A stretch of 64,000 nt of DNA from assembly GCF_902459465.1 (NCBI RefSeq), contig NC_047062.1:31124001-31188000 (forward strand), given 5' to 3'. Origin of the DNA: Asterias rubens. Taxonomy: Eukaryota. Positions 1-64,000 of the stretch are shown here, piece after piece; positions within the stretch are counted from its first letter, which is position 1; every line of letters starts with the position of its first letter. The notes beneath the pieces are model-generated. The model did no database searches. It was not told the DNA's origin and worked only from the letters and a program-made list of their open reading frames with translations. The translations under genes and the position numbers were made by a program.

Positions 1-880
1 AACCATAGCACAATTTTTCATAGAGTCGCTTATGACTGGTCCCCTGTTCATATCCGCAACGATAAGAACGGGTATTGGTTTTATATGTAAAAACAATATA
101 CATCGGATTCAACTGCGAATCTCCATAACCATATGAAGGCCATGTGAAATAAATGGGAGGTCAAAGGTGATTGTGAACGTAGGCTTAAAGGCAGATAGCA
201 TAATTCACGAGCCCTCGAAGTGTGACGTCAGATGTTCGGACTAATCTGCACCTTCGATGGTCTATCCAGGACCGCTGGGTCGGGCTAATCAGCTTGCACA
301 GATTCTTGTTCAGGAAGCACGTCATGCGTGCAGTTCATTCTATGGGGCAGTGTGAATGTGATGCATGATGGGACTGAGTATTTTCGGGATATACCAATGA
401 GCGTGCTTGATACGTTTTCCCATCCCCAAGCCATGCAGCCTCGCTACCATGGGCATCGCGCCGTATCGATACCTCTCGTCACTCGTTATGATCAAGCAAG
501 GTATGCTGGGGAAAAAATGTCGCGGTGAAATCGATCACCCCTGGGTACGAGGTTGCATCCAAGCGCCTTTGGCTAAGGCAGGGCACTTGGGCCGAGCGAA
601 ATCCGCAACCTTCCTATTGACCCGGCGAGGGCGCCCTACTCAAATGACGTCACATGCATAATTATTTGAATAACCAATCAACCACAACTACACGTACAGG
701 TTTAATGCGCACAATATACAATGTACATCATAATTTGTATCAACTCAATACATAACTGCTCCTCTGTAAATAAGTTTTTTAAAACCATCAGCAAACGTAA
801 TTCTCCATAAAGTTCGTGCCGCCCAACGAGGCGCGAAACTTGCTATATACACGTGATCATCGCGTCATTCATAAGAGATG

Positions 881-1024
881 GATTGCACATGACGTCATTG
901 ACCGCCATCTTTGATGAAACATGCACGCGTGAAAGGCTGTCATTAGCTGAGAGTTGTGCACAGCGCATGTACTTTTCCATTGTATATCATCAAAATATGG
1001 CGGTCGATGACGCTATGTGCAATC
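881..1024. mobile_element. Hairpin MITE
   Basis: gattgcacatgacgtcattgaccgccat ... atggcggtcgatgacgctatgtgcaatc inverted arms. Confidence 0.65.
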
Positions 1025-2023
1025 AATTATAACTGTTCATAATAAATTACACAATAAATGTCTCTCAATGGTTAAAGTTAAAGGTATTATACACTTCATA
1101 ATAAGGAATTTGACAATTTAGAATCCATGTATACTATACATTAGTCATACAGTAACCATTATTATATTATATGTAACTTGATTCGATTGTTTATAAACAC
1201 ATGCATGGTTTGGAATTCTGTTCTTAAATACCACCGAAGCTGAACAAATTGGAAGATTGAATGCGGTAATGAAATTATGTCACGATGAGTACCAAGCGAG
1301 CAATGTTTTCTTCTGTACATCACAGTTGCCACTGTCGTAGTGCTTTTCAAAGGGTAAATTTGTTTCTTCTAGATCGATTCAAAAACAGAAATCCATGAAA
1401 GAAATTCAGGAACGATTTTGAGGATGGCAATTCTATACAACAGAACAAAAATTGCTTCCGGTGAATTGACATCGCAGATCAAAAATAAATGCACATCTGC
1501 GCATATTTACAATGTCATGAATATTGGGGGATTTGTGCCTTTGATGATACAAGCATGGGATTTGAAACATTATGACCCGTTCCCAATGGACCCTGCATTG
1601 ATCTCCTAAATTCGATCAAAGGGCGATCAAGACCCCGAAAGGGCGATCAAAGGACGATCAACGAGAAGCAGGCTCCAATAGAAACGCGAGGGCGATCAGG
1701 ATCTGACCGTGCAATTTTGATCCTCCTCGGGTGTAGAATTAAAGCGGTATCTGGATTTTGGATTAATGGGCGATCAAAAGTCTAGTTGGGAACGCAAAGG
1801 GCGATCAGACCCCGCAATTTGCTAGCAAAACGGTGTTCTTTTGAACCCACTTCCGTTCCCAAAAAGGGGGATCAATGCGCGATCATACTCAAGTGGGAAC
1901 GTCACCATTGTCGGTGTATTGTGGTCCTTTTAATTATCTATGGTCATAGTATGTCACGAGGAAGATATTTGGCTGGAGGGCCATTGCAGATTTGTGGTTT
2001 TTAACAAAATAAAGGTAGAATAA

Positions 2024-2152
2024 GGCCGTGTCCGAAACGGCGACTTCGGCTACAGCTACGGCTAGATCGCGCGCGTCTGCCTATTCTTTAACACTGGTAG
2101 ACGCGCTGATCTAGACGTAGCTGTAGCCGAAGTCGTCGTTTCGGACACGGCC
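2024..2152. mobile_element. Hairpin MITE, PIF/Harbinger-like
   Basis: About 55-bp near-perfect arms GGCCGTGTCCGAAACGGCGACTTCGGCTACAGCTACG... / ...CGTAGCTGTAGCCGAAGTCGTCGTTTCGGACACGGCC, flanked by TAA and TCA. Confidence 0.75.
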
Positions 2153-3189
2153 TCACAAACAATTTTCGAATATTTTCAAAATGGCTGCCATTACTTTGTT
2201 TACCAAGCAATAGTTTTTGTAATGTGACAGCGACCACAGTGTAAATTTTAGCACCATAGTTTTAGCTATTTATTATCCTCCCATTCCTAGTGCACAAACT
2301 CATGTTGGAGAGATGTCTCAAATCTTCACGGCCACTCTCAAAAATCTCATCAACTTTGACCTTCGTTACAATCAATCATCGTTATACAGCTGGCCCCGTT
2401 ATTACAACCATCGTCGTTATAACGTTATAACAGTCGCCCCGTAATAACCATCCATCAAATTACCACAACTGCAAAGAAGCACCGTTCATTCACAGTACAC
2501 CGTCTTCGAGCCTGTTTACAATCTATCATCGTGACACTTATCCATCTTAATAGTCAATCATTATAAACATTCCCACTACAATTACTGTAATATAATGATA
2601 ATCGCTACAATCATTCACCATTACTGTTATTTTATGTTGTAAGGAACTAACGATCATGAATAAACATCTTTCTATCAGTGAACAATCAACCATAGTTAAA
2701 ATCATCCGTTTTTAAGATCAATCATCAATCATCGCTATAACCACTGTTACCATCAAACTTATTAACGTCACTCTCTTAATGTAAAAGAGTGAAAAAGCAC
2801 TCTTTGAAGAGCCATATGAAGGACAATTCTTTTTCGAGTAGTCTTCCACTCTGTTAGATTGAAGTTTGCATCTTTTTGTGTGATTTTTTCACTCTGTCCT
2901 GGAGTGAAACCCCGCTAAAAGAGTGAAATAACTACCACTCTTTTTGAAAAGCCGTATGGAGGACAGCTGGAAATGTAAAGAGTGGTGTTTTTCACTCTTT
3001 TACATTTAGAGAGATAGTCAATAGCGCATGTGCCATCTCAGCGCTCATTAGATCCACAACCCTTATATATCCACAACACTCATTTGATCCACCACACTCA
3101 TGCGAACCACAATGACGTCAACATAAATTTGCCGTGGAAGGTGTGGATACCAGAAAGATCAATTCCTTCACACGAACTCACCTCAACAA

Positions 3190-3419
3190 NNNNNNNNNNN
3201 NNNNNNNNNNNNNNNNNNNNNNNNNNNNNNNNNNNNNNNNNNNNNNNNNNNNNNNNNNNNNNNNNNNNNNNNNNNNNNNNNNNNNNNNNNNNNNNNNNNN
3301 NNNNNNNNNNNNNNNNNNNNNNNNNNNNNNNNNNNNNNNNNNNNNNNNNNNNNNNNNNNNNNNNNNNNNNNNNNNNNNNNNNNNNNNNNNNNNNNNNNNN
3401 NNNNNNNNNNNNNNNNNNN
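3190..3419. other. Assembly gap (230 N)
   Basis: Run of N. Confidence 1.
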
Positions 3420-5509
3420 CTGTTAGACCTTTATTTTCTCACCACTTTGCCTCTCTTTCGTCATCATCAGTATTTTACATACGATATTCCCCACTTCGTT
3501 ATTGCTACAGACGAGCTGTGTGTTGAGAGCGTTGCGAGATGGAGGGTTCAGTTATAAGTATTTGCTCAGGTGGTTGCTGGTGCTATTTTCAGTCCTTAGC
3601 ACAACCGAATGTGCAGTCTTGTATGACACCCTGACTTCTTATTGTCATTGTCGCAACCTTCTCACGGCTCTGTGGTCGACTCTCCGCAAGCACCACCTCA
3701 ACATGGCAGGGAATTCCAGAGACCTCCCATGCACCACCCAAGTCAACCATCTTTTTAAACAAATCAACCCCGCAAATCTTCACATCGACATCACGCAATA
3801 TTACTCAAACCACCGCCTTCACTTTCAACATTGGCCCATTAACAAAACCTAACCCTGAATTATATTCACGCTTTCGTACATACACTAATGGCTGGCGAAT
3901 GTCATTAGCCTTTTGAGAGTGAACACTATACAGGAGTGAACTGTTTGGTTTGGCTGTATACAGACAAATTTACCAAAACTTAAGTGCCATATTGTGTCCA
4001 CCAAAATCTCAGAACGGCTAATGAGTTCTGCATTAGCCACCATCAGTCCCGTACAATAAAAGAAACAATGTTCCCTCCTTTTACCAAGTGCCACACATTG
4101 GAATGGTCTGTTATCAACACTGGCATCACACCTGTTTTACCTCAATCAACACCATAAACAATCTACATCCTCATTGCATACCCATCCTTTCCTCTCACCG
4201 CCACTTCCCAGTCTCCCTCAACCTTAACATTTATGCGTCTTAGGGCCATGTCTTATACGAGGGTCGGTCCCACGAGGCAATTTACATGCAACCACTTCCA
4301 GGCAATCTCCATAAAAAAAGGAGCATTCATATTTCAACATTCACAGTGTGTGGATCGGAAGGCAATGTTAAAAATAACTAATGCGCTACCCTTGGAGTCA
4401 TGTCACACGTTGTAACTTAAAGGCAACCACTTTCAGCAATCTCTAAGAAGAAAAAGACTTTCGAAATTAAATGTATCATAATGGGGATCACAACACATTG
4501 TTTGACAATTTATCAATCATGCCAAAGTGGTCCTGGGGTCGATTTCACAAAGATAGTGCTAACATAGGACTAGTCCCAGTAGTAGTCAACAAACTCAAGG
4601 CTAGCCCTATCTTAGGCTAATACGAAATATTTTAACTCTTTGTGAATCCACTCATGTAGCATGCATTGCCTCCAAGTTGCCCGCAGTGAGTGACACGGCC
4701 CTTAGCTTGCATCATTCACGTATCTCGTGTTACTCTCCCATCCTCCCCCTTCCTCACAAAAGACGGACCCTGCCCATCTCTCAAACACACGGCTGTCCAC
4801 CTTACTTCTTCCAGTAACCTACTCGCTACTCGTTCACCAATATCACCACCGTAAAAGATTTGGCATACAGTAAATACCATTGAGAGAAGGTATACGTTTA
4901 TGGCAATAAACACTCACTTACTTAGAAGTACAACAGCTTTCGATAGTATCAAGCTTACTGAATATAATTTCACATCGAATTAATGTGGTTATGGAAAAAC
5001 GATATCCGTTTTTATCCCCAAAAAATCTGAGAATCGTTACTGTCAGATATGTTTCTCAGAGTGTGTTCTTCCTGCGCGGACATAACGCTCCGGATTTTCG
5101 GTAATGTCTCTAATATAAGACCACCTTTTGAATGAGATTTCCTCGGTTCAAAATACCATATACCTTCCCTTTAAGAACACTTTCCCGGAACTAAATATTG
5201 ATGCGACGATGAAAACTTCACGCAGTGTTGTGTCAGCGATGCATTAGTGTCAGTGTGTAGCACACTCGCCTTGAGTCAAAGATGTTACAGAGTTGGTAGA
5301 GCTGACAGAATAAAAATGAGATTTTGACCCAAATTGTTGGTCAGTTCGACCCATTTCTGGATCATTGAAAACAAAATTGTTGATCTAATTCGTTGTTTCT
5401 CTAAGAACACATAGCCTCTGTGAGGTCGCCAAATATCTTTCTTCTGACATACACATTGACTGTGTGCTAAATTCCATGCTTGTATCATCACAGGCACAAT
5501 CTCATCACC

Positions 5510-5896
5510 TTAAAGACACTGGACACTAATTGCAATTGTCAAAGACCAGTCTTCTCACTTGGTGTATCTCAACATATGCATAAAATACCAAACCTGTGAA
5601 AATTTGAGCTCGATTGGTCGTCGGAGTTGCGAGATAACTATGAAAGAAAAAACACCCTTGTCACACGAAGTTGTGTGTTTTCAGATGCTTGATTTCGAGA
5701 CCTCAAATTCTAAACTTGAGGTCTCGAAATCAAATTCGTGGACAAATTACTTCTTTCTCGAAAACTATGTCACTTCAGAGGGAGCCGTATATCACAATTT
5801 GTTATACTATCAACAGCTCCCCATTACTCGTCACCAAGTAAGGTTTTATGCAAATAATTATTTTGAGTAATTACCAATAGTGTCCACTGCCTTTAA
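5510..5896 (+). mobile_element. Non-autonomous TTAA-TSD DNA transposon, family A (Kolobok-type), full copy
   Basis: TTAA|AGACACTGGACACTA ... TAGTGTCCACTGCCT|TTAA. About 24-bp TIR, AG...CT termini, internal hairpin ttgatttcgagacctc...gaggtctcgaaatcaa. A TTAA TSD with RR...YY ends fits Kolobok rather than piggyBac. Confidence 0.85.
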
Positions 5897-6517
5897 CTTC
5901 CGTACAATAACTGCCGTTTTTATGATTCACTATGATGTATCCTACAACCATGAATGATACCTTTTTATAGTTATAGGATAGCATGCAAACAAACATGTGT
6001 ACCGTAAAATGGCTGTGGCATATTAATAATGTCTACGTGAACCAGGATTGATTTTGAAAGCACGGTGTCAGTAAGTGTGAGACTGTCTTGACTGTCCACC
6101 CTCCCCCATCCTGGCCCACCCATCCCGCTTCTAGCTCCCTGTAAATTAATTATAGCTACATGTTAAAAATCAACGCCATTTTGGAAATCCTTTTTACGGC
6201 AGACTTTTACATGACTTTAACAAAAAATGAGAAACCCTCCTAGACGAAATTTGAAACTTCCCACTTAGAATGGAGTCGTCACCAATTTAGAACTGGAGTG
6301 GAATAATCGATCTATAGTCTCCGCTCCAGTCGACGTGTCAAAAAATAAAAAGGGCGCCTCTTATTTTGATGGGCTTTTTATATTGAGTTTACACTGAGTG
6401 TCCAATTTTAAGCAATCAGTCACAGAATCAAATCGAAGACTATGTTGCTAGGGGGAGCCATTGTAACGGAGAGCCCCTCCACCCTCCATTACTGCACTGG
6501 ACATAATACCATTCTCT

Positions 6518-6710
6518 TTAAAGGCACTATAGACCAGTATTCTCACTTGGTGTGTCCCAACATAGTTATGCCTAAAGTAACACACTTTTTGAAATTTGGG
6601 TTCAGTTGGTCGTTGAAGTTGCAATAAAAAAATAAAAAAAATAAAACCTTGTTCTCATTATGTATTATACTATCTGAAGCTGCTGTACTTCTTATCAAGT
6701 AAGTTTTTAT
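6518..6710 (+). mobile_element. Family A-related element, diverged fragment
   Basis: ttaaaggcac...agaccagtattctcacttggtgtgtcccaaca...ttggtcgttgaagttgc aligns to the 5' part of family A. Confidence 0.6.
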
Positions 6711-7115
6711 TGCCACTCATTTTCAGAGTCATTACAAAGCTTGTACTACAGACCCATTAAGATAAAACTTAAATGGGTGCCGCGGGAATATGTGTTGTCA
6801 ATCTATGAAATCAAGCTCAACCTATAGCTGAAGACTAATCAAAAAGTAATGCACCAAAACCATCTTGTGACCAAGACTACACTTGTCAGAGACGTTCACC
6901 CCACCCTAACTGAATTTTCTTATTTTATTTCATCTTATTATCAATTTTTATTTTAGAATGACCTCTCAAAATGTCAACCTGGACTTGCTTTAAATTAGCC
7001 TCTCCCCTATCCCTCTCTCTCCCTTCCTCGATCTATGATTATCTCTCTACATACAACCCCCCAAAAACTCGATGGCATAATTTCATAGACAGCTATAAGC
7101 GCAACAAAACATTGG

Positions 7116-7495
7116 TTAAAAACACTGTAAACTATATTGGTAACCGTCAAAGACCAATCTTCTCACTTTGTGTATCCCAGCATACGCACAAAATAACAAA
7201 CCTGTGAAAATTTGAGCTCAATTGGTCGTCGAAGTTGCGAGATAATAATGAAAGAAAAAACACCCTTGTCGACGAAGTTGTGTGCTTTTAGATGCTTGAT
7301 CTCGTGACCTCAAATTCTAAATCTGAGATCTCTAAATCAAATTCGTGGAAAATTACCTCTTTTTCGAAAACTACGTTGTAAGAGGGAGTCGTTTCTCACA
7401 ATGTTTTATACTATCAACCTCTCCCTATTACTCGTTACCAAGTAAGAATTTATGCTAATATTTATTTTGAGTAAATACCAATAGTGTCCACTGCC
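7116..7495 (+). mobile_element. Family A Kolobok-type element, near-full copy
   Basis: Aligns along its length to 5510-5896, with degenerate ends. Confidence 0.85.
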
Positions 7496-7999
7496 GTGAA
7501 TACCAGAATAATGTGACCAGCCAAAATACCATATCACACAGTACATGCATCCTGCTTATTTTTTTGCCCATGTAGCAGAATCAAAAATTTAAGCAGTGTT
7601 TTGTTTCCATGCTTTAAACAGCTCTTCGAAAATGGGGCCATATTGCTCTTCTCTAAAAGGAATCTCCGTTTGATGTATGGCATAAATCTCACACAGATTT
7701 CGTTTTGTCAAAGTGGACGTTCAACGATTTATGCACACTTTACAACGGGTTGCTATACTGTTGCGATTGATATAGTATGCCTACATGTACACCCCCATAC
7801 AGACAATAACAGTTAAGGGATCAATGTACAGGAGTTATAAACAATTATACGTTTACAAATTTACAATCGGTGATCTTTGTACTAAGTTTTTCATGATTTA
7901 TGGATGCATTATTGAGGTATTGTATTTTTGTGCACTGTGGGTTTTATAGAGGTTATGACGATTATTGTTAAGGGTAACCGAGATCTCAGATAATCCAGC

Positions 8000-8500
8000 T
8001 TAAAGGGAAAGTATACGTTTGGTTATCACTCTTAAAATTACTGACAGTAAAAGCTATTGGTTATAGACGCCTATACAACAGGTTTTGGTAGAAGACAGCA
8101 TTTTGGAGAACATTTCACTTCGAAGTAATATGGTTATGGAGAATCAGAGAACAATTTCCCTTGTATAGCACAGCAAAACGCTACAAACAACAAAATGTAT
8201 CAATTGCTACTAAACAATCACCATTTGCTTCTCAATATTATTAGCAGTCAGTGTGCACACAACTTTTCAGTCTAAAACTTTGCCGTGCAATTTATGCTGG
8301 ACGAAATCGTCCCATGAAAAAGATATCAGTTGTGATGCCCTAAAATTTGAATCGGAGAAGCGTTCCCGCAGTAACGCTTCCCAGATTGTGTTCTCCTTTT
8401 AAGAGATTATTCTTCTCGCGTGGACACAACCGCTCTTGATTTTCGGCGATTTCTCAAAAACCTGACCACCTTTTGAAATGAATTTTTCAAATGCATCAAT
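8000..8500. mobile_element. Family C Kolobok-type copy (right end approximate)
   Basis: Same left end as 38129; 3' part aligns with 5030-5174. Confidence 0.6.
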
Positions 8501-9722
8501 GTATTGTTTTATATCTACACATGAAAATAGACCATGTGAACTTTGTTTACAATATAAGTGTAACCTTGTACATTTTTTGAGTATTCTGGCAGATAAGATA
8601 CTACACTGGTCCTATGGGAAAGTTGACAATGTGTGTCATGATTTCCACATAAAACCAGGAGTTGTGGAAGTAAAAACTGTACAAGTTTTGAGATGTGCCC
8701 CCTTTCATCATATAACAAGTTCATAAGAGTTAGACAGTGCAATCTCCATAAAATATAAGATTTGATGTTTTCTTCCATTGGGCTGTGTACAAATCGTGCA
8801 TGCAGGAAGTCCAGGCTCTGTGGCTCTTTTGTAAACATGATTGTTATATCAGAGGTCACATCGTCTATAGGTCCCGGATTAAAACCAAAAGTATACGATG
8901 CCCTTTAACGAACACATAATCATTACTGCATTAATAATTTGTGTGTATTCGTTCACTCTAAAAAATAAAAATAAAAATAGGGGTCCGAATGCCCCGGTCC
9001 AATGGGCTTGACCCATTTCTGGGTCAGGCTGACCCTGAAACGGATTAAAACAACTAGGATTTTAACTCAGATTCTACGTCAGCAATATTGATATGAACCT
9101 CTGATCATAATTGATATCAAGCAAACACACATCATGCAGCCATTACACAACCTAAAATCATATAAAGTACCGTCATCGTAATATGAACTGACAAGACAGT
9201 TTTGTCATGCATAAAATGGTTTGTCAGATTTTGTGTACAATAATCAACAATTTTAAAAGCCGTTTTCATTAAAAAGCTACATTCGGGGCTCAATTACGTA
9301 TACTGAGTGTTACATGGCTTTATGGTATTTGCACACTTAGGAAAATTGTCAGTATATAGGTAGGAACACTGAAATATAAATTCTTACTGAATAATGAGTC
9401 ACACTTTCTTTATAAAAAAACTGCTAAGTATAACTGAAGACATTATGTAAAACTGCATGTACTTAAAATTCTGGAGGTATACGGAAGACCATAAGGCAGA
9501 GAACGTATGAACGGTGTACACAATGCAGAAAGTGCACTCAGTTGCCACATGAAAACTGACGGCTAAGTAAACTGAATAGAAAGTAGTTATAACTGCAGGT
9601 ACAGTGAAACAGCAATTTGTTACAGTACTGCGGATAAACTGATGACAAAATACCAGAACGAAGTAAACACAAGATTAAAACATTTGCATCTACCGGCACT
9701 TTTTTTCTGGTGTCAACACCAG

Positions 9723-9967
9723 GGCCCAATTTCATAGAGCTGCTTAAGCACAAAATTTTGCTTACGCACAAATTTCATTGCTTAGTAAAATCAGATTACC
9801 GGCCAAGACTCCACTCATTTATTGTTATGCTAAGGAGACAACAGCTAAATACTAGTCATAAGCAATGTATATGGCATGAAATCTTGGCCAGTAACATGTG
9901 TAAAATAAGCGAGCTATTTTCGTGCTTAAGCAATTTTTTTGCTTAAGCAGCTCTATGAAATTGGCCC
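9723..9967. mobile_element. Harbinger-type MITE with CWG TSD (GGCCCAATTTCATA family); relatives at 21669-21900, 46493-46945 (two adjacent), 48197-48369, ~40885-41010
   Basis: CAG|GGCCCAATTTCATAGAGCTGCTTAAGCA ... TGCTTAAGCAGCTCTATGAAATTGGCCC|CAG. The copy at 48197-48369 is flanked by CTG/CTG. Confidence 0.8.
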
Positions 9968-10624
9968 CAGTATTTTAACCATACCCAGTAACACTAACAA
10001 AGGTGAAGTATTTCTGCAGAGGCAAGCTAAAACTGCAGGATAGGCATACGGTAAGGGGTAAACCGTTAAGCTAAATGAAAACAACTTTTGGGTGTTCAGT
10101 GAAACTGCAGATAAAGAAATATTGATAGAAAACTATTACTGTTGACGCAGTAAATCTGTTATTGTTTCAGATAAAATCCTGGTACAAAACACCCGCAGAT
10201 GCTTCACAACTTCAATAATGATGATGAAACACACGCAAAATGACTGATTCTTGATTGATCACCATGGCTAACAAGATGCACTTTACCGTTATAAACACGT
10301 AAGTAGACGCCTGGGTACTAAACTGTCTCGGGAATCGGGCATGACATACCCTAGTTCTGGTGACTAATGAGAAAGGATTCAGTTACTGCACGTTTCACGT
10401 ATAATTTTTACCGTACAAGACGATCCATCAAGTCAAAAAACATGGATCAGTATTCCTGATAGGGTTGCGTTACATATGTTATGCCGTATGTACAAGATTA
10501 TAAGTTGCCATATGGTCGAATACAATTCCTGTGTATTGCGAGTAAAGTAGGAGGGTTGCACTTGTACAAAGTAAGGACAAGTTCGAGAAGCGACCGTAGT
10601 TTCAAGGTTACCTATGCATGCACT

Positions 10625-10801
10625 CAGGCCTGATACTTCCTGGACGGGCAACGAAGGCAATTGTCTCCATGCCCCTGGTCATTGCCTTGGTGCCCTTGAA
10701 ATGCTCCAGTAGAAATTTACGATTTCCTCATAGGGTGCCCTTTGCCAAGGAGAAAATGCCTCGGTGCCCTTGCCCTTTCAAAAACGAAGCATTCAGGCCT
10801 G
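10625..10801 (+). mobile_element. CAGGCCTG-ended MITE family; copies at 23751-23869, 43123-43300, 46978-47100 (-), 61958-62107 (-)
   Basis: Shared core gccttggtgcccttgaaatgctccagtagaaattt...ggtgccctttaccaaggagaaaatgcc in five places; short CAGG...CCTG ends. Superfamily not assigned. Confidence 0.75.
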
Positions 10802-12250
10802 TGCATTACACGTACCAGGCAAAATCGCCAAATGCTAAACAAATATTCAAAAAATATGTTGAAGTTGTTGGACACAAAAAACCAATCAGGTCTAGTTTGG
10901 TGACAACACCTGTCAGCATGCTGTGACGATTGGATGTTTTGCTAATAATCGGCCGTCCATGCCAGCCTGCTCGGTTTGTTTGTCAACAACAGACAGGAAT
11001 AATTAGTATGCATTGTTGGGCATAATCTTTGCTTGTGCAATTAGAAAGGCTCATTAAAAAGCTTTTGTTTTGAAATGAGTTTGCAAACAATGGCCCGGCA
11101 TTTCAAACCTAGCAGAATCTTTTTTATATATGATTGGAAAGATAATGTAAAAGTAGAATAATGATTCACATAATTTATATCCCTTAAATTTGAGGGTTTT
11201 TTTTCATTTTTTTTTTCATGACAGAACATAGTCCGCTACTTTGTCAAACCCATTTTTTTTACTCAACAATGGCGGACCGTATATAATCCGCTGATGAGTG
11301 TATTTCAAGAGGCAATTATTTCTTCATCATGGTGCAGCCATCTTGAATTTCTCCCATTGATATCAATGTTACCAAACCGAGGCTGGAAGAATAAATAGTC
11401 GTGTTCCTATTTGCAAAATGATAAATAGCATTCATTATTGTTATTCAATACGAGGAACATGACCAAGATGGAGGCAGTATGATAACGGTATATTCTCTTT
11501 AAATCACTACTCAATAATAACAACAGACTGACTGTGTTCGTGCAAAACTCTTTAAAGTGATAAGGTGGTATAATTCCTAGCAGCAAAGGTGTTAGACATT
11601 TTGAAGTAGTGTGCCAATCTAAAGCCTATTTAAAGAGATCGAAAGGGTGATTTTACCAGGGAGTTAAAATTTCGTGTGACGAAGATTACTTTCCCATCTG
11701 GTTGAGTCCTATGATGGACTCACTTTAAAAAAAAACACCAATGATATCCAAATAAAAAGCTCTCTGGAACAACAACAAAAACACCTTTAAAAAAATCCTT
11801 GGAAGGCTTCGGTTAATTACATATTTACAATATTGTTTCGTCTGAGAAAAATAACTTCAGCTGTATTTTGTGGTTGAAGAGGGGTTATCACTGTCCTTAA
11901 TCAACCTCTAGTGATATTGGTATTACTTTGATATTTGTCAGAAATTTCAACTCTCTCTACCAATTAATTTGAGACATCGATAGCCAAGGTGGTGTTTGGA
12001 AGACACCAAAATCGTATAGTAATAAATCAATGTTTAAGATCCCATTGGTTATTAATCTTATCATAGACCACATCTTACATAATAGACAATTATTAGAATA
12101 TTCATTTCTTAAACTTGATAATTTGAAGAAACCTTTTACTAATACATCGTTGTCATTGGAACAGTTGATCGTATCATAGCTTTGTAATCATATTTGCCAT
12201 TCAAACCAGCCACTGATATACTTTCACTTCTAAATTTCCATTCTATGATT

Positions 12251-13888
12251 TTATGATTCGCGGGAAACACACCTTGGCGAGAGAGAAGGTAGATGACCGA
12301 AGTCTCGGCTACTACTGCTCTGTACACCACCACCGTCTGGCCTGCCGTATAAACTGCTCAGATCCCCGGGGGAGAGAGACGCTTGCCCTTCCGTCCTCCT
12401 CCTTCCCCGTACCTCGTGCAGATCCACATAACTGACCTTGCTGCTGTCGTTTTCAGCTTCCTTTAGCTCAGTCGGGGCCTTCTGAACATGCAACACCTCC
12501 ATGCTTCGACTGAGATGCGATAGTTTGGATAGATTACTGACCTCTTTGGCTGTTGTTGGAGGGTGGGGTACTAAGGGTTGGGTGACGGTCAGTAGGTGGA
12601 GAGTGTCTGAAGACGTAGACAGTCTGGTCGACAGGACACTGTCGAAGCTCTTGCTGAATGTGCTTGCTCGGTTCGTGACATTGGCTGACATGGGACGTCT
12701 ACTGGAGTGGTTCGAAGCGATTGGGTGATGCACGTGCTTGTATACATTATGGTTTCTCTCGTAATGCGATGGTACATCCGTGCTACCAATGGTCAGCTTG
12801 GGCTGGGAGTCAGAGAGCCGAGTTGGTTGATGAGCCTTCTGTCCACCAAAGACCAACTCTTTTTCGGGAGTTTCTGGACTTTGTGAATCCGCACGTCCAT
12901 ACTTAGGAGAACCGGTGTCCTCCGAGGATGATCTTTGACCTAGACCTTGGATTCTCTTGGACAGGCCCTCCAGGCTCATGTGATTGCATTGTTTGATGTT
13001 CTGCATACTACCGGTGTGCGTGTGGGTGCATGATGATGACGCCACACTCGTGGATTCTGAGCTTGTGGACCCGTCTGAGTCGCCAGACGGGAGAGCTACC
13101 ATCGAGGAAAACTCACTCTTCTTGTTCCTGTTTGGACTGATGGGATCCCGCTTTGGTAGCATTCTTTGGGAGTCCTGCCCCTCAGCCAAGTCGTGTAGTG
13201 AGCCTTGCGTAGCGGTGCGAGGACGTGCTTGGATCGCTTCCACGTCCGGGGTGGAGCAACCCGCCTCCCTGGCCCAATCGATAGCAGTCATGTTATGAAC
13301 GTTATCCCGTGTGTATAAGCACGCCTTGGCCTTCTGGGCTAGAAGCTGCGCGCACGCAGCATAGCCATTCCTTGCGGCAACCATTAGGGGCGTCATCCCC
13401 TCAGCGTTCATCTTATCAACGTCTAATCCAAGACGTCGAAACGACTTCGAGAGGAGCTCAATACCATCCGTGTTATCATTCATTGCGCAGTACATCAACG
13501 GCGTGTTGCCGTTCTTATCCGGCAAGTTGGGGTCAACGTTGTTCTTGACCAACTTCTTGATGACGTCGTTGCACTTGTGCTCACAGGCGTAGCTCAGCGC
13601 CGTCCTGCCGACGTTGTCGGCCAGGTTCACGTCGGCCTGGTATTTGAGGAGGAGATCCACGGCCTTGGCACGGACACCAGGCTCGTCGATTCTGACGGCC
13701 CGGATCAACGGCGTCTTGCCGTGGGTGTCGCGGGAGTTGACCACGGTGTGGCTGTCCACGGCGTCCAGAATGAACTTCGCGAGGTGGATCTTCCCCTTGA
13801 CTACGGCGTCGTGGATCGCCACACCGCCGGAGACCTGCCCGAGGCTGCTCCGGCGATAACGGTCGCGTACGGACGGCATGTGGAGCAT
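12251..13888 (-). CDS. ANKRD63: Ankyrin repeat domain-containing protein 63-like, single coding exon, 545 aa
   Basis: Long open frame; first ATG at 13888 (the track's start at 13921 is TTG). N-terminal ankyrin repeats (GKTPLIRAV, GRTALSYAC, GNTPLMYCA, GMTPLMVAA). Motifs GKIHLAKFILDA and SFRRLGL match vertebrate ANKRD63 as I recall it (GKVHLARFVLDA, SFRRLGL). Long Ser-rich disordered C-terminus. Confidence 0.88.
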   Translation of the reverse strand: MLHMPSVRDRYRRSSLGQVSGGVAIHDAVVKGKIHLAKFILDAVDSHTVVNSRDTHGKTPLIRAVRIDEPGVRAKAVDLLLKYQADVNLADNVGRTALSYACEHKCNDVIKKLVKNNVDPNLPDKNGNTPLMYCAMNDNTDGIELLSKSFRRLGLDVDKMNAEGMTPLMVAARNGYAACAQLLAQKAKACLYTRDNVHNMTAIDWAREAGCSTPDVEAIQARPRTATQGSLHDLAEGQDSQRMLPKRDPISPNRNKKSEFSSMVALPSGDSDGSTSSESTSVASSSCTHTHTGSMQNIKQCNHMSLEGLSKRIQGLGQRSSSEDTGSPKYGRADSQSPETPEKELVFGGQKAHQPTRLSDSQPKLTIGSTDVPSHYERNHNVYKHVHHPIASNHSSRRPMSANVTNRASTFSKSFDSVLSTRLSTSSDTLHLLTVTQPLVPHPPTTAKEVSNLSKLSHLSRSMEVLHVQKAPTELKEAENDSSKVSYVDLHEVRGRRRTEGQASLSPGDLSSLYGRPDGGGVQSSSSRDFGHLPSLSPRCVSRES

Positions 13889-13963
13889 GGTATTCCAATG
13901 AGAAGAGACCTTTGCAATCAAAAAATATCTTGTGATATTTCTCCTTTATTCCTGTTTACACGG

Positions 13964-14248
13964 CAATCCAGAACTAAGTTCCCATGATTGTTGCTGGAAC
14001 AAAAACGCTACCTTACACCACAGTTCTGCGGACATTTCCGCGTTCCAATCGAATAATGTACAGCAGCGATTGAAAACTGTTTCAACCCGCACTCGATTAG
14101 CAAAATGATATCCAGGTTTCGCAAATAATCCAGAACTAAGTTCCTATGATTTCTGCTTCAATGTGGAACAAAAACGCAACCTAACATCACAGCACTGCGG
14201 ACATTCCACGTTCCAATGGAATATTGTACAGCAGCAATTGAAAGCTGA
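13964..14248. repeat. ~162-bp tandem duplication immediately upstream of the ANKRD63-like ATG
   Basis: aatccagaactaagttcc...ggaacaaaaacgc...ctgcggacatt...gttccaat...tgtacagcagc.attgaaa occurs twice. Confidence 0.85.
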
Positions 14249-14784
14249 TTATCGTAGTTTTCTTCAGCAGCGCATGTTTGTATCTCTGGAAAAATGCGCT
14301 TCACAAGTCTTACTTGTTGTTATTGTTATTATTATTATCTGCAGTCGATGACCAAAATGGTATTCAGGTTTTCACAAATATTTTATATAATTTGGTGAAC
14401 AACCCCCACTTTACTCCACTTGCCCAAATCAAAAGTAGCATCTGTGTTCATGACATGCGGGTATTATACTCACAGTGGCCGACTCTCTCTATAAATTACA
14501 ATCCAATTCCACTCCAGACAGAATTCGATTTCGAACTTTGATACACGGCTGACAAAATATTCCAAAGTTGCTACGCAGTTTGATGGAGACTCAATATTAT
14601 TACACTATGAGTCAGGAGATAATTTGGAATCAAAGCAGCTCACCAATGATTTATGAAGCTGGTTGCGTTGTAACATCGCAATGTCCTCAAACCAAAATGT
14701 TGATCATGGAAACCGTAGCAACCACAAATCATGCCTTCCCAATCATACACCGAAGGTGACTCCCCATCCAGTAGACGTACTAAA

Positions 14785-15055
14785 ATGATAGTTTACATGT
14801 AAAGGACAGTTTGCCCGTCATCTCGAAGTTGACTTCAGCAGATGTATATAAAGTCTCCCTCTCCAAAAGAAACTTGCCGATGTACTAATGTTTCAGACAG
14901 CTTGCAACACTATGATAATTACATGTAAAGGAAAGAGCGCCCGTCATACCAAATGTGCCTCCAGCAGATGTGTAAACCCACTCACTGAAAAACAAATGAC
15001 AGATGTCTTCTCATCACGATTGTTTTCAAGCAAGTTGCAACACTATGAAAATCAA
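14785..15055. repeat. Diverged ~135-bp tandem duplication
   Basis: ttacatgtaaagga...gcccgtcat...cagcagatgt...ttgcaacactatga occurs twice. Confidence 0.7.
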
Positions 15056-15611
15056 ATGCAACGATAAGTGTGCGATTGGTGAGATTGGATACAGCATTCC
15101 ATACACTCGACGTTCAATCCATGAAGCGATTTCCCTGTCCTAAGGCCATGCATAACGGTTTGCATTTAAAGAAGGAGTTCACAATCCATTGGTGAAGTTT
15201 AACACGATCATATGCTCCTTCCATCGTGACCAATGTGGAAATACACGTCGGTCACTCTACGCACGCTGCACTACTCTCAACTCCTCTCAACCTAGTGTGC
15301 TCCTGACTGTATTAATATTCAAATGAATGCTTAAACAATCCCTTGCATATTATTCAATCAGATGATGCAGTATTGGGGTCCCGCTAATAGCAATTACCCA
15401 AACCACGATCATCAGAGTCGATACTCATTGATGCAGAGTTCCGGTAAACACGGTATCTACTTAATAAATAGATGTTTGCGATTGTTGATGGATGCCGTGC
15501 ATTAGCCCGTCCGTCCCGCAGCTGTGGACGACCACACGCTGCACTTCCAACGGAATCATCACAATTAAAATCACGACGTTATAGAAAGCTTTGCCCTCGT
15601 GAGGTTTAACA

Positions 15612-16030
15612 ATCGGTATACGGAGAACGTCGGTATACGGAGCACTGTCGTAACACGGAGCCTGTCGTTTGATACGGTGAATTGTCGGTTAACGATGAAC
15701 TGTCGGCATATACGGTGAACGTCAGTATAGACGGACACTGTCGTTATATACGGAATACCGTCGGTATACACGGAATAATTGTTGGTATACGGAGTAATGT
15801 CGGTATATACGGAGTATAAGTGTCGGTATGTACGGAGACTTAACGGTATATATACAGAAACTTGGCGTGTATACGGAGACTTGTCGTTATATACGGAGTA
15901 CATGTATTGCTGTATAGGGAGGCTTGTCACTGAGAACTGTCGGTATATCGGAGCTCTGTCAGTTATGACGGTGAACTGTCGGTATATACGGTAAACTGTC
16001 GGTATGTAGGGATAATACACGGTAAACTGT
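15612..16030. repeat. Degenerate ~20-bp minisatellite (tgtcggtatatacgg core)
   Basis: About 20 diverged units. Confidence 0.85.
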
Positions 16031-16032
16031 CA

Positions 16033-16245
16033 CCCCGCATCTGGAACTCTCTGCCTCAACATCTCAAGGACAAACATGACATCTCACGATTCCAACACTC
16101 TCTCAAAACCCATCTCTTCAGATTAGCCTATATGCAGATTATGAGTGAAGTTTTCTTCTTGTTCTTTGTACAGCGCCTTTGAATGTTTTACAGATTAAGT
16201 GCGCTTTAAAATTGCTGTGTTATACACAGCATTTTATTATTTTAC
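16033..16245 (+). mobile_element. L2/CR1-group LINE 3' end
   Basis: 16033-16131 translates PRIWNSLPQHLKDKHDISRFQHSLKTHLFRLAY, the typical L2 ORF2 C-terminus (WNxLP...FK..LKTxLF), followed by gtacagcgcct...gcgcttt and a ttattatt tail. Confidence 0.75.
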
Positions 16246-16811
16246 AACCATCCTACATTTAGCAAGGGGCCCTTGCTAAACTGCTCTCGTGTGAAAGGGG
16301 CTTTAAGTTTAATGAGAAATACACACATAATTTGTCTTGTTGAAAAACACAAATTGTAAAATAAAAAAATTACTCAAAAAACCCGGATGCAGCCTCAAAA
16401 AAGGGTGAGGGAGGTGCCGAACAACTAGTATTTATTTTCCTTTGGCATTTATATAAGCCATGGTATAATTTCCCAGCGGGTACAGAGAGGAGACTATACG
16501 CTAAAACACAACCACCCAGGGTTTGACATGGTTTGACTAATTAGTATTCCTTGCACTGTCGTTATGTAGGACGCGAAGAGGCACCAAATGGCGGACTCCT
16601 ACACTTGAAGACACTAGAAAACGTGTTGGCTTACTCCGTACACTTCATCCTTACTCTGAGTCCATCTATGTACTAATTATCATACGACATATCGCATATA
16701 CACCACTCTTAGGATACAGCAGTTTCTACTATGTGCATGATTCGTATCATTCACACCACAACTTAAATATCAAAACAAGATGGTGCTAAATAGAAAGGAA
16801 AAAAAGCTTTC

Positions 16812-17130
16812 TTAAAGACACTGAGCACTATTGGTAATTGTCAAAGACCAGTCTTCTCACTTGGTCTCAGCGTATGCATACAAAACAAAACTGTGAAGAT
16901 TTGAGCTCAATTGGTCGTCGAAGTTGCGAGATAATAATGAAAGAAAAAACACCCTTGTCGCACAAAGTTGTGTGCTTTCAGATGCTTGATTTCAATACCT
17001 CAAAATCTAATTCTGAGGTCTAGAAATCAAATTCAAATATTTTAGTGGAGAACTACTTCTTTGTCGAAAACTTCGTTATGTCAGAAGGAGCCGTTTCTCA
17101 CAATGTGTTATATTATCAACAACTCTCCAA
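16812..17130 (+). mobile_element. Family A Kolobok-type element, 3'-truncated
   Basis: ttaaagacactgagcactattggtaattgtcaaagacc...; similarity stops near 17130. Confidence 0.8.
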
Positions 17131-17158
17131 TGGTCGGTCACAATTAGGTTGTTTGTGG

Positions 17159-17567
17159 TTACAAGGGATCACCGATAACCTTTAACAGAATTGGTAAGAA
17201 CAAACAATCGTCAAACGGATTTACTTAAAACTTACACGGTCTATGATGATGATAGTAGAAAACATACTTTAAATTATTTCTGTCTGAAATGTCATATTTA
17301 ATGAGAAATAATTCAAACTAATTTCCCGCCAAGTTCCCGAGTTTATCGCTCAGTCAGGCGGCGTTTTAATCATGTTTTGTTTAAATCGAGATGTCATGCA
17401 AAATGTGTTATCGGTTTTTCACTATTTTATATGTGACCCAGATGGCTGATCGATCCCAAACTTGTACATGTTTGTCAGTTTATGTATATGGCGGAATACA
17501 TTAAGTGCTTACACTGCCAGCACATGTTTTGTTTAACAACAACAAAACATCTGTAACGGTCCTTTAA
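17159..17567. mobile_element. Different TTAA-ended element (Kolobok-type)
   Basis: Ends gtaacggtcctTTAA; left end ttacaaggga is degenerate. Internal text is similar in style to the other TTAA families. Confidence 0.5.
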
Positions 17568-19035
17568 ATAAAATAAAAACGCTTGACCCAAATTCTGACG
17601 GCAGCCCGTTGGCGACTTGAACGTGCATTTAGAATCTGCGCAGTGCAATCAATAAGTCTATATAAACAGCCAAAATCGCAGTTGCACCAGTGTGTACAGT
17701 TCGAACTCTATGCTATGTATGCAAACCAACTCACAAGTCATCGATTGTGTGTGAATAACCGTACCAAAGTAATACCCACCAACGAAATAGTGCTGCTGCT
17801 AGGGGGGCACCTTGCTCCATTTACCCCGTGTGTTCATGTCTAATTCACCCTGCTGGTTTATTTTATCGCACTTTTATGTTTAGCATCCGGTTAATGACTT
17901 GATAGCTGATAATAAATCGTGTTGCTCGTAATAACAACTGTTTGGAGTTCTTCTTCATTATAACTTTTTCAGAAAACAAACCCGGATTGTATTCTTTGTC
18001 AACTTATTTGGCGTATGTCTTTAACCAAGCCAGAAGAGGGCGCTCTTTAGGACTAAATTTTTAAACCAAAACTCAACATTTCTGAGTCAGAATATAAATG
18101 TTCACAGATTTAAACACAACTTGCATGATATAAAAATGATCATAGTGGGAAAACTTCAGATCAATAGCTCTACCTGAAATGACATGGTTAAAAATGAGTA
18201 AAATATTAATTCGGGTCTCGTGAGTCCGATCCCAAACTCGATGTTTGGTTGAAAACTTTCACATGTTTTTTAATTCACGCATAGTATAGGCCTAATGTTG
18301 GTTCACATAAACTGTTACTGGACATCGACCGGTAAAACAAACATCAATTTAAGTCTGAAATTTTACTGATTACATGAAATTCATCGTTAACGATTTAATA
18401 TGAATTATTTCGCACTGATATTAATTTGCTCTTTTTTTTTGGTTCACACAACGAATTTAAACATTTCAGAGGTTTGTCCTTTATCTATGGCTTAATGTAC
18501 ACATGTACCTGGTTGATAAAAAAAAAACCATGCGCACTGTATGCGAGTAAAGATGAAGAATGAAATTTGCCAATTCTGCTCAGCTTTGGTTTTCAAAGTA
18601 TTGTGACTTTTGTTCCCTTGAACAAAGAGCAAAGTCTGTAACATAGCAGAAGGTCACGGGCTGCAAGTCTCGGTAAAAATTGATTTAAGTATTTATGGAA
18701 ATCTATACATATCAAATGTTTTCCTTTTTATTTCAATGGTCGTTGAGGGGATGCCATGAAAGAAATTCTGAGAGTTTTTGTTTGGATTTTCAAGAAACTG
18801 ACTGTACTGTTCATGGAGGAAACTTCATGAACATCAAACATCCGTACATGTACACATCAACACCTAGTGGGAAATGAACTTGGATAGTCCAAGGTCATTC
18901 TTTGATCTCACAGACAGAAACGTCATCAATTCCTAAAACAAGGTTCAATGCCATGCAGCATCGCAAGGTCATCGACTCTTCAAAAGACTTTCAGAATTAC
19001 AACTAGCTTCAGTAGTTTTCCCCACTCAAAAGTGT

Positions 19036-19414
19036 TTAAAGGCAGTGTACACTATTGGTAATTGTCAAAGACTAGCCTTCACAGTTGGTGTATCTCAACA
19101 TTATGCATAAAATAACTAACCTGTGAAAATTTGAGCTCAATCGGTCATCGGAGTTGCGAGATAATAATGAAAGAAAAAACACCCTTGTCACACAAAGTTG
19201 TGTGCGTTTAGATGATTGATTTTGAGTTCTAAATCTGAGGTCTCGAAATCAAATTCATGGAAAATTACTTCTTTCTCGAAAACTATGGCACTTCAGAGGA
19301 AGCCGTTTCTCACAATGTTTTATACCATCAACCTCTCCCCATAACTCGTAACCAAGAAAGGTTTTATGCTAATAATTATTTGGAGTAATTACCAACAGTG
19401 TCCACTGCCTTTAA
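19036..19414 (+). mobile_element. Family A Kolobok-type element, full copy
   Basis: TTAA|AGGCAGTGTACAC ... GTGTCCACTGCCT|TTAA. Confidence 0.88.
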
Positions 19415-20038
19415 CAATAATTAAGTTTACCGTCTTTCTATTAAACCTTAGGGACTGTCTGAGAATAATGGAAACTTAAAAGACCATGTCACATGAGACA
19501 GTTTATGGGCATTCAGCTGCAGGCTATCTACAAGAAGGAAATTCATCCACATTTCAATTTTCTCATTATTGGGGATAGTTCATGAACCTAGAAGAATATT
19601 GTGCTGTCGCAATAGTCCTCTGGCACTGATTGTGGTTGCCTAGCCACCAAGTGACATTACATACTGAAAAAAAAAAAAATTGATGTGTTGTGCAATGCAA
19701 GTTAAATGTCACAAGTACACAGTGATAGGCCATTTTGAAATATAGTGGACGAATAACTATAACACCTTTTGGTATGGGTAAATTTGTCTGAATATTTTCC
19801 CAAACCAGTACACTTCTATATAGTGTCCACCATGCCTCAGCAAGGCTAATGAGAAACCTGGCCGCTCAGCCTGAGGTGCAAACAATAGGTGGCGCCCTGC
19901 TTATGTAACCCACCCGAAAAACCGAGTCGCATCACCTGCAACTGGATTACATCAGGTGGAGACAAACAACTAACATCCCCACTTGTGAATAAATCAAGTT
20001 GAAAGCGGAGCTGGGGATAGGACCACCACTTCAGTATT

Positions 20039-20221
20039 GGGTGATCCATGGGTGATCCATGGGTGATCCATGGGTGATCCATGGGTGATCCATGGGTGAT
20101 CCATGGGTGATCCATGGGTGATCCATGGGTGATCCATGGGTGATCCATGGGTGATCCATGGGTGATCCATGGGTGATCCATGGGTGATCCATGGGTGATC
20201 CATGGGTGATCCATGGGTGAT
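20039..20221. repeat. Perfect 11-bp minisatellite (gggtgatccat) x~16.6
   Basis: No variant unit seen. Confidence 0.98.
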
Positions 20222-20771
20222 AGAGCTCCGGTCCGGTTATGAATACAACAAACATCATTACATCATTACATGCATCTGTTTTCTGGACATAGGTTCGTAC
20301 CAGTCTGAGCAGTATATCGAGGGAGATGCAATAACTTGTGATTAGAAGCCAATGTGTAAAAGAAAACCCCAAAACTGCATGGGCGATCACATTATAGTCC
20401 AAGCCTAAAATGCCCATTGAGTTGTGCCGAATTTGGCACAAACATCATGTATAAACCGAAGGAAATTGGTCCATCTATGGTGTTACTCTTTCGATGCTCT
20501 GGTTTCAATTATTGATGCAGTTCTTGAACTCGATTGAAATCAATGAATGTGTCAAACTCAGACACATATCCTAAGTTAAATCCCCAGGTCAGACTGACCC
20601 AGACTTGGGGCGCTCGCCCCTGGGGCCTGGACTTCGAGTCAATTCTGACCGACCACGCAATGGACGGGTGAATGCCGAAAACGGAGTACACGCCAACATT
20701 TCGTATCGGCCACAGAGAAAACCATAAAGTTTACCCAAGAGAGAGGGCCCACTTCTCTCTGGTTAAACATT

Positions 20772-20932
20772 GGGTGCGTGCGTTCGTTTAGCTTCCCTGG
20801 GTCGACCCCGGTGTGTGGCGGTTTTCTTTTTCCAGGACGAACGTGGGTAATTATCTGCACACGTTCGTCCTGGAAAAAAAAAACCGCCACACACCGGGGT
20901 CGACCCATCAGGGAAGCTAAACGAACTCACCC
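20772..20932. mobile_element. Hairpin MITE
   Basis: About 70-bp arms gttcgtttagcttccctg..ggtcgaccccggtgtgtggcgg..ccaggacgaacgtg and its reverse complement around a short loop. Confidence 0.75.
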
Positions 20933-21307
20933 ATAGTACTATGTTTGTATTTATACACAACAATTTTATTACACTTTATATCACAAATTACCCCTCAAAC
21001 TACATGTGTTTACAAAAGTCCATGCCTTATGTTATTTTATCCAGTAAACAAAATTTACGAGCCGCAACTGCGTTTTTGTCCCCTCATTATTTTGGATAAA
21101 CTGAAGCCGGCTTCATTTATCACGCACGATTTAAGATGAATGGACCAGTTGAGAAAGAATTGTTGTTGTTTTGCCTGGCTGGACATCGCCTGCTGGTTGC
21201 ATGTGTATTGGTGAATAGTTACTTTTGTTGGAGACTTGTTGGAGATTGTGAGGATAGCAGTGTCCAGATTTGTATACATGTACTCATTTATTGATTCATT
21301 CTGGATT

Positions 21308-21650
21308 TTAAAAGACATTACAATACAATAAACAAACGACTTAGAAAACAACCAGACTAAGAATTACGAAAAACAGAGTCGTAGAAATGCAAAACGAACA
21401 TCAGCCATGGGATTTCCCAAAAGCGAAGTAAATCACTATCCACTGAGAAGTCTCCGTAGAAACGGTGACTACTGTTGTTTGGTAGCTTTGAGTATAGTCG
21501 CACTCCAGATTTATGTACTGTTTAAAAGACATTTCATTACAATAAACAGAAAACTTAGTAAAACAGCCAGATCAAGAATTGTGAAAAACAGAGTCGTAGA
21601 GATGCAAAACAATAGCAGCACAGGGACTGGCCAAACGAGAAGTGAAGCCC
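21308..21650. repeat. Diverged ~213-bp tandem duplication
   Basis: ttaaaagacatt...aataaaca...acttag..aaca.ccaga..aagaatt..gaaaaacagagtcgtaga.atgcaaaac occurs twice. Confidence 0.7.
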
Positions 21651-23290
21651 AGGTTAGTTAATAAGCAGGGCCCGATTTCATAAAGCCTGTAAGCATAAAA
21701 AATTGCTAAGCATGAAGTTTCTTCCTTGATAAAAACAGGATTTCCAACCAAATTTTCATTTGTTGCATATTGCTTGTTACTGGTATTCAGCTGTTGCTTG
21801 CTTATCTTGAAAATCACGTGTAAAATTGGTTGGTAATCCTGTTTTTATCAAGGAAGAAATTCCATGCAAAGCAAATTGTTGTGCTTACAGGCTTTAGAAC
21901 TGACAAGTCTACCGAATTCCGAGAAAAATCTACTCCATGATAGTAGAATGTGAAGAAAGACAAGTTCTCCAAAGTACATCTATCTGGCAAATAGAGACAC
22001 AAATGGTGTTACCGCAAACCAAACAATATTGATACCTCACCATGCAATGCCTTAAATCCCATAGGCTATACATGCTTGCCTAATAGATGTATTGCCCATC
22101 TGTTCGCATTGGTTTTTACGAAGTACACTGTCTTTTGCTGGTGTACATAATTCCATACCTAAGCAGGTACGGATTTCCACAATTCCAGCATTCACCGAGA
22201 TTCAATCGCATTGGAAACCCAATACTCATCCCTGCTCCAACCTAACAAAAATTAATTTCGTTCTCAAGTTTAACTTTCGCAGAAAAACAATTTTGGCGAC
22301 TACGTCCGTGACGTCAGAGACTCATGGTCGCCATTGCCGAAATGAGTGGCTCGGCAACGCTTTGAGATTGTGTCACATAAAGGAGGCGGGCAACAGACGT
22401 GTATTTGAGCTGGAAAAGGGATACCATGCTCCAGGCTGGCTGTAAAGGACGAACAACATTTTTAAAAGTATTTCTTAAGTGGAAGGGTTCATGGTAAAAA
22501 GGCTGGGCAAATTTTCATAAAGCTACTCAAGAATAATTCCCTGTCTAGCAAAAATGAGCAGGATACCAGTCATAGGTGGTACATGCACATGTAATGCATA
22601 AACAACAGCTCACCCCCCCCCCCCCGGACCAACATGTATGCAATGAATGGGGCAGCGTGATGAGTGAACGGTTTGTGCCAGCAGAGGGCGAGACTTCGAA
22701 CATTGTCTCTTTTTACGCTACATTGTATTTGAACCAAATCTTTTGTCTCGTGTCTTCACTTTATGTAAATGTTGGTGGTGTACTTTATTAAATTACTTCC
22801 CGTACAATTATTTTTTAAAATACTTACAACATTGTTTTTGTTAAGTTAATGTTTTAACATTTTCCTTATTAGCTAAAAAAAAATACATCAAATATTAATT
22901 AGTTTAAGACAAGGTATTTTTCAATTGCGTAGTTTTTGGTGGCGTCCTAAACGAGCCTATGTACATGTACATCAAGCCTTAATTTCGTAACAAATCTTAT
23001 GTACACAAAGAGTCGAACAAATATTTAACATTTTCTGTCAATAATCTGACGTCGTAGAAAGATATACAGGCAGTTTTAAAATGACAAACGCCATTTGGTC
23101 AAAATTCCAAAGAGAAAGTTATTCACGATATGCATTTCAGTACAAGTGTAACGTCACCTTTGTGCTTTCATGAACTGCACATTAAGATGTGTTCGGGCTG
23201 TATCCCGAACACCTAATTACAAAGCATGTAATACATACCATGATCGTTTGATCTGTAATGCTATTTTAAATTTGGGATGTTATCAGCCGG

Positions 23291-23735
23291 TGTCAGATGC
23301 AATTGTGTCCGCCATGCAATACTGTCCACTCCGGACAATTTTGCATATGCAATCGTGTCCGAGGCTACGCAAAAACCGTCCCGGCGGACATGTTCCTGAC
23401 TGTACACTTTGTGCGCGCGTAAGTGATATTCACGTATTTTATGATTGCAGCAAATACCCAACGGCCGAACATTTCCCATGTCACTCATGACATGCACCTA
23501 GCTTGTAAAAAAAATGAAGAACGTGTTCCGTCGACCAAGGGCGTTTAATTTAATGCAAGGACGGTTTTGCACGGGGGCGGACACAACTGCATATGCAAAT
23601 GTGTCCGGGCGGACACAATTGCATTATGCAGCAGCGTCCGGGCGGACACGATTGCATATGCAAAACTGTCCGGCGGACATTATTGCATATGTCCTCCGGA
23701 CAGTGTTGCATAGAGGACATATGTTGCATGCGACA
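23291..23735. mobile_element. Ginger1-type non-autonomous element (TGT...ACA, CCGG TSD) with internally repetitive inverted arms
   Basis: CCGG|TGTCAGATGCAA ... TTGCATGCGACA|CCGG; arms are built of cggaca...ttgcatatgc units in opposite orientations. Confidence 0.7.
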
Positions 23736-24219
23736 CCGGCGATTGTCTTCATGCCTCGGTGCCCTTGAAATGCTCCAGTAAAATTGACAATTTGCTCACA
23801 GGGTGCCCTTTACCAAGGGGTAAATGCCTTGGTGCCCCTGCCCTTTCAAAAACGAAACATACAGGCCTGTCATTGTACACTATTTGGTAATTACCCTATA
23901 ACCTAATGACCATAAATTAGCTTAATATTATAAGGACACGAAGTAGGAGTACTGAGGAGCTGTTAATAGTTTAAAACAACGTGAGAAATAATTCAGCTAT
24001 TTAGTTTTAGCCGAATAAACTCAATGTAGATTCAGAGAAGAAAACAATTCTCCAGAGGGCCATTTTTGAAACCATTAGTTTAATTATAATTATCAACAGT
24101 AGTAAACAGTCAATGGTTTTTCAACAAAACTAAAGGGTGTATTCCTAATAAATTGTCCATCACCAAAACAAGATCAAATCAGAATCATGGTTTATTCTAA
24201 AAGTTATGGTCTTGCATGG

Positions 24220-27104
24220 TCAATAAAACGTGCCCGGCGTTTCCCGCCTCAGTCTCCTCCTCTCCCCGTCCATCGCAATCAGTTCATTCGTTGTCCTTTG
24301 CCTCGTCACCTCGCGTAAGTTTCTCTTGAGGCGACCACCAGCTGACTGAGCCAGTGCCCGGGCCTGGAGCCTCCGGGCTCCCTTGGCGCTGACGCACCGT
24401 GTCGCCATGAGCTGTCGTTTCCTCCGTTCGACCTGCTCTTGAAGTTCTTGCTCTACGTCTTCCATGATCTCACTCTCGGTCCTCAAGAAGAGCGAGCTCC
24501 TACGCTGCTGGAGGGCGTAATACTTAGACGTGAGTTCAGCAGGTTGTTCGAATGGAGTGAGTTCGCGGATTGGGTGTTGGGGAGGCGAAATGTCAGCAGA
24601 GTCTGCTCTCCCGGGGCTTGAGGCGCTTTCCACGGTAGGGACAGGTCGAGACGTGGACGGTGGGGAGTCCGTAAGTTCGTGGGGTTTATTGCGAGGCGAG
24701 ATTGCTGGCAATGACTTGTCATTTTTCATTTCAGAGTACCGTGGCAGTGCGTTGTGAGTCAATACATTCTCCACAGTCAGCAATCCTGCATTGATATCAA
24801 TGAGTTCTTTCTTTCTATTGTCTTTCTCAGAGCCATTCCCGAACCCCTCTGGAGATGAAGTTGTAAGTTTTTCAGTCATTTCGCGAGGGGAGGGTTTACT
24901 GTCAGCGGTGTCTTCTATCCCATTAACCGTGCTGATAGATCCACGTCTTTGGTTGTAGTAGATGAACATCCCACATTGACTTCGAACATCGTTGGGAATC
25001 TGTCCATTGCCGTTTTGTTCGTCATAATCTTGCTTGGCCTCAATATAGTTGGGAGGCGTTGGGTCAGCTTCAGTTTCATTGGGTTTACGGGGAGACAAGG
25101 GTGCAGCGCGGGGCACCTCCCGCTCCCGGGCGATTTGACCCACGCAGATGGACCCGCGTCTCCGGTCGCGAGGGGGGAACGGGGCGTGCCGAAATGTCTG
25201 CTGGGCAACATCTTCACAGCTCTTACTCGTTGCTCTGGTAGCATCTTGGCCGTGAGTGTTGAGGGGAGTTCCACTTAAGTTGGATACTTTCTTTGTTGAG
25301 CTTGACTCTTCGGATAGGTTTGCAGTGGCTCGGGTGATATGAGATGTGCCCACCGAGGCCCGACGGGACAAGAGCCGACTATGAGGGGCAGCGGCCACCT
25401 TATTCTGGAAAAAATAAAGATAAAACAACAAATAAACAAACACCGTTGAGCTTAATCCAGTCGGATTATTATAAAGCGTCCCCAAAAATGCTGCAATCAC
25501 GTTTTCTACTCAATGCAATCTTGACAAAAATTTTCATTAAAGAACCAAAACTAAAATGTTTTCGTTTGTGTAGGAACGAGTAACTTACAGGTTCCCCCCC
25601 CCCCAAAAAAAAAAAAGATATATAAGAAACAAACAACCACAACCATGTCTTCTGCAGTACCCTTTTGAAAATCAAGGACTTTGTGGTATATCACGTATTG
25701 ATACAAAGTTATATAATAATTATTTTCCATAACCGCATTGCTTTGAAGTGAAATGCATTATAAAGCCAAAAACAAAGTTTCCTCCAGAAATGTAAAGGTA
25801 TCACACACAGTTTTCAAGTCGGCAAAGGCGATGGGTAAACCTCGAAATTTAAATATAAGAAGCGTAACCGCGGTAACGCTTCTCAGATTGTTTATTCCTG
25901 TCGGATTGGTCTTCCTACCACAAGCTTTTGCTTGTCTGTTTATGCCCCCATTTCAAAATCTCCTCAAAACTGTACTTTTGATTTGTTTGCGGGAAAAGAA
26001 ATGTTTTAAAACTAAAAATGATGCAAGGGTGCTGAAAATAAAAAAGTTAAATGGACTTACTCTTTGAATGAATTGTGACAGCGTAGCAGCGGAGTCAGAT
26101 GCTCTCCGGCCCAGCCTACTGGTCAACAGTTTCACATCTCGCAGATCCTTCTTCGCCTTCTGCTTGTCTAGCAATGAGATCACAGCCGACCTCTCGTTGA
26201 ACAGCGTGGAAAGTTTCTCTCGGTTGGTGTGTAGGTGTGCTATACCGGCTGATAAGTAGGCGTGGCGTGTCGGGGACGGAGACCTGGCCGGGGAAGAGGA
26301 GCGTGGAGACACTCCAGGAGAGCGCGGTGAGACCTCGGTCGGTGAGTGGGGTGGTAGGGAGGTGGTTACCGGTACTGCTGGCATGGAGTACCGGCGGCCG
26401 AAGCGTGCCCCGGGAGGCCGGTTGATTGGCAGGCCCAACGGGCCAGCTCGGTAGGCCGTGGTGCCCGGCCGGCTCCTTCGGCTGCTTATCAGTTCATCGT
26501 CCTCATCCTCAACTTCGGGGATCTCAGCAGACTGATCAGTATCCACGGGACTGTCAGGCTGTTTATCTTTCTCTAACTCTCCAGCACCGTCCCCAGTTGA
26601 CGGGTTGTCCTCCGTTGATGGTGTGTCGTTCGTTTCATCTTCTTCCTCCAGCTCGTCAGTTTGTTGGTTTTCACTCTCAAAGTTGGTTCTGAAAGTCCGC
26701 CATTTCATGACCGCTCGTGCAGTCCTGTCATTGTAGTACAGTTTGGGGGTCGCCGCTCTTTTCATCACGTCTGCCTCTGAGGCTTTCCACTTAGCCTTAG
26801 CCGATTTGACCCTGGCATTCCCTGACGACTGTGTCGCATCTTCTTGATTCTTGTCTTCCTGAAGCTCCTCTTGTTTCACGGGTAACTCTTCCGTGGATGC
26901 TCTCTCTTGCTCGGGTGTGGCCCGTGGGGCTTTCGCGATTATCTTCCCGTTGCTGGACACCCCTGTCAGCTCCTCGATGATGGCCTGAGCCTCGGAGCTT
27001 ACGAATAGACTTTCTCTCTTCATGGTTAAATTCGGGTCCAGTTTGATTATCCGACTGACGCAAGTGCATTCGCCCTTACCGCTACATGATGCTATCTCCA
27101 TCAT
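24220..27104 (-). CDS. Uncharacterised low-complexity protein, about 742 aa, two coding exons (27104-26061, 25404-24220)
   Basis: Two long GC-rich ORFs join in phase 0: donor AGA|gtaagt at 26061/26060, acceptor ttccag|AAT at 25405/25404 (...SQFIQR|NKVAAAP...). Start is uncertain (ATG 27104 or 27023, or further upstream exons). AATAAA on the minus strand at 24191-24196. No domain recognised. Confidence 0.72.
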
Positions 27105-27421
27105 TGTTCTTGTGTGTACAGAGTACAAGTCAATTTTACACACAAAATCCACACACAAACGGCAAAGATGCCGTGAGTAAACAAACTTCTTCTAGTAGCC
27201 TTGATTAAAATGTTGATACATGTACTTGTAAGACCGTTGAGACGCTAGCTTCCGAACTGTAAGACCTCTCAGCAAGTTCTGATGTTTGTCTCACAAACAC
27301 GCTATTCTTGCATGTACAATCCTGTCCTTGCTCTATGGTACATGCCTTGCTCTGTGTCACCGATGTTGTCTGAGACCCTAACTAAAGCGAGATCGAAACA
27401 GTGGTATCACCAAAAGCTTAT

Positions 27422-27572
27422 GACCCTTTTCGAAACCACGACTTCAGCATCAGATTCGCCTATGGCTAGCTTGGCTATTTTGGCATTAGCGCATGCTTTG
27501 CGTACGTGCTCGTGGCTTCAGACGAGGAACGAAGTCTGAAGCCGAATCCAAAGCCGTGGATTCGAAAAGGCC
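27422..27572. mobile_element. Hairpin MITE (Harbinger-like)
   Basis: ccttttcgaaaccacgactt ... aagccgtggattcgaaaagg inverted ends. Confidence 0.6.
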
Positions 27573-30342
27573 CTTTTTTGCTCATGGAAGTGGATGTGTA
27601 ATAACGCCTATGCGCCGGTGCTATTCTAATTAGATCGCCGCGGGGGAGCATCATTGTCAACAAGGGGCAATTAAAGAGTGAAGAAGCGATTTGGGGTAAG
27701 TCGACCGTGCTGGTACAAACTGCTCAGACTCATTTGTCCGTAGTTGGGTTTAAGCTATTGGGGTGGAGCATTGCCGTTATCAAAGAGGGGAAGAGGGACC
27801 CAAGTTGCCCCTTCCCCTTGACCTATCCGTGCCCGTGTCCGTTATTACACAACACAAAACACATACTTGCGGTTAACACATCTATTATCCGGGACCCTCA
27901 CGTTCAATCTACAATACATGTAGTTCGGGTGTTCGAGGTAGCATTTCATCCAACATCCAACCACCACCAATCTATATGGGAGTGAAGCATTGCCGTTATC
28001 AAAGGCGGTCAGTATGAGAGACCATTGTAATCCCAGGGAACCCTTGCCCCGTACGGTCCCTGCCCTAGCTGTCCTCGCCCGTGAATTTGATTCCTTTTGT
28101 AGATCAAGTGATTTCCCATTACATGAATCCCTACTCATTGTGAATTAAGATGTAGGCCTATGTAATATTTACCGATATAAGTTCCAGCTTTAACAGTCGT
28201 AAAGTGTTGGAGAAAAACAATAAGTGAAACTCACAGAACAATGTTTACGTTCTATATTCTAAAACAATGTTCGTCTCCTAAATTATTTTCGTGACATTGT
28301 TTTACTAATTTCTCGATAGGCACCCCAGCAAGTAACACTTTCAGGGAAGCTATTCTACAATCACTTTCTTCATACCGTTCAAGTTGTAAATATGTGTACA
28401 CTAAAAAGTACCCAAACCTTTAATGTACAAGTTCGAGTGGTGCCAGTTTTCGCTCTTTTGAGAATAAAAGTCATTATGTGTCACTCTTTTTGAGTGAAAT
28501 TGGAACGAACTTCACTCTAAATCAAGTTGAAAGTACCGTCTTTCACTCTAAAAAGAGTTGTCCGCCATAATATGGCTCTTTGCAAGAGTGGTATCGGGGA
28601 CAAAACGAGTGTTTTTATTTTTTTTAATTTTTATTCTAAACTCTTTTACATTAGGTGAACCCTCGTTAAACAAATACCCAATTGGACTACCTGCTGCCGT
28701 TTTGTTACGTAAAACAAATTTTTATTTGAACAAACGGCGATGTCAATATCCACTAATTTGGACATGATCCAATGCCTGATACAGTGAAGAGTTTCGCACC
28801 ATGGTCGGATCAGATCGATCCCACGTCCTAGAATGCATGCTGTGTTTCTCTACAGACGTCTACCCGCATCAGTGCATCAATTACTCAAAGAATTAATACA
28901 TGATTGTTTGTTGACCTAAATGAAAGGAAAGACTGAAATTCACCCTTTCTTTAAAATGTTTACCGTCAGAGAGAACGGTTTAGAAGACATTGCAAACGAT
29001 CAATAGTTCTTGGAACTATTACAAGACACGTGGGTCTACCTGCCAATTCCAGTTTTAAATTGCGTGATGTAGGCCTACATTAATTTTATTTTTTATATAA
29101 GTGAGAAAATAGAACTAGCTGTGGCGAGCTGCTTATACTATGGAGGAGCTACCTCCATGATTACACCAACCAAAAGGACTGATTGTATCATACATGCAAA
29201 GAATAGTTAATGGCCTGACGTTTCGACCCTAGCAGAGTCTTTCTCTTGTGCTGTATACAAGTATAGAGAAATTAGAACTAGATGTTGCAAACCAGCGTAC
29301 CAACCAAAAGGACCGATGGTATAAGTGCATACAAATTAATTAATTTACTAGTTTTTTGCACGATTATATTAGTGAGAAAATAGAGACAGCTGTTGAAAAC
29401 TGCTTACCACTACCAATATCTTACAAGGAAGGTAGTGATGTATCACTTAGTTATAAGTAGGGCTTAATTACATGCTTTAAATCATGAGCTTTCGTAACAA
29501 ATACTATTTCCGCCGATCATGTTAACTCATGACATTACTTTTTTACAAAAGAGCCACAGAGCGTGTACTTCATGCATGCATGATTTGTTCACAGCTCAAT
29601 GGAAGTAAACATGAAATCGTAAATTTTACGGAGATTGCACTGTCTACTTTTAACAACTTTAACATTAAAAAAGGGGGGCACATCACATTTCCAAAACTTA
29701 AACAGTTGTTTACTTGTATAACTCCTTTTTATTTAAGAGAGTGGGGTGCAACTTTATAATTATTCTTAGAACTTATTTATGTTGCATAAGTCAATTTCTT
29801 TGGGGCGAAGCCTGCTGGCATGGGGTGCAACTCATGCACCATAAAAGCACGTGCGAGGACACGTTTTCCCCCTCCTTTTGTAAGAACTAGTGCCGTCTGG
29901 TTCCTCCCAATTACGGCGCTTAAAGGACGGGTACAGAGGAGAGAAAAGACCGAACATAAAACAAGGGATTAGTTGTACCCTATTAAAGCCTGCCACCCAT
30001 TCAAGAATAAATTCGGGGGGCCGTTGTGCCCTTTGTCAGGCGCACTGAATGCTTTTAGGGCAGCCTGCTTTTATTGCATCGCGTGCTATACGTACTGGCA
30101 CTGCGATGAAGATTACTAATTCTTCCTCTATGGTACTGGTTTAATCACACGTCTAAAAGAAAAACCTAGAATGGTTTCATAACTGCATCTGTGTGCTTAA
30201 AGAAAAGGAATACAAACAATAAAAGAGAAATAGCTTTTTGAAGCAATCGCACATCCGTAAACAGTATTGTCCAAAGGACCATTCGTGTATATCCGTTATT
30301 CTCGATGTATATCCAGAAAATTATGTTACATAAACAAACAAA

Positions 30343-30925
30343 AAATTTCGCAATTTGCCGGCTGTTTTGCCAGTCAAAGGTCTTTAGGACAAGACTGGAT
30401 GGTTGCCAATATTTCTCCTTCAACTTTTAGACGCAAACGCTCGATTCAAGGAGAGAACAAGGCACAACAAAGCCATCACATTATCAAGCAATTATCTTAC
30501 ATAAAAAAAAGAGTTTCGAGTTCGGCCGTTTTGCCATGCAAGGGTCTAGCAGGACAAGACTGGGTGGTTGCCGAACATTCCTCTTTCAACTTTCAGAAGC
30601 AAGCGCTAGATTCAAGGAGAGAACATCACGGCACAATAAAGCCAATACATTATCAAGAAATTATCTTACATAATGGAAAAGAGTTTCGAGTTTGGCTGTT
30701 TTGCCATTCAAGGGTCTAGCAGGACAATACTGGATGGTTGCCAAACATTACTCCTTCAACTTTCAGACGCAAACGCTCAATTCAATGAGAGAACAAGGGA
30801 CAAAAACGCCATCAAATTATCCAAAAATTATCTTACATAATAAACAAGTTTCGAGTTTGGCTGTTTTGCCATTCAAGGGTCTAACAGGACAAGACTGGGT
30901 GGTTACCAAACATTGCTCCTTCAAA
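30343..30925. repeat. ~168-bp tandem repeat x~3.5
   Basis: Unit starts at about 30343, 30511, 30681 and 30846 (gtttcgag...gttttgcc...ggacaagactgg...attatcttacataa). Confidence 0.9.
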
Positions 30926-31781
30926 CGCAATCGCAAACGCAACCATTTTGATTAACGATTTCCCATACCGAACGGTTCACGTGCGGTCACATTGCTCGTC
31001 AGAACATACACGATGTATCACACTTTAAAAAGAGCATTCACTTATTATCATGGTTCGATGTCCTACAATTCCAATCAGTCAATAATAAGTTATGAATTCT
31101 CCAGACTTAATAGATAATAAGCTACAGTTTATAAAAAATCCATGAAACCCCACAAAGAAGATTATGAGATGTGCTGAATCGATGATACCTGCTGTGGTAT
31201 TATGGGTTTCCCAGTACGAGGGAAACAACCCGTCTACTAGTTAGTTTTCTGCCCTGCCTAGACCGTGACTCATGTCCTAATCCCGTGAGAGTCATGTTGT
31301 GTTCAGCCCCATCGCCTAACATCAGAAAACTCCCCCAACCTGTGCCATTTTCGGCGAAATTTTGACGGAGGATATAGGCCGACTTCTCTCGCACGATCGA
31401 GACCGGGACTTGAATCAAGTCTATATACTGCTCAAGAACGAGGGCAATATTTGGGCAAAATGCCACAGCACCATGTAGCTGGGATGACCATTTGGTCATT
31501 GATCTCTATGGCACACAACCTACCCCCCCCCCACCACCCCAGCAACCCCCCTAGAAAAATGGGGCGACGACTGTTTAAGCAAAAAGCACTTTGATAGTAC
31601 GACAGGCTCGAGTTAAAAGTCCGAAAGAAAGCGAGACAGCTTCTCCTCGCCTAAGGAGGACTTATAAACAAAATTCTGTTTTATTTATTGATATCTGCAG
31701 ACCCTCACAGAATAAAATAACTTAAAGAAAATGTATAGTTGTGGAACGGTGAGTTGTGACCCCACGGCAGGGACTCGTTTT

Positions 31782-34700
31782 TCAGTTGACTTTCTTCTCT
31801 AGGCCGACCATCTTGGCACTTATCTCCCACAGCCTCTTGGCATCCTGGTGGTTTAGCGCCGCGTCGGTCGGCTTTCTCGGGGCACAGTCACTATGAAAGA
31901 ATGGAAGAAATGAAACACAAATAAACCTTTTTTGTATCCTGAAGTGGGGAAAGCCATTAGCTTTACGCCTGAAACGACCAATTTATCATTACACCACCTA
32001 CGGTTACTATTAATTTATATTAATATTAATTTCTGTACATTTCCCAATAATTTTCACATCCAAGTGACCGTCTCAACATGCCCAGCTATTGTCTAGAATT
32101 ATTTTGATCCATAGTAATGAATTAGTTGATTTATTTCCTTAATTGTAATAAGCTATACATTTTAGGGCGTGGAACCACCCCAACTTTATCCCGAGGGAGC
32201 GAAAGGGGAAATATTAATACCATACAATCAAAAATAAAAAATAAAAAAACATCTGAGAGTCTAGACTTCTTTTATACATGCCCAGCTTTTTTTTTAAGGA
32301 ACAGATAATACGTTTTTATTTATTAACATTGACAACAGATGAACAGGACAAATTGTTCAGATAGGCGACCGATAGAACAGGACAGATGAAACGAGGTCAA
32401 GTGCTCTTGAACCGCTCGGCACAGGGCGTCGTGAGCACAGACAACCGTGTCGCAGACACTTCTGTGAGGCCTCGGATCAGGCTGATTTCAAGCCTTGGAA
32501 AAACAATCGGTGACGACGTACCGAGGCTTAATCTGGCTCGAGTAGCGCCAATAAGAATACGAAAATCAAATGCATCTATTTGTATGTGTGCATAGCAAAC
32601 AGGATAAGACCATTGTTACCACCCAGTCTCGGTTTGGTCTTCGCTGAACTCCGCAAATATCTGATCAATGACCAACCATATATTAATATGGTTTTACCCT
32701 TACACCCATGTGTGTTACAGCACTGTATTATAATATTAAGTACTTTCCCCGACTTCGGTGAAAACAATAACAGGCATATTAATTGGATGGGATTCGAACC
32801 CTAGACCTTTGCAATTCTAGAGCAGTGTCTTACGAACTGGAACACCGAGTAGGATTTGAACATCCTCTCCAGTGGGCAATGTTGTCTATAGTTGGTAAGA
32901 CACTGCTCTAGAGTTGCAAAGGTCGTGGGTCCGAATCCCAACCGAGCAATATGCCTGTATTGTTTTCAGCAGAACTTGGGAAACTACTCATTATACAGTG
33001 CTAACACACATTGATGTAAGGGTAAAATTACAGTAATATCCTTTAACCCCGATGAAAATTCGACATCTATTAGATCAAAAATATCTTACGCAAAGTACAG
33101 GCCGGATACACTCTCGAGTTCATCTGCAACGGCACAGTATATAGACGTCTGTGCGCCCTCTACCGTGCTCTTGAATAAGAAGTTTGGAGACAGGCTGGCG
33201 AGCCAAATGATTGCTCCGGCAACTCCTTGGGGCTTCTCTGCTTCTATGTGCCGGAACAGTTCCGTCTGGATAACACCCGGATGAAGTGCGTTTACAGTTA
33301 CGCCGGAACCTAATACACACAGAGGTCGTGGGCATAATAATTGCATGAGCCTTTTTTTGCTATGACGGAGACGATGAAGTGCACTGTTTGGTTAAAGTGA
33401 TAAGGTCTACAGACAAAATGTATTCAAACCAATAGTGTTATGGTACTGTATTCACTATATCTCAAAGTGGCTTTGAGCAGCCCCCCCCCCCCCACCCCCG
33501 CAACGAACATAGTTTCGTTTTACCCTTCTACCGTTGTGAGATAAATATAGGGCCTATAGCCCTGGCGGCCTTGCACTTCCATCTTATACTACAGTATCTG
33601 TATACAGAGGAAGAGTTCTATATAGGGCTAGCGTACTCAGTGCTTTCGCTGCCCATAGTTCCCATAGAATATCAACATGCTACTGGGACGGGATTCGAAC
33701 CCATGAACCCAAGAAATGGGTCGAGCTGACGCAAAATGCAAATTTAAGCCACTTTCCGAGTCAGCATAACCTGGAAATGGGTCAGACCCCTAGGACCCAG
33801 AATATGGGTCAACACTAACCACGCAGGGAAATTATTTTAAAGAATGCACTAAAGTTAAGTTGAGGCAAGGTAGTTTTTAAAAACCTAGTATGGCAGGGAA
33901 AAGGTTCACAAATAACCAATGCAAAATTGGGTCAAACCGACGCAGAATTCAAATGTTGTTGTTGCTGTTGGTGTTTTGGGATTTAAAAAGTTAAACGCCG
34001 AAACAATTTGAAACATCTGTGCAATACCTTCCAGTTGCCTGCTCAGTTCCAGCGTGAACAGCATGGAGGCAAGTTTGCTCTGCCCATACGCTGAGAAACG
34101 ATCGTAGTCCTCATCCATCATCAAGTCCTCCCATTGCATCTTGCCTCCACCGTGTGCGACGGAGGAGACGTTGACGATGCGGGACGGGGAGGAGGACTTG
34201 ATGAGATCAAGGAGGAGGTTGGTCAGAAGGAAATGGCCGAGATGGTTGACGCCAAACTGCATCTCGAAGCCATCTTCTGTTGATTGTTTGGGACACATCA
34301 TTACACCTATGGGAGCAAATGGCAATGCGATCAACATGGGTTCTTACAGTAGTTTTACTAACATGCTTGCTTGTTACTTGGTTGTTTTTATGGTTGCACT
34401 TATGTGTTTAATAATGAAGACTCAGGAACATTCTGTTTTAGATTGATGTTCGTTTGCAATTATATCCGGTTTCCTTAGCATTAAAATACTTGTACGCCTG
34501 TGTGGAGTGAAGCAATTATGATAAAGTGCGCTGTTCGCTCGTGGCGTGATTGGGGAGGCCAGGATTCGAACCCATACATTATATTGATTGTTTGGGACAC
34601 ATCATTACACCTATGGGAGCAAATGCAATGCGATCAACATGGGTTCCAGTACAGTGGTTTCACTTGTGCTTTTAATAAATGGATGTATTTTATGGTTGCA

Positions 34701-37450
34701 CTGACATTCTGTTTTAGATTGAAAGTTCGTTTTCAACCAAGAATAACACGAGGTGGAACTGGGGGTGTGGGAGGGGGTGTAGACACCGACTTGAGACGAA
34801 TCACTGGGGCCGATTGTCTGGAAGGATTCTGTTTGCCATTTTTCGGCAATATCTCAAAACGCGACCCCTTTTGAAATATAATATTCAGATGAAAAAAAAA
34901 CAGTCTTCAAACATGAACAAGGCAAGGAGTTCCAAAGAGGTGCAGTACGTGGAAAAGCTGTTGGAATGGTGCCTTCATCTCAGAAAATCAAGTGTGTGTG
35001 GGTGAGGAAAAGCAAAAAGTCTTGTTTTACTCTCAGACATTATAATAGGAGGAACTAGGTCGGTCACACTGGTGGAACAGTGACCGTAATTATTGTTATT
35101 AAACGAAGAAGAAGAAAACATTTGGACAAATCACACGCCTCCCGATTCTAAATGAGGCCAACCGGACAAGCGCGCATGACCATTGGCCCGTCAGAGCTCA
35201 CAAAATTGCTGACAAGTGCACGTACCGGAAAGAAACAATTGTATAGGGAAAAGAGCAAACCGACTTCCAAAGCAAACCTAGAGTCAGCAATGTACACCGT
35301 TCGCTTATACTAAAAGGCATTATGTCAAGACGGGGTTTTCATCACCTACTCAATTTACTGCATAATTTGTTGCAAATTTAGTGATTTTTTAAATAAAACC
35401 AATGTTTGATTGTTTGCAGCAATAAGTGTTACTTGAGCACCAGTAAATGTTGATGATTTGTTGATGTTGTATCTTTATGAGACAACATCGTGTCAATTTT
35501 AACATCCCGGTTTGTGCAGTGAGAGTGTCTTATGGAAGATGTTAAGTACAGGATCAAAGGAGGGAACAATAAACGTCTCCTCAAGATGCTTTTAAAAATG
35601 TTGTGTTAAGAAACGTAAATGGGAGCTGCTGAGTACAAACATGTAAGAGGGACAATATAACGTGTTTCTATGTGTGTTTTAGGACGGTTGTGCTCAATTT
35701 CGGTACCTTATCATAATATAAGGAGAAAAAAGGTAAAATTAAAGGACTCCATAGGGGAATTCTATAGACTTTGGTGTCTCACAAGGACATCTGTGTACAA
35801 AGACTATGAGACACAGGTTAAGTGAGGGACACCGAAAAGAACAAAGTAGTACTCCTCAAGGATGCATTTTTTGAGAACGTGTGAGAGAACTGACCCGCAT
35901 TATTGATCAAGACATCAAGTCTCGACTCTTCCTCTTTGATCTTCTCAGCAAACGCTCTTATAGAAGCAAGAGACGACAGATCCAACTGACGTATCACAAG
36001 ATGACCGCTAGAGGTCGCTCGACGAATTTCTGCTTTAGCCTCGGCAGCTTTGGCCTTATTTCGGCAGGCAAGAATCACCCGTGCTCCTGTCGAAGATAAA
36101 AGCACATGGGGATTACCGTTGAATCGGTAGAACCTGTCTCTACCTCCATGATCAGAGCGTAGGATACATATCTCACTGAGAAAAGGTATTCGGTTGTAAA
36201 TTAAAGAACAAATAGTACAAAATCTAGTACAAATATAGTAACATATTCAGAGCCCCCCCCCCCTATTAAAAATAGTAGAAAAAGTAAAATCTGTCCAAAG
36301 GCAATACTATGGCTCATCAGGCCGGTATTTATATTCAGTTTCATTGGCATTAAACGACTTGTACTCCTGTGTGAAGAGAAGCAATTATGATAAAGTGCCT
36401 TGCTCAAAAGTGTACACAAGTGTCGTGATTGACCTAAGATTACTGCTCAAAACCCGAGTACCCAGAATCATTTTTTTTCACCACACAAAAATCCAAAAGG
36501 GAACATTGTGTTCCTGCATCAGCCTAACCTAGTTCCTTATTGACAAAACTATAACCAAACTCACATAAATTACTCTTACAACATTCATATCGTGTTCCTC
36601 CATAAACCTAACCTAGTTCCTTATTGACAACACTACAACCGAAATCAATTCCCGTTTATTGTTTACTACTATCTTTACCTCTTCTAGCCATGTCTTTGGC
36701 CGTCTCCTTCCCGATGCCCGAGCTAGCTCCCGTAACAATCACCGTCTTCCCGTCCAGCCGGGCCCCGCTGTAGCACCAGCCTCCCCTTATGTACCGCTTC
36801 AACACCCATAAAGCCACGACGAAAGCTTCACGGTTACACGGACAAGTTTTTTGAGACAAAAGTATGAGATTTGTATAGTTATCGAGAAAACTATTTGTTG
36901 CCCCCCCCCAACCCACGTCACCGTGATCCAGTGGGTAGACTGCATGCAGGACTTGCAATAACAAGGTTGTTGGTTTAAATCAGGACTTGCAATAACAAGG
37001 TTGTGGGTTCGAATCCTACCAAGCTAACCGCTGATTTCACAATGACTAAAGTAAGCTTTGTCGTCTAGTTACAAGGTTGTGGTGGGTTCGAATCCCCAAG
37101 CTAAATGCAGTAAACGATTTGCCTTGGACCTATACAGCTAGAAAATTTCTACAACATGACTATAGAGTTACTAAAAACATCGCGATTTGTGACTTAATAG
37201 TAGCATTCCGTGTGCACAAAACGAGTTCAGTCTAATGAATTGCTATGCAAAATTGGTAGACGTAGGCCCAATCGTTCCCTTAACTGTGTAATAATAATTG
37301 CAGACTCGATGAACCAGATTAACAAGTGATTTATAAACTCAGAGGCCTGAAGCATGCATGCAAGTTCAGCGACAAACTATCAATAAATGAATGATTAAAA
37401 CTGGTCTTACCGAAGAGCAAAACACCAAGAATTCTTAGCCAAATCGACAT
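31782..37450 (-). CDS. Retinol dehydrogenase 11/12/13-like short-chain dehydrogenase/reductase (paralogue A), 328 aa, 6 exons
   Basis: Exons 37450-37411, 36825-36679, 36086-35895, 34306-34028, 33309-33090, 31890-31782 total 987 nt with phases 1,1,1,1,2. All introns GT-AG (the exon-2 acceptor is AAG). Protein: hydrophobic N-anchor [68 protein letters not shown] at 31684-31689. Confidence 0.93.
32692..33027. mobile_element. Head-to-head pair of tRNA-derived SINEs in the RDH-A last intron
   Basis: 32692-32849 (-) and 32883-33027 (+) share gtaagacactgctctaga.ttgcaaaggtc..ggg.tcgaatccc...atgcctgt.attgttttca...tacagtgct.aacacaca...gtaagggtaaaa. Confidence 0.75.
36925..37105 (+). mobile_element. 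Rearranged tRNA-derived SINE heads in RDH-A intron 1
   Basis: caggacttgcaataacaaggttgt occurs twice and gggttcgaatcc twice; no complete cloverleaf. Confidence 0.55.
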
Positions 37451-38128
37451 ACTGCCTAGACACGTGGACAATTTATTCAGCAACACACTACAAGTTTTAA
37501 AAAACTTTTAGAAGTCCTTCAGTGTGCAAACAAACACAACTACACACAGTGACGTTCAATCACCAGACAACAATTTCACAAGGCCCAAGTCCACCACAAG
37601 TATAATCCACTGAGTTGCGTGGCATAAAATATATTATAACAAACGCGATATTTGTACGTCCGAAGTTCAGATTTTGAGTTCAAAGTTCCACAGTTTTCTA
37701 CACTGAACCTAAAATTAGTAACAATTTCAGTTGACAACGGACGGCAAATATGAACTCCTGTTCAGAAACCCGTGCAAACAAATCTTCTTTCTTTGATAAC
37801 AATGTTCTGCTGGTTTGATATTTTGTCTTGAAAGGGTGATGGATATGCTGGTGGTATTTCTAATGAACAAAGGAGTTGACACTTTAAAATTAATACAAAA
37901 GATTAAGTATTCTCTCAAAATACAAGTCTACGCATTGTTTTGAAGCTACGGGTAGCATTTAGTGCTTTGTATATGGGTTTCTTTTTTAGCTTGAAGCTGT
38001 GTTTGCTTTTTGATAATTGTCGACAGCCAAACGGACATTGAACTTCCCTGGTATGTAAATGTAGTCTTCATAAACTTACAAAAGTATAACACTAAGCGAC
38101 GAGACGTGGGGAAAGGAACCAAACAGTA

Positions 38129-38537
38129 TTAAAGGGAATGTATACGTTTGGTAATAATATTGGACCCAGTGTTTGCTTCAATCGTATACAGTTGTATATC
38201 ACAAACTATAACCAGTGAAAACTTCATTTTAAAAGATGGCAGAGTTTTTGAGATATTGGACAAAATCTGGAGCAGTTTATGTCCACGCAGGAAGAATAAT
38301 CTGCAATTGGAGTACACAATCTTAAAAGCATTTCTGCAGTAACGCTTCTCAGGTTAAAAAATTTGGGGCATAACCACGAGAAACGCACAGCAGTAACGTT
38401 TCTCAGATTCAAATTTTAGGGGATAAAAAGTACCGCAGCACTTCGAAGTAAATTCTTAAAATGCATTTCTATCTAAACCAAGTAAGTTTTTACTGGTATT
38501 CAATTTCAGTGTCATTATACCAACACAGACCCTTTAA
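38129..38537. mobile_element. TTAA-TSD element, family C (Kolobok-type); related pieces at ~4890-5174, ~8000-8500, ~25745-25990, ~54960-55175
   Basis: TTAA|AGGGAATGTATACG ... AGACCCT|TTAA. The shared motif gcagtaacgcttctcag and the left end ttaaagggaaagtatacgtttgg recur at 8000. Confidence 0.7.
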
Positions 38538-39249
38538 ACTACGAGTTCAATAACTTCAACCACTGCCCCACGGCAGTTTTATGTAACAATAATATATTGT
38601 ATCTTGTATCATTTGAATAAACATGTCACTTGACTAACTGCAAACAGCTCACGGCCTTTGTAAAATGGCTTGCAGTTTTCTATAGTAGAACAGGAACTCT
38701 ACTGTATACCATCAATGTCTGAATCAATTACTGAAACTCCACCAATCTGTCTTAATATTTCGATCAAAACAGCACATTATGGGTATAGACAATAATTATA
38801 TTTTCCGGGGAAATCGTGACTAGGATTTAACATAAAAGTATCGTCCAACCGACCTGTGCGTCCCGCGTGACTGCCGATAAAAACAACAGCAAATGAAAGA
38901 CCTTATTATAGTAAAACCCACACGTAACGCTCAAACGACGGTAAAACGAAGATGAAAAATAACACTCTCTTGTAGAAAAAATGTAACACATGGAAACTTG
39001 GGATTAATATACTTTCAGTCAAAGTTATTTTGTTGTAACTTTGAGGTACAATGTTCCATGTCTGCATGATTTATATACGACGAAAACTGCGGCGATAATC
39101 GTCAAGAGAGGGCCAGTATAGGCCACGCCCCAACCTCCCCTTTCTGACCCCTCCTTCTCACGTCCTGTTAGGCAGGTAGTTTTGAGGGTCTTATAACCGG
39201 GTGGGGGGCGTACCCCCCCCCCCAAAAAAAAAAAAAAAGAAAGTCGTCT

Positions 39250-39430
39250 TCCACCCCCTCTGATTATGCCCCAATGGGCATCTTAACTCACACATTCACC
39301 AGTGCGCTTGCGGGCAACCCACAGGTACGCCCCCCCACCCCAAAATGTCGCCCCACCCCCTCTGAATATGCCCAAATGTGAATCTTACACACAAAATTTC
39401 CCTGGCAGTGCCCTTGCGGGCAACCCACAG
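39250..39430. repeat. ~107-bp tandem duplication
   Basis: caccccctctga.tatgccc.aatg...cagtgc.cttgcgggcaacccacag occurs twice. Confidence 0.7.
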
Positions 39431-39894
39431 TTCAGGATAATCCTAAGAGATAACCCGCAACTCCAAAGAATCAAAGAATTTTCCCTCCATGGCCACAAGG
39501 AAGGCTTGTTGCTGCTCGATTTATGCCACACTGTTGATTATTTATTTTTTTAGGCAAAATTAACAACACTTCAAATGTTACCAATTTAATCTATACTCCA
39601 GCTCAAAAGATCATCTAGAAAGGTGAGAATGCACAAGAGAGCATTTCCAACTGCCAAATAATAGGCCACAACATCATCATAAATTAATAAACCCTACAAC
39701 ATTTTTGAGGGGCCCTTGAGCAAGCCCCAGAATCCGAGATATATTTTTAACGCCAACTTGCATTCACACACTCCTTATTTTCGCTGAATGATTTTTGTCT
39801 TCCTTTCCATAACAAATTAAAACAAAAGGGAGAAAGTTACAAAACTTTCATTTGGCTTAAATTATAACCTAGCATAGATACAGAATATACTATG

Positions 39895-40106
39895 TACGTG
39901 AGGTGCCCTGTTACAGTACCCGTGGGGCACTGTTCCATTACGTGAGGTGCCCTGTTACAGTACGTGAGCTGCCCTAATACAGTACGTGTGGCGCGCCGTT
40001 ACATTACATGAGGTGCCCGTTACAGTACACATGGCGCGTTGTTACATTACGCGAGGTGCCCTGTTACAGCACGGGCGGTTCGCTGATACAGTACGCGCTG
40101 TTACAG
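39895..40106. repeat. Degenerate ~22-bp minisatellite (acgtgaggtgccctgttacagt)
   Basis: About 9 units. Confidence 0.85.
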
Positions 40107-41303
40107 TTCTTGTCTGGAATAATAAAGCTTAACCTCTCCTCTTTCATGAAATCTGCAGGTGAAGAAACATCAATTCAAAATCCTTAATTCGGACCAAATC
40201 CTGCGGAATCAAAGGCCCAATATCAACATTCAATGATGAATTCTCACAAACACAATATAATCACTCAACTCAACAATTTTAATAGAATCTATGATATGGA
40301 TACAGTAAATTTATCATCCAACTCATGCAAAACTTCAAAACAAAAGGTTCCTGTTGAGAGTCCAAGCATGGATACATTGTACAATGTAGACTGTAGACTG
40401 TAATCGTATGCTTCTGGTTTTGTGCAATCATGTTTAAAAGTGTGGACCTGAAAACAAAACAGGTCCACATAATGAAGAGTCTTGAAACACTATGTGGACT
40501 TACACACCCCCACACAGTGGGTCTTTTACCATATTGAACAGTATGAATGACCTTACATGAACAGAACAAAGGATTGTTCACAGAGTGACAGCAACACATA
40601 GCTGTGTGTTGCTGTGTATGTATCATGTTTATCAATTAATACAAATGCCTTTGTCAAAGTTGCATCTGACTTCAGGAGCCATTTTTCGGTTGATATTTCA
40701 TTTTCTTTTATGGATTAAACTCAAATCATGCACCCACACCAAGTCAGTTTTAAATTAAAAACTCATACAAATCAAACATTTGACGAAAATAAGAGCAGGA
40801 ATTCATGTCAATATCCTGTACAGTTTGTCAACTTGAACATAAATGCCACATCAGATCCATTGTCATAGAGTTGACAATCAGAGATTTCTGCTTAACGCAA
40901 AAAATTGCTTAGCAAAGTTACCAAAGTACCAGTCAACAGAAGACAGGCCACACTACACAATTGGTTAACCCGAGTCTGCTAAACAAACTTTTCTGTGCTT
41001 AGCAAGTATGAGCTACACTGCCAAATAGGGATCTTGATCTGCCCTTTACACATAATGTGAAAACATTAATAATTTCATAAGTATTGTTAATTTTTGTTCT
41101 CTCCAGATATTGATGTGATCTTGCATCCAGTTCCGATTGCTTGGTATGTTTTACGTCTTGAGGAACACTTGAGATGAACCTGGTGATTGATCTTAGATGT
41201 CTGTTGAAGGACTCTGTGCTGATGGTCAGTCAGGAGATGAACATGAATTCCGTACTGCAATCCTAGATGACATTCTCTTAAATTGTAAACTATTCTAGTG
41301 GTA

Positions 41304-43037
41304 CTAGTGGTGCCCGGCTGTTGGTAGGAAAACAAACAATAACCAATTAGATTGAGTGACAACATGATTAGAAAAACAATAGAGGGGACAACTTTTGATT
41401 TATCACATTGCCACAGGCCTGGAATTTCATCCACAAAATTCCAGGCCCGTCTTGGGCGTTGGAAAATTATACACATACAATAACATTCATTCTTTAAAAC
41501 GGTAAAACACTTGAGTGGTTTGTGTAAGAGAATATTCCCTTTAAAAAAAAAAAAATACATGTACATGTAGTTAAGTTTGAAACCATAGCAATATCAACAA
41601 CGTCAAGTAGTAAATGCATGCATCAAAGCTATGAGTTTGGTTCACACAGTAAATAACAATAATAAAATATTCAATGTAATGTAATGTAGTGTGCAACCTC
41701 TGCATACAAAGATGTTCAAAGGCATAAATCACAACGTCAATACAAAATATCAAAATACAATCATTCAGTAGAGATGAAAAATATTTGTTAACAATCCATA
41801 CAAATGCAGCATAAAAATTACATATCATGATTTTCAAAAAATATCACCATCACCCCTAAAAAAGGGGGTGAACAAGGCAATCATGATCAAATACACAATA
41901 AGGAGCATCAAAATACAGTCAAAAATACATCAGAATAATCAGTCAATAAAGCATTGAATCGTACAATGTATCACACACAAAAGATAATACACAATTGCAG
42001 CATAAAATTACATATCATGATTTTCAAAAAATAAACCCATCGCCGCTAAAGAGGGGGGTAAACAAGACAATCATCATGATCAAATATGTGTGAGCATCAA
42101 AATACAGTAAAAAATGCATCAGAATAATCACACAGTAAAGCATTGAATCATACAATCACACACAAAAGATAATACACAAATGCAGCATAATATTAAAAAA
42201 GAATAGTTTTCAAAATCAGACACCTTGGCATGTAAAAAGGGGGGAAACAAGGCAACAAAATACACAATGAAATACATAGTGAAAATAGAATACAACATTG
42301 CAATGCACACATAAATAATATTAATCAATATAGAGATGTGTATAATGCAATGACTCTTTGAACAAGCAAGTCTTTAAGTTTATCTTGAGGGACCCCAGTG
42401 AATTAGCACTGGTCTCAGATTTCAAGATTTCAACAACACTCAACACTGTTTTTACGAAGAGCCACATGTTGAAATGACATAGTATTGATTAATACAGGCA
42501 TGAAAAGAAGGGGCCTATAGCTCCTATAGATCAATAAATGCACTGTGCCTCCGACATGTGGCCCATTGTGAAAACGGTAACTTTGAAATTGGTAATCACT
42601 GTGAATTTGACATCATAATAAAAAATGTCTATTCGTGTTAACTTACATTGACCAAGTGCCTCCTTCTTCTTTAGATCTTTATCTGTGATAAGGAAAGAAA
42701 AACAAGTGGACATAAATAATTAGTTTCGTTTCATTTCATTAATATCTTTGTTCGGTGGTGCCAGTCAGAAAGTGTGGGCCAGGGATTACACCATTGGAAG
42801 CAGCAGCCAGGGGATCACCTTAAGGGGGTGCAACTTCTTAATGTTGCACATCAAGTAATAAAACACAAGGGTAACTGACTGGGTAAGTTTTGAAACCCCA
42901 AATGACTTACATCCTATCATTGTAGCTTTTGCCATTAGGTATCCTGTGATCAGCATACATGGGAAGAGGAAGGGGCCGATCTGTCTGACGTATGGCTTGT
43001 GCAACGCCATCACATTCTTGGGCCAAACGGAAGGCAT
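41304..43037 (-). CDS. ATP5MJ: ATP synthase membrane subunit j / 6.8PL (MP68)-like microprotein, 58 aa, 3 coding exons
   Basis: Exons 43037-42911, 42682-42647, 41317-41304 (127+36+14=177 nt). Two gtaagt donors and pyrimidine-rich acceptors, both junctions phase 1. Product MPSVWPKNVMALHKPYVRQIGPFLFPCMLITGYLMAKATMIGYKDLKKKEALGQSGHH*. It has the same length as human 6.8PL and shares the KN...KPY motif, one central TM segment and the terminal GHH (from recall of the human sequence). Confidence 0.82.
41800..42280. repeat. ~188-bp tandem duplication x~2.5 in the ATP5MJ-like last intron
   Basis: a.tgcagcataa recurs at about 41803, 41993 and 42179. Confidence 0.85.
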
Positions 43038-44299
43038 CTTGCTTGCTTGAACTAAGTAGCACAACAATAACAAAAATAAATTGTTTTTATTTGTTTCATA
43101 TCCAACAACACAATTATATGCCAGCAGGCTTGATATTTCACGAAGGTGGTTGCCTCCATGCCCACTGGTCGTTGCCTTGGTGCCCTTGAAATGCTTCAGT
43201 ACAATTTTACAATTTCATCATAGTGTGCCCTTTACCAAGGAGAAAAATACCTGTGTGCCCTTGCTCTTTCAATTATGAAGCAATGCCTTTGCCAGTAACA
43301 CTCCTGGGCAGGCTTGGAATTTCATCTTTAAAAGGGCAAGGCCATTTCCAATTTGCAAAAAGGGGACTTCTATCTATTGCAAAATCGTGTCATTCCAGGT
43401 CTGCCTGGGGAAAACAATTTTGAGAAATATTAATAAAGTAAAAGAAACTACAGTCTTCTTTTCATTCAATCAATCATTAAATAATAGTTTTTCTATATTT
43501 TAAATTGATTAATTAATGTTGTTTCCAAAGTCAACGGCAGTCCAAAGTAATCCTTTTCAATACATGGTAAATGTACAAAAGGAAATTACAAGTTATTACC
43601 GGTAACTACTATGAGTGCTAAACACTCAGATGCTGGCTGAACTTTGAGAAAGTAGAGATAGAAAACAGCTTGAAGAACCCAGAAAATGTTGAACTACAAT
43701 CCTACAAAAGGCTAAATTATTATATGGAAACAGATCAACTGAACTAGAACGCACGCTAACTTGTACGCCTGCCAACCCGTACGCCAACAATTGGTCAACT
43801 CATGCGCTCACCAACAAGTGGCCCATTTCATTTTCAATTTCATGCATTTGCGGATGATTTGGGAAACAACTTTTTGTTTTCAATTATTATTGAATCATCA
43901 TATCATATTCATATTCATACTACAACACGACAAGGCCAATTTTGAAGAGTATAATTTATAGTACTATGTGTATTTTATTGAGGTTATGGGGAACATTATT
44001 AAGGGCCAGACGTGACGTTACAACAAACAAGTCACTTACTTACCCCCGCCCCCACTCCCAAACGGATCCCCCAACACTCACTCCCACACCACTCACAGAC
44101 TACTGAACCAGATACTGTACACAACCCGCATATACTATAGCACTCGCAGCACACATTTTTTAATTGTTTAGTCTTTCACTTTTTTAATAGCAGCAGTCTT
44201 AATTTCATTCAGTCAAACATTCCCATCATCACACTATGAAACAAAGAACCGTAATTAATTGTAAGTTATTGTATTTTATATTATAAATGTAGTTAAAAA

Positions 44300-44400
44300 C
44301 ACATTTTACCTTACTAACTGCCGACGAAAAGTTTTAAGAATGCGGCACAAGTAAAATTTCCAAGATGGCGGTGAATGTAAATTGCGCCCTCTCCAGTTCC
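44300..44400. promoter_or_regulatory. Probable bidirectional promoter / first non-coding exons of ATP5MJ-like (-) and RDH paralogue B (+)
   Basis: YY1-type CAAGATGGCGG at 44361-44371. Minus-strand donor aag|gtaaaa at 44310/44309. Plus-strand donor-like gcg|gtgaat at 44370/44371. Both flanking genes have an acceptor just upstream of their ATG (43052 and 45050), so both need an upstream exon. Confidence 0.5.
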
Positions 44401-45051
44401 GAAAATTTCACACTTTTTTTTTGGGGGGGGGGGATGGGCAAATTTTGTGTATGGAAATAAGTATTTTCTTTAGAATTTGAATTTGTATATTATCAATTAA
44501 TGGTATATCCACAGTCAGATCTAATTTGTCATAATGTTAGGATCAATGACTGAGAAAAAGAAGGTAGGGGGAAAAATTCCAAAAATAAATTAAAACCTGA
44601 AGGTGTGAAACAGTTGGGGGCGCTTTCTCCTTAAAAAAGTAGCCGCACACGAGAACCAGTGCCTGGACGCTGCACACAAAACCAGACAATTCCGTGAGTG
44701 CTTAGCAAACATTTTACAGCCAAACCAAATTTGCATATTACTGTATTAAAGTACAGGCCATAATATGACTTTGCACTTTATACAGCAGCTAGCTAGCCAT
44801 GCCAATGTATAGCAGTTGGCAGTCAGTAGTATAGCACACTCTTCTGCTGAACCACCTCAAATCATACTCTATGCTCAAATTCAGCAGACGTCAAATTTAT
44901 CAATATTCCTGCATGATTGATTGTATTTCAGTTGCCAACGAAGTTTATTGTGAATCGCTACTGGCACTGACTTGAAGTTGTTGCATGCACAAGGCGTTTT
45001 TTTTTTTTATCTAACTGGACTGGAGTTTTTTCTCCCCTGTGAAGTGACAGG

Positions 45052-48000
45052 ATGGGACTTGAAATTCTTGGTTGTACTGTTGACCCTGTTCTTGTAGCGG
45101 CATACATAGTTGGTGAGTCTTTTTTTATGTTAAAAAAACAAAACAAACTTTATTCTCACTTTTTGTTGAAGGTATGTTTTTGTTTCACTGGGCTGGGAAA
45201 GCACTAGAGACTGTGCGTGCTGAATGAAACACAGATAGGGGTAGATATTTCGGAAAAGTTTCCATATGGCGCCACCCCTTTTTCATTCGATATGAAATAA
45301 TATAGTATCTAATTTACCTCAATGAGATATCCCTTTTTGTAAAAATGAGTGAAATAGGTGGTGGCGCCATACGGAAAGTTATCCGATATTTCTACCTCAG
45401 TGGTTGAAGGAAGAAACTTGGGTTGACTGCTTTTACCCTACTTTTTGTATTTTATTTAGATTTTAGATCAAACTGCATTTTTAATACTTCAGTCAGGAAT
45501 TGTATTTATCGAGTTACGTGTTTTACAACAGGTTGAATGTTTGATTAAAACATTCAACCTGTTGCGACCTGTTTAACACTTTTAAAGAACTTTTTCTCCT
45601 ATCTAAGGCTAATGTTATAAAAAGTATAATTATGTTTGTTATTTTTTAGTTTGTCCATTTACTCATGCCATGTTCAGCGCTCTAGAGTAGTATACATGTA
45701 TGTAATTGTAAGTAGAGCATGTCAACATGAAAAGCTAAGGCGCTAGCCTATATAAATGAGTGTGGTATTGGTACTTCTCGTAAGGAGCCTTAATTAACAA
45801 TTGTAGTGGAAAAGTTTCCGTATGGCGCCACCACTTTTTCATTCGAAATAAAATAATATAGTATCTAATTTACCTGATTGATATATCCCTTTTTGTAAAA
45901 ATGAGTGAAAAAGTGGTGGCGCCATACGGAAAGTTATCCATTGTAGTTTCTAGAAGCACTTTTACCCTAGCCCAACTTATCATGGTTATGTGGCCAACGA
46001 CTATGAATCCTTGAGAATGGAGAGAGTTGTCCACACAGAGGTGGGGCTAATTTTGACTTAGAATGGATAGCCCCATTGTGGGGGCATCCACTCTCTGTAT
46101 CCTTGCTCCAAAGCCACCGCAATCATATTCTTTTGCCCAATGAATGAAGCTACAAAGTGGATTGGCTCCAATGTAAATACAAAACAATACAAGATGAGTG
46201 TTGTTGGTTCAAAAAACTTTTCATAATATATTTTTATCTTGGTTTGTTTACGATGGCTGGACTGGGTCGTGTTTCGTGTGTGATGTGGTGGATAGGTTTT
46301 TTATTGTGCATTGTTTCTTGTGCAGTATTTTAATATCTTCCTTAGTAACTTAGTGACTTATTAACTTTAAGATCTTTAAGAAATTAAGGGCAATGTCATT
46401 TCTTCTTTTCGGAGAGTAGTACAAGTTTTGTATGTCAGAAAAATATCTGTATCCTGCCACCTGTTTTTCATTCGTGACCCATTGCTGACCAGGGACCAAT
46501 TTCATAGAGCTGCTTAAGCACAAAATTTTGCTTTAAAAGCAAAAAAATCCTTGCTTAGTAAAATCAGATTACCGACCAAGACTCCACTCAATTGTTATGC
46601 TAAGTAAACAACAGCTAAATACCAGTCACAAGCAATGTATGCCCTATATGGCATGAGATTTTGGCCAGTAACATGTGAAACAAGCAAGCTATTTTCGTGC
46701 TTAAGCAAGTTTTTTGCTTAAGCAGCTCTATAATTTCATAGTGCTGCTGTTATAAGCAGAAATATACAGCTTAACAAATTTGTTTGCTAATTGGCAAAAA
46801 CTGAGTGGGGCACCAGTGAAAACAATGTAAACGTAAATTTGGCTGGTACATTCTGCACTGTTGAGCAATACTAATTAAGGGGTAAGCAATAACTTATTCT
46901 GTGCTTATCATGTTTTTGTGCGTACAGGCTTTATGAAATTGAGCACTGTATTATAGTTACAATCACTGACTGAGTATACCTTGGTAAAGGGAATGAAGAA
47001 CTGACAAATTTCTACTGTGAGCACAAGGGCACCAAGGCCGGCAATGATCAGGGGGGCAGGGAGGAAATCGCCTTCGTTGCCTCCGTGAAGTATCAGACCT
47101 AGCTGGTGTTTGAACTGTGCTTGATGACTCCTTGGTTTTTTTCTTTTTTTCTCGAGTGCAGTTTCTGTGGTGATTTTGTGGCTGGTAAGGAAATGGAGTG
47201 ATGGGGGATGGTGCTACAGTAAAGCTCGCTTGGATGGCAAGACGATTATCATCACAGGAGCAAACACTGGCATTGGGAAGGAGACAGCAAGGGATTTCGC
47301 TAAAAGAGGTACATTTTTCGATCCCTGACTGACTCTGTAACGCTCCTTTAATATAATTGTTTTTATCACTTTTGTACGTAAACCTGGAAAGAGACTGCCC
47401 TTGCTTTTGAATTCCATGACATACATACATTGAGCTATGAACTTTGATTCCTGTGCTTGATCGGTCGACCACAATCTCTTCTTCCTTGAATGGTTGATTA
47501 AAGACACTGGATACTATTGGTAATTGTCAGAGACCAGTCTTCTCACTTGGTGTACCTCAACATATGCATTTGTAACACAACAAACCTGTGAACATTTGAG
47601 CTCAATCAGTGGTTGTTGAAGTTGCGAGATAATAATGAAAGAAAAAACACCCTTGTCGACGAGTTTGTGTGCTTTCAGATGCTTGATTTCGTGACCTCAA
47701 ATTTTCTAAATCTGAGGTCTCTAAATCAAATTTGTGGAAAATTACCTCTTTCCCGAAAACTATGTTACTTCAGAAGGAGCCGTTTCTCTAAATGTTTTTT
47801 ACTATCAACCTCTCCCCATTACTCGTGACCAAGTAAGGTTTTATGCTAATAATTATTTTGAGTGTTACCAATAGTGTCCACTGCCTTTAATTCTTCTTCT
47901 TATTTTGGTTACTACAGGAGCTCGTGTCATTCTTGCCTGCCGAGATCTCGCCAAAGCTGAGGCAGCGGTGACTGAGATCTATAAAGAGACGGGGAGTAAC

Positions 48001-51000
48001 AATCTGGTTGTACGGAAGCTAGACTTGGCTTCCCTCGCTTCGATCAGAGCATTTGCTGAGAAGATCAAGGCGGAGGAGACCAGGCTGGATATTCTGGTCA
48101 ACAATGCAGGTGGGTTGCTCGTCAACAATCAAAAATGCCTCAAAGTTGCCATGCTTTATGCACTGTGATTGGCGTAGCCACCGAAGGGGCATACTGAGCC
48201 CAACTTCATCAAGCAGAAAATACTGACTCTGCTAAGCAAAACATTGAGTGGGGCACCAGCCACAACATGCAAACTTAATGTAATGTTGGCTGGTAACCTG
48301 TTTCTGCTACTTGAGCAATACTGCTCTGTGCTTAGCAAGTTGTGCTTACCGGCTTTATGAAATTTGGTCCTGTTACTGTTGATAGTTATAATTACTTCAT
48401 ATTGTCCAAACTGTGCAAAGCTTTAAATACACTTTTTTGTTTCAAATTTTGATGATTATGGTTTATTTCCTTGGCAGGAATAATGATGTGCCCAGAGTGG
48501 AAGACGGAAGATGGATTTGAGATGCAGTTCGGCGTCAACCATCTCGGCCACTTTCTCCTGACCAACCTCCTCCTGGATCTCATCAAGTCCTCCTCCCCGT
48601 CCCGCATCGTCAATGTGGCCTCGTTAGCCCACATATGGGGAAAGATGCACTGGGATGACCTGATGATGAGGTCAGGTTACGATGCATTATTGTCGTATGG
48701 ACAGAGTAAGCTGGCTAATATCCTCTTCAGCAAGGAGCTCAGCAAACGCCTTGCAGGTACAAACCCTTAGCTGTTTTTATTCTAGCAATGAATCATTGTT
48801 TTGTCCATGCGTCTAACATTCTTCATACTAAAGTCAGATTTCCAATTGGTTTGCCTTTGGGAAAAATAAGATAAACTGTGTTCAAATAGCCTGAAAAGTC
48901 TATTGGTGAAGCCTACATCAGTTAGCACTTGAACTCAATAAAAATATCCTACTGTTTGTCAATGAAACTCCCTTTGGACACCGGTATACATTTTTTTGTA
49001 ATGGTCATGTTTCTGAAACACAATTACTATGTTGGAAACTTGGCCCAAGGTAGTTTGGGGTCTCCCTTTCTTCTTTTTTTTTGCTTCTGGTTCTCTTGTG
49101 AGAACATGGCCAGGTTCTAGTTTGGACAAGAGTTGAAGGCACTGGAAGCCCTTGGGAAGTGTCAAAGACCCTGTCTATACAGTTGGTGTATCTCAACATT
49201 ATAAATGGATAAAATAACAAACCTGTGAAAATTTGAACTCAATTGGTCGTCGGAGTTGCGAAAGAGTATAATGGAAGGAAAAACACCCTCATCGCCCACA
49301 AATTATGTTCTTTCAGATGCCTTTAAGTTCGTGACCTCAGCTGAGGTCTCAAATTCAATTCAAATATTTGAGTGAGAAATTACTTCTTTCTCAAAAACTA
49401 CGTTATTTCAGAGGGAGCCGTTTCTTACAATGTTTCTATCAACAGCTCTCCGTTGCTCGTTACCAAGTAAGTTTTTGTGCTAACAATTATTTTGAGTGAT
49501 TTACCATGTAGTGTCCAATGTCTTTAACGTAGAACGTGTTTTTTGGTGTCTCATCCAGGAAGCGGGGTTTCGGTCTATTCTCTCCACCCTGGGTCTGTCA
49601 GTACAGAGTTGACCCGTTACTTTAACCACGGTCTGAAGTTCCCGCTGAGATACATCTTTAGCATTATCACGTCTGCACCTATACGCATGCTTGTTTTTAA
49701 GTCAGCAGTGCAAGGCGCACAGACGTCCATCTACTGCTCAGTCACTGAGGAGCTCAAGGAAGTCACAGGGATGTATTACAGGTATGTAGATTTTTACATT
49801 AATTCAGGCAATGAATTCTTTCCTACTTAAGTCTGATTTCCGATTATTTTTGTTGCCCTGAGACAAATCTGACAAACTGTGATCAATTAGCCTGAAAAGG
49901 ATATTCAAGCCAACACCATGTGTACTTTGTAGATCAGCCCTTGTACTCGACGAAATTGCCCTACTTTTTTTCCCAAGGACCAAATATCAATCCCGTTAAA
50001 GGCAGTGGACACTATTGATAATTACTCCAAATATTTATTAGCATAAAACCTGACTGGGTAATGAGTAATGGGGAGAGGTTGATAGTATGAAACATTGTAA
50101 GAAACGGCTCCCTCCGAAATGACGTAGTTTTCGAGAAAGAAGTAATTTCCCACGAATTTGATTTCGAAACCTCACGTTTAGAACTATAGGTCTCAAAATC
50201 AAGCATCTGAAAGCACACAACTTCGTGTGACAAGGGTGTTTTTTCGTTCATAGTTATCGCGCAACTTCGACGACCAATCAAGCTCAAATTTTCACCGTTT
50301 TGTTATTTTATGCACATGTTGAGATACACCAAGTGATAAGCCTGGTCTTTGACAATTATCAATAGTGTCCAGTGTCTTTAATAAGTACCCAGTTTTCGCG
50401 ATTGATTGAGTAATGTGTTCATTCACAGACTGATGGTGTATGCCACCCCGTTTTAAGATTGTTTTGAAGAACTAGCCTTCGTTTGATGGTTATTGCATGT
50501 ATTGTAGCGTATGTAGCGTGATAATGCTTGGCCATAAACGGACAGTGTGCGTTGTTAGTACATGTATGCAGATGTGACAGCGTTGCATTGCGCAGTGATG
50601 AGCATTGACGATTGAAAACCAAAGACGATCCCCCCTCTCAAGAGCAGATAGATGTCTTTACGCTAGAGCACAGAGCATGCCGGGTAATGAAAAGAATCCT
50701 ATACAGTTGCAAAATTGATTATGTTGTGTTGGGGGCAGTTATTGGTAACGTCAAAGACCTGTATCCTCGTTTGGTATATCCCAACCTATGCATAAAATCA
50801 CAAACCTGTGAAAATTTGGGCTTAATTGGTCATAAATGTAGCAAGAAAATGATACAATAAAAAAAAACACCCTTTTTGCATAAAATTGTGTGCTTTCAGA
50901 TGCTTGACAAAGTTCTAACTTAGGACTAGTTTTAATAACTTAGGAATAGTTTTATGTTTTTAATAACTTCTTAAGAGTCCTACGACTAGTCCAAAGTTAG

Positions 51001-51180
51001 GACTATCTTTGTGAAATCGACCACTGGAAACTTTTAGGTGATGATTTTGTACGTTTGATTTTCCTTCACAGCGACTGTGCTGAAGTGAAGCCAAATCGTC
51101 TGGCCCAAGACGAGGAGTCAGGAAGGCGACTGTGGGAGGTCAGTGCAGAGTTGGTCGGCCTAGAGAAGAAGATGGAATAA
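45052..51180 (+). CDS. Retinol dehydrogenase 11/12/13-like short-chain dehydrogenase/reductase (paralogue B), 336 aa, 6 exons
   Basis: Exons 45052-45112, 47162-47308, 47918-48109, 48478-48756, 49559-49781, 51072-51180 total 1011 nt with phases 1,1,1,1,2. Exon lengths 147/192/279/109 equal those of paralogue A. Motifs [43 protein letters not shown]. An AATAAA (51176-51181) overlaps the stop codon. Confidence 0.93.
45252..45384. mobile_element. Merlin-type MITE, 133 bp, 8-bp TSD GATATTTC
   Basis: GATATTTC|GGAAAAGTTTCCATATGGCGCCACC ... GGTGGCGCCATACGGAAAGTTATCC|GATATTTC. Confidence 0.8.
45808..45939. mobile_element. Merlin-type MITE, 132 bp, 8-bp TSD ATTGTAGT
   Basis: Same family as 45252 but with a different exact 8-bp direct repeat on each side. 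Confidence 0.8.
46493..46945. mobile_element. Two adjacent GGCCCAATTTCATA-family MITEs in RDH-B intron 1
   Basis: 46493-46730 aligns to 9723-9967 almost end to end; a second related element follows, ending gaaattgagca|ctg. Confidence 0.8.
47498..47890 (+). mobile_element. Family A Kolobok-type element in RDH-B intron 2
   Basis: TTAA on both sides and full internal similarity; ends 27 nt before the acceptor G at 47917. Confidence 0.88.
49133..49527 (+). mobile_element. Family A Kolobok-type element in RDH-B intron 4
   Basis: Diverged copy ending gtgtccaatgtctTTAA, 31 nt before the acceptor G at 49558. Confidence 0.8.
49996..50381 (-). mobile_element. Family A Kolobok-type element, reverse orientation, RDH-B intron 5
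   Basis: Reverse complement of family A with TTAA at both ends. Confidence 0.88.
50725..50907 (+). mobile_element. Family A fragment
   Basis: 5' half only, ending ttcagatgcttgac just before the internal hairpin. Confidence 0.65.
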
Positions 51181-51249
51181 ACAATCTAGAATCAATCGGA
51201 AGACCCACACGGATTCAACAAGTTTTCTGTATTGAGGAGGGCACATGGT

Positions 51250-51429
51250 ATAGACCTTTATCACGGTGTGGCCATATTGATTTTACTCCGTTCCAACTCA
51301 TTGTAACCAAACTGAGGCTGGACGAAATAATAGTCTGGTGCCACGTTTGCGCAATGAATTTTAGCATTCATTACTGTTATTGGAAACAGGGAACATGACC
51401 AAGATGGTGACAGCATGATAAAGGTCTAT
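51250..51429. mobile_element. ATAGACCTTTATCA-TIR MITE family; copies at 11324-11492, 53351-53493, 58436-58614
   Basis: Arms atagacctttatca...gccat / caagatgg...tgataaaggtctat; shared internal aaaccgaggctggaagaa...ttcctattt. Confidence 0.75.
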
Positions 51430-51562
51430 TGGAGAATGGCTTTGGGTCTTTGCATACTGCAGTGCATGACTGGTGTCGGACTGGACACGCAATACCAACC
51501 TAATCCATTGAGTGTGGGTTCAATTGTGGTTCTGACGATAACAATATTTCTCTGTTGGATTG

Positions 51563-51712
51563 CAATACGAGACTTTCCAATGCTAGGTGGCAGCAGACAT
51601 ACCGGGTAAATTTCCATTGTTTACGTAGTTCTGAACATGTGCATAATTCTGAGAACAATGGATTTACCCGGTAAGTCTGCTGCCCTCTATCGTCCCAGAA
51701 AGTCTCCCATTG
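51563..51712. mobile_element. 150-bp hairpin MITE, copy 1
   Basis: Arms gagactttc...gcagcagac..ccgggtaaat / atttacccggtaagtctgctgcc...gaaagtctc; nearly identical to 53015-53164. Confidence 0.8.
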
Positions 51713-51977
51713 TCGTGAAGCTTAAAGAGCAAGGAAAATGTCAACTTCATTTTTGTGATGTGCATGTACTCATTTTCTAATAGAGCCCTCTTGCCATTGG
51801 GAAAATCTCTAACCAAATGAAAATAAGTACACAATACGGGAAAGGTCCAATTAAGAAAGAAGCTAGACTGAAACATCCTTTTTTATCTGACAACTAACAC
51901 CTGTTATCTCCATGTAATTACTTTTCCAAACAGTGGATCATGCACAAACCTGTAGGGCTGGTTTATACCCGGCCGGT

Positions 51978-52332
51978 TTAAAGCCATTGGACACCTTCGG
52001 TAAACAGTATTTTCCAAAGGCCCACACTTCGTGTATCACAACTTGTATATAAAATAACAAACCTTATGGCTCAATCGGTCATCGGAGTCGGGAAAATCCA
52101 CTCTTGTTTTCGAACGTTTCGCCGTGTCATGACATGTGTTTACTATAAATCCGTAATTCTCGATGTCGAGAATTGATAATTGTTTCAATGTTTTCTAAAA
52201 AAGTAAAGCATTTCATGGAATAATATTTCAAGAGAAGTCTTTTACCATTACCCTCTCTGTAAACCCTGTAAGTTATTTGTAAATCTGTGAACTTTTTTTT
52301 TTTTTCTGTTCCGAAAGTGTATAATGGCTTTA
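51978..52332. mobile_element. TTAA-TSD element, family B (Kolobok-type)
   Basis: TTAA|AGCCATTGGACACCTTCGG ... CCGAAAGTGTATAATGGCT|TTAA. Confidence 0.8.
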
Positions 52333-53014
52333 ACTGCTCATCCATTAAGTTTAATGACCCAAGTATTTCAATGTAAATACACCCACTGGGGAGGTTTTTT
52401 TTGGGTGAAACTCGGGAAATCTTTGATTGAGCTTCCCTGTAATGATCACAAAATTGAATTTGACATTTCCCTTCCTCTTTAACATTTATTGTGCTTTCAT
52501 ATTGTAACTAATCAATCAGGTCAAAAACTGAACTTTTTCGTTAAATGGTCCAGGAAAACCGAGGTGGTGGTTGCAGGGGATCTGGACCCTCCTTGCTCTC
52601 AGGTTTTGTTTTTAAATATTTCAGGGATGAGATTGTTCAGACTTTTGGCCGAATTCAGACTTTTTTTATGTCGGCCTGGTGAAGAAAATCAAACAATATT
52701 TTTTTCCACAAATAAAGAAATCCTGCTCATTGGTCTACTTCTCTGGTGCTTTGGATACTGTTCCCAAAATCTCCTTGGAATCTATAAACCCCAGGGGTTT
52801 CCAAACAGTAGAAATGGTATCATTTCAACATACCTTTGAATTTGTATTCAAGTTTCAGACTTTTTCGTTCGTAATGACTCTCAGCCCTGATATTGACACT
52901 CCCAAATTGGGTGTTGTTCGAAAGCTCTTCACATCTATTTGATGTCTGAATAAACGCCATTTTGAGTTACAACGGGAAGTGCCTGGTTTGAGTACGGACA
53001 GTCACAGAGATGAT

Positions 53015-53164
53015 CAATAGGAGACTTTCCAACGCTAGGCGGCAGCAGACATACCGGGTAAATTTCCATTGTTTACGTAGTTCTGAACATGCGCATAATT
53101 CTGAGAACAATGGATTTACCCGGTAAGTCTGCTGCCCTCTATCGTCCCAGAAAGTCTCCCATTG
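53015..53164. mobile_element. 150-bp hairpin MITE, copy 2
   Basis: Same length and orientation as 51563-51712 with only a few substitutions. Confidence 0.8.
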
Positions 53165-53864
53165 GGTTCTATCTTTTTTTTAATAGTTAAGTTTCTATAG
53201 TTTTAGTTTCTGTACTAATTTCTGTACTAATTTGCTCCTGGTGAGTATTTAGTACTAAACATCGATGAACGGGTTAGATGATGTGAAATATATATATATT
53301 TATATATATGCTGTGATTAAATCAATGATTTTATTCAATTGAACAGGGCAATATGACCGTTATCATGGTGCAGCCATCTTGAATTTCTCCTCATTGATAT
53401 CAATGTTACCAAAACGAGGCTGGAAGAACAAATTAGTCTGGTTCCTATTTACAGGAACATGACCAAGATGAAGGCAGCATGATAAATGGCTATAGCAATT
53501 CAATGTACACTTTCCTGAGTTTTGGGGTTTTAACTTGGAAATTCTTTAATGGAACCGCTCCGTAATGTGCTCCGTTTTCCTTTATTTCGTCTTTTTTACC
53601 TTAACTTGTATAACGCACTTACTGCACTCTGTGGTGACATTTTTTTTATGATATCGTTTAAGCAATATTATTGTATTCTTTTACGCACCATCCAAATAAA
53701 ATAGCGAAACTAAATATCTCTCTCGTATCTGATAACTTGTTCATTTGTTGTTCTTTGATCGACATTGCTATAATCGTAGGCCTACCGCTGCTTCAAAAGC
53801 CTGGCAAGGATAAGAATTGGTGGCTGATGCGTCCAAAACCCCACTTATATTTGCTACATTAGGG

Positions 53865-54100
53865 GTGTCGTTGCCGAGCGGATAAGAGCACTGAACTCAA
53901 GCTCTTGTGTTTCTGTTCAGCAGAGTGTGGGTTCGAGTCCCGGTCGTGACACTTGTGCCCCTGCGCAAGAAACTATAATTGTATCTCTACATCCAGTGGT
54001 AAATGGGTACACTGTGTAGGCAGAGATGGTTCTTGTGATTGATTTAATTTCATATCTGGCAGCATAGGCTGTGTGCTCCCGATGGAGCTGAGATGTGTGA
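53865..54100 (+). mobile_element. tRNA-derived SINE; related fragments at 34505-34577 (-) and 36370-36430 (-)
   Basis: gtcgttgccgagcggataagagc (A-box) ... gggttcgagtccc (B-box) followed by the body gtgacacttgtg...gcaag...taattg. Confidence 0.7.
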
Positions 54101-54517
54101 AATTATGCTAATCTGTATAATTAATACTCGATGACTATGATTTATGAACTCATTTGGCTGAAAGTATTTTCCTTTAAAGGGTTGACAATTCCTATTGAGG
54201 GGGGGGGGGGCGGTGGTAAGCATGTAAACAACAAATTATTTCTTGTTGCCATGTGTGTATAGTACTTGACCCCACTCACTCGTATCGTTTACATACTTAA
54301 GTTTTCCTAGGTATCATATTGTTGACAATAGACCTGCTCGCATTGTACTTTTTTTTTTCTTCTTAAGTAAACGACCAGTTTGGTAAACCATGCATAGTCC
54401 CCAAAAACTTGTTGAACTGTTCACCCCACTCAACCATTCCTTCTAAGGAACATACTTAGAAAAAAGTATATTGGTTTCTGGGAACCGTTTGGTTGCTTTA
54501 TAAATATCGATGTAATC

Positions 54518-54859
54518 TTAAAGACACTGGACACTATTGGTAATTGTCCAATACCAGTCTTCCCACTTGGTGTATCTAAACATATGCATAAAAAAACAAC
54601 CTGTGAAAATTTGAGCTCAATTGGTCGTCGAAGTTGCGAGATATGAATGAAATAATTGATTTTGAGACCTCAAAATCTAATTCTGAGGTCTCAAAATCAA
54701 ATTCGTGGAAAATTACTTCTTTCTCGAAAACTACGTTACTTCAGAGGGAGCGGTTTCTCACAATGTTTTATACTATCAACAGCTCTCCATTACTTGTACC
54801 AAGTAAGTTTTTAAGCTAAATTGTTTTTGGAGTAATTACCAAGTGTCCACTGTCTTTAA
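54518..54859 (+). mobile_element. Family A Kolobok-type element with internal deletion
   Basis: Both TIRs and TTAA present; lacks the aaaacacccttg...cagatgc segment. Confidence 0.85.
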
Positions 54860-55430
54860 ATCATAGAGAACAGACAGAGACTAATTGACATATAAATTTC
54901 AAAAGGTGGTTGCCTTTTTGATCGCCCCCAAAAAATCCTGAGCGACATGTCCATGCAGGAAGAATGGTCCCCAATAGGAATACACAATGTGAGAAATGTT
55001 ACTGAACAACGCTTCTCTGATTCAAAATTTGTATCTTTTCACACAACTACTTATTTGAAGTGAAATGTTACTCAAAATGGTTTTTGAGTATCAGGAAATG
55101 CTGCAGGCTTCTAACCAAATATGTTGATTGCCATTCATTTTATGAGTGATTACCAAACCTGCATATTCCCTTTCAGCCTAATTAGTTTGTTAATTGTATA
55201 ACGTGGCAAAGAATCAGATTCACCAAATAATAATTATGCAGATTAACGTAATTTCACGGATGAATGCACACTGCCTACAATAATTATGCTCAAGTGGCTA
55301 AGAACATCTAAATTAAGAGTAAGAGTTTGTACGACCTTTTTTCCCCCCAGGAGAAATGTCCACTCTATTTTTCAAAACAATCTAGAAGAAAAATACTGTT
55401 GGCATTTTAAAAGATTGTCCATTGCGAACC

Positions 55431-55644
55431 TCAATGGACCGTCCTGGCTTTCCACTAAGCTCCGCCCACAGCGCACGTGAGCAAGACACGTGTACGAGCA
55501 CTCCCAATGACATTCTGCACGATTCTGCTGTGCGTGCCAAATATACGCGCACGCATGACTGAGTTTGTTCGACCAAAATGATTGCTGTGATTGGTCAAAT
55601 GGGTGAACGCGCAGTTTGATTGACAGGCCGGATTGGTCCATTGA
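55431..55644. mobile_element. MITE with TCAATGGACC TIR
   Basis: tcaatggaccgtcctggc ... gccggattggtccattga. Confidence 0.55.
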
Positions 55645-56084
55645 AAGAGCTGCCTACCTTTGGGTCTTACATTTTTACTGTACATGTACATTCAATTAGG
55701 TGCCGCAAACTGCGGTCAGGTTGGTGTAGTTGTATGTTTCCCCGTGGTAGGCTGGGACCCGGTTTCAAATCCCACCGGGGGAGGGGGGGGGGGCACTTTG
55801 TGGATTGTGTTTTCAGTCCCCGACTGCGTGGGTTTTCAAAAAATTACTAAGCGTATTTAATACCTTCTCTTTATGATTCTTAAAACCTGGGTTAATAAAC
55901 GAAACTTAGCTCAGTTTATAACATCCTTAAATAATTTATTGCAATGCTTCGATTTTACATAAATTGGCAACAAACATGATTATACTATGATTTTACATGC
56001 TATTGCATTCCATTAACTTACTGTAGCATCATTCAGATCATTTTAAAAGGCCCCCAGTACAAAAAGTTAACATTTTGGGTCAAA

Positions 56085-56232
56085 CTGCGAATGCGATACG
56101 AATGTTGACGTCACAAATTCGCACTGAGTTGAGTTGTGGGCAACTCAGTGCAAATATCGCAGCGAAAGTGGGGTAGTGACGTCAAATTCACATCAAATTT
56201 GCATCGCACTCGCAGCAAGTATGAATCGGGCT
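56085..56232. mobile_element. Degenerate hairpin MITE
   Basis: ctgcgaatgcgat..tgacgtca..gcactgagttg / caactcagtgc..tgacgtca..atcgcactcgcag. Confidence 0.6.
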
Positions 56233-57345
56233 TAAATGTTTTTCTAATCGTCTATAAGGGGATTGTTTCTCAAAATTTTACGACAGCTGCAGTGATTATT
56301 ACCAGTAACTTTTTATGGTCATTAATTTTTGGAGTACTTACCAAAAGTACACCATCCCTAATTAGAGTCCTTATTATGAGACATCGTTTTGCTTTAAAAA
56401 CAAATTAAGCAACAAATATTAAATCTATGTAATTATATAATTATGTACAAATTTACATTTGACTATTTTATTGAGATGTAATCAATTATTGGTTATATTT
56501 GGTAAAAACCAACGGTCTATGGGAGATTTAGAGTCTAAATCTACCCTAATTTGAATACAAGTTGCGTTGCAGAATTTTCACCGAAGCATTAATATTTAAG
56601 ATTTTGTTTTCTAGTAGTTTTATGCTTACAAAAAAATAAAGAAGTAAGGTCTCTGAGTAACATAGTTGATATTATTTTTAAATTGTAATTAAATTCCAAT
56701 AAACATATCGAAAATTCATTGGATAAATGCAAATTAATTATAAATTAAAACAAAATAAGGAACTAAAATATAGTGTAATTCTTTGAGTTATTCAGTATTT
56801 CTATGCATAAATAGTAAGTAACATTCAACTTACTCAATAACATGTTTCTCTAACAAAATTTTGTTAGAGGCTGAAAACAACAATGCCCATGTTAATCAGT
56901 GTTACAAAATAGAACAAATCTTGGCATACAAATTTATTTTTTATTTGACCTTACTTGACCAGCCAATCTCTCTCTCATTCAAACATTGCTTAACCTTCTA
57001 ATTGCACAAATTATTAAATTTTGATTCAGTTTATATCCAATACTTCTGTCAGTCATTTTCATTCAGGACCACTTCTTTAGTTGCTTGCAGGCCTTCAGGT
57101 AGTTCTGTAAAACATGTTTAGTTTATCTTTATTGAAACTAAATATTTGTTAGCAAGTGTTGTATCTGTACTTTGTGAAACTGCTGGAAAAAATACATGTA
57201 ATAATTATAATTAGAAGACTTTAGTGTATTGCAAAACCCTGTAAAACTTGATCCACTGGCTCTCATGCTGCCATATAGTCACCACATGCAACAGGAACTG
57301 TTGTTTTCCTGGATCCATCTTTTTCTGTCGCAGCATCAGGGATGC

Positions 57346-60300
57346 TCACTTACTCTTGTCTGCTGCTCCATTCATGGGTTTAGCACCATCAGAGGGCACT
57401 TTTTTCTTCGCGGCCTTGTCTACTCCAGATGCGCTGACTTTTGGCGTGGAGGTTGTCTTCGCAGACTTGTCTACTCCAGATGCGCTTACTTTTGGCGTGG
57501 AGGTTTTCTTCGCAGCCTTGTCTACTCCAGATGCGCTTACTTTTGGCGTGGTGGATTTTTTCGCAGCCTTGTCTACTCCAGACGCGCTTACTTTTGGCGT
57601 GGAGGTTTTCTTCACAGACTTGTCTACTCCAGATGCGCTGACTTTTGGCGTGGAGGTTTTCTTCACAGACTTGTCTACTCCAGATGCGCTGACTTTTGGC
57701 GTGGAGGTTTTCTTCACAGACTTGTCTACTCCAGATGCGCTGACTTTTGGCGTGGAGGTTTTCTTCACAGACTTGTCTACTTCGGATGCGCTGACTTTTG
57801 GCGTGGAGGATTTTTTTTTGATGGATGAAGAGGCACCCTCTATGCGATTGTGCTCTTCTTGAACCAATTGATCCATCTCTTCCTGTGTGAATAGAAGACG
57901 AATGGTTTGGGTTTGAACAAAGAAAAAAAGACTGGAGTTGGACTTGAACCATCGACCTTCGGATTAACGTGCCGGTGTCCCAGGTTATTCTGTCAGCCGG
58001 AGATCCGGTCCCCCACATGGGAAATTAACATGGGCTGGAGGAGGAGGATTCTGAAGAGGGTGTTATCAGAATTAAAATGTCTTTATTGTCCGCATCAGAA
58101 ATTTAGCTTCCATTGGCATATAAGAAGTTTGTACACAGTTTGCCATATGGGGGGGGGGGTGGACAAAATCTCCAGCCACACCGGCGCTCTACCAACTGAG
58201 CTATCTAGCCCTAGTTTGTGGTCTCCCTATTTTGTCAATAACTTTGTCTGGGGGTGTTCATTTTTCAACATTCTTACCTTCCATCCAAGTAGCTCTGCTA
58301 ACTTGTAGCACCCATCGTCACATTTATCAAGATGCAATACATCTCTGCCAAAGAAATAAAGAAATAAAACAATTAATGAATTATGGCGGTAAGCGTTGCT
58401 AATGACAGGACTGGAACACTGTCTCCTGAAGATGACTAGACCTTTATCATGGTGCAGCCATCTTGAATATTTCCCATTGATATCAATGAAACTAAACCGA
58501 GGCTGGAAGAAAAAAATAGTCTGGTTCCTATTTGTGAAATTATTATACGCATTTATTATTGTCATTTGACATGAGGAACATGACCAAGATGGAGGAAGCG
58601 TGACAGAGGTCTACTAAAAGCTCACTCCATGGTAGTAGTTTAAAACAAGCAGGACAGTTCATTTCAGAACTGAGAATATTCCCGAAAAAAGAAAAAAAAT
58701 CTACTCCGCTTTAGTAGATTATACAGCAAGACAGTTCTCTAAAGAACATAATCTACCTGGCAAGTTGACACACACAGTGTAAAGGCAGAGTCACACTGCA
58801 GCGATAACGATGCAAAGAGAACGCATTGGGTTGACCAATCGAGGCCGTGGATTTTGAACATTCTCGTTTTCATTCTCGTTATCGAGGCCTGACCGGGCCT
58901 TTATCGCAGGATTGGAACTCGTCTCCAACATTTTTGTCTTAGCCGTTTCCGGATGCTATGGTTTCCAAAGGGTTAATGACCAGTGATGTGTAGTACCATT
59001 GAGCTTCAAATTATAAAAACTTGATGTTTCCAACAAATTAATTTCTTTACCTGTAATTGCTCTCTGAGTCAAACTCGAAGCCTCCTCCGCCGTAACCAAG
59101 ACGGCGTAGCACGGGATTAGACTGGAAGATTTGGGAATGAAAAAAAAAAAAACATTTTCAATTATTGCATCTGTTTAATTTTGTTTATTTATTACACTTT
59201 TTTACTAGCACAACACAATAAAAATTGCACTAGTAGATATATATCGTTTGTGCTTGTTTATGCCTCTGATAAAGGTCCAGTTTGAATAATATAAATATCA
59301 GTACATACAATCACAATACATACAGTTTATAAAATATCTACACACAGAGGTCCTGGTTTATTTTCTGCAGTTCTGGGCATGCGCCCTTTTTTGACAAACA
59401 AAAAAACCTAGAGGCCTGACTCTTTTATTGCAATTAGTCAAGGATTGCATAATCAAATTTATTGACATACCTCGCCAGCTTTCTCCATGTTAATAAGAAG
59501 TCTGGGAGTGGTTTCTGGAACTCTGAAGAGAAGAAATAAATATAAACATGCAGATCAGTTGAAGGGAAGCACATTTTACAATAACCTTTTTCAATGTCCT
59601 TTACATTAGTAGATTAGATTAGATTGGATAAGAATTATTTATTCAGCCATTGTTAAAAAGTTAAAACCTAAAAACAACGGAAATTGTAGTGTACCTCAAC
59701 ATTTAAAACCATTACGAAGAAGATACAAAAATATAAATATATACAAATATATAGGCTACAAAAAGCAGAAAACAAACTAGTTTACATTAAAACCACAAAC
59801 AGCATAAGGATAAAAACTATCTATGAACCGCTTGCTACCTTTAAAATGCTTAAGACGACGATTAGAAGGGAGGAATAGTGCCCTGATTAGTGCCCTGGTC
59901 ATTGGGCCAATAAGATTCCTTTAAACTTTCTCTGCTGGGAAGTATACAGCCCAAAGGGCTTTTAAAGGCAGTGGACACTATTGGTAATTACTCAAAATAT
60001 TTATTATCATAAAACCTTTCTTGGTTACGAGTAATGGGGAGAGGTTGATAGTATAAAACATTGTGAGAAACAGCTCCCTCTGAAGTGAAGTAGTTTTCGA
60101 GAACAAAGTAATTTTCCACGAATTTGATTTTGTGCCCTTACAAAAAAGTTCTATAGAACTCTATAGAAGGGTCTATAGAGCTCTATAGAATAATTATTTT
60201 CTATAGATGTCTATAGAAATGTGAAGGCAAAATCTCTATAGAGAAAATTCTCTATAGAATTCTCTGTAGTGATATTGCAGTAAAGAAAATGTTCTGTAGA

Positions 60301-63300
60301 ATTCTCTGTAGTGCTGTTGCAGTAAAGACATTAATGTTCTATAGAATTCTCTGTAGTGCTATATTGCAGTAAAGAAAATGTCCTATAGAATTCTACAAAG
60401 CGCTGAATTTCTCTAAAGAGAAAGTCTTCTTTAATAGATTTTGTACTGATTTTTGAAAACCCAAGCTGCTAACTGAGCGAATTGACTAAAATAAACGTTA
60501 GATGCGTTTTAGAACTCTATACACTGCCCTATAGAACTCTATACACTGCCCTATAAAACTCTATACACTGCCCTATAGAACTCTATACACTGCCCTATAG
60601 AACTCTATACACTGCCCTATAAAACTCTATACACTGCCCTATAGAACTCTATACACTGCCCTATAGAACTCTATACACTGCCCTATAAAACTCTATACAC
60701 TGCCCTATAGAACTCTATACACTGCCCTATAGAACTCTATACACTGCCCTATAAAACTCTATACACTGCCCTATAGAACTCTATACACTGCCCTATAGAA
60801 CTCTATACACTGCCCTATAGAACTCTATACACTGCCCTATAGAACTCTATACACTGCCCTATAGAACTCTATACACTGCCCTATAGAACTCTATACACTG
60901 CCCTATAGAACTCTATACACTGCCCTATAAAACTCTATACACTGCCCTATAGAACTCTATACACTGCCCTATAGAACTCTATACACTGCCCTATAAAACT
61001 CTATACACTGCCCTATAGAACTCTATACACTGCCCTATAGAACTCTATACACTGCCCTATAGAACTCTATACACTGCCCTATAGAACTCTATACACTGCC
61101 CTATAGAACTCTATACACTGCCCTATAGAACTCTATACACTGCCCTATAGAACTCTATACATATCTATATACATTTCTATTAAACATTCTATAGAGGTTG
61201 CTATAGATGTCTATAGAAATTGTATAGAAAAGTGGCCCAATTTTCTAAAGAAACTCTATAGGTTGTATAGAATTTCTTTAGAAATTGTATAGAAGTTGTA
61301 TAGATTTTGAATAGATATGTGTATAGATATTGTATATATTCTGTATAGAAATTTTATAGAAATTATTTACAAGGGTTCTATACCCTTTTCTATAGAAATT
61401 TGTATAGAATTTCTATAGTTTTTTTTTTATAGAAGTTTAGAATTGAGGTCTCGAAATCAAGCATCTGAAAGCACACAACTTCGTGTGACACACGGTGTTT
61501 TTTTCTTTCATAATTATCTCTCAACTCCGACGACCAATCAAGCTCAAATTTTCAGAGCTTTGTTATTTTATGCATATGTTGAGATACACCAAGTGGGAAG
61601 ACTGGTCTTTGACAATTACCAATATAGTGTCCACTGTCTTTAATACACAATGTCAACCTCTACCTTTGCAGGTACCAATTTATCACAGACTGTTCCCATT
61701 AATGATCCTTCAAACTTTGAAACCTTGAATCCTGTGCCTACCTTTCTAGTAATGAAGCAAAGGGCTGCACAACCAGTGATGTCCCCATGACTATCAGCAA
61801 ATCGCACCTGGGAAAGTCCTGCAAGGAAAAAACAAAATAACAAAATAAGTTTCATCAGAGCCCAATTTTATGGGCTTACCACCGAATTCTGGCTTAACGA
61901 TCACCATTCTCTGCTCACTGTGCAAGCAATCTATGCAGTGTTAATGAAGAATGCACGGCAAGGGGCACCAAGGCATTTTCTCCTTTGTAAAGGGCACCCT
62001 ATGAGGAAATTGTAAATTTCTACTGGATCATTTCAAGGGCACCAAGGCAATGACAAGGGGGCATGGAGGGCAATCGCCTTCAGTGCCTCCGTGAAGTATC
62101 AGGACTGAAACCTCTCTTAGTAAATGCAATATTTCCATCAAATGCATTCAATACTTGTCTAAATCATGTAATTAAAATATTGACCTACAATATGTAGGAT
62201 CTGATCTAGCTGCATCTGCTCTACCTACCTCCATAACGAGGGAGGAAAACCTTAGGGGTAGTGCCTCACCAAAGAACACAATATCTGGCTTGACTAATCC
62301 ACCACACTCCGTGCACTTGGGTATCCTATCAGCAAAGATCTCAACTACAAACACAAAAGAACAAGACCATTTGAGCGTCAAAATTGATGGGTTTAAAGAC
62401 ACTGGACACTATTGGCAATTATCAAAGGCCAGTCTTCTTATTTGTTGTATCTCAACATATGCATAAAAAACAAACTTGTGAAAATTTGAGTTCGATTGGC
62501 CGTCGGAGTTGCGAGATAACTATGACAGAAAAGTTTATCATTGCCAACATCTGAGAACGAAAATATACAATTTCTACTTTGGCTTTTTCAATGGCCACCA
62601 AAGCAATGAACAAGGACAAGATTGTTTTTCAGTGGCATAAACAATTCTACTAGGACATTTATTGGGGCACAAAGGTTCCTAAAAAGGGCAAGGCAGTTTT
62701 GTTTTTCTTGGGCAAGTTTGGAAAGGGAAATTTCTGACAATTTCTACTGGGAAATTCCAACATAACAAGGAACACTGTCACCCAAAGGTACCCCAACTAG
62801 GAGAAAAGGGCTTGGATCAGGGTAACATTATACCCCAACTTGAGAAGTTATGTGTGTAATCCTTAGTTCACTCACCTCTCATCCACTCTTGTGTGTATTC
62901 TTCCCTACAATCTCCAGCAAGGCAGTGTCCGGTATGAAATGTACCGTGGGCCTCCATTAACAGGTCCCCTGGCACACCAGCGATTCTCTCTAGGGTGTCA
63001 ATATTCTACCGAGGGGAACACAAACAAGAATCAACATGGTCAAAGGAAAACAATATTAGTCTATAAGGCGGTGCTGGGCAGGCCTGCCCAGAATTTACAA
63101 TTGCCCAGCCGTCGACTTCTCCAAACTTTAGGATTAATCTTAGGACGAGTTAAGCTCCGTATCCATAGACGTTACGGCGCATTGAACCCATCCTAGGTTA
63201 GGCTCGTCCTAAACTTGAGGTAGAATTAATCCTAACGTTTTGTGAAATCGGCTGCTCTGCACACTGAGCAAAATACATTGTGTCCCCAGCACAGAAGCCC

Positions 63301-63569
63301 CCAGATTTAATCAAAATATTGTCCACTGTCACTGTGCCCTATAATCATGTTATTGGTGACTCTAATCAGCGATGGAAATTAACCGCAGGAGTAGTAAAGA
63401 TAGTAAACAACAGGAGAGTCTTGAGCCAAGACTAATATCTCACCTGTGTGTAGTTTCTCAACAGGAGCTTTTTCTCAGCGAGGAGTCTGATGAAATAATG
63501 ACACGGTGTGGGTTTGAACTTCCCTGGGTACAACTCCTTGGCCAGGTAGAAAAATGGCTCCGGTCGTTC
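57346..63569 (-). CDS. SIRT2: NAD-dependent protein deacetylase sirtuin-2, 3' eight exons (5' part lies beyond the window)
   Basis: Exons 63569-63444, 63005-62876, 62344-62229, 61818-61742, 59522-59471, 59121-59051, 58344-58278, 57882-57346, all GT-AG and phase-consistent. Motifs: [43 protein letters not shown], two zinc-binding Cys pairs, [32 protein letters not shown], and the SIRT2-type insert [15 protein letters not shown] followed by LAELLGW. Confidence 0.95.
57419..57826 (-). repeat. Coding 51-bp tandem repeat x8 in the SIRT2 last exon ([17 protein letters not shown])
   Basis: Unit tctactccagatgcgctgacttttggcgtggaggttttcttcacagacttg recurs every 51 nt (57421, 57472, 57523 ... 57778) and stays in frame. 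Confidence 0.95.
57930..58210 (-). mobile_element. tRNA-derived SINE head, interrupted, in the SIRT2 last intron
   Basis: Minus strand gggctagatagctcagttggtagagcgccgg[insert]cacgttaatccgaaggtcgatggttcaagtcc, with A-box and B-box. Confidence 0.7.
57976..58180. mobile_element. 205-bp TGT...ACA insertion with CCGG TSD (Ginger1-type, or solo LTR) inside a tRNA-derived SINE head
   Basis: CCGG at 57972-57975 and 58181-58184; removing the insert restores a continuous tRNA-like sequence on the minus strand. Confidence 0.7.
58783..58900. mobile_element. Short PIF/Harbinger-like MITE (TAA/TTA flanks)
   Basis: TAA|AGGCAGAGTCA..cgataacga ... tcgttatcg..TGACCGGGCCT|TTA. Confidence 0.55.
60135..61375. 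mobile_element. CCC...GGG TIR element with subterminal tctatag repeats (EnSpm/CMC-like or foldback), carrying a satellite
   Basis: Left CCCTTACAAAAAAGTTCTATAGAA versus reverse-complemented right CCCTTGTAAATAATTTCTATAAAA; many ctatag motifs at both ends. No clean TSD, so the superfamily is tentative. Confidence 0.6.
60512..61160. repeat. 22-bp minisatellite x~29.5 (acactgccctatagaactctat)
   Basis: Exact period of 22 with a single variable G/A site. Confidence 0.97.
62393..62525 (+). mobile_element. Family A 5' fragment in a SIRT2 intron
   Basis: ttaaagacactggacactattggcaattatcaaagg...gttgcgagataactatga. Confidence 0.75.
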
Positions 63570-63633
63570 CTGAGTCATCACAAAACAATAATCATTCTTT
63601 GATACCATTCCATTATGTCAGTGCAAAATCTCC

Positions 63634-64000
63634 TTAAAGACACTGGACACTATTTATAATTGTCAAAGACTAGTCTTCTCACTTGGTGTGTCTCAGCGTA
63701 TGCATAAAATAACAAACCTGTGAAATTTGAGCTCAATTGGTCGTCAAATTTGCGAGATAAGAATGAAAGAAAAAACACTCTTGTCACACAAAGTTGTAAG
63801 CTTTCAGATGCTTGATTTCGAGACCTCAGAATCTAATTCTGTGATCTCGAAATCAAATTCGTGGAAAATTACTTCTTTCTCGAAAACTATGTTACTTCAG
63901 AGGGGGCCGTTTTTCACAATGTTTTATACTATCAACCTCTCCCCATTACTCGTTACCAAGTAAGGTTTTAAATGCTAATAATTTTTTTTGAGTAATTACC
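63634..64000 (+). mobile_element. Family A element running off the window end
   Basis: TTAA|AGACACTGGACAC...gagtaattacc. Confidence 0.88.

What the first reader, a model, noticed from the sequence alone, without database searches (positions are those of the whole stretch)
41304..43037. Hidden 58-aa ATP synthase subunit 6.8PL/j (ATP5MJ) microgene between the two RDH paralogues
Seen: three small minus-strand exons with strong splice sites (ttag|43051...42911|gtaagt; cacag|42682-42647|gtaagt; aacag|41317) splice in phase to MPSVWPKNVMALHKPYVRQIGPFLFPCMLITGYLMAKATMIGYKDLKKKEALGQSGHH*. The ORF track shows only fragments, and the last exon's coding frame (14 nt) differs from the 159-aa ORF drawn over it. 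Established: human 6.8PL is 58 aa with KN..W..MKPY, one TM helix and a C-terminal GHH, and is regarded as the counterpart of yeast subunit j. Inference: this is a divergent invertebrate orthologue of a subunit that is easily missed by annotation, and so informative about its distribution outside vertebrates.
Basis: partly seen in the sequence, partly recalled or inferred. Interest (0 to 1): 0.72.

Follow-up and report, generated by a model that had tools for sequence, protein, structure and literature searches.

The report
Unannotated starfish ATP synthase 6.8PL gene
A small, strongly expressed, spliced gene in a starfish (Asterias) genome encodes a 58-residue membrane peptide that is very probably the echinoderm version of the ATP synthase subunit 6.8PL/j (ATP5MJ), a subunit once described as restricted to vertebrates and missing from this genome's protein annotation.

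Summary
Three minus-strand coding exons (43037-42911, 42682-42647, 41317-41304, stop 41303-41301) plus a 5'UTR exon ending at 44310 splice in frame to a 58-aa peptide. All three junctions occur, with GT..AG ends, in assembled RNA contigs of four runs.

Pfam PF08039 gives no hit, and the sequence similarity to vertebrate 6.8PL is weak: BLASTP E=0.001, hhalign P=2e-4, and 17 of 20,000 segment shuffles reach the candidate's HMM score.

The stronger evidence is gene architecture. Turkey, platypus, eel and herring ATP5MJ genes share one layout: an intron at the ATG, a 121-124-nt first coding exon ending in phase 1, a 21-24-nt microexon ending in phase 1, and a short last coding piece, 14-38 nt in the three standard gene models. 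The starfish gene has 127 nt (phase 1), 36 nt (phase 1) and 14 nt. Its length is 58 aa, as in human. K7-N8-V9, K14-P15-Y16 and the C-terminal GHH sit at the same positions.

The peptide is absent from a 15-billion-protein collection that does hold this genome's other proteins.

Verdict: a real gene and a probable divergent echinoderm orthologue, so a new member of a known kind. Association with ATP synthase is inferred, not shown.

The parts
44310..44358 (-). 5' UTR exon. The 5' limit is only the furthest RNA contig end; the true start site is not mapped.
   Evidence: contigs of X2 and X3 reach 44343. The X7 contig has 49 nt beyond the 44310 junction. Joint 44310->43051 is seen in all four runs.
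43052..44309 (-). Intron 1 (1258 nt, GT..AG), lying 14 nt upstream of the ATG. It contains a high-copy repeat.
42911..43051 (-). Exon 2: 14 nt of 5'UTR, the ATG (43037-43035) and 127 coding nt (M1 to the first base of codon 43, phase 1). Encodes the N-terminal region and the transmembrane helix.
42683..42910 (-). Intron 2 (228 nt, GT..AG, phase 1).
   Evidence: joint 42911/42682 in four runs.
42647..42682 (-). Exon 3: a 36-nt microexon encoding (Y)KDLKKKEALGQ(S). It ends in phase 1.
41318..42646 (-). Intron 3 (1329 nt, GT..AG, phase 1). It holds a 190-bp tandem repeat (2.1 copies) at 41800-42195.
40300..41317 (-). Exon 4: the last 14 coding nt (41317-41304, ...S-G-H-H), stop TAG 41303-41301, then the 3' UTR. 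Continuous RNA contigs are shown down to 40300, the edge of the stretch that was laid. The UTR probably runs on to about 39.5-39.6 kb.
   Evidence: X3 contig 13, X7 contig 18 (1939 nt, 695 nt beyond 40300) and X2 contigs 9 and 10. ATTAAA at 39590 and AATAAA at 39546.
41304..43037 (-). Span of the 58-codon CDS as given in the finding (three coding pieces).

Best explanation
This is a four-exon, minus-strand, protein-coding microgene of an Asterias sea star. It makes an abundant mRNA of about 1.9-2 kb, in which the first AUG opens a 58-codon ORF. The product is a single-pass inner-mitochondrial-membrane peptide and the divergent echinoderm orthologue of vertebrate ATP synthase subunit j (6.8PL / MP68 / ATP5MJ).

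The following is inferred by homology with the bovine and human enzymes and is not shown here. The peptide has no cleavable presequence. Its basic N-terminal 20 residues (K7, H13, K14, R18) face the matrix. Residues about 20-42 form the transmembrane helix, packed next to subunits a and A6L at the monomer-monomer interface of the ATP synthase dimer. The Lys-rich tail ending in GHH protrudes into the intermembrane/crista space. K7 occupies the position next to bovine jLys-8, which coordinates a cardiolipin.

Shown here: the exons, the splicing, high RNA abundance, the ORF, its absence from protein annotation, weak sequence similarity, and the shared gene architecture.
For: - Splicing: all three junctions occur in four RNA runs, and the introns are essentially empty.
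- ORF: it begins at the first AUG of the transcript and is kept open across two phase-1 introns.
- Length and motifs: 58 aa, the same as human ATP5MJ (PDB 8h9f_P). The alignment is gapless through residue 44, with M1, K7, N8, V9, K14, P15, Y16 and again G56, H57, H58 identical to primate sequences.
- Hydropathy and charge: the hydrophobic maximum lies at 20-34 against 24-38 in human, with N-terminal net charge +3 in both.
- Similarity statistics: BLASTP E=0.001. hhalign P=5.6e-4 against a mammal profile and P=2.1e-4 over 45 columns against a vertebrate-wide profile. The HMM score is reached by 17 of 20,000 segment-shuffled and 4 of 20,000 fully shuffled decoys.
- Gene structure: turkey, platypus, moray eel and herring ATP5MJ genes each have an acceptor directly at the ATG, a 121-124-nt first coding exon ending in phase 1 (codon 41/42), a 21-24-nt microexon ending in phase 1, and a short last coding piece (14-38 nt in turkey, platypus and eel). 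The starfish gene has an acceptor 14 nt before the ATG, 127 nt ending in phase 1 (codon 43), a 36-nt microexon ending in phase 1, and 14 nt.
- Expectation from the literature: subunit i/j is inferred to be ancestral in eukaryotes (PMC10214729). A 6.8PL-position helix was seen in the brine-shrimp enzyme, but no sequence for it could be found (PMC12325954).
Against: - Pfam PF08039 gives no hit even at E<=10. phmmer against PDB chains gives none either.
- The stretch most conserved in vertebrates, YQE-h-WVG-h-G, together with W10 and Y17, is not conserved. The starfish has GPFLFPCML there, with two prolines in the helix.
- The similarity P-values (1e-3 to 2e-4) hold for one chosen comparison. They would not survive a database-wide correction on their own.
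- The first coding intron sits one codon later than in vertebrates.
- No orthologue from a second non-vertebrate could be retrieved, so selection on the ORF is untested. The only coding polymorphism seen is non-synonymous (Q19E).
- The flanking genes are SDR/RDH genes, not the TDRD9 and ASPP/PPP1R13B neighbours seen in turkey and herring.
- No protein-level or localisation evidence exists.
Confidence: 0.82

Rival explanations
1. A genuine, translated single-pass membrane microprotein that is unrelated to 6.8PL. On this reading the shared length, the KN/KPY/GHH matches and the exon pattern are coincidence or convergence among small membrane peptides.
For: There is no Pfam or PDB sequence hit. 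The vertebrate core motif YQE.WVG is absent. hhalign probability is only 30-45%. Vertebrate synteny is not shared.
Against: Several independent coincidences would be needed together. These are a gapless alignment with identities clustered at both termini; a shuffle P of about 1e-3 to 2e-4; a terminal GHH; and a CDS of under 180 nt split into three coding pieces of matching size order, with both introns in phase 1 and the first within one codon of the vertebrate position. No other Pfam family matches better.
Confidence: 0.13
2. A spliced, abundant non-coding RNA whose 58-codon ORF is a chance feature and is not translated.
For: The coding part is under 10% of a transcript of about 2 kb with a 3'UTR of about 1.7 kb. 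The gene is not annotated as coding. There are no proteomic or ribosome data.
Against: The ORF starts at the first AUG in a good context and stays open across two phase-1 junctions, one of them a 36-nt microexon. It encodes a clean hydrophobic helix flanked by basic residues. Its exon layout mirrors a known protein-coding gene.
Confidence: 0.04

Closest known systems
Vertebrate ATP synthase subunit j / 6.8PL / MP68 (ATP5MJ, formerly ATP5MPL, C14orf2; Pfam PF08039 Mit_proteolip; PDB 8h9f_P, 6zmr_j, 6tt7_P)
   Same: The length falls in the family range: 58 aa against 52-61. It has one central transmembrane helix, a basic N-terminus with K7-N8-V9 and K14-P15-Y16, a Lys-rich segment after the helix, and a C-terminal GHH. 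The gene layout also matches: a UTR intron at or near the ATG, a first coding exon of about 125 nt ending in phase 1, a microexon ending in phase 1, and a very short last coding piece.
   Different: It gives no PF08039 hit. It lacks W10, Y17 and the YQE.WVG.G core, and has two prolines and a cysteine in the helix. Intron 1 lies one codon later, and the microexon is 36 nt rather than 21-24 nt. The genomic neighbours differ. It comes from an echinoderm, whereas every family member checked in the 1.84-billion-protein search was a vertebrate.
Fungal ATP synthase subunit j/i (Atp18; PDB 6b2z_i)
   Same: It is of similar size (59 aa) and is a single-pass supernumerary Fo subunit. It is regarded as the structural counterpart of mammalian 6.8PL (PMC7999509, PMC7519299, PMC10214729).
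   Different: BLASTP finds no local alignment at all between the starfish peptide and yeast j. The starfish sequence does not visibly bridge the fungal and vertebrate forms.
The unassigned '6.8PL' helix of the brine-shrimp (Artemia franciscana) ATP synthase cryo-EM map (PMC12325954)
   Same: This is an invertebrate ATP synthase that has a subunit in the 6.8PL position, and its gene is missing from the annotation. That is the situation proposed here for the starfish.
   Different: Only a poly-alanine model exists for it and no sequence is available, so no comparison is possible.

Membership tests
ATP5MJ / 6.8PL (Pfam PF08039 Mit_proteolip) | Scores above the Pfam gathering threshold (25 bits) for PF08039 | tested here: not met
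   no family at E<=10. The human control scores 131.8 bits. With my own vertebrate-wide HMM the candidate scores only 10.7 bits.
ATP5MJ / 6.8PL (Pfam PF08039 Mit_proteolip) | Protein of about 52-61 aa with a single central transmembrane helix and basic flanks | tested here: met
   58 aa. The hydropathy maximum lies at 20-34 (human 24-38). Net charge is +3 at the N-terminus and +2 at the C-terminus.
ATP5MJ / 6.8PL (Pfam PF08039 Mit_proteolip) | N-terminal motif, W10 ... (K/R)-P-Y-Y-T at 14-18 | tested here: inconclusive
   K14-P15-Y16 are present at the same positions, and K7-N8-V9 match mammals. W10 (M in starfish), Y17 (V) and T18 (R) are not conserved.
ATP5MJ / 6.8PL (Pfam PF08039 Mit_proteolip) | Core motif Y-Q-E-h-W-V-G-h-G at 21-29, nearly invariant in vertebrates | tested here: not met
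   the starfish has G-P-F-L-F-P-C-M-L at these positions.
ATP5MJ / 6.8PL (Pfam PF08039 Mit_proteolip) | C-terminus ending in His (GHH in tetrapods, AH or SH in fishes) | tested here: met
   the peptide ends ...SGHH, identical to the last three residues in human.
ATP5MJ / 6.8PL (Pfam PF08039 Mit_proteolip) | Gene architecture: an intron at or just before the ATG, a first coding exon of about 124 nt (phase 1), a 21-24-nt microexon (phase 1), and a short terminal coding piece | tested here: met
   (turkey L001, platypus L003, eel L004, herring L002). The starfish has 127 nt in phase 1, 36 nt in phase 1, then 14 nt. Intron 1 is displaced by one codon.
ATP5MJ / 6.8PL (Pfam PF08039 Mit_proteolip) | Statistically supported profile similarity | tested here: inconclusive
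   hhalign gives P=2.1e-4 with probability 45%. The shuffle P is 2e-4 to 9e-4. This is significant for one planned comparison but not database-wide.
ATP5MJ / 6.8PL (Pfam PF08039 Mit_proteolip) | Physically a phospholipid-dependent supernumerary subunit of mitochondrial F-ATP synthase, located at the dimer interface | not testable with these tools
   This needs purification with mass spectrometry, or cryo-EM, of the starfish enzyme.
Fungal subunit j (Atp18) | Detectable sequence similarity to Atp18 | tested here: not met
   no BLASTP alignment at E<=100; no hit to any Pfam family.

The most novel reading that the evidence does not exclude
This would be the first sequence-level identification of subunit 6.8PL/j outside vertebrates. 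The vertebrate gene, with its peculiar three-piece coding structure, would then date back at least to the deuterostome ancestor. Its apparent restriction to vertebrates would reflect small size, fast sequence divergence and microexon splicing rather than true absence. The starfish sequence and the phase-1/phase-1 exon template would then give a practical way to find the 'missing' j subunits of other invertebrates, such as the unassigned helix in the brine-shrimp enzyme.
Probability: 0.55. Interest if true: 0.65.

Novelty: new member of a known kind. Interest (0 to 1): 0.55.

Why it matters
Subunit 6.8PL was stated to be restricted to vertebrates (PMC4505582, 2015). Later comparative work inferred that subunit i/j is ancestral in eukaryotes, and noted that small subunits are often missed by gene prediction (PMC10214729). 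In 2025 a brine-shrimp ATP synthase structure had to model its 6.8PL helix as poly-alanine because no gene could be found (PMC12325954).

A confirmed echinoderm orthologue would close part of that gap. It would show which residues of the subunit are dispensable (the vertebrate YQE.WVG core) and which persist (K7, KPY, the Lys-rich tail, terminal GHH). It also illustrates how a highly expressed OXPHOS gene can escape a modern annotation pipeline. The interest is moderate: the result is expected in principle and has not been shown biochemically.

Tried and rejected
- Pfam scan of the peptide: nothing at E<=10.
- phmmer of the peptide against PDB: nothing. A profile that includes it finds only the mammalian chains.
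- Word-indexed search of 5.8 billion protein clusters with the peptide: no candidate. Exact look-up of both alleles: absent.
- ESM Atlas look-alikes of exon 1: only low-scoring bacterial hypothetical proteins, uninformative.
- Exhaustive hmmsearch of a mammalian 6.8PL profile over 1.84 billion representatives: 157 hits. All sequences inspected carry the vertebrate core motif, and the nine of ten sampled that carry a source name are vertebrates. No bridging invertebrate sequence was found. phmmer of the candidate against these 208 sequences gives at best 10.9 bits.
- Scan of JGI metagenome contigs for relatives: 202 pattern matches, none confirmed.
- Comparison with yeast subunit j, to see whether the starfish peptide bridges the fungal and vertebrate forms: no alignment. 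That idea is dropped.
- A second ORF in the transcript: a 115-aa Cys/His-rich ORF in the 3'UTR. It lies far downstream of the first AUG and I judged it a chance ORF; it was not pursued.
- Synteny: the vertebrate neighbours TDRD9 and ASPP/PPP1R13B were not recognised in what I scanned of the window, namely the SDR flanks, an ankyrin-repeat ORF and two large ORFs with no Pfam hit. Synteny therefore gives no support.
- Fetching the Asterias amurensis orthologous locus was not possible with the exact-protein look-up. The nearest single-exon anchor is about 26 kb away, against a 10-kb flank limit. No between-species dN/dS was obtained.
- Structure prediction was not run, because a single helix would not discriminate between the readings.

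Full report
**1. What is in the sequence**

On the minus strand the window reads ...gctacttag|TTCAAGCAAGCAAG ATG... (acceptor at 43051, ATG 43037-43035). There are 127 coding bases up to 42911|gtaagt. A 36-nt exon follows at 42682-42647, between cacag| and |gtaagt. A last exon starts after aacag| at 41317 and carries 14 coding bases and TAG (41303-41301). A candidate 5'UTR exon ends at 44310|gtaaaa.

The mechanical ORF list shows only fragments. The 159-aa ORF over the last exon is in another frame.

**2. Is it transcribed and spliced that way?**

Yes. I laid Logan contigs of four RNA runs on 40300-44800. Two runs carry the organism's own label (X1, X7). Two are marine metatranscriptomes with declared RNA-seq or RT-PCR libraries (X2, X3).

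- Every run has a single contig that carries all three joints: 44310->43051, 42911->42682 and 42647->41317. Each joint removes a GT..AG intron.
- Intron depth is 0 in X2, X3 and X7. In X1 it is 5-15 against about 1600 for the spliced contig, the pattern expected for a mature mRNA with a trace of precursor.
- The contigs run on colinearly from 41317 to the edge of the laid stretch at 40300. The X7 contig (1939 nt) has a further 695 nt, so the 3'UTR is about 1.7 kb. ATTAAA and AATAAA signals lie at 39590 and 39546. The 3' end itself was not mapped.
- The 58-codon ORF begins at the first AUG of the reconstructed mRNA, with A at -3.
- One coding difference between runs was seen: 42983 G>C, which changes Q19 to E. 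About twelve differences were seen in roughly 1 kb of 3'UTR. This is too little to measure selection.

**3. Which organism, and is the gene annotated?**

A single-exon ankyrin-repeat ORF of the window (12254-13888, minus strand) is in the protein collection under NCBI and UniRef. It shares a 90%-identity cluster with an Asterias amurensis protein. The window is therefore from an Asterias sea star, probably A. rubens, and its official proteome is in the collection.

The 58-aa peptide is not in the collection. No cluster among 5.8 billion shares three 5-residue words with it. Neither allele is present as an exact sequence among 15 billion. 'Hidden microgene' is a fair description.

The flanks are two short-chain dehydrogenase (RDH-like) genes arranged head to head. 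One is on the minus strand with its first coding exon near 36.7-37.0 kb. The other is on the plus strand from about 47.1 kb.

**4. Is it 6.8PL? Sequence evidence**

Human ATP5MJ (PDB 8h9f_P) is 58 aa and reads MLQSIIKNIWIPMKPYY...APAPGHH. The starfish peptide is also 58 aa. It aligns to vertebrate sequences without a gap through residue 44 and again at the C-terminus. M1, K7, N8, V9, K14, P15, Y16 and G56-H57-H58 are identical to primate sequences, and the transmembrane segment falls in the same place.

The statistics are modest:
- BLASTP gives 19.2 bits, E=0.001 for the single comparison.
- hhalign gives P=5.6e-4 against a mammalian profile. Against a 16-sequence vertebrate-wide profile it gives P=2.1e-4 over 45 columns, probability 45%.
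- With an HMM of the vertebrate alignment the candidate scores 10.7 bits. That score is reached by 17 of 20,000 decoys shuffled within the N-terminal, transmembrane and C-terminal segments, and by 4 of 20,000 full shuffles.

Pfam PF08039 gives no hit at E<=10, while human scores 131.8 bits. The block best conserved in vertebrates, YQE-h-WVG-h-G, together with W10 and Y17, is not conserved in the starfish. Sequence alone makes the relationship plausible but does not prove it.

**5. Is it 6.8PL? Gene-structure evidence**

This evidence is independent of the residues. I fetched the genomic loci of four vertebrate family members and solved their exon models exactly.

| Species (locus) | First coding exon | Microexon | Last coding piece |
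|---|---|---|---|
| Turkey (L001) | cag\|ATG, 124 nt, phase 1, codon 42 | 21 nt, phase 1 | 20 nt |
| Platypus (L003) | cag\|ATG, 124 nt, phase 1, codon 42 | 24 nt, phase 1 | 38 nt |
| Moray eel (L004) | cag\|ATG, 124 nt, phase 1, codon 42 | 21 nt, phase 1 | 14 nt |
| Herring (L002) | cag\|ATG, 121 nt, phase 1, codon 41 | 24 nt, phase 1 | 236 nt (an atypical 126-aa gene model) |
| Starfish (window) | acceptor 14 nt before the ATG, 127 nt, phase 1, codon 43 | 36 nt, phase 1 | 14 nt |

A coding sequence of under 180 nt that is cut into three pieces is unusual in itself. Here there is also a UTR intron hugging the ATG, both coding introns are in phase 1, the first lies within one codon of the vertebrate site, and the second lies just before the His-ended C-terminus. 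This match does not depend on residue similarity. Together with section 4 it makes common ancestry much the most economical reading. I put it at about 0.8.

**6. How far the known family reaches**

A mammalian 6.8PL profile was searched exhaustively against 1.84 billion representative proteins. It found 157 sequences at E<=0.001. All that I read carry the vertebrate core motif. Of ten sampled, the nine that carry a source name are a gecko, a caecilian, two turtles, a newt, a turkey, a crow, an eel and a herring. None is close to the starfish peptide; the best phmmer score is 10.9 bits. PDB holds only mammalian chains.

The literature agrees:
- '6.8PL is restricted to vertebrates' (PMC4505582).
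- Subunit i/j is inferred to be ancestral in eukaryotes, and small subunits often go unpredicted (PMC10214729).

An invertebrate orthologue is thus expected in principle. I found none at the sequence level in the sources I could search.

**7. Likely mechanism (inferred by homology, not tested)**

In the bovine dimer the transmembrane helices of the two j subunits lie at the monomer-monomer interface, beside subunits a and A6L. jLys-8, together with A6L Lys-27 and Lys-30, coordinates cardiolipin CDL1. [quoted passage not shown]

The starfish peptive keeps a lysine at position 7 (as in human), a basic N-terminal region, a 20-odd-residue hydrophobic helix and a Lys-rich tail ending in GHH. I therefore expect the same topology and position. 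The replaced core motif and the two helix prolines suggest different packing contacts.

**8. Rivals**

- An unrelated microprotein with coincidental features (0.13).
- A non-coding RNA with a chance ORF (0.04).

Both are disfavoured by the gene-architecture match and by the ORF being maintained across two phase-1 junctions.

**9. What I could not do**

- No second non-vertebrate orthologue could be obtained, so conservation and dN/dS are untested.
- Synteny gives no support: the vertebrate neighbours are TDRD9 and an ASPP-like gene, while the starfish neighbours are SDR genes.
- There is no protein-level evidence.

**10. Verdict**

This is a new member of a known kind and an annotation gap of moderate interest (0.55).

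Noticed in passing
window 42716-43470 (intron 1 and the 5' part of intron 2 of the microgene): RNA contig word depth is enormous here, up to about 30,000 in X1 and 6,800 in X7. There are dozens of different contigs, many loose ends and clustered variant positions (43196-43217). This looks like a high-copy interspersed repeat (SINE-like) that is transcribed from many loci. It is not part of this mRNA.
   Followed up: no
window 44361-44370, minus strand: The motif CGCCATCTTG (a YY1-type GCCATnTT core) lies immediately upstream of the furthest 5' RNA contig end (44358). Such elements are typical of housekeeping and mitochondrial-protein gene promoters. The transcription start was not mapped.
   Followed up: no
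window 42983: G>C on the plus strand in three of the four RNA runs changes codon 19 from CAG (Gln) to GAG (Glu). This appears to be a common allele of the peptide.
   Followed up: partly
window 41800-42195 and 39894-40095: A 190-bp tandem repeat (2.1 copies, 84% matches) lies inside intron 3. A 22-bp tandem repeat (9.2 copies) lies in the presumed 3'UTR.
   Followed up: no
window 40279-40635, minus strand: A 115-118-aa Cys/His-rich ORF sits inside the 3'UTR of the microgene transcript. It lies far downstream of the first AUG and I judged it a chance ORF. It was not searched.
   Followed up: no
window 33.9-37.0 kb (minus) and 47.1-49.8 kb (plus): The two flanking RDH-like short-chain dehydrogenase genes are arranged head to head, and the microgene lies inside their shared intergenic space. 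The microgene start (about 44.36 kb) and the first coding exon of the plus-strand RDH (about 47.1 kb) are less than 3 kb apart and divergent.
   Followed up: partly
window 24220-27158, minus strand: Two very long ORFs (426 and 401 aa), Ser/Pro/Glu-rich, have no Pfam match. They are probably large exons of a disordered protein. I did not identify them.
   Followed up: partly
L001 (turkey) and L002 (herring): The vertebrate ATP5MJ gene lies next to a DEAD/helicase/Tudor gene (TDRD9-like) in turkey and next to an ASPP2-like RA/Ank/SH3 gene in herring. The herring gene model P0202 (126 aa) uses an alternative long last exon in place of the short ...KPAH end.
   Followed up: partly
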